Positions 1 through 64,000 of a stretch of 64,000 bases of DNA are shown piece after piece (the first letter of the stretch is position 1; every line of letters starts with the position of its first letter). Both the position numbers and the translations under genes were made by a program. This DNA is from Octopus vulgaris (Eukaryota), in assembly GCA_951406725.2 (NCBI GenBank), contig OX597828.1, positions 63,302,001-63,366,000 of the forward strand. Direction: 5' to 3'. Below the pieces are notes generated by a model. The model was not told where the DNA came from, did not search any database, and worked only from the letters and a program-made list of their open reading frames with translations.

Positions 1-23
1 TACGTGAACCTTTGTATATACTC

Positions 24-578
<555 letters not shown>

Positions 579-778
579 CAAAAATGATCAGCTAGATATC
601 TAGATGGATGCATAAACAGCTGCTTCATTGAAACCTATAAAATTTCCAGGCGCAGTCAATTATGATTGTAACAACAATAGCGGAGAGTATTTTAATTGTG
701 GCTAATGAGAAGCAGACGACACCTCAATCCGCCAATTATTTCATATAAAAAAGAACGATACACACACACACATGTATG

Positions 779-840
<62 letters not shown>

Positions 841-1444
841 TATGTTTCTCATTTAAAAGTTATTTGCCTTCATTCTCTGCCACCCTGTAACGCCATCGCC
901 GACATTAACGTCAGCCATTTACTCACACTCTTTTCTCTCTCTCGCTCAACCTTCTCACTCGATTTATGCTCAAAATTCCTATCTTAGCCGTCTCCATAAA
1001 AAATATGGCTAAGAAATATTTTTGATATTACATGTTCTTTAATATTTATTCAAATGTTTTGCCTAGTTCTTTTTCCTAATCTAAATACTCTACGTTTATC
1101 TTGAGAATTTAAAAATTTTAACTTTCCAACGCCTTTTTCTTTGTTTTGATATTCATTCATGCATTCTCACTATTGTTGTCCGCGAAATTCCATGAAGATG
1201 CAGTTTGCCTTATGTTGAGGGGGTGATAAAATGTAGTGCTAACAATTACTGGGGGTTAATTTAATTGAATTATGCCCTCTCCAGAAAATTTTAGGCCCTA
1301 GAGTATTTCTTAGAAAGTTATTATTATTATCATTATATATATTCAAGTGTTAGTCCTCATATAATGGGTGATTTGGGGAGTATACTTTTGCCACCATGGG
1401 AAATATCAGGAAATATGGAGTACATACGATAATTGCAATTTAAC

Positions 1445-1615
1445 TTAATCAAATTTCCTCCGTCCTTACATTCTGAGTTCAAATTCCGGCGGGGTCGACT
1501 TTGCTTTTCACCCTTTCTGGATTGATAAAATAAGTACCATTTGAATACTGGGGTCGATGAAATCAACTCCCTCTCCCCCCAAATTGCTGGCTTTGTGCCA
1601 AAAATTGAAACCATT
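1445..1615 (+). mobile_element. Nin-domain SINE (family A), 5'-truncated
   Basis: ttctgagttcaaattcc...gtcgactttgcttttcaccc...gataaaataagtacca core; tail ...gtgccaaaaattgaaacc shared with the copy at 6711. Confidence 0.8.
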
Positions 1616-1624
1616 AAGGAACTG

Positions 1625-1739
1625 ATGTAAGGGGCCTGGGGTTTTTCCATGAGCAGCCTTCGAACGTCCCTTCCCTTGTGAGGATTACGCATTGTTAAAA
1701 TGTTATTTTTTTCTCGTTAAATCTGTTCAAAATCCTCAC

Positions 1740-1809
<70 letters not shown>

Positions 1810-1865
1810 TTTGTCCTATACCGTCCTTTTTCTTAATGTAAACCCTTTGTGGTTAATAGAGAAGT
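1625..1865 (+). mobile_element. Degenerate 3' UTR of a Tx1-like LINE, interrupted by (CA)n
   Basis: gggtttttccatgagcagccttcgaa and ccctttgtggttaatagagaa resemble the 3' UTR of the LINE copy at 14328-15031. Confidence 0.55.
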
Positions 1866-1909
1866 CAACACCATCATCATCATCGTCACCATCATTAATA
1901 TTTGACTCA

Positions 1910-2180
1910 GTTTCGTTCTTATTCCTGGTAGAATTTAAGTGGGTAGCGGGTTACTGCCTGCATCCTTGGGTATCTACAATCTTTCAATAGTCTTTCAAGC
2001 GTTTAAGACCCTCCTCATAACATAATCTTTCCCGTCCCTAAGAAGCAACCATATGTCTATATCTTTACTCACAGATCCCAATGCACCAATTATTGCAGGC
2101 GCAACCTTTATAGTTTTCATACTCTAAATTCTTGCAATTTCAAATTTTAAAAAGTTTGTGTTTTTCATCCTCTTTTTTTA
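1910..2180 (-). mobile_element. 3' end of an RLE-type (R4/Dong-like) non-LTR retrotransposon, degenerate
   Basis: Manual translation KKEDEK / LKFEIARI*SMKTIKVAPAIIGALGSVSKD ... RRVLNA* matches the RLE C-terminal pattern (EK..KY..L..EI..LW....V.P..IGALG); flanked by (CAT)n/(ATT)n. Confidence 0.75.
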
Positions 2181-2255
2181 GAAGAGGATGTATCATCATC
2201 ATCATCAATATCATCGTCGTCGTCGTCGTCGTCATCATCATCATCATCATCATCA

Positions 2256-2313
<58 letters not shown>

Positions 2314-2324
2314 CATCATCATCA

Positions 2325-2865
2325 TTGAGTGAAAGAGCAGTGCATGCCATCAAAGTGACACTGGGGTATAAATATATGGAGCCCAGTGTACCTACCATGA
2401 CTACCTGTCTGGTAAGGGTACACCATGCATCACAAACGTATGTATGAGATATGGTGATCAAGATAAACAGCACATGATATTGCAGGTGGGGCTCAGAATT
2501 TTCTTCAGGTCGAGTATCCCATCCCACTCAAAAGGTCCCTGAATAAGGGTTATTTAAGGATGATGAACAAAACACCCATGTTTCTGGAGGTGAATTACCC
2601 AAACCCCAGAGAATTCTTCTCAACACATGGCTATGATGCTCCCCCACTACTTCTGCTAGTGATTAGAGATGCACATATCGTCAGCCAGTAAGGGACATGC
2701 TCAACTGGTTACGGTCAAACAACTGACAAGCAAATCTGTGGTATTGAGCAGAATATTAGCTGTAGCCCATCTTTTATACCAAGACAAAACAATGTACATG
2801 ATAACACTTCCAATCAGTTAAGATCAGAAGCCATGAGAGCCACTGCCTGGTATTGCATCAGGGCA
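2325..2865 (+). mobile_element. ~540-bp non-coding interspersed repeat, copy 1
   Basis: Near end-to-end reverse-complement match to 15032-15560; flanked on both sides by (ATT)n/(ATC)n. Confidence 0.85.
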
Positions 2866-3007
2866 TCATCATCATCATCATTATTATTTTTATTATTATC
2901 AATAATATTAATACGCCAACTTGTTGTTTTTGTTTGTGTCACACTTACTTCAAAGGAAGAAATGAGTGGCAAAGCGACGAAGAGGACAGAGATGAAGTGA
3001 GAGATAA

Positions 3008-3071
<64 letters not shown>

Positions 3072-3113
3072 TGAGAGCGTAAGAGATTTCTTCTTCCACA
3101 TTGGTCAATACGT

Positions 3114-3295
3114 GGAGGCACATGGCCTAGTGGTTAGAGCAGCGGACTCGCGAGTTCGAATCTCAGACCGGGCGATGTGTGTGTTCATGACCGAAACACC
3201 CAAGCTCCACGCAGCTCCGGGAGAAGGTAATCGCGAAACTTCTGCTGACTCTTTCGCCACATCTTTCACTCTTTCCTCCTGCATCTTGCAGCTCA
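3114..3295 (+). mobile_element. tRNA-derived SINE (5' part)
   Basis: A box tggcctagtggttagagc, B box gagttcgaatctc, followed by a non-tRNA body. Confidence 0.7.
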
Positions 3296-3313
3296 TCATC
3301 TTCATCATCATCA

Positions 3314-3355
<42 letters not shown>

Positions 3356-3720
3356 GGGCAGTGAGCTGGCCGAATCGTTAGCATGCCGGGCGAAATGCTT
3401 AGCGTCATTTCGTCTGTCTTTGCGTTCTGAGTTCAAATTCCACCGAGGTCGATTTTACCTTTCATCTTTTCGGGGCGATGAAATAATTACCAGTCAAGTA
3501 CTGGCGTCAATGTGATCAACTATCCCCCTCCCCTCAAATTCCAGGCCTTGTACCTAGAGTAGAAGAGGTTATTATTATTATTACTGGCAAAATCATTCAG
3601 CGTCAGAATAAACGCTTTGTATTTCTTCCGACTCTTTACGTTCTGAGTTCAAATTTCTCCGTGGTTGGCGTTACATTTCATCCTTTCAGGTCGATAAAAT
3701 AATCATTAGTTTAACACTGA
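3356..3720 (+). mobile_element. Two tandem family A (Nin-domain) SINEs separated by (ATT)n
   Basis: ggcagtgagctggccgaatcgttagc head, gttcaaat B box, Nin core; second copy from ~3586. Confidence 0.85.
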
Positions 3721-4039
3721 TAAGAAAGACCGAGCATGCGTTTGCTTACCGCCATATATTTTGGCGCATGGTGGTAGGACTCTGTATGAGTGCACAGGGC
3801 TTGATTTTGTGTGTGTGTGTGTAGTTTATAGGAACTGACATTGCGTTAAACAAAATGCTTTGCGACATTTAATCATACCTTCTTATGTTCCAAGGTTTGC
3901 TTTGCCTTTAACCATTCTGACATCGATAAATGAAGAACCAGTCACGTTGTTGATCAATGTAACCGATTTAACACTATTTACTACAACATGTGCAGCCTTG
4001 GCCTATGAGAAGAAACAATTATGGTTTTGTATGGTGATG

Positions 4040-4800
4040 TATGGCAGAACCAGAAAAACTCTGTGTGAAATGGCTTCCAGTATTTATAATCCATTACGTT
4101 CTGAGTTCAAATCTCACCGTATTTTGTTTTTCTTCCAGGACCGATAAAATAAGTACGAGAGAATATGATCGACTAAAATATTCTTCCTTGTGTCTTTGTA
4201 ACAAATCTTTATTTTTAGAGTTGTGAAAAGCGAATTGGCAGTATCGCTGAAACGTGAAAAAAAATCCTTGTGGTACTTGTCTTTATGTGTTGTGTGCAAA
4301 TCCCATCGAGGGGTAAATCTTGTTTCTTATCCGTCGGGGTCGATAAAATGAGGTAACAGCCAAAAGCTTGGATCGCTTTATCGCTTCACATTCTTCCCCA
4401 AATTTCTAACCACATGACTACGTATGTCAGAAACAATTTTTCGGGTGATGTGGGACAAAGTGATTTCCAATATTTTTGTTATGTGAGGGCGAGGAATTGG
4501 CAGAATCGGTAGAGCATCAGACAAAATACCATGTGGTATTTCTTCCGGCTTTTTTACGTTCTGAGTTCAAACTCTGCTGCGGCCAATTTTGACTTTCATC
4601 CCTCTGGGATCCATAAAATATAAAATTAATCAGTTTTGAAAGATGGGAAATCGATCAGCCCCCTAAAATTACTCGTATTCTGACTAAATTAGGAACTATA
4701 TTTATATGCTTTTACCTTCTGAATTTAAATTCATTCAGAGTTACCTTTGCTTATCGTCATTGAAGGACCGAAATAGTGAGCACCAATCAAGCGCTGCTAC
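4040..4800 (+). mobile_element. Cluster of four degenerate family A SINE copies
   Basis: Repeated tggcagaa...ttctgagttcaaa...gataaaat motifs at ~4040, 4235, 4487 and 4710. Confidence 0.7.
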
Positions 4801-5811
4801 TGTTTTTAAACATCTTTCACTTTCTACACAAACTAGAAATCCTTGGTGACATCGATGTTCCCGCCCCTGATATAACTCTCAACCAAAAGAGGAAACCAAA
4901 AACACAACAGATCCCAAAAGAGGACGGCATGATCGCGTGACTTGCAAAAATAACTGCTACATCACTCTCAACCTTAAAAAAGAAAGGACACAGGGTCAAA
5001 ACAAAATACAGGATGGTCTCACCTGGAGCGTGTTTGTACGCCTGCTCGATCGGGGCTAAAGTACAATAATTACAACATGAACATCATAAAAAACAACAAA
5101 ACAAAAAAACGCCAGCATTTTTATCGATTCTATCTAGTTTTATACTTTCATACGCCATGTGTAAAAGAAAGCGTCTAACAACAAAGGTCCATTATTCAAT
5201 AAATTTATAATAATAATATTTAAATTGTCAAGTCCTTATTTTATACTCTTGAGAACCCGAAAGACATTCCAGTGAAATGTTTTCAATTACTGCTGTAAGT
5301 AAAGAAAAAACAAGGGTACACCCATTTAGCAGACGACATTAAAAATGAATTAAAAAAAACTGAAACAAAATTGTCGGCAAAAGCTCAGCCATTTGGTTAT
5401 GTGGGTGGTCATAAAAAATCTCGATAACATCATTTGTACAAAGATGCATTGTCTATTTTTGTGAAATGGAATATTTTTAAGGAATACGTTTGAGAAATTA
5501 CGGTGTAGCTGGAGAAAAAAAAAAAATATGTCGGGTTTAGGTTAAAGCTTAAATAATATTTTATTAAAACTGCAATTCTTAGTATTTTAACGAATTTTTC
5601 CAGTAGGAAATCGTCTCTTTATTGGTTTATTTATTTATTCATCTTATTAATTCATTTTTAAATTCTATTCTCATTTGCATTTGTTATGGTACATACACAC
5701 TGGCATTAATACATATGTATGTGTACATATACACATACATACATATACATACATACGTACATAAATACATACGTACATACATATGTATGTGAATACATAT
5801 ATCTATATCTA

Positions 5812-5892
<81 letters not shown>

Positions 5893-6049
5893 CTCTATAT
5901 ATATATCTCTCTATCTATATATATGTAATGTGGCTGTGGGTCAGTGCAATCATTTTTTTCTTTAGCGTTTTCCCTTCACATTCTTTGTAGTTCCTCTCCA
6001 TCGAATTCTTTATAATTATTTATAAATGTTCGTTGAACCATTTTGTGAT

Positions 6050-6290
6050 TTACACTTCGCTTAAGAGGAATCTATCTTGCATTCTGTTGAGTTGATACTT
6101 GTCATATTGCTCAGAGATGAAACCCTTAGGGTTTAATTTCCGTATTGAGTACTTTACGGGGTAATTAACAGCAACTATAGACATTTTTTTCAGGTCCAAT
6201 GGACAGAAAATCTCAAGTTTTGCTTTTGAATTTCCGTCAATTTTTAATCCAACTCGGTGAAACTGTTCACTGCATTCATCGGCCATAAGG
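6050..6290 (-). mobile_element. Possible RTE-type RT relic
   Basis: ADECSEQFHRVGLKIDGNSKAK resembles the post-YADD 'L.....RVGLKIN..KTK' segment. Confidence 0.3.
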
Positions 6291-6710
6291 GAAATTCACT
6301 TGTTTGGCCAACAGGTTGACGATTGCCTGATGAGCACCGGAAGAAGAAATGGTGGAGAAATATGTACAAATGTGAGGCGGTACATTGATATTTTATTTAA
6401 TGTTGAAGTTTACACCGTAAAGCTTTCCGTTTAGTCTTATTCTTTCAACAAAGATTTTTCGCCGAAGACCTCGAAATATTTTTAATTGTAAATGTTCATT
6501 TTTGAGAGTTACACTTCAGTTCAGATGAATTAAGGTGTACTCGGTCGGTTAGGGAAGAGAGAAATAGAGAGAGAGGTGGTGGGGGAAGAACTTTTAGGGA
6601 ATTTATTATGTTAATTATGCCAAAAGGCAACTGATTCCGCCCACCTGTCCAAGTAACTCGGCTCTTTAATGTATTTGATGCGTAAAATTTTAATATTAAG
6701 TTCGGAAAAA

Positions 6711-6932
6711 GGCAGCGAACTGGCAGAATCGTTAGCACGCCGGGCGAAATGCTTAGCGGTATTTCGTACGTCTTTACGTTCTGAGTTCAAATTCCGACGA
6801 GGTCAACTTTGCCTTTTATCCTTTCGAGAGCGAAAAATTAAGTACCAGTTCAGTTCATTTCAGTAGGGGGGTCGATGTAATCGACTCATCCCCTCCAGCG
6901 AAATTGTTGACCTTGTGACAAAATTTGAAAAC
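6711..6932 (+). mobile_element. Full-length family A (Nin-domain) SINE with 16-bp TSD
   Basis: Complete head, core and tail; aatattaagttcggaa (6692-6707) vs aatattaatttcggaa (6933-6948). Confidence 0.9.
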
Positions 6933-7068
6933 AATATTAATTTCGGAATATTTGGTAAAATTTACCCGACTGGAATATATATATATATATATATATGTAC
7001 ACACACACACATATATGTGTTGGTGTGTACGCATACATGCTCACATGTATATACATACATTTACATAT

Positions 7069-7161
<93 letters not shown>

Positions 7162-7162
<1 letters not shown>

Positions 7163-7764
7163 GGCTATGGCGAAAGAATGTATCTGGTGGACGCGTCTGA
7201 AAGGATTGGAGACAAACACTTTCCTCTCTGGTCAATCTCTCATCAACTTCTTCAAGTACCACTTGAAAAGGAAAGTGAGAGTAGAGAGGCAAGTTTTGTC
7301 TAGCGAATGTTTTAAAAAAAGATGGGTGAATGTAGCAAGAATGACACGTATGAATGACGAAGCCACCTTGAGCATAGTCCTATGAACCCAGAAATCGAAA
7401 ACAGAGAGTTGCTTATTTGCAAAAAAAAAAAAAAAAAAAAAAGAAATATAAAATGTGACTTCATTGACCGAGGTTACCGTGGTCTTTTCCGTAGGCTTTT
7501 CTTTCCACGGGTAAACCTCACCTGTCCTCCCCTTTACACTTCATATTGACATTTCTGTGATAACGATCCCTATTGATCAATTTTTTTTCCTCTCCCCCTT
7601 TTTTTTTAACCCCCTTTTTTTTGTCCTCTTTCTCTCCTTTTACGATCCCTTTTGATCGAAACTCCCCCTTCCTTTTTTTTTTTTTTTTTTAAACCTTCAA
7701 AAGAAAAGCTCTACCTTGTAATTTGTTCTATCTGTGTGCAGCCCTGTGTGGCTAATAAAGAAAC
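7162..7764 (+). mobile_element. 5'-truncated Tx1-like LINE (ORF2 C-terminus + 3' UTR) within (TATC)n
   Basis: AMAKECIWWTRLKGLETNTFLSGQ...ATLSIVL nearly identical to the copy from 46236; ends aataaagaaac. Confidence 0.9.
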
Positions 7765-7887
7765 ATATCTATCTATCTATCTATCTATCTGCATGTATGT
7801 ATGTATGTCTCTACCTACCTACCTACCTACCTACCTACCTACCTACATACCTACCTACCTACCTACCTACTTATCTTATATACAGTT

Positions 7888-8017
7888 ACCTTCCCATTTT
7901 GCTTCTCCCTTCTACCTTCCCATTTTGCTTCTCCCTTCTACCTTCCCATTTTGCTTCTCCCTTCTACCTTCCCATTTTGCTTCTCCCTTCTACCTTCCCA
8001 TTTTGCTTCTCCCTTCT
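7888..8017. repeat. 26-bp minisatellite x5 (accttcccattttgcttctcccttct)
   Basis: Five perfect tandem units. Confidence 0.95.
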
Positions 8018-8628
8018 ATGGTTGTCTTGAGGTGTTGTACCTACCCGCCTTCCTCTCACCTCTTGCCTTCACTCGAATTGTTTTTGTGATTCCACGAGCA
8101 ATACATGTATTTACTTTCCTGACCACGTGTTTCTACGGCTTCATTCCCGGTTCTTCACTCTCCCACGCCATTCCTTTTGACTGTTGATCCCCCTCCTCAC
8201 TACATCAATCACCGCAATTCACTTTTAACCCTAAATTACTCGGTCAATGGAAGGCTCACCCTAACGAAATGTCATATTCTTCAATCAACGCAACATGTAA
8301 ACATAATCAATGTTTGGAAATATTTCCCGGCACAGTTTCCATGACTACGCAGTTGGGGAGAGGGTGGGGTGGGGTTGATGCACATACACAATCAAACATA
8401 TTCATGAGCGGACATCAAAACACAAAGATCCACACAAGCAATGACGTCAAAGATTGTACACATGCATGAATGTGCACACATACACACATACAGGCATACA
8501 GGCATACAGGCATACATACTTATAAATATACATACATATGAATATGTATGCAAGCATACATACATACATACAAACATACATTCATAAGTATATATATATA
8601 TATATATACACAAACATACATTCATACG

Positions 8629-8687
<59 letters not shown>

Positions 8688-8742
8688 AATATACGTTTAA
8701 AATTTATTGTATTTATTGGCAATATGACCATTCCGAAATATG

Positions 8743-8777
<35 letters not shown>

Positions 8778-8781
<4 letters not shown>

Positions 8782-8940
8782 AGGGTAAAATTAATTAATT
8801 ATTAATCAATTTCACCAAGTGTTCAGTATGCAAAGGGACCATTTAAGGCGAATTCAAATTATTACATTATATAAAAGGGCTTAGTAAAATAAATTATCGC
8901 CGCATACTGAACTCATTAGAAATAGCTAAAAAATTTAAAG

Positions 8941-8942
<2 letters not shown>
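8778..8942 (-). mobile_element. Probable Penelope-like terminal fragment in (TA)n
   Basis: (TA)n-gagggtaaaatt end motif, internal inverted repeat gttcagtatgc/gcatactgaac, and gctatttcta motif, as in the hammerhead islands. Confidence 0.45.
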
Positions 8943-9006
<64 letters not shown>

Positions 9007-9673
9007 CGTATGAATGTATGTTTGTATATATATATATATACATATACATCCATCCATTTATACATACATACATGCATACATGTCTTCATATATACACATA
9101 TGTTTGCATACATGCATAAATAAATATATTTACAATTGCTGAGCTGTTGTCGTCCAAATTTCAATAAAAGAGCTTTGTCTCTGGGTTAGAAACCGGTGCT
9201 TTCTCCACTGGGGAGAAATTTGAGAAAGAATACCACACGTAAAAAAACAAACAGGTATGTCTATACATACACACATATACACGTCAATTCAATGTTGCAC
9301 ACACACACATATACGTACATTTTTATGTATACACACACACACGCACACACACACACACACACACACTCACATACACATACATACACATATTCACAGAAAA
9401 GGCATTCATAGTTGCTCACAATACATGCATACATACATAACATATATAAACACCCTGAAAAAATTGTACACTCTCAAGATCGTTGACTATACACACGTGC
9501 ATGCATACACACGTACATACATACATACATACATACATGAACTCAAACATATGTACACACACGTATGCATACACATGCATATGCATCTAAATGTTTTCAC
9601 ACACACACACACATATACACACTTATATATATATATATACACTGTACATATGTATATGTATGTTTATAATATG

Positions 9674-9708
<35 letters not shown>

Positions 9709-9813
9709 CTGTGTGTATGCACATATTCTGTACATAAGCATATTCATGCCACATCTCATGCAAGAAAGAAGGTTCACACTCACCCACTTAAACACACATA
9801 TACACACACGCAT

Positions 9814-9857
<44 letters not shown>

Positions 9858-10038
9858 ATACACCCACACCAACGCGTATCAGGATTGCATAAATTCTTAA
9901 TAACCATTAAATGAAAGACGTGCCGTGGCACCATTCCTCACACTTGCAATTTTCAGAAATTTTATCAACTTACATAATTGCAGTTATGCGTTGTATCTAT
10001 CGAATATTAGATACTTGCACACACACACACACACCATG

Positions 10039-10101
<63 letters not shown>

Positions 10102-11689
10102 GAACAATTTACGCAGGATGTTGCTGTGAGCCGATAAAATATTCATATACAAAGGCGTGTATGTATATAAAGGCTTGTGTATATACAAAGGCGTATGTAT
10201 ATAATCAAAAGATGATGTAGTGAACGTGTCTATTCGCTGATTCTTCTGGCGCATCGAAGTATTTTTGGATTATCTTTTAGAAAAATTCCAAACGCTCTTA
10301 GATTCCAAGGTTACGTAAATCCAAAAGTAACACATCGTATACAATGGTATTCGAAATTTAATACTTTACACGACAGCAAAATTACAAAGTAAGTCTTATG
10401 GTGCCATGCAGCTTTTTAAGAGTAATCTCATAGACGTTTAACATTCTCTGATCATTCTCTAACAGTTATACTCCGATAAGGAGTACTTTACCCGGAATAT
10501 AAGGAGCCAAAATATATTTACGAGGTAAGACTACGATGTTCTTGTAATTGACGTATCTGTATTGTTGATGGTTCGTAAAACAAAGCGGAGCATTTCACAA
10601 TGTTTCAAGCAACTACAACACTCTTCTATGCGAATGTTTCTTCATGTGAATGGTGTGTCTGTTAACAGTGAATATAATAGAATGTGCTACAGTTCACGGC
10701 CCAGTCTACCTAGCAGCACATAGGTACCTCAGTGCAACAGTCTGCCTAGCTGTAAGTACGTACTACTGTGTGTCACTTGTTCGTTGTACTGTAACCAAGA
10801 TACTTAGCTATGTGTAGCCCAGTCCGATTGGCTGCGTGTTGGCACCACAGTATGATACAATTCCCACTTCTCAAGTCAATCGTGATCCAACAGAATCAAC
10901 GGCATTCCAGCTGTGACCACCGCATCTATTATTTTAAGCATAACGTATTTAGGACTAATGTTTTCTTTCTGTTTTTAAGGGAGAAGCATGACGTGATGTG
11001 AGGGGGATTCAGCTGTATACCTCGTTGGTTTGTACACCTGGTGGTGGTTATGGTGGTGTTTGTGATGTTGTGGTGTAAAGCCTCAGGTAATTTCTGAGCT
11101 AATTCCGCGAGATTCCAGCCATGGCTAACCCGTTGTTTTTTTTAATCAGATATAGCACTTGTAGGATTCACTTATTTAATGTACCCTTTCAATGTTTAAA
11201 GTCAGTAATGTGACTTGGGGAGAATATAACAGCCATTTTTAACTAGGAAATAACGACTATATTGCTGTACCTCGGGCGTTTGTCATTATGCTAATAATAA
11301 TAAGCACACACATTGCTTCAAGAGATCTGAAGCTGATCTGAAGTTGAGGGAATGTTATTGAAGATGTGAAAGGTGACGAAAGGACTTTGGAAAACACAAT
11401 GGATTGATTAACCGAATAATGAATCAAACAATCGACTAGTTAGTTGATTAAATAGTTAACCAATTGGTAAATAATAAGGAAGTGAAATAGAACCAGTGCG
11501 TGTGGTATTATAATTGACATAATGGCCCACCCGAGAATATGTTTCAAAACACGAGTTCATATCAGGAATCTTGTAAACCAAATACCCAACCGAAAAGAAA
11601 AAAAAAAGAAGAAGAAAAATCGTGACCAATAACAGAGTCGTCTTTCGTTTGTTCGTATAAAAAGAGTTGGTATTATAAGTGATGACGGA

Positions 11690-12060
11690 GGCGGCGAGTT
11701 GGCAGAAACGTTCGCACGCCGGGTGAAATGCCGAGCGGTATTTCATCTGTCTTTACGTTCTGAGTTCAAATCCCGCCGAAGTCGACTTTGCCTTTCATCT
11801 TCTCGGGGTCGATAAATTAAGTACCAGTTACGCACTGGGGTCGATATAATCGACTTAATCCGTTTGTGTGTCCTTGTTTGTCCCCTCTGTGTTTAGCCCC
11901 TTGTGGGTAGTAAAGAAATAGGTATTTCGTCTGTTGCTACGTTCTGGGTTCAAATTCCGCCGAAGTTGACATTGCCTTTCATTCTTTCGGGGTCGATCAA
12001 AGAAGAACCCGTTGAGTACTGGGGCCAACTTACTCCTCTCCTTGTGTCAAAATTTAAAAT
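11690..12060 (+). mobile_element. Dimeric family A SINE (full monomer with LINE-like tail + headless monomer)
   Basis: Monomer 1 11690-11921; monomer 2 restarts at ggtatttcgtctg; degenerate TSD tattataagtgatgacg / tattaacgatgacg. Confidence 0.85.
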
Positions 12061-12909
12061 TATTAACGATGACGTGGGATTTGGTGTTGCTGATGTTTAT
12101 AAAATCCAGATCAACTTGATCGAAGGCACTCTGGTTGTGACCATTCCGTCTAATTTTATATATCTAGAACTGTATTATTCCAAACGTCCTTTATTCTATT
12201 TTTAAAGATAAGTGTGAACGTTCGTCAAGGAAGAATTGGCCACCATTTTTAGCACCCCGAGCAAACACGTCGAGAGAGGCTCACATAGAAGCAACCCCAC
12301 CCCACCAACATCAGTTTCATGTGTGGTCGGGAGAATTACAATAAACACAATTACACAATTTTTTCATACTTACCCCTCCCCCCACTGCTCCTCGTTATTC
12401 ATTATTCTATCTGAAGCTCCGATTCTCTCTCCCTCTCTCCCCCCTCTCTCTCTCTTTCTACATCCTCCCACTTCCCCACCACCTCAACGCGTATGTACCC
12501 TTTGTCTGCACTCACTGCACATTATCCACTTCCTACCTACGCGCCGCCCTTCCTATAGAATTCACTTCTCCCATGGCAGTGAGATATCATGTTCTCTCTC
12601 TTTCTCTTCTCTTTCTACAACTTCCTCTCTCTCCCTCCCTCTACCTCTCTTCTCTCTCTTTCTCTCTTTCCTAATCATTAGTTTTCTTGAGATTGCATTA
12701 CTCTCCCACTGAACTGGAACTAACGGACCATCTTGCAAGAACCATCTTGTCGCGGCCCTGACGTCACCACCGAGTTTCTTTCTCCAATTCTTATTCCTTT
12801 CTTCCTTCGACATTCTATAATACATACACACACACATACATACAAACATACACACACACATACATACACACACACACACATACATACATACATACATACA
12901 CACATACAT

Positions 12910-12960
<51 letters not shown>

Positions 12961-13314
12961 CATATATATTTAGATATACATATATATGTATATGTATATA
13001 TTTATGTCTGTATATATATGCACACACACATGCATACATAGATACGTAATCTTTGAACTGTGTCCATGCTGGAGTAGCGATCTCAAGGGTTTCAATCAAA
13101 AATATTGATTTCAATACTCGTTTTATTGATCTCTAGATTGGGATAACACCACTTTTAAGCACACGCGCACGCACACGCACAGACACACACACACAAAATA
13201 ACTCGGCATATATAAACCTTACAAGATATGTCTTAATTCGTATAATCGTGACTTAAAAGTGCTCAAAACCTCAAATAACCAGAAACTTGCAGGAGCTATG
13301 ATCAATATCTACAC

Positions 13315-13377
<63 letters not shown>

Positions 13378-13395
13378 GTAATAATAATAATAATG

Positions 13396-13450
<55 letters not shown>

Positions 13451-13756
13451 TAAAAACAATAATAAGCAAAAAGGAAAGAATCTCAAAAATTATGAAGAAT
13501 ATATGTGCATATTCTTTACGATAAACCTACATGTATGTATATATACTTATATAAATATATATAACACACTGAAGCACATATGTTGTCGGCACATGCCTAC
13601 AGATATAGACCTTCCAGGTTTCACAGCAAAAAGTTAGAGTACACAACAGAAAAGCAACAGAAAGCAACACCGTGCTGGAGATAAAAAGGGTAAAATCTCA
13701 GGTAAGCTTTCTGATAAGCTTTTGCCGGATGCGGACGAGGTCAAGGCTAACTTAAT

Positions 13757-13771
13757 AGCGCCACCTGGCGA
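13757..13771 (-). promoter_or_regulatory. Candidate CTCF binding motif
   Basis: Reverse complement tcgccaggtggcgct fits the CTCF core (C)CRCYAGRKGGCGC. Confidence 0.45.
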
Positions 13772-14024
13772 ACGATATATCTATTACATACACACGAGCA
13801 TACATAAAGGTACTGATGCATGTCTGACATATATATATATATGCGTTAATTTATTCCTATCTGCCTGTTCCCGCCTATATGTGAATATATATTTATGCGC
13901 GCGCGTGTGTGTATTCATATCGGCACTATAGGCGGGAACAAGCAGTTAGGACTTATCTAAACACATGTTCAGCATGTGCTAATGTAGGTCTGCCCGGGTC
14001 TTATTCTCATTTACGTCTAGTAGA

Positions 14025-14287
14025 TTACAAAGTTGATCCCAGTCAGGATTTGAACGCAGAACGGAAAGAGTCAGAAAAATCACCCCTAAGCATTTTGTCC
14101 AATGCATTAAAAATTTTGCCAGCTCATCGTTTTAATAATAATAATAATAATCTTTTCTACACTAGGCGCAAGGCCCTAAATTTTTAAAGAGGGGACAGTC
14201 GATTAGATTGATCCCCTCCCCAGTACACAACTAGTACTCAATTTATCAACCCGAAAGGATGAAAGTCGACCTCGGCGGAATTTGAAC

Positions 14288-14288
<1 letters not shown>
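14025..14288 (-). mobile_element. Two partial family A SINEs
   Basis: Reverse-complement SINE head (14025-14130) and core/tail (14150-14288). Confidence 0.7.
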
Positions 14289-14321
<33 letters not shown>

Positions 14322-14327
14322 TAATAA

Positions 14328-15031
14328 TTCGTTCGTTTATTGGTCACAAGGGCTAACAAAAATCAATTAAAACATAAAGGGACAAAACACAAGACGACAG
14401 TTACAAAGGGTTTTGTCCGTTTGAAAAAGTCCGTGTACAAAAGTAGGATAACAACGAAATATAAGTAACAAATAGAACTCCCAATAGGGGGAGGCGCTTC
14501 GAAAGGTTACTCGTGGAAAAACCCATAAAAGCCACGGAAGCCTAGTCAAAAGTGGGGTAGAGAGCCCCTTTCTCCTTTTATATTTCCTTTTAATTCTCAC
14601 AGGTGTATCTTCAGAATTGGTCCGTTCATACTGGCCATTCTTGCGACATTCACCCACCATTCAATAAACTTGCTACCAGACATCACTTCCCTCTCTACTC
14701 TCATCTTCCTTTTCAAGTGAAACTTGAAAAAGTTGATGAGGCCTTGGCCAAAGAAGAAAGTGTCTGACCTTAGCCCTTTCAAACGGGTCCACCATATCAC
14801 CTCTTTCGCTACAGCCACTGGGCAAAGGAAAACTGCCTTGCCCTCCCGGTTAAAGGAGGTCGGCGGGAAAATCCTCACTATGGATTCAGCTGATAGCCGG
14901 ATCCGTCCAATACGCGACAGTAGCTGTTCGACATAAACCCATAATTCAGTAATACTCGGGCACTGGACGGGTGCGTGCAGAACGGTTTCGCCGTCCTGGG
15001 CGCACCTCGGGCTGGCCCGTCTGACGGCACC
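14328..15031 (-). mobile_element. 5'-truncated Tx1-like LINE, second subfamily
   Basis: RASPRCAQDGETVLHAPVQCPSITELWVYVEQLLSRIG...KEVIWWTRLKGL, homologous to 45855-46861; 3' end aataaacgaac abuts (ATT)n. Confidence 0.88.
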
Positions 15032-15560
15032 AGTACCAGGCAGTGACTCTCATGGCTTCTGATCTTAACTGACTGGAAGTGCTATCATGTACATTGTTTT
15101 GTCTTGGTATAAAAGATGGGCTACAGCAAATATTCTGCTCATTACCACAGGTTTGCTTGTCAGTTGCTTGACCTTAACCAGTTGAGCATGTCCCTTGGTA
15201 GCTGACATATGTGCATCTCTGATCACAAGAAGAAGTAGTGGATGAGTATCATAGCCATGTGTTGGGGTTTGGATAATTCACCCCTGGAAACATGAGTGTT
15301 TCGTTCAACATCCTTAAACAACCCTTATTCAGGGACCTTTTGAGCAGGATGGGCTACTCGACCAGAAGAAAATTCTAACTGGGCCCCACCTGCAAGGTCA
15401 TGCGCTGTTTATCTTGATATGAGATCACCATGTCGCGCACATATGGCTGTGATGCATGTGTCTGGTGTACCCTTATCAAACGGGTAGTCATGATGGGTAT
15501 ACTGGGTTTCGTATGTTTTACCCCAGTGTCACTTCGATGGCATGCACTGCTCTCTCACTC
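15032..15560 (-). mobile_element. ~540-bp interspersed repeat, copy 2 (orientation relative to copy 1)
   Basis: Reverse complement of 2325-2855. Confidence 0.85.
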
Positions 15561-15577
15561 AATAGTAGTAATTATTA

Positions 15578-15792
15578 TTTCTACTCTAGGCACAAGGCCT
15601 TGAAAATTTTGGTGGGAGGGGGGCTAGTCGTTTACAGCGACTCCAGTGCATAGCTGGTATTTATTTTATCGACCCCGAAAGGATGAGAGGCAAATTCGAT
15701 CTCAGCGGAATTTGAACTCAGAACGTAAAGACGGACGAAATACTGCTAAGTATTTTGCCCAGCATGTTAACGATTCTGCCGGCTCGCCGCCT
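15578..15792 (-). mobile_element. Full-length family A SINE
   Basis: Reverse complement of the head-core-tail seen at 3356 and 6711. Confidence 0.88.
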
Positions 15793-15795
15793 TAA

Positions 15796-15827
<32 letters not shown>

Positions 15828-16139
15828 ATAATAGAGCAATTATTTAATATAAATTCTGAAAATAGAGATAAACCGAATTTCGGTTTTGAAAGCAGAAATA
15901 GTCCTAAGAAAATAGGGAAAGAAAAAAAACCTGCAGACAAATACATAACCAAAAGTCCGGGAATTACGAATGCGTATATTACAGAAAAAAATAGCACTGC
16001 ATGGAAGCGCATAGGTATCTATGTAGGGTACTTTCAATTTAGTAGGAATAAGAAAAACTAAAACAAAACAAAGCACATACCCGAGGTACCCAGGACTGTA
16101 GGAAATAAAAATAAGAAAAATGAATTATAAGAATCATTC

Positions 16140-16390
16140 TTTGCCGTACGTGATGTTTCCGGGGTCTTAGGGAATTTTAACATCAGACCCCTTTATCCCA
16201 GTTCACTTGGTCAAGTCCCAGATTGCCTCCCAGTGGAAGCAAAGCACTGGTCAGCCTTTTCTATCCAAAACCCACCGAATGGCCTTTCTCTGCAGCTACA
16301 CTGACGGAACTTAGGATCCTCGCCACTTCTTTGCTGCAAATCTTCTTTGCTCCAAATCTAGGCAGAGCCTTGCACATTGCACGCCCCTAC
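16140..16390 (-). mobile_element. Probable HERO-clade RLE retrotransposon 3' end relic
   Basis: GRAMCKAL...ARILSSVSVAAEKG C-terminal pattern, then gggtctgatgtt...agaccccggaaaca resembling HERO 3' UTRs (from recall). Confidence 0.45.
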
Positions 16391-17085
16391 ACACACAAAG
16401 AAACACACACACTCCTCTTACCTTGGAGATTTGAAAATCACGTAACATAAGAAGGGAGATAATTCAGATTTTTTTTACTCTTTTTCAAAGTTTTTCTTTT
16501 ATTTTGCTGTTTTTAAGCTTTTTTTTGGTTGGTGGTGGTGGTGGTTGGGGGTGTGCTAATAAATTTCATGCATATTTTTAAGATAAACTTTTGTTTAATC
16601 AGTGTATTTCAGATATCTTGTTTATTTGTTTTTATTTATTAGATTTTTATTATCTAAGTTTTTTTCAAAATTTGTTTTTATATATTTTTCTATTTTTCGG
16701 ATTTACGCGTGTTTTTTTTTCTTAAAATATTTATGTTTTTAATGATTCCTTAATTCAGACAGGTGCAAATTAAAAGTTCCCCTCACAACCAATGTCGAAA
16801 TAAGAGCAGAACCTCTTTCTCTCTCTCTTTTTCTTCATCCTTATCCCTTTCGTTTCCAATTTCTTTAACATATATTTTGTTTTTCCGGAATTCATTCACA
16901 AATTTAACCGCACAACTACAAGATTCAAATATTCCTGAGGTGGAGGTGGAGAGCGAGGAAACGTAAAAAGAAAAGAAAGCAACAAGCAGACTTCGCCATA
17001 ACTATACTTCTCTGAGCCATTCACATCGTAGATATTGACACATATAGCCTCGCTCTGTGTGTGTGTGTGTATACATATATCTTTG

Positions 17086-17117
<32 letters not shown>

Positions 17118-17449
17118 CATATATATATGTGTGTGTGTGTGTGTGTTTATATATGTGTGTGTGTATATATATGTATATTTATATATATGTATATATATAT
17201 ATATATGTATGTCTGTATATATATATATTAATACATGTATACACCCACACACACAGTTCAACACTCATATACATACATATATTGTCGAAATGATCACAAA
17301 ATGAGTTATTAATATTGCAAATATTTTGTGACGTATGTTTCGATAATTAAGAATCAACCAATTGTAGATCATCTCCTCAGATGGAATATATTGATATTTC
17401 CCATCTTACGATATGATCTTTAAGCGTTTTATTATTAAAACATACATAA

Positions 17450-17658
17450 TGGTTTCAAATTTTGGCACAAGGCCAGCAATTCTAGGGAAGGGGTTTAAGT
17501 AGATTACATCGACCCAAGCACTCAGCTGGTACTTATTTTATCGACCCCGAAACGATGAAAGGCAAAGTCGACCTAGACGGCATTTGAACTCAGAATGTAA
17601 AGACGGACTGCACGCAGTTAAGCATTTTGTCCGGCGTGCTAACGATTCCGCCAGCTCG
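17450..17658 (-). mobile_element. Family A SINE
   Basis: Reverse-complement full body. Confidence 0.85.
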
Positions 17659-17883
17659 TTATAATGACGTATATGAAGTATAATAACATATATTCTGTTC
17701 ATTTCAATTATATGTGGCTCTTCTTGCTATAACCCGAGTCCGGATTACTGTCGCTTTATAGGACTGCATTGTGTGAAAATGGGAACTTCATGGAGAGAAC
17801 CCTAATTTGTATGTTAACTTATGCCTTTTCACGCATCAATAAATTCACATAAGCATAATATATTATGTTAGGTAATATAATGT

Positions 17884-17914
<31 letters not shown>

Positions 17915-17929
17915 ATGTGTGCATGTGAG

Positions 17930-18010
<81 letters not shown>

Positions 18011-18011
<1 letters not shown>

Positions 18012-19210
18012 TAGCACTGTCCTTAGGGCGGTGTAATTATTATAATGGTGCACTCTCTTGTAGATGGTTTAAGTTGAATTAGCCCGCAGTTAGAAGTCCT
18101 TTCAATTGATAAGCGTAAAATGTATAATTACCATTTTCGTTAGCAGTTTTTGATACCGTATTAAGCAACTTAGGTAATGAATAAATTTTTTTGAATACAA
18201 ATTTGGCAGTTAGTAATAAAGGGCAACCGACTTTTAAGTGAAGTTCCTGGAGGATCTTGGGAGTTGAGAAATTGTGTTGGAATGTGTGTAACCTGATCGA
18301 GGTCACTAACGGTGTCAACTGATCTGTAACAACGTTCTTGAAAAAGTAGCTGACTCAGTAAGTCGTAGTTAAGGGTGTTGACTGCTGCATTTGTAGGTGC
18401 AGGAACAACCAGGGCGAAGCCAATCTGGTTTTATGTATTCCGTTGTGAGATTTGGGTAAACGGCAGAACATAGGTCATCAGGACTGGATTCAGTGTGGCC
18501 AATGGTGGTAGTGTCAATGTGTCCGTTGTCGTCGGACGTAATTTGTCTATTGCCGATTTTGAAGAACATTTACGAAAACTGGATTGTAGATTGACCAGTC
18601 TGTAGGAGTGATCCCATGTTGATGGTGAGTTGTTTCGATGGACATGCGACCAAAGGAGGGATTTTTTAAAGGCAAGCATTATGTTCATCAGCAGGTATTC
18701 CTTTGGGTATAATAGGCAGAGTTTGTCGAAAATCTCCTGCAAGAAGTAGAGTCACACCTCCAAGGATGTTGTTTTTGATCTAAGATCTCTCATTGTGGTA
18801 TGAAGTGCTTGTAGGGAACATTTATGGGACATAATTACTTCATCCCAAACAATGAGTTTGCACTTTTTCAAAATTGTTGCTTCGTCCGAGGAATGCATTA
18901 TGTGGCATGTTGGGTTTTCATGATGTTCAACATTGAAAGACAATTTGAAGGTAGAGTGCGCTGTTTGCCCGCCGTCGAGAAGAGTCGAGGCTATTTCTGA
19001 GGAAGCAACTTCGCAAGGAGAAGATTCAGAAGGAAAGTTTTTTCTAGTTCCAACGGGTGCGTCTAAGAAAATGATTCCGCCAGTGTGTGTGTGTAGATGT
19101 TTCCGAGGAGGAAATTGTCAGCTTGAATGGAATTGAGAAGGGGCTCGTCGTCTGCGACGTACTGTTTGAGTTTGTGGATGTTGTAGGATGTTTCTCTGAG
19201 AATGAGGCGA
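18011..19210 (-). mobile_element. Helitron relic: PIF1 helicase fragments and CTAG 3' terminus
   Basis: GGIIFLDAPVGTRK (Walker A), ASSEIASTLLDGGQTAHSTFKL, KLIVWDE, GGVTLLLAGDFRQTLPIIPKG, ELHLKVGCPLLL; minus strand ends ...gtgCTAG|t at 18011. Confidence 0.9.
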
Positions 19211-19270
19211 CACACACACACACATTTTCTGTCTTATATATATATATATATCAATAATAACATGGAATTG

Positions 19271-19352
19271 CCATGCTGATGAAGAAAATGGTTAGTAAAG
19301 TATAATTTTATATTCTTTATGCAAAACCTAATTCCGAAACGCGCGTCCATGG
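19271..19352 (+). ncRNA. Type I hammerhead ribozyme (Penelope-type)
   Basis: ccatg-CTGATGA-[53 nt]-GAAAC-gcgc-GTC-catgg; stem I ccatg/catgg, palindromic stem III acgcgcgt; stem II closing pair imperfect. Confidence 0.75.
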
Positions 19353-19529
19353 ATGACCAGATATTGATTGATTTTCGTTGCTTTACTCTCTGCAGTGTGA
19401 ATTATCTTCAAGTATTTTGGTTTCTCTAGGAGTCCCTTTTTAAAGTAGAAGAAATAGCTAAGATTTTTGGCTGCTATTTCTAAACTTCGGTGTGTGGTGA
19501 AGCAAATCTTTGCTGAACCCGTTTATTAA

Positions 19530-19625
<96 letters not shown>

Positions 19626-19995
19626 CATATATAAAGCTGTTAGTACCGTCCGATTGACTGATACTGTTCAGGTTTCGAAACTAAAATGATATCCAATCGG
19701 TAGCTGAAGATGGGATGTACACGCTTGATGACTGTGTATCTGTGTTGTTGGCAGTCAACCTGCTGTGTCTTGTATTTTCAGGATTCTAAGTTGTCCTTCA
19801 TGGAAATTGTAGTTCTTGTGGATTTAGACTTATTTAAGGGGTCCTCACTTTCTTGGTTTCTGGTTTGTTGTATATATTCCAACACCCATTGGTATTGCGT
19901 GACCGTTCTTCATCGGGATTCTAAATCTGATAAGGATTATACTTGCCTACGGTTTTGTAATTTATAGAGATTTGTTCACACACACACACACACAC

Positions 19996-20086
<91 letters not shown>

Positions 20087-20301
20087 TGTGTGTGTGTGTG
20101 TTTATGCATGTACGCACATACCCATCAACAAGGTTTGTCAATCAATAAGTGGCCGCCAGATGGTAAGTAAAAGAAACAAAAAAATCGCTTGATAAGATCT
20201 AAGTACTTGAGTCGATGTTGTGTTAGTTGGCGCCAACTTCATGGTTTTGGTTGAGTATGTGCGTGCACACACACACAAATACACACATGCATACATACAC
20301 A

Positions 20302-20338
<37 letters not shown>

Positions 20339-20518
20339 GCATACAATCTGTAATCATACATAATATATATATATAAATATGTACATGAATATAAATCGTG
20401 AATAATTATGTACATACATACACATATAATACATATATATGTGAGTGTGTGTATAAGTATATACATATATATATTTATATATACGTACTTATATATGTAT
20501 ATATACACATGAGCGCGA

Positions 20519-20552
<34 letters not shown>

Positions 20553-20806
20553 AAATATATATGTATGTCTAAATTTCACTAAAGCAAGAATCTTTCGCCA
20601 GAAATCTCTTGATTTCAATCGAGACTATTAATAATTTCAGATAAGGAAATTAAATCGTGGGAATTATTTGCAGTGAACATCCTCCATTATATTTATGCTT
20701 ACACAAAAGGCTACGATTGTTGATGGTTTATTCCACTTTATTTCCCCTCTCTCTTTCTCTCTTTACTTATCTGTATACCTATCTAGCTAAAGGTGTATAT
20801 GTATAA

Positions 20807-20886
<80 letters not shown>

Positions 20887-21107
20887 TATATCAGTATATA
20901 TTCTCGTTTATAGGTATATCATTTATATGTTTTATACTTATGTATTTATCTACCAATCTACATATTTACACATGTATGTATATACATATATATGTATGTA
21001 ACATATATATGGATCTTTGTATATTTACATACTCCCTCTCACACGTACATATGTAAATATACTATAATTTCATGAGTAACATAATACGCATTATTGACAG
21101 CAGGTGG

Positions 21108-21190
<83 letters not shown>

Positions 21191-21434
21191 ATTTTATATA
21201 TATATATGTAGCTATTTGGATTTAGGGTATATGTCTATTAGTATGCCGATTAAAGCACTTTCGCCGTTTGGGCTACCTGATGTCATCCACAGTTACGATA
21301 TAACTTTCACTGGGTCTACGTTAGGAAATCGACAATGTTTGTTGAGGTTAGCCACATACAACGAGCGAGAAGATGCCAAAAAGGACTCAATATTTCTAGA
21401 GGGATATATTTTTTTACACCAAGCACCTGAAGTG

Positions 21435-21528
21435 TCAGCATGCACTGATTGATGGAACAGAATTAAATGCACCATGTCCCTCCCCCAAGGGACAGCTGCA
21501 GGCTGGGACGAAACGATCGTCATGCTGA
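21435..21528 (+). ncRNA. Degenerate hammerhead-like motif
   Basis: tcagcat..ctgattga...gggac-GAAAC-gatc-GTC-atgctga; palindromic stem III and tcagcat/atgctga complementarity, but 5' core spacing is non-canonical. Confidence 0.4.
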
Positions 21529-21754
21529 ATGAAGATTCGTACTAAATTCATCTTCCGTTTCCCCCATCAATAAGTGCATTGACTAAAGTAAATAATCTAT
21601 TATTGGGGATAAGCCCTCGACGGAAAAGTAGTAGGGTATGCCGTACGTATTGGACTCGAACCCACACCTGTTCAATTTGACAATTCAGCAATGTAACTAA
21701 ACGTGGTCCGTTGGCGATTTCTTCTTCTCCTTCTTTGGACTTTTCCCTTTCTCC

Positions 21755-21787
21755 TTTCCGACGAAGAGCTATGCTCGAAACGTTAAA
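21755..21787 (+). ncRNA. Minimal hammerhead-like motif (U4C variant)
   Basis: ttt-CCGACGA-a-gagc-tat-gctc-GAAAC-GTT-aaa; acgt palindromic stem III. Confidence 0.5.
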
Positions 21788-21869
21788 TCTCTCCTTTCAC
21801 CGAGCGTCAAGCTAATACACTTCTTGTGAACGTCCTCACGTTCGTTGTTTTTCTTAATTCTCTCCGCAC

Positions 21870-21940
<71 letters not shown>

Positions 21941-22053
21941 TAGAATTTATAAAAAACAAAAAAAAAACAAAAAACAAAACAAAACAAAAGACAAAGACGG
22001 GTGTGTAAACAACAAACAAATGTATTAGTTTAACGTTCGGGAAGTGAGAAAGT

Positions 22054-22090
22054 CTTTTACGTTTCGAGCCTACGCTCTTGGACAGAAAAG
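22054..22090 (-). ncRNA. Minimal hammerhead-like motif, mutated core
   Basis: ctttt-CTGTCCA-a-gagc-gtag-gctc-GAAAC-GTA-aaag; related to the 21755 copy, inverted. Confidence 0.4.
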
Positions 22091-22187
22091 AACACAGAAA
22101 TAAGCAGAGAAAATAGAAAAAAAGGCTTAGTGGCTAGCGATCAATCATGGCGAATAGATAGATAGATAGATAGATAGAATGAGAGAC

Positions 22188-22246
<59 letters not shown>

Positions 22247-22798
22247 TGGATATAGTATAAAGTGTCTAATAATAACGTAACAATTTAATTAGAACTTTGT
22301 ATGATTAATTACAATATAAAGTGATGCAAGTAGGAGAGCAGTTCATGTTACTCCATTCTTATCTTCATTGGATACAATTTAGCAATAAAACAAACGATTA
22401 GTCAATACCCACTTGTAAAAGCTAATATATATATATGTGTGTGTGTGAATATAAGTAGATGTATATATGAATGTGTATGCGTTTATTATAAAAGTAGTTG
22501 ATATTTTACTTAGTTTCGGCACGATCCGGGATGTGTACCCCCCGTGGAGGAGGAAATTGTGCGTCATTCATATAAGAGTGTGTTGATGTCGCGAGGCTGT
22601 GTTTGTGATTAGATTGATAAATGTCTTTGAAAACTAATTCAAAATTGTTATAAAAAGTTATAGATATGGTGTGTGTAAATGCGAGTATTTATGTGACAAT
22701 TCTTAATTCTATTCATGTTTGTAATCAGTTTAAATTGAAGCTATTAGAAGGATAAGTTATGGGGAAGAGTGATGGACTGTTTTAAACGACAGGTCATA

Positions 22799-23310
22799 CC
22801 GTAAATCCTCGAGTATATTCCGCATTTTCCCCCCAAAATTTAAAGGTCAAAATCCCTAGTGCATACTATATACGAGGTTGAAAGTGAAAAATATTTTCTA
22901 AGCAATGTCCGAGTTTCTATTTGCTGTCCGGCAAATGTTTATTCAGACGCATTTTGTGATGTTGGGTGCGAAAATACCTTAAGCTAAGCCTGAAAGCAAT
23001 GAAGTCATAAAAGGTCATTCATAACATGCAGTAAGCAATATTTATTAAACGTTATTACTGTTATTTCTTTATTTTATGCAAGCTAAATGCACAAAAAAGC
23101 TACACGTTTGCATTATGTTATATATACAATAATAATAAAGGACGTTACCGTATACAGTTTTATAAACGAAGGACGTTATATAGACCTCCTTGACTCAAGT
23201 TAGAGAAGGGGTGCGTATTGTACACAAGGTTTAGGTTTTTCAGAGGTACAGCCCCCTAAAAATCCCCTGCGTATTATACTCATGGGCGGACTATATTCGA
23301 GGATTTACGG
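22799..23310. mobile_element. 512-bp MITE (Tc2/pogo-type TIRs), TA target site duplication
   Basis: TA|ccgtaaatcctcgagtatattccgc ... gcggactatattcgaggatttacgg|TA. Confidence 0.92.
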
Positions 23311-23700
23311 TATACATATATAAGTGCAGGAGTATACATTGGCGCAGACATGGCTAACATTGCAAATGTCTCTGTATGCATATTCATATCTTGTGTGCAT
23401 ATTCATATCTGCATGTATGTGTTTCTGTTTACATGTATAGATATAGACATATAGATAGACAAAGGGAAAGCCTACAGTCATGTGTGTGTGTGTGTGTATA
23501 CGTGAATTTAAAAACTTCTTATTTGAAGTCTTCTTTTAAGGAAGTAGCTGGTTTCTAACGAAGATACAAAGCTTCATATTTTGGTCTGTACCGTTTACAG
23601 ATCGATTTTGTAATATACACGTAGCTGGTTGTTCATATGCCTGTATGTATATATGCATGTATGTATGTATGCACTTTACGTACGTACATATGTATGTATG

Positions 23701-23734
<34 letters not shown>

Positions 23735-23877
23735 TGTATGTATGTATGTATGTATGTATGTATGTATGTATGTATGTATGCATGTGTGTGTGTATGTATG
23801 TATGTTTGTATGTACTTACGTACGTACATATGTATGTATTTACGTACGTACATATGTATGCATGTATGTATGTATGT

Positions 23878-24582
23878 CATTATTCAGTTTATTTCAGGAT
23901 TTATTGCCAATAAAGAAAGAACCAGTTTCTAACTTAGGTCATTGGAATTTCAACATCAACAACAGGATATTTTTGTTTGTTTGTTTGTATGTATGTATGT
24001 ATGTATGTATGTATGTATGTATGTATGTATGTATGTATGTATGTATGTATGTATGAATGTATGAATGTATGTATGCATGCATGTATGTGTATGTGCAGGT
24101 TTGTATGTTTTGTTTTATGTATGTATTCTCATGCATATAGTTACATATCTAGACATGTTCATATATACTTAAAATGATAAACTTCTGGAATGTTTTACAG
24201 ATTTTTACAGTTCCAGTGATGGACTGGATCTGTAGTCTTCGAATTAGCTTTCTCCTTTCTGGTTTTGAGAAGCCTAATTTCTCAAGATTGGCATTTAGGT
24301 AGTGTGTCCCAATAATCACAGGTATAGACCTGAACTTGTAATCTGGATAGAGTAATTCCAGATTTCTCAATCGTTCAGTATAGGTGTTCTGTTTTTCACT
24401 GATCTTCAGCTTTATATTAACATCTGCTGGGCAATTAATTTACACGACTGTACACAGTTTCTCTTCTCTATCCCAAATCAGGTCTGTTGTGCTAACATTT
24501 TATTGAGGTCTTCAATGGTACATTCCACCAATATTCCTTTTTATTATGAGTGGCTATGGCTTCTACCATATTGTGGGTTCAT
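23878..24582 (-). mobile_element. 3' end of an RLE-type non-LTR retrotransposon within (CATA)n
   Basis: HNRPD.WDREEKLCTVV*INCPADVNIKLKISEKQNTYTERLRNLELLYPDYKFRSIPVIIG (PD..D/ExK endonuclease); probable 3' UTR segment at 23878-23985, weakly similar to 9140-9235. Confidence 0.82.
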
Positions 24583-25066
24583 GTATGTATGTATGTATGT
24601 ATGTATGTATGTATGTATGTATGTATGTATGTATGTATGTATGTATGTATGTATTGTATGTATGTATGTATGTATGTATGTATGTATGTATGTATGTATG
24701 TATATATGTATGGTATGTATGTATGTGTGTGTGTATGTATGTGATGGGTGTGTGTATATATGTATAGATGTATGTATAAATGTATGTATGTATATATATA
24801 TATATATAATTAATTAATAAGGGTGAGAGAATTAGATCTTAATATTCAATAGCTTATATTTATTCAACACCCGTTACCTATGGTGCGATATGAACATTTA
24901 ACGTGGTTTTATAGTCAGAGTTTCGACTGCTATTTCGGCATGTTGGTGTCTTTTAGACACCGTCATTTTTAATTGTTAAAATTTTTTTACCTTTGTAAGG
25001 TATTTCTTTCATGCTGGCCACTTGATAATTTCGACACTTAAATATCGATATTATCCTCATATATAA

Positions 25067-25120
<54 letters not shown>

Positions 25121-25544
25121 CTCACACATATGTATATATGTATGTATGTGTGTGTGTGCACGTACGAACGTATGTATGTGTGTACGTACGTATGTATGTA
25201 GCAACAATCATTTTAAGCCACTAACCAAAGTTTCACCTCGGCTATCAAGATAGGTCTTGCTCCACAATCCTCAGCGTTTTCTTTAGCGCGATCTTTATAA
25301 TCGCCTCACAGTGAGCGAGAGCACCATATTTACCACGCAGACAGTCACGTTCTCACTCAATCATTTACAAATACAATATCTTCAACAAGAATAAGTAGAA
25401 ATGGAAGAGGGACAGACTGCTTGGTACCCAGTTCAAACTCCTTGATTATCTCACGAGCTGTGGCGATAAGATATTCTTTTGTAAATGTCACCAAAGAGTA
25501 AACAAAACGGAAACACTGGTGAGTGGCCTCTAAGAGTAACTTAT

Positions 25545-26297
25545 ACATACATGCACACGCACACACACACATACGCACACACACACACACTCACGCACAC
25601 ACACACACAGGCACACACACACACAGACGTACACACACAGACGTACACACACACGTGCGCGCATACCCGTATACACACACACACGTGCGCGCACACCCCC
25701 ACACCCACGCGTACGCATACAAACGCACGTACACACACAATGCACTCACACACGCACACACACATGCACACACACACATAGACATACATACACACAGACG
25801 TACATACACACACGCGTACACACATATATAGACGTATACATACACGTACCCCCCTCCCCCACACACACACGCACGAACACACACGCACACACGCGTACGC
25901 TCACACACGCACATACACACAAAGCACTCACACACGCACACACACATGCACTCACATATAGACATACATACACACAGACGTACATACACATACGCGTACA
26001 CACATATATAGACGTATACACGCACGTACCCACCCCACACGCACGTACACACACGCACACACGCGTACGCACACACACGCGCGTATACATACATGCACAC
26101 ACACACGAAGACACACACACGCGTAAACACACACACGCGCACATATACATTCACACACACATACACACGCACGTACACACACGTACACACACACGTACAC
26201 ACATACACATACACACACATACACATGCACACACACACATGAGCACACACATGCGTAAACACACACACACGTACACACACACACACACACACACACA
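25545..26297. repeat. Complex CA/CG-rich repeat with a ~180-bp internal duplication
   Basis: 25741-25920 is repeated at 25921-26100. Confidence 0.8.
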
Positions 26298-26768
26298 TTT
26301 GCCGGTGCAGAAAGGAGAGTCATTGGTTGAATCCTATCAATCGTTGTTAATCTTTTGTCCCTGATCAACTCTGTTCAATAAAAAGCCTTCCAGCCGCGAA
26401 CATCCCATCTTGTTAGTAGCCCCATATTAACTTATGTGTCCTCTTATTTTAAGATAATGACGGTGTGATTTGAGGGAGATTTAGCTGCTGTTTTTAGTAT
26501 AGCAGATGAAGCGATTATACAAAGGTAAGGTGTTAGGCTCACTTCTGTTGCTGAGTGTGGTTAGCTGATTGAAACGACCTCAGTGTATAACTGGTACTCA
26601 GTCTATTACTCATCAGAGAGATGATCCCGTTAAGATGGGAATCTAGAGCGTGTAATGACATCATTGAACTCTGCATTTTGTCTCGTAATCTTTAATCTTT
26701 AATCTTTAATCGTCTCTCAATCGTTATTTTTTATAATTTGAATATTGATTGAAAGAAAGAACTACCAT

Positions 26769-26818
26769 AATGTTCTCGTGCCATGCGAGCAGCCCGGGTT
26801 CGATTCCCAGTCGATGCA
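26769..26818 (+). pseudogene. Degenerate tRNA-Gly(GCC) fragment (3' two-thirds)
   Basis: aatgttctcgtgccatgcgagcagcccgggttcgattcccagtcgatgca parallels metazoan tRNA-Gly GCC; 5' acceptor and D arm missing. Confidence 0.7.
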
Positions 26819-27499
26819 CATGCTTTCTTTTGTCTTCGTGTCTTAGCAGTTTGGCAAAAGAGACCGATAGAAAAATAGCCGATTTTGAAGGTGGCGATGC
26901 AACATCGTCACAGTCCATAGACTGGAGGAAGCGGTCAAAGATAATTTCTAACATTTTGTGAGGAAGGTGTGTGTATGGAGTGGGGGTGGGGAAGTTGATA
27001 AAGTCGATCTCCAGAACATAACTGTTGTTCTTGTTGTTGTTGAGTCCCATGTCAAATCGGACAGTTTTATAATCAAAACTGTTTCAACCAGGTTTTGAAC
27101 TTCCGACGGCGTCAGATATAATTTGAGGCAACGAAGTGGCAGAGTTGTTACAGCGTCGGATAGAAGAAGGCCTTGTATTATTTGTTATGACTCTATATAC
27201 TCTGAGTTCAAATCTCATCGTGGTCAAAATTCACTTTTATCTTTCTGAGGTCAATAAATATATCAATCAAGTATTATTCTTACCTATTTGTCCTTCATTG
27301 GATCTGTTTTTCAGAATCATTTTTGTCTTTCATCGTAAATTGAGTTGGAAATGAGCAGTATTTAGGTGCATTTTCTAGCATGTCGTGCGACCACATACAG
27401 ACTTCCTGTGTGAATAAATTGAACCGGAAGTTGTTGGCGGGAGTTATTCTCTTAGATGATGGAAATCTAGAACAGACGATTTTATTTTAGATAAGCCTC

Positions 27500-27703
27500 A
27501 AGGCGCTGAACTAGTAGAATCGTTAGTGCATCGAACAATCTGCTTATCGACGTTTCTTTCGGCTAAGTTCAAATTCCGCCGAGGTCGACTTTACTTTCCT
27601 TCCTTTCAAGGTTGATAGAATAAATACCAGTTAAACTCTGGGATAAATGTAATCGCCTTACCCCATTAAATTAGCTGGTATTGTACCAAAATTTGAAACC
27701 ATT
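27500..27703 (+). mobile_element. Family A SINE
   Basis: Head, B box, Nin core, tail. Confidence 0.8.
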
Positions 27704-27734
27704 TAAAATAAATCACAGTTACTCCGAAACTCTT

Positions 27735-28728
27735 TCCATTTATGCAATGTGCACCAAAGAAGAACGGAGATCGGTGATCTAATTTCTCTGGTCTGAAGGT
27801 GTGTCAGGGGCTGCAATTCCTCGCAGGCTTTCGGTACAATACAGGGATTGTGCTCTACCATATAGAAGTGTGTATGAGTGGATCAAGAAGTTTAAAAATG
27901 GCCGGACAAGCGTGAAGTACGAAGGAGAAAGACGCCCATCAACCTCTACCACTGACGTGAAAATCCAACAAGTTTAAGAGAGATGTTTCTGGCGAACCGG
28001 CGAGTGACCATAGGTGAGGTGGCATGTTCTCTGCAAATTAGTCATGGTTCTTCGTGCGAAATCGTCTACGACATGAAACCTGGATCCATTACTTCGAACC
28101 AGGATCCAAAAGGCAGAGAATGGAATGGAAACACCCGGAGTCGCCAGGGAGAAAGAAATAAAAAAAGAATGAAGCTTCCGCAGAAAAAATGTTAACAGTT
28201 TTGGGGGACTCAAAAGGGCCTATACTAGAACATTACATGAAAAAGGGTCTCTAACCACCAGGTAGGCTACAGTGAAATGCCGGCCCACAAACTGAAACCG
28301 ACAATTTGCACCAAACGCCGAGGTCTGTTGTCAAAGTAAGTACTATTGTTGCACATCAATGTACGCTCACATACAGCCGCCCACACCGTCGAAACCGTTG
28401 AAAAATCGGGTTTCGTGTTGCAGAAATACCCTGCATACAATCAAGATCTCGCCCCTTCCGTCTACCACCTCTTTAGACCACTCAAACATCATTTACGAAA
28501 TTGTTGATCGGTTACCGACGAAGCGCAGTAAACGGCGCAAAAATGGCCGCGCGATCAGCTGAAAACCTTCTTCTCCAATGCAACAGGATGCACACTAGTG
28601 GACTACTGGAAGAAATGCATGGAAAAGCAAAGAGGCTATGTCGAAAAATGATGTAATTGTTCAACCTCTGTTTTTGTTTTAATAGATTACAGACACAGAA
28701 GTGCATATAATTTTTGACTCAGCCTCGT
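27735..28728 (+). mobile_element. Mariner transposon relic (deleted, frameshifted transposase; 3' TIR)
   Basis: MCTKEERRSVI*FLWSEG...VYEWIKKFKNGRTSV, ETWIHYFEP, PAYNQDLAPS motifs; terminus tttttgactcagcctcg. Confidence 0.88.
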
Positions 28729-28780
28729 GTATGTGTGTGTGTGTATGTATGTCTATACACATATGTATGTCTGTCTGTCC

Positions 28781-28814
<34 letters not shown>

Positions 28815-29204
28815 ATGTCTGTCTGTATGTATGTCTGTATGTCTGTATGTATGTCTGTATGTATGTCTGTATGAATGTCTGTATGTATGTATGTATGTAT
28901 TTACCTATGTATGTTTGTATAATTGTTTTGAGAAAGAAGATTGATTAGAAATTCTCTCACAATGTAGAGGTTTGGACTTAGAAGTGCTCAAGAGTAACTT
29001 GAGACGTCAGATATAAATATGTAATGTGAAGAAACAAAATCGGAGTCATGTTTGCAGACTGAATTACCAGGTCTTTTGTTTCTTCACATTACATATGTAT
29101 GTAATGTGTATGTATGTATGTATGTATGTATGTATGTATGTATGTATGTATGTATGTATGTATGTATGTATGTATGTATGTATGTATGTATGTATACATG
29201 CATG

Positions 29205-29235
<31 letters not shown>

Positions 29236-29244
29236 ACATGCATG

Positions 29245-29276
<32 letters not shown>

Positions 29277-29503
29277 AATGTATGTATGTATGTATGTATG
29301 TATGTATGCATGCATGCATGTATGTATGTATGTATGTATGTATGTATGATACTTTTTTCTAGAGTACATATTTAGAAGGATGGTTGTGACTTCGAAGTTT
29401 CGGCCTGCTAGCCTTCGACGGACTGTGTAGATATTGGCTAACAGTCTGAAACTTCGAAGTTATAGTTACCTCTTTTCTTGTAAACGCATAACACACACAC
29501 ACG

Positions 29504-29569
<66 letters not shown>

Positions 29570-29879
29570 TGAGGTTATGTTATTGTCTCTCATAAACTAA
29601 ACTTTATAATTAAGTTAATAGGTCACGATAAGCATTTCTTTAGCATATTCAAACATTTGTTTGAAACCAACAAAGAATTCACACGCTCAATTTGTTTATA
29701 TTGAAGTCACAAGTTCTAATTTTCCATGAATGTATTTTCCTATTCAATTTTCTTTTTCAAATTAAAAACAATAGTTTTTGTTTTTAACTAGAAATGAACA
29801 AAAAATGCCACAGGAACTCACGTACAATGTCGATTTAGAACAAACTGCTCTCTTTGTCTTTCATTCCCTTGTGTCTATA

Positions 29880-30245
29880 CGGATAACATCTAAACAGTGT
29901 ATCTGTCAGTCACCATTTCTATATCGTGCCTGTCAATGCATGCAGGGAACATCTCGCAGAGTCTGGCTTTACATTCTACACATCTACACAGCGTCTATTT
30001 ACTCTGTCTATATATCAGTCAGCATTTACACACTGTGTCCATCCATCCAGCATCCACATTCTGTGTTTCTCTATCATCCAGTCAATGCCTACACACTGTG
30101 TCCATCTATATAGTGAACATTGGCACACTTCTTTGTGTTTATATACCCAGCCAACATCTATACACTGTATATATACATATATACCCAGCCTGCATCTACA
30201 CATCATATTTATCTATCGAACCCATTTACTTTCTAAACATCTATT
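29880..30245. repeat. Degenerate ~30-bp minisatellite (cagtcagcatctacacactgtgtccatc-like)
   Basis: Recurring cagcc/cagtc-agcatctacacactgtgt units. Confidence 0.55.
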
Positions 30246-31108
30246 GGCTACGTCTATCTTAGCCAACATTCAGACAATAGTTCACTGGGTCAACACCCAG
30301 CTATGGCGTCCATCTTATCCAAACAACAATTAGAAAGAGACTTTGCCCGGTCAGCCGACATGCCAAGCTAGAAATAACGAAATCGTCCCGAGTCTCACCT
30401 TATTGTATCAGAAAAATAAAGGTCCATGAGTAGTGTACTCGTAGAAAGACTCGGTCAGAAATAATACTGCAGTTTCTGGTTGGTAAATCTCTGCTCACAG
30501 ATCTGTCTTGGGTCGTGGCTTGACAGAATCATTCCAGCCTCGAACTTTAGACACATTGTTTCTTGTTCTTTATGATCGGAGTTCAAATCCTTGGTTCAAC
30601 TGGGCTTTTCATCCTTTTAGTGTCGATAAATAAAATACCATACAGCGGCGGCAGCAGCAGCAGCAGCAACATCATCATCAGCAGCAGCAGCAGCAGCAAC
30701 ATCAGCAGCAGCAACGACGACGACAACAACAACAACAGTGTTTGTAGTTAAATAATATGAAAATGTAGCAAAAATCTGTATTTCTCGGTTAAATTTTTAA
30801 AAACCTTAATATGTAGAGATTACAATTATCTAATCAACAGCCACAGCACGTGACCTAACTAATGAAAACATAATATTGATTACAATTCGTTAAGAAAAAA
30901 AAAGAAAAACACAAACGAAACACAAAAGTAAGAATCCTGACGCCTTTTTTTTTTGCTCTGGACCTGGTCTTAGATAAGTGTGGAGACGAATATATACAGA
31001 ATCATGTTACGTGCATGTACATGTGTGTATACATGTGCGTATATGTATATATATACACACATAATATATATACACATATATACACATGATATATATATAT
31101 ATATATAC

Positions 31109-31139
<31 letters not shown>

Positions 31140-31148
31140 TACATACAT

Positions 31149-31188
<40 letters not shown>

Positions 31189-32200
31189 GCAAAATATATA
31201 TACATACATACATACAAACAAATATATGTATATATATATGTGTGTGTGTGTGTGTGTACTTATACACAATATATGTGTGTGATAGGGTCGGTGGGGCGGG
31301 GTCGTGGTGGAGGATCGAAAAGGATGTATTGATATAGGCGAGGTGGAGGCGGTCTGTGTGTGTGGCCCAATACGGGGACTGAGTGATCAACTTGACTTTA
31401 TCATGGGAGCTTCCCTTTGATAGATATCAGTAATAGAGGTGGGGAGATATCGCTACCAAATGCTTTATCATTACCAGATGTAGTAGTAGTAGTAGTAGTG
31501 TACAGCGAAGAGTGTCATGTCATGTCCAGTTCTTGTTTTTCCTTTTTACTTGAATATAAGAAATCGTGTTATCGCCATTTTGTTCTCAATAAATGTCATC
31601 GAGATATTAACCGGTTTTATGATATTGGAGGCCATGCCAAAAATGTTACCATCGATACCATTTCACAGATGGAGATGCAGACGACTTGTATGAGTGGGTA
31701 GTTGGGGGGGGGGTATTCTGACTGAACAGCCAGCTGAATGGTTACAGATTTTTAGAACGTCATCATCATTGCGATGTGTTTGTGCCACAAGTGGCTGATT
31801 TGATTCATCTAGCAGCTAATAGGTACCATAGAGTGGTGTAGTTTATCACTGCAAGCTGTGACAGCGCTGATACAAGGTAGAGAACAAAAGGCATAGAGTT
31901 CCTAACAATTGGCTTAGATCCTACCTCTCAGCGTAAACAGTATGTTTTCTGTTGAAACATAAAAATCGCCATTATCCACTATAAAGCTAGGAGTCCCTCA
32001 GGGGTCCATACTGGGACCATTACTGATCCTTATCTATATAAATGACATGTGCAATTCTACTAATTTATTAAATCTTCTATATTTCGCTGATGACTCTACT
32101 ATTTTTATTAGTCACCAGGACCTTCCCTCCCTATTTAATACAATAAATTCAGAACTGGACAAGGTTTATCAATGGCTTATCACTAATCGACTTACCCTTA

Positions 32201-32252
<52 letters not shown>

Positions 32253-32266
32253 GTGTGTGTGTGTGT

Positions 32267-32590
32267 GAAGGCGCATTGCTCAGTGGTTAGAGCGTCGATC
32301 TTACGATCGTGAGGTTGTGAGTTCGAATCCTGGACCGGGCTGAATGTTGTGTTCTTGAGCAAGACACTTTATTTCACGTTGCTCCAGTTCACTCAGCTGT
32401 AGAAATTATTTGCGACGTCACTGGTGCCAAGCTGTATCCGTTATTGCCTTTCCATTGGATAACACTGGTGGCATAGAGAGGGGAAGCCGGTATGCATGGG
32501 CAACTGCTGGTCTTCCATAAAACAACATTGTGCTTGGGAGGGTAGCTTTCTAGGTGCAATCCCATGGTCAGTCATGACCGAAGGGGTCTC
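32267..32590 (+). mobile_element. tRNA-derived SINE (family C)
   Basis: gctcagtggttagagc A box, gagttcgaatcc B box, gtgttcttgagcaagacact central segment. Confidence 0.8.
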
Positions 32591-32865
32591 ATATATATAT
32601 ATACAACTCCGCAATCAAGTTCCACAAATTATTTCATCACCACCATACTTATTTCTATGAAATTATCCGTCGCCATTCTCTCCCTCATAACTATCAAGCA
32701 AGAAGTATGGCTGACTTGAATTTTCAAACACTCTTTTGTCAAATAAAGCTTTATTTATAACAGTATTAACACATGGAATGATATTTTACCACGAAAGTGA
32801 AACAACATTTTTTCGCTGTCAAATTTCAAAAAATTATCAAAAACCCACCTTCTGCTGAACCAAAC

Positions 32866-33282
32866 TCTTACGCTTTTACTTGTTTCAGTTATTTGACTGC
32901 GGCCATGCTGGCGCACCGCATTTAGTCAAGCAAATTTAGCCCAGGACTTATTCTTTGTAAGCTTAGTACTTATTCTATCGACTTCTTTTGCCGAACCGCT
33001 AAGTTACGGGGACGTAAATACACCAGCATCGGTTGTCAAGCGATGGCGCTGGTGGTGGTGGTGGTGGTGGTGGTGGGGGACAAACACAGACATGCAAACA
33101 TACACACACATATATATACATATATACGACGGGCTTCTTTCAGTTTCCATCTACCAAGTCCCCTCACAAGGCTTTGGTCAACCCGAGGCTATAGAAGACA
33201 CTTGCTCAAGGTGCCACGCAGTGGGAATGAACCCGGAACCATGTGGTTCGTAAGCAAGCTACTCACCACACAGCCACTCCTG
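32866..33282 (-). mobile_element. tRNA-derived SINE family B, full length
   Basis: Reverse complement of 43990-44397. Confidence 0.9.
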
Positions 33283-34875
33283 AGCCTCATTTATAAACTT
33301 TATTTTATAGACCCACAGTATTTATAACATGTGTAATAATTTATATTTTCTAAACTTAAAGAGATTTATTTTTACATACGTTTTTGACCGTCTTGCTTGC
33401 ATGCAAAGGCTCTTCCTTTCTTTTTTTTTTTTAATAATTATTGACCTATTTACTTTTTTATTTATGACCTCCTACCAACTTGCCCAAATCAGCCAAGTTA
33501 CCAAAGGGCTTAATTCGATTTTTAATGCAATTTCTGAAAAATTTTTGTAATCTTTCTTATTATAATCGATAAAAAATATTTGATGTAAATTGGATCAATA
33601 TATTTATTTATCTATCTGTTTGTCAGGTTACCAAGTCTACGTAAAGTACAAGGACATCACTTGTAACACTTGCATGCATACATACATACATACATACATA
33701 TATACATACATACATACACACACACATACACACACACACACGCACATAGTATATATCAATCACAGTGTGTGTGTGTATAATGATTTATGCATACATTTCC
33801 ACAATTCTCAACCAATTTTCACCAAACTTTACACATCAAACTTTACACATCAAACTTTACACACAAGGATAGTCATGCACTAAACGTTTTGCTCAGAGCT
33901 CCCGCGTAAATGGACATAGTTTTTTTCGTATGTAGGGTCTTCCATACTTTTATAATCTTTTTATAGAAGTGAAAGGATTTTGTCTATTTATTTATTTCGA
34001 CTTCCCACCTGTCTCGGTGATTAAACTGACTGGGAACACTGTACGTGATGAATATACCAAACAATCTGAAACTGGTTTAAACTTTGACAAGCTTACCTTT
34101 ACCTATTCTGAGTTAACTGAAAGGTGATGTTCCCTTCCCTCTCTTCTATTTGTTGATACCTTTGTTCACCTACCAATGCGTTGTTTCACTTTAAGGATGC
34201 TTATTAACCCATCCATTATGATATTTCGACTGTTGTCCGTTGTTTGAAATACATTTTAGCATTGTCGTTCTAACCATTTTTATACAATCACATATGATTC
34301 GTCCCAAATAATCATACTTGAAATAAGATCTTTGCTTCCACTAGCGAAAGCTATACGTATCTTTCAGAAAGCTCCATACCAATTTAACTTTATGCAGCAC
34401 TCGCTGTTAGTTTATGCACAGGCAATGTGGGAAAACAAACTAAAGGGCCTTTTGTTAGCTTGTTTCGCCGAAAAAATAGCTCCCTTTGCTGTTGAAAAAA
34501 CATAAACTCGCAGAGGAGGAGTTTCAACGTCTTCGTTGTATTTCATTACACAATTTATGTGGCTGTTTCTGCTAAGAAATTTCGCTTTCATGTAAAACAA
34601 CTATATTTTGTAGTCATCCGTAATCTACTCCCAAAACACTTCCCTAGCCCTACTTTGCATAGCTTCTAAATTTATATGTTGAATGATCATCAAAGTACAA
34701 CGACTTCCACAATAACCAGCGTTCAATTTGATTTTCCTTTCCTAGGTTAATCGGAAACATGGACTGCCGTGCTACTCATGAACCTTCTCGGTAGTTCAAT
34801 TCTTTGGTGAAAAAATACCACGAAAACAACTTAAACCGCCCAAAGGTGCGTTTGCTAGTACACACACACACACAC

Positions 34876-34959
<84 letters not shown>

Positions 34960-35042
34960 CTTTATTTTAAGCAGCAGAAAATTCAACAAAATCTGTTACT
35001 CTGAGTTTCTCGTTGCCGTATATCTATATATATATATATATA

Positions 35043-35893
35043 CAGAGTACGGTGGATAAACTGTTGTCTAAATTACGCAAAAATGAAACTAACACTGACA
35101 TCTCATTTTAAAAGTTATGTTTACTAAAATTACATAAAAGTATTTTGAAATACCAAAGAGCAAATTTATTCAATAAAATCGCCATTAGCTTCAACCATGG
35201 CCTCCAGACCACTTTGGAATCTCCTGTAACTCTTCTGGACGGTTTCCTTGTATATATGTTGGTCGATGCTGCCATAATCCTTGCCTTCAGTTCATCTTTG
35301 GTGTTACAAGGAGTAATGTTGGTCTCTCGCTCAACTGCACCCCACACAATAATCAAGGGGGATGCAGTCTGGGGAGTTAGGTGGCCAGAGTTAGATGGCC
35401 AGTTAGGTGATCAGATGCTAGAAATTGTCTGAAAGCCATGACTGGGATCTCTTGCTTCCGTGGCATGGTGCAGAGTCCTGTTGCCAGACATAGGGTCTTC
35501 TAGCACTACCCTCTTGACCCAGGGTAGCACTACATCCTCAAGGCATTTGATGTAGGCCGCCGTGTTGAGTCTGAGGCCGTGTGGGAAGTTGAATGGAAGC
35601 ATAACGTCACCGTCACTAGTGATTGCCCGAAACACTATGATGCTTAATTTTTACCAATGTCCTCAGAGTGACTCTCAGACACTCTGAAATGTTCGTAGGT
35701 GCGAATGCCAAGCAGTACAGCATGTCGTTTCCAAATTTCTGGCAGAGTGAATTGCGTCATAATGCTGTTTATCTCACAGACGGTGCCCAACTGACCCTAC
35801 CATATTGCGTAGTCGACAAAATCAAAAAGAAACAATGCGCATGCACAAAATAAAAGATATAAAATGGCGACAATTTATCCATCGCACACTCTG
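35043..35893 (-). mobile_element. Internally deleted Tc1/mariner (maT-like) element with both TIRs
   Basis: TIRs cagagtacggtggataaactgt / acaatttatccatcgcacactctg; transposase pieces ITSDGDVM..., YVWQQDSAPCH, PLDYCVWGAVERETN. Confidence 0.85.
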
Positions 35894-36291
35894 TGTGTTT
35901 GTGTCTGTATGTGTGTGAGTGTATGTATACATACATACATACATACATATAATACATATACATATATATACAAATATATATATATATATATACATATGCG
36001 CGCGCGCGCGTGTGAGTAAGTACGTATACCTTCAGGCATGTATATATATAAACGGGTTCATGTGTTTTATGTTAACCTCTTCTATTCCCTCTCGCCCTTT
36101 AAACCGTGTCATTAAGGAGAAGTGGTCCCTATCAGTTGCGTGCCTTAATGACTTCAGATTAAACTGAAGGGGACAGACGATCCCTATCAGGAATTGAATT
36201 AACGGAGATATCTTCTCTCTCTATTCTTTCCATGTGATATCGTTGATATTGATTAAAACACATCATACATGCATACACACATACGCATAGG

Positions 36292-36323
<32 letters not shown>

Positions 36324-37000
36324 TATATATGTATATAAGAACTTCCTCGCATATTATTAGATAAAGTAGGAAATAGTATAGCAGTTTTATACACCCACGC
36401 ACACACACACATACATATATATGCAAATATATACGAACACACACTCATACACACACACATATATATATTATATACACATACTCACAAACACAGACACGCA
36501 TATTTGAATATATACGCATGTATGCATGTGTGTATTTATGTTTATGTGTATATATACATATATGTATGTATGTATATATATATACATACATATATATATA
36601 TACACATGCACACTCACACAAACACACGCACGTATGGACATATACATATATACAGACACATGTGTGCAAGTCCTTTTATTTCATTGGTTTACAATTGTTT
36701 CCTTGTAAATCAATCTCATTTCCATTGCTATAGTATATACAGGTATTTTACACAAAGAGTCCCAGACACAAAACCCAAGACCGATTCCTCTGAATCGTGC
36801 ATAACAGTTATTTGGTGTGGAAACCTGGGAGATGTAATCTAGATGTGTTTAATTGGCTACATTTACATTTTACCCGCCACACAAAACCGAACAATTCCCG
36901 CATTGAGTGGAACAGCGAAGAAGGATGAAACGAAGACGGAATGCGTGTGGGTTTTCGTGTGATATAGCCATCAATGCTCGGATTGCCACCAGTCTGATAG

Positions 37001-37056
<56 letters not shown>

Positions 37057-37078
37057 AAAACAGAACACAAAGGATGTC

Positions 37079-37170
37079 GCGGTACACGTGTTTCAAGCTT
37101 TATAAAACAACCTATTCTTACATCAATGTACAATCGACATAACAGATGGTTTAAAGCTCTCTTCAGCCGC
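37079..37170 (-). ncRNA. Type I hammerhead ribozyme
   Basis: gcgg-CTGAAGA-gagcttta[65-nt helix II]taaagctt-GAAAC-acgt-GTA-ccgc; all three stems pair and the core is intact. Confidence 0.88.
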
Positions 37171-37478
37171 ATGCAATTGGTATACCAAAGATTTCCATCA
37201 CATTATGAAAAAACCGAAAATGTACATTTTGTATTATCTATAATGGTGGGTGTATTGATTTTCACTGAGAAACTATGTTTGTAAATCTTCATAATCAAAT
37301 AGGTGTGTAGGGTATCATTGGACATCAAAAATCCGTCCATACTCTATCATCAGTCAACATAGAGTGAATGTTGAGTAGATTCGAGTGGGTCCATTCCTCT
37401 TGTAAGGGAAGGAAATAAGGAGAAGCTACTAGCTGGCATATACAGGTGCTTACACTTATCAAGTATTCACCCTGAAAT

Positions 37479-37510
<32 letters not shown>

Positions 37511-37520
37511 TACATACATG

Positions 37521-37564
<44 letters not shown>

Positions 37565-37652
37565 TATATATATATATATAATTATATATATATATGCATA
37601 TATACATATATATATGCATATACATATATTTATGTAGATATATATATATATT

Positions 37653-37710
<58 letters not shown>

Positions 37711-37734
37711 CACACACATACATCATACATCCAG

Positions 37735-37807
<73 letters not shown>

Positions 37808-37985
37808 TCAATATAGGGTGGCAAAAAAATTTTGTAGAATTCTTTTGCCACCAGCAATCGGCGGCTTATATTTATTTGCTGCCGATAAATTTGGCGCGAG
37901 TGCGACGATTTGAAAATTTTAGGTCAGATATTGACGAGGTAGCAATGAGAATGCCTCGTGAAAAATATCTGTTCCGGTTTTGGCT

Positions 37986-38092
37986 ATTTCTTACTGATGA
38001 ATCTAAGGGCCTATGGTAGAGTGGCTTGATTTAATTTAATCAGGTTAGTTTTCCATTAAACAGAAGATGAAACGGTGCATCGTCTAAGAAAT
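37986..38092 (+). ncRNA. Type I hammerhead ribozyme
   Basis: atttctta-CTGATGA-atct[68-nt helix II]agat-GAAAC-ggtgcatc-GTC-taagaaat; 8-bp stem I, near-palindromic stem III. Confidence 0.88.
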
Positions 38093-38212
38093 TACAGGGT
38101 AAATGTTTTTCAATTTTCTCCTGGTTTACGAAATTGACATTATTTTGCGGTTAAAGCTTTTGGCTGTTATTTCTAGTGGGTGAATGGCCTATTATGGCCG
38201 TTCCTTGATTGT

Positions 38213-38246
<34 letters not shown>

Positions 38247-38647
38247 ATCCATCCATCCATGCATAAATACAAACGTATACATGCACGTGTCTATTCTTTT
38301 ATTCATTTTCTTGTTTCAGCTATTTTGACTGCAGCCATGCTGGGACATCATATATATATATATCTATATCTATATATATTTATATATTTCCTCCCGGTAC
38401 TTTCCTAACAACACGGTCTGATAGACGCACAATATAACAGCACGACTTTGATGCAAGTCTGAGGAAGTACCTCTCCAAAGTTTAAAACATTATGCAATTT
38501 TTCTTTAAGTATTTTCGCGTAAACTGGCGTTGCAAATGGAAATGGCACGGAAACATTTGTAACTTATGATTAAAGATGTGTTAAAGAATTTTCTGTCTTC
38601 TTCTTTTCATTGGTATACACACATATACACACACGCACACACACATA

Positions 38648-38865
38648 CAGGGTGCGATGGGTAAATTGCCGCCATTTTATATTTTATTTTGCGCATGCAC
38701 AGTATAGTAGGGCCAGTTGAGCGCACCTTTGTGAGATAAACAGCACCATGACGCAATTCACTCAGCCAGAAATTTGGAAGCGACATGCATTCGCACCAAG
38801 AAGCTCCAATACGAACACTTCAGAGTGTTTGGATGTCAATCTGAGGAAAATGCAATCTGAGGACA
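38648..38865 (+). mobile_element. 5' end of the same maT-like family as 35043-35893
   Basis: TA|cagggtgcgatgggtaaattg TIR; MTQFTQPEIWKRHA start homologous to the reverse complement of 35660-35893. Confidence 0.82.
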
Positions 38866-39039
38866 CGTACTGAGAGTGATAAAAATTGCAAGATGCAATG
38901 AAAATTTTAGTAAAAATAAACAAGTGAGTGGAAATCAGACCAGTGAGTGAGGCACTAAAAGAGAATGACTCTCCCCAGACACAATAATGTATACACACAC
39001 ACACACACCCACACACACACATGTATATATTTATGTGTG

Positions 39040-39212
39040 TGTGTCTGTGTTTGTGCCCCTACCATCGCTTGACAACCGATGTTGGTGTATTTATGTCCCA
39101 GTAACTTAGCAGCTTGGCAAAATTGAGCGATAGAATAAGTACTATGCTAAAACCCCCTTTACTGCGTTGCTCCAGTAAAGCCGCATTCAAATGACTGAAA
39201 CAAACAAAAGAA
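39040..39212 (+). mobile_element. SINE family B, 3' half
   Basis: atcgcttgacaaccgatg...gatagaataagtac...atgactgaaacaa. Confidence 0.8.
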
Positions 39213-39411
39213 TACATATCCATATATATATTAATTCCTACAAACTTGCGTCCATATTTTCATCCCTTCATTCACCTCCCCAAATACACATACATACACA
39301 TACACTTACATAGTGATATGTGCATGAATGTATTTATATATTCATATATGTACATATTCATATCTATGTTTGATTATACGTAGATACGCAAACACACATA
39401 TATACACACAC

Positions 39412-39533
<122 letters not shown>

Positions 39534-40153
39534 ACACATATATATACATGTATTGTGTATATATATATATATATATATAACGTATATACATACATACATA
39601 CATATATACATACCTATATACATATATACACACACACATACACACACGTTCGGATCTACAAATAGGGTCTTGTACGAAATGTCACGTTCGCCTGATAATG
39701 TATTTGCTCCCTTGAAAGGTAAAAGGAATCCAGAGCTAAGAGTCCTGGCAAAGGGGACCGTCAGGGGTGTCATAACCACTTATAAGCATTAACTACCACG
39801 ACACCCTGCGGCGAAGTCGTGTTTCTGTAGATTACATTAGGCTCTTTGATTGGTGGAGCGACAATTTCCAACGCCCCCCCCCACCACAACCACCTAAACA
39901 ACCGCCCTCACACCATTACAACTACTACCGCTACTCCCAGCATCAGTACACTCACCTTCATTATTAACAGCCCCATCAGGTTTCACCACCCAACCCTACC
40001 CCATTTACCCCATCACCTCAGCCATGCCCACCACATACGAATCATATATGTATTTTATATATTTTTGGCTCTACAACTGCTTGGTTTGGCTTTCTTGGTG
40101 ATAGAGAATTCGATTCTGGCTTTACTAGCGTCAGTAAGTTTACACACACACAC

Positions 40154-40234
<81 letters not shown>

Positions 40235-40734
40235 AACACACAAAAACAAACACACACAAACACACACACTTACACACACACATTTACACACACACATTTA
40301 CACACACATATTTACACGCATACACACATACACATGAGTGTGTATATATGTATGTATATCTGATTTGTATTTACTTTTGTACTCTTTTATTGGTTTCATT
40401 GAGAGGCCGTGGCGGCCATGCTGGGGCCGCACAGTTAGCACAAATGTTTGCTTATCATAGATTCTCTTCCTGGTTCTTTCTTCAGAAAGGGTCCCGAGGA
40501 AGTTGTGAGTTGGAAATGCTGCCCTTCTTCGAGGTTTTGCCGTGATGTGGACTCTTCAGGTATATTAGATGAAAATAGGTTTTATGACGTGCCTTTTCAA
40601 ATTCGCGAGGCCCCCGCCCCGTCAGCTTGTAGCTTTTACGGTATTAGGTGCTTTGTCGAGACGGAATAGGCGGAACCTTTGGTATTGCGCAGCGGGGTTC
40701 ATGGAAGGGGTTCACGGAAGGTTAAAGAATCTTC

Positions 40735-40975
40735 TCTCTTTTATTTTTTACTTGATTCAGTCATTAAACTGCGGCCATTCTGGAGCATCACTTTCAAGAA
40801 TTTTTAGTGAAATGAATCGACCCCGGTACTTATTTTTTTAAAACCTGGTACTTATCCTATCGATCTCTTTTGTCGAACCGCTAAGTTACGGGTACGTAAA
40901 TAAAGCAACATCAATTGTGAAGTGGTGAACTCAGAACCATGTGGTTCGGAAGCAAGCCATAGCAACAAGACCACT
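40735..40975 (-). mobile_element. SINE family B, deleted copy
   Basis: Reverse-complement tail and head fragments. Confidence 0.75.
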
Positions 40976-41524
40976 TATGCTATGCGTTGACCTCACTTCT
41001 TCAGACAACTTGTAGATTCCAGCAGATTTCAAAGATTATTCCAGTTATTAATTCACTCCTGAAGCTGTTAATGATATTGTCTTAATCAATATATTGATTA
41101 TAGTTCTTTTATATTCGTCCTAAAGTGATCGATCGGCAGAATGGTCAAACTGTCGCTAAAATACCTTTCCGTAATTCTAGTTCCTTGCATTCTGAATTCA
41201 AATCCTGCCGGTCTCAGCGTTGTCTTTTATTAGTGAAGAACCAGTCATATACTGGTATCGGTTCCTCCCCTCTCACGGATGAGAGGTTTTGCCGTATTTG
41301 TTCCAGTTCCCTGGGTGATAATTTGACTTAATCCATATCCGGCCGCAGGTTTCACTCTATTATAGGGTCCTTTAGAGATATTAACGGCTTTTCTTTTATG
41401 TAGCAAGCATGCAACCTACTCCCTCCTTCCCTCCCTCCCTTCCTCTCTTCCTTCCTTCCTCCCTTCCTTCCAGTCACGAAGGCCCTGGAAAAATGAACGC
41501 TCATAAACACTGGCCATCCATCCC

Positions 41525-41598
<74 letters not shown>

Positions 41599-41736
41599 CA
41601 TCCATCCCTCTATCTATCTATCTATCTATCTAGCTAAGTTATCTATTTCTCTCGTCCCCCCTGTGTGTGTGTATGTGTTTATAAACACACACACACACAC
41701 ACATTCATATATAATACAATATATTGTATTATATAT

Positions 41737-41955
41737 GAAGTGACAGAGTCGTTCACACGTCGGGCTGTATGCCTGGCGGCATTCCGTTCGTCTTTGCGCT
41801 CTCTGTTCAATTCTGCCGACGTCGAATTTGCCTTTCATCCTATCGCGGTCGATGAAATAAGTACCACTCAAGCACTGAGGTTGATGTAATCGACTGATCC
41901 CACCCCCCTTGCCCCAAAATCTTAGGCCTTGTACTTTTAGCAGAAAGGAATGTCT
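41737..41955 (+). mobile_element. Family A SINE
   Basis: Head, Nin core, ggccttgtac tail. Confidence 0.8.
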
Positions 41956-41968
41956 TATATAGATACAT

Positions 41969-42060
<92 letters not shown>

Positions 42061-42294
42061 AGCAAATAATTCAGGAGAAAATAATTTGCGAAGATATCAT
42101 TGACTCTATTATTATCTCGTGTAGCAATTTTAAAATGATAATAATAGAATCAATAATATAGGCGATTGCAGACCCCAAAAAGGCATTAAATAGCTGAAGG
42201 ATTAAAATGAATCAAAGGACATACTAAGTATGTCTACCTGCTGGAAATAACAGCAAAATAATCTAATTAATATATATTAGCGGTTCGGTCCGTC

Positions 42295-42438
42295 ACTTAG
42301 CGGTTCGGCAAAAGAGACCGATAGAATAAGTACTGGGCTTACAAAGAATAAGTCCCGGGGTCGATTTGCTCGACTAAAGGCGGTGCTCCAGCATGGCCGC
42401 AGTCAAATGACTGAAACAAGTAAAAGATAAAAGATAAA

Positions 42439-42440
<2 letters not shown>
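42295..42440 (+). mobile_element. SINE family B, 3' part
   Basis: Near identical to 44244-44390. Confidence 0.85.
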
Positions 42441-42493
<53 letters not shown>

Positions 42494-43205
42494 GTAATAA
42501 ACCTCAAACATGAATCTGCATACATTGTAATCTGCAGAAATTACAAAGTGACTCAAGGCACAATGTATACATATACATGAATAGGTAAGAAGTAAACACA
42601 TTTGGGGTTTAAAATTTACGATAGCTGTTTCGGTAGAATCTTCTTTATTTAATGCAGTTATCACGATATTTAATCGTCCAACACCAGGTAAGGTTTGGAA
42701 CATTGACCTGGACATAGCCAACATTAGCTGGACAAGAGACTCATTTAAGTTTTACATTTGAGTATAGAGGATAATTTGAAGGTAGGGCTAAAAACAGGCA
42801 AATGATAAACCCAGCCGTCTATGGTATTCTACTCGTTGCTAAGCAACGGGTACTAATAACGAACTAACTAAATAAATGACAATAAAACAAAATCATCCAC
42901 AGTTGCGAACTTCACTAATTTAATTATAGGAATTAATGAGTGTTTATCACTGGCTGGTATTTCTAGCGGTTGATAGTGATAGTAGTGGTGGTAGTAGTAG
43001 AAATCGTGGTGGTGACGGAGGGGGTTGATAACAGCGGTGACAATGATGGTGGTGTTGGTGGCGATGACGGCAAGTTTGGTGGTGACATTCATGACGATAA
43101 TGATGATGGTGCAGCTAGTAATGTTTTTTGTTGTTTATGATGATAATGATGATGATGATAATGATGATGATGATGATGATGATGGTGATGATGATGGTGA
43201 TGATG

Positions 43206-43237
<32 letters not shown>

Positions 43238-43989
43238 GATGATGATAATGATCAGTTTGGAGCTGGCGTTATTGATAATTGCTATATTTGTGGCCTTAAC
43301 AGTGGCTGTGATGGTTGTATAACCCCAGGTCAGTCCTAAATCAAGCAGTCCTGTCGCTCGATCGACGATCCCCTTCCACATACCGTTACTTTGACATTGT
43401 TGCTACGTGTAGTTTTGATCGTTAGTGAATACTAGGAATTCTTCAGGCTTTAGTTCTTCTTTTGCTTTTTTAGAGTTGAAGCTTTGGCGTTGGCCATTAT
43501 TAGGTGTGAAGAGCAGAAGTTGTTGCCTGGGTAAATGTTGTCACAGCTAGCTTAGCGTGGCATGTGTTGTTTGGGTTGTTTAGGATGTAAGGGAAGTTTA
43601 GTTACTGTTAGTTTGGCACCTCTCTTGTTATATGCGCTGTTTGAAAACCAGGATATTTTCAGTGTATTGGAGATTTATTCGATGCTGCTTTTAAACTGAG
43701 AGCATTACTAGCATCAGGGGTTGTGTTATTGCCGGAAATGGTGGCGGAAGTGATAGTGATTATAATTGGGACGGTTAGTTAAAAATGAAAGGAACGTTTT
43801 CTAAAGCGAAGAAAAATAGATATAGGCGTTCGAATCCAAGCAAATATGTTAATACTGCTTCATTTAATTTTGCTTTGCCTTATTTTGTTCTTATCTGTTC
43901 CAGGAAGAATTCTAACAGGAAAATTCCTTTCGTACAAATTTGGACTTGGAAATACTCTCAAAGACAAAAAAAAAAAAAAAAAAATTATA

Positions 43990-44397
43990 GGCGTAGGAGT
44001 GGTAAGTAGCTTGCTAACCAACCACATGGTTCCGGGTTCAGTCCCACTGCGTGGCATCTTGGGCAAGTGTCTTCTGCTATAGCCCCGGGCCGACCAATGC
44101 CTTGTGAGTGGATTTGGTAGACAGAAACTGAAAGAAGCCTGTCGTATATATGTATATATATGTATGTGTGTGTGTTTGTGTGTCTGTGTTTGTCCCCCTA
44201 GCATTGCTTGACAACCGATGCTGGTGTGTTTATGTCCCCGTTACTTAGCGGTTCGGCAAAAGAGACCGATAGAATAAGTACTGGGCTTACAAAGAATAAG
44301 TCCCGGATTCGAGTTGCTCGATTAAAGGTGGTGCTCCAGCATGGCCGCAGTCAAAATGACTGAAACAAGTAAAAGAGTAAAAGAGTAAAGAGTAAAA
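43990..44397 (+). mobile_element. tRNA-derived SINE family B, full length, (GAGTAAAA)n tail
   Basis: ggttcagtccc B box, cttgggcaagtgtctt CORE-like segment, internal microsatellite, tandem tail. Confidence 0.9.
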
Positions 44398-45055
44398 AGA
44401 AACAAAAAAGAGCATAAAAAAGATACACCAGCAACAATAACACAAAATAAATAAAAATAACAAAAAGAAATGATTAACAAAACAACAAATCACACAGCAT
44501 TGTGACTGTTGCAAACAATTGAAAATAAAAACAATGAGGAGGTTAAGGATTTTCATAATTGTGTTTCACTGAGTGGCATTGTAAGAGTAACATTTAGGTG
44601 TTCAACATAATGGGCGATTCTTCTAGATGACAATGGCATCGATGGTGTAGCAGGGAGAGAGAGGGTGAGAGTTTGCAAGACAAGGCTATTGTGGTCTTTG
44701 TGATCTGTAAATAACGAAGGAATTATTCCAGGGACCATTTAATGGCAGAGGAATTGAAATTCTTTTACTCTTTGACAGACTGGCAGCTAAATTGTTTTCT
44801 ATCGGTCTGGTTTATTTTACCTTCCCCCCTCTTTTTGTTATTAAAAGGTGGCCTAGACGTGGAAGTGGTTGGGGCTGAGGGGTAAACTCACGGGACGACC
44901 ATGTGAGAGATGAAGAACCAAACACGGTTCTCTAATCGGTCCGCCTACATAGGTTTGACGACAATATCACGGGATTTTCTATTCTATGATCGGTGGATCA
45001 CCACCACCACCACCACCACCACCACCACGACAACGGCCACGACAACGACGACGAC

Positions 45056-45087
<32 letters not shown>

Positions 45088-45372
45088 CAACGACGACGAC
45101 GACGACGACCACCACCACCACCACCACCACCACCACAAAATGTCTATACTCGGTTATATGTCGCAGCCGCCACACCACATTCTCACACTCCATCACGCAC
45201 CGCATGACGTTGCTCTACACACCATCTCACTTCATTTCATTATTTTAAACCAACGTCACATTATATTGTACAGACGCACGAACACACACACACAACACAC
45301 AACACACACACACACACAACACAACACACAACACACAACACACAACACAACAACACACAACACACAACACAA

Positions 45373-45404
<32 letters not shown>

Positions 45405-45604
45405 GCACACAGCACAACACACATACACACACACACAACACAACACAACACACAACACAACACACATACACACACACACAACACACAACACACAACACAC
45501 AACACACACTGACAAATTCACCGAGAAACAGACACCTTTTCACTAAATGAAGTAACCCGAAAGATTGCAGTGTGAAACATATTGGAGAAAATTCCAATAT
45601 CTAT

Positions 45605-45646
<42 letters not shown>

Positions 45647-45751
45647 ACGCGCTGTGTGCGTTTGTGTATGTATCTGTAACTCTACCAATCTCTCTTTCTC
45701 TATATACAGTATATGTATGCATGTATGCATGTATGTGTGTATGTATGGATG

Positions 45752-45833
<82 letters not shown>

Positions 45834-45854
45834 CTTACCTATCTATCTATCTAT

Positions 45855-46861
45855 ACGACGACGATCTTGGGGCGAACCTGGACGTAGACGAGGAATACCT
45901 GACCCGCCTGATCGGGACGACTTTCGGGCCAAGGCCCATGGACAACTTCCAGAGATCCCTGGCCTGGCAGTGCTACCGAGAAGCGCTACCCGTTCGGGAT
46001 AAGCTCTACAGACACGGCTCGAGAAACACGGGGCCGACCTGCCCGAGATGCGGTCAGAGCGACGAAACCGTTCTGCACGCACTCGTGCAGTGTCCAACAA
46101 TTTCCGACCTGTGGGCTTATGTCGAACAACTGCTGTCACGTGTGGGACGAGTCGGTTTATCAGCTGTGTCTATCGTCAATATTGTCACGCCTCCTTCCTT
46201 CAAACGGGAAGGAAGAGCTATTTTCATCATCCTTGTGGCTATGGCGAAAGAATGTATCTGGTGGACGCGTCTGAAAGGATTGGAGACAAACACTTTCCTC
46301 TCTGGTCAATCTCTCATCAACTTCTTCAAGTACCACTTGAAAAGGAAAGTGAGAGTAGAGAGGCAAGTTTTGTCTAGCGAATGTTTTAAAAAAAGATGGG
46401 TGAATGTAGCAAGGATGGCACGTATGAATGACAAAGCCACCTTGAGCATAATCCTATGAACCCAGAAATTGAAAACAGAGGGTTACCCACTTGCAAACAA
46501 ATGTGGTAACATATAACAATATTGACCGAGGTTACCGTGGTCTTTTTCGTAGGCTTTTCTTTCCACGGATAAACCTTATCTGCTTCCCCCTTTACACCGT
46601 ACATCATGACACTGTGATACACGATCCCTATTGATCGTTTTTTTCCTCTTCCCCTTTTTTCCCCTTTTTTCTTCTTTTTTCCTTTTTCTTTTCCTTTTTT
46701 TCTTTTTTTTTTTCTTCTTTTTTTTTTCGTTTTTCCCTTTTACGATCCCTTTTGATCGAAAGCCTACGCCTTTTTTTTTTGTTTTTTTCATCCCCAAAAG
46801 AAAAGCTCTACCTTGTAATTTGTCCCATCTGTGTGCAGCCCTGTGTGGCCAATAAAGAAAC
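45855..46861 (+). mobile_element. 5'-truncated Tx1-like (L1 group) LINE with zf-RVT zinc finger, within (TATC)n
   Basis: Uninterrupted frame ...SLAWQCYREALPVRDKLYRHG...CPRCGQSDETVLHALVQCP...LW (stop 46459); 3' UTR ending aataaagaaac. Confidence 0.92.
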
Positions 46862-47111
<250 letters not shown>

Positions 47112-47112
47112 G

Positions 47113-47155
<43 letters not shown>

Positions 47156-47248
47156 GTCTATCTATCTGTCTATTTATGTCTGTATATGTATATTTTATGC
47201 TTTTCTCTGTATTCTGTATGTATGTATTCACGTATGCATGTATATGTT

Positions 47249-47302
<54 letters not shown>

Positions 47303-47655
47303 AATGAGATAGGGGTTGAAAATTCCACCCACCATGGGATAACATATATCCAATATACTGCTAGATAGGTACCCAACAAGACTAATACATAGATGTTAAA
47401 AATTGCCAAACAATCAGTTCATCTATTGTATTATATGGGTAAAGGTAATAATATTACCGTAAATTAATACTACAAAATTAGAAAATGGAGAAACATACTT
47501 AAATCAATAAAACATCAACTATCAGATGATACCCAATCAATACTTTATTACACCATTACATATCAGTAAAGGCATTATACAAAATATACAGTAAATGTAA
47601 ATAGACAAAGAGATATAAGTATAAAATTTCAAATATAATATGTAATTAAATAATA

Positions 47656-47765
47656 TCTGACAGCTGTTTCGGCAGCAAGGGCAGTCATACCTCATTTAAC
47701 CTATAAGCCATAAAGGCAGGTATAAATGAGGCATTAACAAGGATGCCCCACGGCCTCTTCAGAGA
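47656..47765 (-). ncRNA. Type I hammerhead ribozyme of the Penelope-like element
   Basis: tct-CTGAAGA-ggc[85-nt helix II with internal hairpin]gcc-GAAAC-agct-GTC-aga. Confidence 0.85.
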
Positions 47766-48100
47766 ATTAAATTTGTTATAATTGTGAAAAAATTATTTTT
47801 CCATATACATATAAATATAAAAATATAAAAATGTAAAATATAAAAACTTATGCATAAACTTCATAATGCTACACTTATATAATATAATACTCATTGGTAC
47901 AATAATGCAAGGTAAACAAAACAAAATAAAACAAAATATATATCAGTGTATATATTAATATTAATAAGCACAGTTATTATACATATTTGGCTAATAGTTT
48001 TAAAAAACTAACACATAGGGAAATGAAAAATAATAATTAAAACCATGGTTCAGTTCATAAAATTATAAAGCTATAAAAGTCAATAAAAATTACTATTAAT

Positions 48101-48155
<55 letters not shown>

Positions 48156-49786
48156 GATACAGTTATGTTTGCACCAAGTCCATCCTTTCAAGATCGAAAT
48201 AACTATGAGTTTAGAAATTCTGACCACTAGGTAATGATTATTTAGATTAATTCGATTGGCTAGTAGTTTGAAATTTAAATCACAAAAGAAATTTTACGGT
48301 TAGTTAGTCAAGGAACGCCAATATTCACACGCGCATCCACAGATCAATCGCACATACTTACATAATTATATGTATACACACACACATACACTTATACACA
48401 TACATAACCACAAGCAACAACTAGCACATAGATAAACAAAAAGGGGAGCAACTATGCTGCCATTTAGTCTTTCAAAATTATAACTATGCCTCAAATAACA
48501 AAAAAGATCCACTCATGCATTTCCATAAAATATTTATTTTAAAGATATATATATTTTTTAAAATATCAGTATGTTACGATGTCAGATACTATTTCATTGG
48601 GTAACTTAAAATTTATAACACCGGTTTATTGCATAGTAAACATACCGGTTATTAGATTTACCGTAAGTTTGTTATGATTCCAAGTACGCTAAGATATAAA
48701 ATATATATTAATTTATATATTATAAATATATCTCTTTTTTACTTAATAAATTCAATGCCATAATATACCAGATTAGGCATTAAATAATATCAACATGGGG
48801 AAGTACTAATGCAATCGTATATAAGAACATCACAGAAATTTTAAAAAATTTATATATTATAAATACTTAAGATAAAATGTGATAAAATAAATAAGAAGGA
48901 ATAATTACGGTTACACACATATTATAAGTACAAACCAGTATATATGTATTCATATATTATTAAAATAAAAATAAATGATAGATATGTATGTATAAAACTA
49001 CACTTGTATAAGTAAATAAGTAAAAAATAAATAGATAACAAATTAGATGACTTGATATGTATGTATAAATCTACACTTAAATAAGCAAATAAATAAATAA
49101 TTAGAAGACTAAATGCAGAGATAGATACCATTACAATAAAATAAAAAATAAAGTGAATATATATATTATATTGATGAAAGTAAACATGTATGGAAGGATA
49201 ATTTAAAGTACAGATCCAGAAGACTATAGATATAAACTAAATATATAAGGCTGGTAATATTTATAAAGCCAAATGTTTGTAAATGAAAAGGTTTATTAGT
49301 AAATAGCATAAGATACAAATTAAGGTGAGTACAAAGAAAGACCAAATATACAATATAAACCTGCCAAATAAACACATACAAAAAACCTAGATTCTCAACC
49401 TAAACAAACCAAACTCATGAAAGGCTCTCATATATTACATATTACACAAATGCATTACATTATCTAGAGCTAGGTATCTAACCAAGATATACATAAACAC
49501 TATGCAATATTAGAAAACTTCAAAAATCACATATTACAAGGCAAATACCAAAATGAATATGTTATTTCATGTCATATTGCATTTCCCTTAAAAACAAGAC
49601 AAAAACCCACATATAAAAAACAAGAAACAATTAATACTAGACACATCTATTATTATTATACAAATGTAGCTATAAAATTATAAAATTATAAATTTATAAG
49701 TTGCATACTTTAGAATTATAGAAGACCACTGGTATAGTTAGTTATAGAAGGGAGTTAAAAATTATTAATAGTAGAAGTGCTAAGTT

Positions 49787-50919
49787 CTATTTGAATCTAG
49801 AAAAGGTGAACGGTAGTCTATGAATGCAAAAAAAGTTTTTTTCATTTATGTTGTTAATAATTTGCCTACCGCTTTAATAATGAAAAAAATTTCATTAATA
49901 CATAGAGAGCATTTTTTATTTTTTCCATTATACACAGGTGCTGAAGTTAGTATTTTCCAGTTTAATCTAAAATCTAAGTTCTTACTTTTAAGTTCCCAGA
50001 TGTATGCACTTAGCCCTGTAGAGTACATTCTATTTTTATTTCTAAAAGTATATCTGTGATAATTCAATCTCTGTTTTATGCTATTCATAGTTGCCCCGAT
50101 GTACACCCTACTACTCAATTGTGTATCTACAGTGCATTGGTAAACTACCTCCTTCCTGAGGCATTGATTACCAAACACACATTTATTTCTGTTTCTGCAA
50201 TTACAAAGATTAACAGAATGAGGTAATCTAAGATTGGTCCCCACCCCTGTACCACCATTCACATTATAAGTGTTACAATTGTTATCATCATCCAAACCCA
50301 AAATCAACGAATGAGTTAATTTCACATTATTGGCTATATTCCTATCACTAGTACTAGTATTGGTAGTAGTAGTAGTATCATCTATTACATTTATATTATC
50401 CCTAGCAGGTACGGTGCACTCATAATTAGTAAGGGGGTTGTTCACATTAGTTCCAAGAAAGTTTCTGTTCCTATTATTATTAAAGAGGGGCAAATTTCCA
50501 TTGTCTAAATTCAATTTTCTATCCTTATAGAAGTAATCCAGTTTCCTGTTATTAAAAGAGGAGATAATGGTGGCTAGATTATGAGTAATGCTATATCCCA
50601 CTCTAACAGTACCGTTGTTAATTAAAGGACTAAATTTATTCTTATCCTTACCAAAATGCCTAAATATAACATTATGCAAAGCTCTCACTATGTTTGTTTT
50701 AATCTGCATTGCATATGGGATAATCAGCCAGAGTGTATCCTTATCAGAATTAGGATTGCCTATCGAATTATTGTTATTTGTAAAAATCCTATTCCTAGAC
50801 CAACCTATAAGTTTACTATTCTTACCACTGTCATTGTTATATCTATCTATATCAATATTCCCATGATTATTACGCAAGTAAACTTTACCATTATCATGTC
50901 TACCATAAGTTTTAATATG
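49787..50919 (-). pseudogene. Penelope-like ORF C-terminus: linker + GIY-YIG endonuclease (Neptune-like Cys motifs), one frameshift near the end
   Basis: CNCRNRNKC..GNQCLRKEVVY, RVYIGAT, KQRLNYH, LSAYIWELK, CSLCINE; the terminal INEKNFFCIHRLPF motif lies in an adjacent frame (stop 49787). Confidence 0.88.
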
Positions 50920-51100
50920 TTATTTAATTACATATTATATTTGAAATTTTATACTTATATCTCTTTGTCTATTTACATTTACTGTATATTTTGTATAATG
51001 CCTTTACTGATATGTAATGGTGTAATAAAGTATTGATTGGGTATCATCTGATAGTTGATGTTTTATTGATTTAAGTATGTTTCTCCATTTTCTAATTTTG

Positions 51101-51155
<55 letters not shown>

Positions 51156-51565
51156 TACATACATACACACATACATACATACCAAGGTAGATAGAGTGAT
51201 AGAGAAAGATAGATGGATAGCTGTATGAATTAACTTGTGCAGCAACAAACGTGGCCAAGCACTTGTCAGTCTATTGACAAGTTAAGATGTATAAAATTCA
51301 AAAAGTCACCGGAGCGAAGCTATTGACGGCGAAAACACCTGTTCACCACAGTATCTTACAGTCAAACACTTTGCTCTACGCAACAAGTATCTGGTCTATA
51401 TTGAATAATAAACCGTCTTAGAAATGGTTAAAGCATAAAGGAATTCATATCTCTTGCAACAATTCCATCTCCATTTCTTTTCTTTATGGAATTTCGAAAA
51501 TTGAAACATAATCAAACGTCACTGATAAAACTAGACGCCATGTCAACATATGGGAGCATGCTGTT

Positions 51566-51717
<152 letters not shown>

Positions 51718-51969
51718 AGTGTGTGTTTGTGTGTGTGCGCGCGCGCGCGCGTGTGTGTTTGTATGTGTGGGTTATACGTTGTTTGTGTAGACATATGGCG
51801 ATATTGATATCATTCTTCATCTTCTAAGTCTTCTCCTTTTCCTCCTCCTCGACGTTATCCTCATCATCACCATCACCATCATCATTATCCAAATCATGAT
51901 CATAATCAGCATTATTATCAACAATTAATAAAGGATATTCAAGTAATTATCATCGAAATATTATATACC

Positions 51970-52041
<72 letters not shown>

Positions 52042-52171
52042 TACACCACACATACAAACACACATACACAGTGTCTTCATAAACATACGCAAATTCAAGA
52101 AGTGTATAAAGTACCCTCAATTGACGTAATATGCAAAGGTCTCTCTCTCTTCCCTTCTCTTTCTCTCTTCC

Positions 52172-52240
<69 letters not shown>

Positions 52241-52805
52241 ATATGAGACATTCTTTATATCCAACTTAACGTGGCTGTTGTGTTATTTACTACAAAAGGA
52301 TCTCTCATATGGACGCATGGTGCATAAAAACACTCATGTTTATATCGTTGGCAATGAGAATTGTCTGCTAGTGGTATATTTGTTGATCCAGTAGATTTCA
52401 AAATTTTATTCCCAAACAGCGAGACTCTTTCGGTTCGTCTCCCACACATTCCTGCAGATAACACTTTCCTCCCACTTTTGTTCGAACACCTGTTTTGTAT
52501 TTCGTCGAAGTGTTGCTTTTCCTTGTCTGTCGTTTCCTTTTGTTGTTTGCGGAGAAGATTAAAGAGAAAATTACGTGAAGATGGTAAAGAATTTATTAGA
52601 AACTCCATAATCGATTGGCATCTGTCTGTAGCTGAAAGGCACCAAAATTCTTCACGACTTTTTGGCTCTGACGTCAGTGTTTTCAAAACAATGAGCTAAA
52701 AAAATAAAATAAAATAAAATAAAAAACCACAGAAAACTAAAAATTATCAAAATTCTCTCATTTGCCATCGAAGACATTTTTCTTTGCCCAGTTTTCTGAG
52801 ATAGG

Positions 52806-52862
<57 letters not shown>

Positions 52863-53211
52863 GTCGCTGCTGCTGCTGCTACTGCTGCTGCTGGTGCTGC
52901 TGGTGCTACTGTTCTTTTTAATAAATATTTTTTCTATCAATCCAACTTATTTAATTATATTTTGCAATTTCGTATCATATATTCTTCTTCTTTTTTCTTC
53001 TTCTTCTTCTTCTTCTTCTTCTTCTTCTTCTTCTTCTTCTTCTTCTTCTTCTTCTTCTTCTTCTTCTTCTTCTTCTTCTTCTTCTTCTTCGTTGTCGTCG
53101 TCGTCGTCGTCATCATCATCATCATCATTGCTTTTATTATTATCGATTAATTATTTATATCTAAGTAATCATCATCGAAATAAACACTCACACACACACA
53201 CACACACACAC

Positions 53212-53252
<41 letters not shown>

Positions 53253-53907
53253 TGCGCGCGCACTTTGACACGCATCAGGGTTACTCGCCTGAGGTACAAA
53301 CTTTTTCAGGTTATCTCATTTCAGTCGAACAACGTACAAAAAATATACACACAAGGATACATATATATACATACGTACATATATACATACATATATATAT
53401 ACATACATGTTTATGTGTGTGTACGTGTAAATATATATATATATATATATATTTGTATATGTATTTACATATACATATATACATACATGCATATATATAT
53501 ATATATGTAGTCGTTCGTGTGCGTGTGAAGTTATATCAACATAGCGACATACATAGTCATGAAGTTAAACGCATCCTCACCAAGTCACGAGCGCATGCGT
53601 ACAATACATACACAGATTCACACATATTGTGTTCTTTGAGTGTATCTATTCATTCTCTTCTGCTCGTTCTGTCTTTTTCTCTATACAATCGTGTGCGTGA
53701 ATATATATATATATACCACGGCAGTGATGTATACACACACACACACACACAAAATATATAATATATATATGTACATATCTGCAAATGTAATATGTAACAA
53801 TTATTCGGTAGCCAAGATAAAGCTCCGAGTTTACAGATAAATTCCTCTATTTACATAATATCGAGGTCTCTTTCTTTCTTTTATCTTACCGTTTTTACCA
53901 ATATATA

Positions 53908-53967
<60 letters not shown>

Positions 53968-53968
<1 letters not shown>

Positions 53969-55064
53969 TTTTATCCTTCGAAACGTTTAGTAGATGAAAC
54001 TTTAGCGACTGAAGAAGGGGATTTTTCGTTGTGCTTATTGTCCTGTATCTCCTTTTTTTTTTTTTTTTTGCCTGTCTTGTTCCTTGGTTTGTGTCTATGT
54101 TTTTCGTCTCTCTATGTGTTCGACGTCTTTTTGGTGTCCTGTACACATATATGCGTGTATATGTACATGTAGAGGTAGGTACGTACATATATGTTTATAT
54201 ATATGCATATATTTTATTAACATATTATACGACTAAACGCACGCACCCTATTAAGTAAGATTGTTCTGTTTATCAAGTTCGCCTTGATATTAACTCTCAC
54301 GCGACTCTGCATCTTTCTTTCTTTCTCTCCCATTCCCTTTTTCGTCTTTTTTCCCTCACTTAACTTGTCTCTTCCTCTCTCTCTCCCCCTCACTGTTCTT
54401 CATGGTCTCCTCGCACCATTCCCCTTCTTCTCTCTCTTCCTCTTGCTCCTCCTCCCCCATTCCCGTCGTCCATCTGCGACGATACTTCCGTCGTAACTGC
54501 TATCCTGTCCTTTCTCGCCCGCCTTCTAAGGCTACTGGTCGACATCTTCCTCTCTCGTCGTCCACTATAATCCAGCGTTTGCAATACTTTTTTCGTCTGG
54601 CGTTAACAGCCCTTCTTATCTTGTTCTCCTTGTCCTGTCTCTCACTGTTATATATTTATTTTTCCACTGTTTATATATATATTTTTTACTGTTTATATGT
54701 TTGTACTGTCGTTACCGTCTTGTTTTTTTTACCCCTCTGCGAAAAGATCTCAGAATTTTAATTGATTTGCTTTTCTCAGGAAGGAATTTTTCTTCGAAGT
54801 ATACGTCTCGCTTTTATCCTTCGAAACGTTTAGTAGATGAAACTTTAGCGACTGAAGAAGGGGATTTTTCGTTGTGCTTATTGTCCTGTATCTCCTTTTT
54901 TTTTTTTTTTTTTTTGCCTGTCTTGTTCCTTGGTTTGTGTCTATGTTTTTCGTCTCTCTATGTGTTCGACGTCTTTTTGGTGTCCTGTACACATATATGC
55001 GTGTAAATTTACATGTAGAGGTAGGTACGTACATATATTTTTATATATATGCATATATTTTATT

Positions 55065-55070
<6 letters not shown>
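53968..55070 (+). mobile_element. Direct repeats (~260 bp) flanking a spacer; probable Penelope pLTR-type relic
   Basis: 53968-54228 is nearly identical to 54810-55070; contains ccttcGAAACGT and CTGAAGA; bounded by (TA)n. Confidence 0.6.
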
Positions 55071-55110
<40 letters not shown>

Positions 55111-55234
55111 TATGTACATGTACACACACACACACACACACACATATACATATATATGTATGTATGTATGTCTATTTAGATGTGTATATGTATGTATAAT
55201 CTATATATCAAGCCCAAGCGTGATTATTTATATC

Positions 55235-55298
<64 letters not shown>

Positions 55299-55328
55299 CC
55301 TACCTACCTATCTATCTATCTATCTATC

Positions 55329-55443
<115 letters not shown>

Positions 55444-55444
55444 C

Positions 55445-55502
<58 letters not shown>

Positions 55503-55929
55503 GTCTATCTATATAATATGTTGGATGAAATCCAAGCTGTTTCCCCCTTGAAGCACATTTACATATTCTAGTGTTATACTCAAGTATGTATTTATAATGT
55601 TGTGATTCCTATTATGAAGTGAAACATGTGTAATGATGGAATAAATAATACCAAAAACTTTTTTCAGATTCCTGTTTTGATATATAATAACTCTGCAAAT
55701 AACACTTCCAAAATTTTCATTTCTAACATGTAGCTCACATGAAGGCAACAACGACAACAACCACATACTGGGTTGTAATACGGGAATAAGCAGATGAGCT
55801 TCAAGAGGAGACAACTTGGAATTCTTCCTTATCCACAGAATATAACAAATATATATATAAGGATAAAATCTATAAAAACCAGTTCAGGAAAAAATTAATA
55901 CAAGATACATAATTTTTCCCTTTAAATAT

Positions 55930-56098
55930 AAATACATTCATTACATTAAGGGCTATTAGTACATGTAAATGCCCCCCGCTGTTATGGGACTCTCAAGTCA
56001 AACTACTTTAATTAAATATATATATATCTAAGTAGTTTGACTTCAGAGTCCCGTAACAGCGGGAGGCATTTACGTGTAGTCCTTAATGTAATGAATGT

Positions 56099-56102
<4 letters not shown>
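55930..56102. repeat. Imperfect inverted repeat, ~75-bp arms, ~21-nt spacer
   Basis: aaatacattcattacattaagg...aactactt / aagtagtt...ccttaatgtaatgaatgtattt. Confidence 0.92.
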
Positions 56103-56177
<75 letters not shown>

Positions 56178-56321
56178 TAATGTTCATTCATGCACAAAAG
56201 AGGTGACCCTAACAGGACACCTTACATGCTAAAAGGAACAGTCAAGTTCAAACCACGGTTTAGAGTAATTTCGAAGGGGATGAAAAATAAAATCATTTCC
56301 AATAGTTACCACTTGTACCTA

Positions 56322-56498
56322 GGTTTCGAACAGTAACGAACAAATTAAATAATTTGTTATCCGTGTTCTTCATCAGCAAGGGCGCTAATAATTATCGTAT
56401 AATTATGGGATAAATAGAGAGCACGTCTCGTCTTTATACATTATAATTTTTCAAATCCACTGCGCAAGCGCAGTTTGTTCATTAATGTTCGAAACTTG
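56322..56498. mobile_element. Small MITE-like element with ~22-bp TIRs
   Basis: gtttcgaacagtaacgaacaaa / tttgttcattaatgttcgaaac. Confidence 0.6.
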
Positions 56499-56519
56499 CA
56501 CACACACACACACACACTG

Positions 56520-56890
56520 CTTTTCTTTGGTATCTAGTCTCGACTGAGAAAATCATTGATTAAAGACATTCCAGACGTGACCAACACACCTATTTTTCAG
56601 ACTACGAACTGTTCCTCTTATTATTTGTTTTGAATAATCTGGTATGATTTGAAAAAGATTTCGCTTTCTATCTCCAGCCGACCGAGCGGCCAACTAAACG
56701 CCGCTCATTCTGTTAGCAACAACAGCCATATTGTTTCAAATAACAACATACCGTCATAAGAAAAGGAAGGTTACATTGGACCACGTCATCTTATGCTACA
56801 TACTTCTGGAACGACGTGATAGGCCAGGCTGGAATTCTTTTGATTAAAATTCTCTCCGACCAGTGGTAATCTAGGGTTAAATAACAACAG
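56520..56890. mobile_element. Two inverted degenerate copies of a (CAA)n-tailed SINE-like family (also near 4950, 10815, 11090, 12110, 26370, 30365, 42690)
   Basis: Shared ggtc.cggctggaat, tagaaatagcagccaaat-like and ggggctaaacaacaac-like segments. Confidence 0.5.
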
Positions 56891-57373
56891 CAGCAGCAGC
56901 AACAGCAGCAGCAGCAACAACAACAACAACAACAGCAACATCTATCTCGTAGAGACATCTCTCGAGTAAGAATTTATGATCGTGAATCTGAAGGAGGAGG
57001 AGGATGAGGAAGAGGAAGAGAAGGAAAAGAAGAAAAAAATGAGATGATGATGAAGAAGATGAAGTGGAAGAAGAACAGGAGAGATGATGATGCAGAAGAA
57101 AGAGGAAGACGACGACGACGACGACGTTGATGATGATTAAAAAAATGAAGGCGAGAGATGCAATTCCCAGCCATTTCTTACTCTCCCGCCATTGTCGTCC
57201 GCGATTATTCTGACTGCCATGTTTTTATTCATTTATTTATTTGGTTATTTGTCTCGCCAATATAATAACTGCAAGCTGTTTTTATTCAGCTTCTGTCTTC
57301 TCTGTCCATCATCGTTCCCTGTTACTTGTTTTCGAATAGAGAAAGCAGACACCGTTGCAAATGCGCGCTCACG

Positions 57374-57485
<112 letters not shown>

Positions 57486-57789
57486 CTTTTCTTTAATTAT
57501 TTGATATCAACTCCCACAATCAGTAAACGACTAAACCACTTCCGCTACAGTGCACCTCTTCCATGACTTGTTATTATAAAACCACATGTGTTAAATTATT
57601 TTAATGTGGTGCTCTTTGCCGTGTCTGTTGCCGTGGCACAGACGGTAGAGCACACAGTGAGTTGTTTCTTGTAAACTGAGATCGACTTTTGCGGTAATAT
57701 ATTCGATATTTTGTGAAAACTACAGGTGGTAACATAGGTAATTCTGTGAGATGAAAAATCTACGATCAGTTAAGATTATTCATGTAATG

Positions 57790-58660
57790 TATGGACAGAA
57801 CTCCCTCTAAGGGGTTTAAAAAGAAACAGCTCTCCATCAAACAAGGGAAATAATTCAGTTGATTGAAGGTTTTGGAATAATATGATTTGAAACCATAATT
57901 TACAAACCATATCTCTCTTACCAAATGTGATTCGTAGAATTACCATTTGTCATTTGGTTCCTTCTCCACCAAAAGTAATATGGTGCTCTTACCACTTCTG
58001 AAATAACAGCGATTCTACTCAGAGGAAAATGAAAGCGGATATTTCGACATTTGCAAAGAATGCTTTGATGATATTTGGCCAAAAATTAGGCAAAGGAAAC
58101 AGGATTATGATCCACTGAATTTAGTTCCTTGGATCCCAAGAAAAGCGAAATATTGAACATTACATTCATGGATGTGAAGAACAAAACATTTCCCAGAAGG
58201 AATTTTAATTGCTCATATATTGTGGACATCACATAAATTCCTGCGTTCATTTTCCTTTTATTTTAATCATTTCAAAAGTTATTGAATTAACACAAAAAAA
58301 AATATTTTTATCAAAGTATTTTATGTTTGTCTTTTGTAGCTCTGTTCCTCTAATACAACTTTTGCTTATCATTTTTGAAATTTGAATAAATTGTAACTCT
58401 TTTCAGACTTAAGATGAGGCTGCAGGTGTACCAACTACAAAGCAGAAAAACAACGAATTAATCTGACAACCCAGTAATATATTCGGGAAATATTCGGAAT
58501 AACGCATAGACTGAATGACTCTAAGAATACACACAGGCGATAGATGTTACCATATATGGATGAAGAATTGCTCCAATGGTTTCAGAAGAAACATCGAGAA
58601 ATAAAAGCAGAAGGATATAAGGGTTGGATGGAGCAAATAATAAATGTATTATTTGCTCCA
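57790..58660 (+). mobile_element. Possible pogo/Tigger transposase relic
   Basis: KKKQLSIKQ (psq-like) and MDEELLQWFQKK...YKGWMEQ (CENP-B HTH-like) fragments. Confidence 0.35.
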
Positions 58661-59039
58661 GAAGGGCCGTTTAAGGATCTATGTAGTCTTTTCAGCGTCC
58701 TTCATCAGGGCCACTTGGGTCAACCCACCCTACACGCCGCAGTCAGAATTTTTGTTGTGTCCGGGAAAAGCAAGATTACAGAATCCATTGTGTACTTACA
58801 TTGGAAAATGGCGGCAGGGGGTGCAAATTGAGGGAGATTTGGCTGTTATTTCCAGTGCGTGGAGAAGACAGATACAGTCGTGCTCACACATATGCGTGTA
58901 TATATGCGACTTTATACATACATACGCGTGCGCGTACACACACATGCATGCTTACGTATATTTGAATGTTTACAAATATGTGTGCGTCTATATACCTGTA
59001 AAACGTCTTTTCAAAGACTTCGTTGCTCATACATTCATT

Positions 59040-60412
59040 CTTACATGCATACATACATACACACATACATACATACATACACACATACATGCATACATAC
59101 ACACATACATACATACATACACACATACATACATACACACACACATACATACATACATGAATGCATACATACATACATACATACATACACACATACATAC
59201 ATACATACACACATACATGCATACATACATACATACATACATACACACACACATACATACATACATGAATGCATACATACATACATACATACACACATAC
59301 ATACATACATGAATGCATACATACATACATACATACATACATACATACACACATACATACATACACACACACATACATACATACATGAATGCATACATAC
59401 ATACATACATACATACATACACACATACATACATACATACACACATACATGCATACATACACACATACATACATACACACACACATACATACATACATGA
59501 ATGCATACATACATACATACATACATACATACATACACACATACATACATACACACACACATACATACATACATGAATGCATACATACATACATACATAC
59601 ACACATACATACATACATACACACATACATACATACACACATACATACATACATGAATGCATACATACATACATACATACATACATACACACATACATAC
59701 ATACACACACACATACATACATACATGAATGCATACATACATACATACATACACACATACATACATACATACACACATACATACATACACACACACATAC
59801 ATACATACATGAATGCATACATACATACATACATACATACATACACACATACATACATACATACACACATACATGCATACATACATACATACATACATAC
59901 ACACACACATACATACATACATGAATGCATACATACATACATACACACATACATACATACATACATACATACATACATACACACATACATGAATGCATAC
60001 ATACATACATACACACATACATACATACATACATACATGAATGCATACATACATACATACACACATACATATATACATACATACATGCATACATACATAC
60101 ATACATACATACACACAATACATACATACATACATACATACAGACAGACATACATACATACATACATACATACACACAATACATACATGCATACATACAC
60201 ACATACATGCATACATACACACATACATACATACACACACACATACATACATACATGAATGCATACATACATACATACATACATACATACACACATACAT
60301 ACATACACACACACATACATACATACATAAATACATAATACATATATACACACACACATACATACATACATACATACATACACACAATACATACATGCAT
60401 ACATACATACAG

Positions 60413-60443
<31 letters not shown>

Positions 60444-60510
60444 CATACATGCATACATACATACAGACAGACATACACGCGCACATACATACTTGCACGC
60501 ATGCATACAC
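59040..60510. repeat. Higher-order (CATA)n satellite punctuated by catgaatgcatac
   Basis: ~1.45-kb tract with recurring variant units; source of the 490-560 aa artefact ORFs. Confidence 0.95.
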
Positions 60511-61179
60511 ATTCAATATTTTTTAATTGGAAATCTGGTTTCCAATATGCATATATATGCATATATATCTGTCTGTCTGTCTGTCTGTCTATCTGTCTGT
60601 CAAATATATACAGGATACGTGTGTGTGTGTGTGAGTGTGTAAATATATAAGTACACCCACATACATATAATATACACAAGCTATATATATACACACACAT
60701 ATCTACACGTATGTGCGTGCATGTCTACCCCCCACTCATTGATACACCCCTCCCACCCCGTATTATATTCACCAGAGTGTAAAATTGCGTACCTTTACTT
60801 TTCCTAAGTTTCCCATAAAACTATAACTGTTCTCATGTTGTTCTGGGTTTTTGTGTCCTGAGGAGGTGGGGGTTGGGTGTTGGGTGATGGTACAAAGACT
60901 CGTGGGTCGGGGGGAGATGAGGGAAGGGCGACGTTCAAAACATTTCCTCAATGGAAAAAAAAATCGATAAAGAAATTTACTTCAGAAATAATGAACAACA
61001 AAAATATGTCCTCGACATCCATCACCACTCTCATCATCATCATTTTCATTATGATGACCATTATCTTTATCAACGGCAGTACCACCACCATCACCACCAC
61101 TACTACTAACAGTAGCAGCACCACCACCGCTGCCGCCGCCCTCGCCCACCACCAGAACTGTGATGAACCAAATCTCACC

Positions 61180-61258
<79 letters not shown>

Positions 61259-61711
61259 TGTATGTATGTATGTATGTATGTATGTATGTATGCATGTATC
61301 TGTGTGTGTGTGTATGTATGGGAGTGTGTGTGCACGCTACTGTTCTTAGCATTAAGGCCACATTAAGTGAAGTGATGTAGAACGACCAAATAATTTTTAT
61401 CTGTTGGTCTCTTGAGGAGAAAGACTATAAAATATGAGGTGGAGTTGGGGATGGGGGCAGGGATACATATTCAGACATTTATATCTGCATACACACACAC
61501 GTTTATGTATGTAGCTCTCTCTCTCTCTACACACACACACATATATACACGAACATATACATATATAAATATATACACACATATATATATATACATATAG
61601 AAATATATACACATATATATATAAACGAAAGTTTACATATATATGTATATATATATTATTTTTCCTTACTAATACGCACACACACATTTGTGTGCGTGTG
61701 TACAAACATCC

Positions 61712-61748
<37 letters not shown>

Positions 61749-61801
61749 TATAAATACGTAAGTATATATTTACAATGAATATACAAATATATATATATAT
61801 G

Positions 61802-61952
<151 letters not shown>

Positions 61953-62137
61953 GTATATAAATATGTATATATATCTATGCGCGTGTGGGTATGTATAAAT
62001 CTATGCAGGGATGTGCCTATAAACTGTGATATCCTCTCGAGTGATGGTTCACAGTTGAATCACTTTATTATACCACAGCAGCCCAGTCGATTGGAAATGG
62101 ATAGAGAGAAAAGAAAGTGTGCGTGTATGAGAAAGCA

Positions 62138-62192
<55 letters not shown>

Positions 62193-63094
62193 GAAATAGA
62201 GAGAGTTGTGAGAGTGAGGACAGTGTGTATGGGGAGGAGTGATAGTGAGAGAATTAAAGGGTAGTACATGTATATATATTTACAGATACATACACACACA
62301 CACACATGCACAAACACTTATATACTTATACATGTGTTTGTGTATGCACATATGCAAATACATGCAAATGCAAGCACATGGATGTCATGTTTGATTTTGA
62401 CGCACACACACACACATATACACATACACACTGTTTCATATTGCTATATAATTAGGTATAATCATTCTTTGAAATATGTATTTGACTGATAACACACATT
62501 GTGATACAATAAAGTCGAAGTCAATCACGCACCATGCACACACACACACACACACACATACACACACATATATACTCATACACACATACCCACATCATTG
62601 GACTGTACAATGGCGATAGCCTAGCAGTCTTCACACAAACAAATGGCCGTACATGAGCTACGTGTGTGAGAAAATTATATTCCAGCCACCACCAAGAAAT
62701 GCATAGTTAACTTCCAAGTTAATATTAGGCGAAGAAACAGCAAGCAAATGGAAAGAAGAATCTCTGCTCACAGACAATGATTCCAAATCCTGCTAAGATA
62801 TGAAAAACATAACAAGTAGCAGAACAAAGAGGAAATCTAATATATCTTCAGGTGAGGCAACTTTTGAATTGCGCCACCAATTATCAAAATATTGCACTAA
62901 TATAGCGCGTCCAAAGAATTTAGAAGAATCAGTTCATTATTCAAGAACGAGAAGCAATGGAAGGATTAATGAAATAAGATGATTCCACCCACCGTTCAAC
63001 AGACATTTAAGATTCAACATAACCAGAGAGTTCTTTGCCTTAAAAAACTCAATTCAAAGTATCACAATTGTTCAACAAACGTGTTTATAAATAC

Positions 63095-63189
<95 letters not shown>

Positions 63190-63359
63190 TGCGTGTGCGT
63201 GCGTGCGTGTGTGCGTGCGTGCGTGCGTGCGTGTGTGCGTGTGTGAATTTGGTGCGTGCGAGGTATGTGTATGCATATATATAATGTATATAAACGAATC
63301 TTGCAAACCAAATCCAACAACAAAATATATGTATATATATGTATATACTCTTTACTCTC

Positions 63360-63414
<55 letters not shown>

Positions 63415-63500
63415 CACATACACACACACACATATATATGTATGTATATATATATATATGGATACACACACACATATGTATATATGTACAAATACACACA

Positions 63501-63640
63501 CTAGCTGAGTAGCCTGTCGTTGCCGAGTAATTTTCCCAACAGAATGCCTTTATTTCAATTTTCTATTGAATATTTCTCCTGATCAGGACGGATTTCAGCA
63601 TTATTTGGGGGAATTTACAATGTCTCGATAATCATAAAAT
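63501..63640 (-). mobile_element. Helitron-like 3' terminus
   Basis: Reverse complement ...ctcggcaacgacaggctactcagCTAG|t, a degenerate subterminal hairpin plus CTAG end; inner extent unknown. Confidence 0.5.
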
Positions 63641-64000
63641 GTTTTTCCCTTTGGTTGGTTGATATAAAGACTTTCTCTTGCTTCCTACGCTCGAACATCC
63701 AACGTAAAGATGACCATGGGTGAAGCCGGACTCTACGAGATGTGAATCGACAACCGTAAATGTTTACCCTTGCCATTTCTTAATGCTCACGGCAAAACTA
63801 AGACTCACTGGAAATTGAAGACGTTCGAATTGAAATGGAACATCGTCTCCTGCGACGGAGGCTCTTGTGCACTTATCATCTAGTCGAAGCATCCGATGTT
63901 CGAGTGTCTCCTGAGCTCGCTGCTAATGCTTTGTGAGGGTCTTTCGAAAACAGCCGCAGTGAAGAAGTTCCTCATCCACAAGCATACACACACACTGACA

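What the first reader, a model, noticed from the sequence alone, without database searches (positions are those of the whole stretch)
47472..51101. Penelope inverted repeat starts 5 nt from the ribozyme cleavage site
Seen: 50920-51101 is a perfect 182-bp reverse complement of 47472-47653. The predicted hammerhead cut (GUC^, minus strand) falls between 47659 and 47658, so the inverted piece corresponds almost exactly to the 5' end of the downstream cleavage product. Inference: self-cleavage defined an RNA end that was copied and joined to the truncated body during this insertion, a genomic footprint of in vivo ribozyme activity. Perfect identity suggests a young insertion.
Basis: partly seen in the sequence, partly recalled or inferred. 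Interest (0 to 1): 0.72.

Follow-up and report, generated by a model that had tools for sequence, protein, structure and literature searches.

The report
Jumping-gene arms stop at ribozyme cut
This mirror-image repeat is the usual two-armed shape of a Penelope-type jumping gene, but across 246 arms from other copies, those begun at one of its two fixed start points end just after the predicted ribozyme cut about five times more often than background, which likely records occasional self-cutting of the copied RNA in living cells.

Summary
The 182-bp inverted repeat is exact and begins 5 nt after the predicted cut of a type I hammerhead. The element is a 5'-truncated Penelope-like element (PLE) with Hydra-clade protein motifs, inserted in (TA)n. 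Cleavage does not build the inversion. The fixed ends are the outer ones: all 97 head-to-head insertions examined pair one arm ending about +190 with one ending about +362 after the cut (a ~170-nt tail), and the inner ends vary. Of 246 other arms, 17 end at +1..+12 against 4.5 expected; 16 of these are +190-primed arms, while +362-primed arms read through (1 of 72). The excess recurs in a subfamily without a TA run there and drops at the cut. Against it: only one arm starts exactly at +1, 212 of 229 read through, the split by priming site was post hoc, and no RNA or bench data exist. Best reading: two-site priming plus occasional late ribozyme cleavage. The scan noted similar patterns earlier in other families and genomes.

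The parts
47252..47296 (.). (TA)n target, left side
   Evidence: sequence
47297..47466 (-). ~170-nt 'tail' between the two fixed priming sites S2 (+187..+194) and S1 (about +361..+366); present only on the long arm
   Evidence: outer ends of family copies fall at these two sites
47472..47653 (-). segment +6..+187 after the predicted cut; 5' UTR-equivalent part of the pLTR, duplicated in the inverted arm
   Evidence: a tandem copy, L187, continues from this part to the ORF's ATG at +493
47645..47772 (-). type I hammerhead motif: short stem I, ~85-nt stem II, 2-bp palindromic stem III, predicted cut 47659/47658
   Evidence: cleavage not tested
47773..49845 (-). long AT-rich 3' UTR (about 2.1 kb)
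   Evidence: shared with other copies at 91-98%
49846..50919 (-). 5'-truncated ORF: Asn-rich linker, CxCx5C motif and GIY-YIG-type endonuclease; a frameshift near the end cuts off the last ~25 codons seen in intact copies; no RT left
50920..51101 (+). inverted arm primed at S2 (+187), ending at +6; carries the same rare T at +7 as the long arm
51102..51147 (.). (TA)n target, right side
   Evidence: sequence

Best explanation
This is a two-armed insertion of a Hydra-type Penelope-like element, likely made by priming both nicked strands of a (TA)n target at two fixed RNA sites (about +362 and +190 after the hammerhead's predicted cut), and its short arm ends at +6, inside a family-wide pile-up that likely marks RNA cut by the ribozyme in a minority of events. 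Shown: the two fixed outer ends, the one-of-each pairing, the variable inner ends, and an excess of ends at +1..+25 confined to +190-primed arms. Inferred: both arms copy the same RNA; the +362 arm is usually made first on uncut RNA; the ribozyme sometimes cuts later in the complex (roughly 1 in 8 of the +190 arms that get that far); the second cDNA runs off the cut end, loses a few bases and is joined to the first cDNA or the target.
For: 97 of 97 head-to-head pairs are S1+S2. 23 of 60 overlapping pairs share an inner stop within 25 nt against 3.3 by permutation, and the S2 arm is the longer in 44 of 93 pairs, so it is not simply a fold-back copy of the S1 cDNA. Both arms here share a T at +7 seen in 1 of 204 read-through copies. 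Ends at +1..+12: 16 against 3.1 expected in 171 S2 arms, 1 against 1.4 in 75 S1 arms; 16/157 vs 1/72, Fisher P=0.015. The rate falls back to background just upstream of the cut (29 ends at +1..+25 vs 10 at -24..0, P=0.004). Subfamily C has no TA run at +1..+16 and was chosen beforehand as a control; it gives 5 against 1.15 and no end at -27..+4. Adjusted for TA runs and AT content, rate ratio is about 4 for S2 and 0.5-0.6 for S1. The end-caller is unbiased in simulation (49 true, 51 called). There is no excess at the 3' edge of the much stronger stem II. Two internal start sites, extension of both strands and protein-assisted cleavage were shown in vitro for another PLE (PMC11167929).
Against: There is no spike at +1: one arm (L130) starts there, and a pattern for a pure TA flank joined at +1/+2 has 0 hits genome-wide, against 4 at +3..+6. 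The excess is spread over 25 nt. 212 of 229 arms read through. The S1/S2 split was noticed after seeing the data, and P rises to 0.04 for +1..+12 after conservative duplicate removal. Subfamily A has six S2 ends at -25..0 (2x, P=0.09), so its edge is blunter. TA runs attract ends elsewhere (-160..-135, 2.4x). The long arm here reads through the cut, so one pre-cut RNA cannot explain both arms. In anole PAc, ribozyme mutants did not change insertion in vitro and no RNA reads began or ended at the cut. Within-family covariation is too slight to prove the fold (1 pair of 35).
Confidence: 0.58

Rival explanations
1. The RNA 5' end near +1 is a transcription start site in the pLTR, not a cut. S2 arms primed in the upstream pLTR run off it.
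For: PLE transcripts start inside the pLTR (review passage, PMC6765202; PMC8557442). A start site gives the same one-sided edge.
Against: It would have to fall within about 5 nt of the predicted cut by coincidence. A start site exists before either priming, so S1 arms primed in that pLTR should also stop there, and they do not (1 of 72). TATA-like words lie at -283 and -222, not about -30.
Confidence: 0.13
2. The RT primed at S2 goes first and pauses at the 3' edge of the folded, uncut ribozyme (stem I, +1..+14).
For: Ends spread over +1..+25 rather than peaking at +1. It explains S2 specificity if S2 is first, and fits this insertion, where the long arm reads through.
Against: Stem II holds -38.8 of -42.3 kcal/mol, yet its 3' edge shows no excess (-25..0: 10 observed, 10.4 expected). 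Stem I is short and differs among subfamilies, while the excess occurs in all three.
Confidence: 0.14
3. The ends collect there only because +3..+25 is AT-rich and offers microhomology to the (TA)n target or the other arm; the 5-nt distance is chance.
For: Solo ends often sit on TA runs (rate ratio 1.4-2.3). Subfamilies A and B have ATAT at +3.
Against: The excess persists in subfamily C without that run and after adjustment. It is absent from S1 arms crossing the same sequence, whereas the -64..-40 cluster hits both arm types alike (13/127 vs 6/69).
Confidence: 0.11
4. The inversion is an assembly artefact or a later rearrangement.
For: Long reads were not available, so the junction is not independently confirmed.
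Against: The same geometry, with ends at the same two sites, recurs across the 97 pairs found at separate places in the assembly (this one among them) and is the described PLE structure.
Confidence: 0.02

Closest known systems
Hydra clade of C-terminal EN+ Penelope-like elements (Craig et al. 2021, PMC8557442)
   Same: RT followed by C-terminal GIY-YIG EN; RWR for RWK, DKT, CxCx5C linker, no CCHH cysteines, CxxC and CxH around the conserved E and N; hammerhead present; (TA)n target.
   Different: Unit of about 5.5 kb rather than under 3 kb, from a ~250-aa Asn-rich linker and a 2.1-kb 3' UTR. No tree with named Hydra members was built.
Typical PLE insertion with inverted 5'-truncated pLTR and optional tail (Arkhipova et al. 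2013, PMC3846280; PMC8557442 Fig. 2 legend)
   Same: Head-to-head arms, tail on one end only, palindromes at some junctions, Asn-rich insert between RT and EN.
   Different: The tail is about 170 nt, not 30-40. The pairing is strictly one arm per site (97 of 97). The 2013 paper proposes self-priming on an antisense template; these data fit two primings on the sense RNA.
Poseidon PAc of green anole, in vitro (Frangieh et al. 2024, PMC11167929)
   Same: Two internal RT start sites bounding the tail, both target strands nicked and extended, AT-rich target, protein-assisted hammerhead.
   Different: There the two sites are adjacent and not strand-linked, the ORF starts inside the ribozyme, and no RNA ends were seen at the cut. 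Here the sites are 170 nt apart and always paired, the ATG is at +493, and genomic ends pile up after the cut.
L1 twin priming (recalled, not looked up)
   Same: A second target-strand primer copies the same RNA and gives an inverted 5' piece.
   Different: In L1 the second primer anneals at variable places; here it uses one fixed site, and the arms overlap in 60 of 93 pairs.
Minimal type I PLE hammerheads (Cervera and de la Pena 2014, PMC4209133)
   Same: In the pLTR; palindromic short stem III implying a dimer; G10.1-C11.1; short stem I.
   Different: Stem II is about 85 nt against 6-8 bp, and there is no extra base between positions 9 and 10.1 in the fold used here.

Membership tests
EN+ Penelope-like elements | Single ORF with RT and C-terminal GIY-YIG endonuclease | tested here: met
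   Copy L182 encodes 954 aa with YRDD and VVY...YIG; 115 homologs at E<=1e-20. Pfam and PDB scans of the protein itself gave no useful hit, so domain names rest on motifs.
EN+ Penelope-like elements | Partial tandem/pLTR, inverted 5' copy, tail at one end | tested here: met
   L187 partial tandem; 97 inverted pairs with one tail each
Hydra clade | RWK motif and DKG changed to DKT | tested here: met
   RWR at 45 and DKT at 146, no DKG (definition)
Hydra clade | CxCX5C linker; CCHH absent; CxxC and CxH flanking E and N | tested here: met
   CNCRNKNKC at 816, no cysteine pair inside GIY-YIG, CSLCINE at 914, CIH at 942
Hydra clade | Insertion into (TA)n and a detectable hammerhead | tested here: met
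   junction tallies; fold
Hydra clade | Generally short (under 3 kb; stated as a tendency) | tested here: not met
   about 5.5-kb unit
Hydra clade | Phylogenetic placement with named Hydra families | not tested
   no reference sequences fetched
Type I hammerhead ribozyme | Core CUGANGA, GAAA, UH and three stems | tested here: met
   CUGAAGA, GAAA, GUC; 98% of cells paired in 36 copies. Rfam gave no hit.
Type I hammerhead ribozyme | Covariation supporting the stems | tested here: inconclusive
   1 of 35 pairs with a two-sided change; copies are 93% identical
Type I hammerhead ribozyme | Self-cleavage after C17 | not testable with these tools
   needs in vitro assay or raw RNA reads
Neptune/Nematis/Poseidon clades | CCHH motif with two cysteines inside GIY-YIG | tested here: not met
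   absent in the protein and, by the pattern used, in 0 of 115 homologs

The most novel reading that the evidence does not exclude
PLE integration is an ordered two-primer reaction: one target strand always primes at the tail end and the other at the inner site, and the hammerhead fires between the two steps inside the integration complex, so only second-primed arms end at the cut. PLE ribozymes would then cut in the germ line at a late step, and genomes would record the order of the reaction.
Probability: 0.35. Interest if true: 0.78.

Novelty: new variant of a known kind. Interest (0 to 1): 0.52.

Why it matters
Whether PLE hammerheads cut in vivo is stated as open in the papers read (PMC4209133, PMC8557442, PMC11167929). 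An excess of genomic ends right after the predicted cut, confined to one of the two primed arms, is indirect in vivo evidence and says when cutting would happen. The one-arm-per-site rule and the 170-nt spacing make the two priming events easy to tell apart, so this family suits a bench test of the order of steps. I did not find either pattern in eight literature searches; subscription papers and supplementary figures were not visible.

Tried and rejected
Rfam scan: no hammerhead hit, only microsatellite-driven miRNA matches. Pfam and PDB sequence scans: nothing useful. BLAST and X-drop end calls overran into TA flanks and inflated the cluster at +3, so they were replaced by a pair-HMM checked by simulation. 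A sharp spike at +1 was tested and not found. A pile-up at the ribozyme's front edge, suggested by earlier notes on other genomes, was not seen: 9 of 172 at -125..-95, about what the 0.17%/nt background predicts. Fold-back copying of the first cDNA was rejected as the general route because the S2 arm is longer in 44 of 93 pairs. Perfect arm identity was rejected as strong dating evidence (19 of 48 pairs). RNA ends around the cut could not be examined. Searches held wrong motifs; the subfamily listing and the S1/pair counts were redone in 51 and 61 (the S2 junction tally was unaffected).

Full report
Observation. The repeat is as described: 50920-51101 equals the reverse complement of 47472-47653 at 182 of 182 bases. 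Both ends of the insertion run into (TA)n. On the minus strand CUGAAGA begins at 47762, a long stem II follows, and GAAA-C-AGCU-G-UC ends at 47659, giving a predicted cut at 47659/47658. Positions below count from that cut (+1 = 47658). The arm spans +6..+187. The motif folds well (z -3.77) but Rfam does not detect it, and the copies are too alike for covariation to prove the stems.

The element. The body 50919-47297 holds the C-terminal part of an ORF, a 2.1-kb 3' UTR, the hammerhead and 362 nt beyond the cut. A longer copy (L182) encodes 954 aa with an RT and a GIY-YIG-type nuclease. A tandem copy (L187) shows the part after the cut continuing to the ATG at +493. The protein has RWR, DKT, CxCx5C, no CCHH cysteines, and CxxC and CxH, the features listed for the Hydra clade (PMC8557442 section 11). 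It is longer than usual, with an Asn-rich linker (21% N). No tree was built. The family has 666 exact hits of one 29-mer in the 2.8-Gb genome. The closest named homologs are from Argonauta hians, so an octopod host is likely; this is an inference.

What builds the inversion. Outer ends of copies fall at two places, S2 (+187..+194) and S1 (about +361..+366), each with a few bases matching (TA)n. Among all loci held, 97 of 97 head-to-head insertions have one S1 and one S2 arm. These loci are not a random sample, but the anchors could not exclude same-site pairs. Unpaired ends were 106 S2 and 35 S1. Inner ends vary from +159 to -4431. In 93 pairs with a junction gap of 60 or less (4 dropped), the S1 arm stops before S2 in 33 and passes it in 60. 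Of those 60, 23 share an inner stop within 25 nt against 3.3 by permutation, and the S2 arm is the longer in 44 of 93 (BLAST-based ends, approximate at AT-rich junctions). Both arms in the window carry a T at +7 found in 1 of 204 read-through copies. This fits two primings on the same RNA, matching the two internal start sites and two-strand extension shown in vitro for anole PAc (PMC11167929). An inverted pLTR with a tail on one end is the described PLE structure.

Do ends track the cut? Three samples were taken without regard to 5' ends: the first 100 of 666 hits of a 29-mer, all 87 hits of a subfamily A 36-mer, and 101 arms carrying a subfamily C 37-mer (105 hits; count). Ends were called with a pair-HMM that is unbiased in simulation. 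The window's own arms, overlaps between samples, one duplicate and arms ending before entry were removed, leaving 246. Ends at +1..+12: 17 against 4.5 (P 6e-6; scan-corrected about 0.0005); at +1..+25: 29 against 9.0; at -25..0: 10 against 10.4. Subfamily C lacks a TA run at +1..+16 and was chosen in advance as a control; it gave 5 against 1.15 and no end at -27..+4. Splitting by priming site, which I did after seeing the data, the excess is in S2 arms (16 of 157 vs 1 of 72, P 0.015). After dropping 7 possible duplicates of 247 (two were subfamily C events in the window of interest and probably not duplicates) and adjusting for TA runs and AT content, rate ratios were 4.2 and 4.0 for S2 and 0.6 and 0.5 for S1. 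Fisher P was 0.04 for +1..+12 and 0.006 for +1..+25.

Against. 212 of 229 arms read through. One arm starts exactly at +1. Genome-wide junction patterns with a pure TA flank gave 0 hits at +1/+2, 4 at +3..+6 and 8 places at -25..0, four of them the same junction on one contig. Subfamily A has six S2 ends just upstream of the cut. TA runs attract ends elsewhere. In PAc, ribozyme mutants did not affect insertion in vitro and no RNA reads ended at the cut. No raw RNA reads were available.

Mechanism. Shown: two fixed priming sites, strict pairing, and an S2-only excess of ends after the cut. Inferred: the nuclease nicks both strands of (TA)n; S1 synthesis usually comes first on uncut RNA; the ribozyme, which by its palindromic stem III probably needs a partner copy or protein help, cuts later in a minority of complexes; the S2 cDNA runs off and is trimmed and joined. 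A variant in which S2 is used in an upstream, already cut pLTR of a tandem RNA is not excluded. With a rate ratio near 4-5, about three quarters of ends in this window belong to the excess. Multiplied by about 0.6 for cleavage, this junction is a cleavage footprint with probability near 0.45-0.5.

Age. The window's body has 9 near-private positions of 3621 and is 98.3% identical to the closest long copy held, so it is young within the family. Arm identity adds little, since 19 of 48 pairs are also perfect.

Literature seen. PMC11167929: parts 1-2 of 4, plus a search of 3 supplement files held as text with no hits; its figures S1-S2 were not visible and may bear on genomic ends. PMC4209133: parts 1-2 of 4. 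PMC8557442: passages and section 11. PMC3846280 and PMC6765202: passages. bioRxiv 10.64898/2026.07.22.740005: part 1 of 5. L1 twin priming is recalled. Searches showed no report of cut-site pile-ups or strict pairing in what I read. Earlier scan notes describe similar patterns in other families; they were consulted after the main analysis, are unchecked and are not counted as support.

Verdict. The structure is known; the long tail and the arm-specific signal at the cut are the new parts. Interest 0.52.

Noticed in passing
window 45843-46459 (+) and T-rich run 46630-46790: Open frame with a CPRC...H..C zinc-finger-like motif typical of the 3' end of an L1/Tx1-type non-LTR element (label recalled).
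   Followed up: no
window about 53950-54200 and 54800-55050: A ~250-bp stretch appears twice about 840 bp apart, seen as near-identical translations.
   Followed up: no
L187:1070-9901 and L188:1-5534: Near-full-length partial tandem of this family with an inverted long arm; L188 also holds a separate 1101-aa frame with endonuclease- and RT-like motifs of a LINE.
   Followed up: partly
L187, L335, L344: Three places where the sequence continues past S1 towards the ORF (partial tandems); these are the candidates for expressed source loci.
   Followed up: no
L094:7460-7482 and L151:7405-7425: Apparently solo S2 copies with a ~10-nt S1 arm at the 5' junction (2 of 55 checked), so some solo copies are abortive pairs.
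   Followed up: partly
stem II internal loop, window 47674-47680: Subfamily differences concentrate in the 4-5 unpaired bases next to the core-proximal stem II, a possible tertiary contact with stem I.
   Followed up: no
L137/L138 and L191-L195: The same truncated copy with the same flank occurs at four places on one contig, a segmental duplication.
   Followed up: partly
family-wide, -64..-40: A second cluster of 5' ends near the apex of stem II, in both arm types alike.
   Followed up: partly
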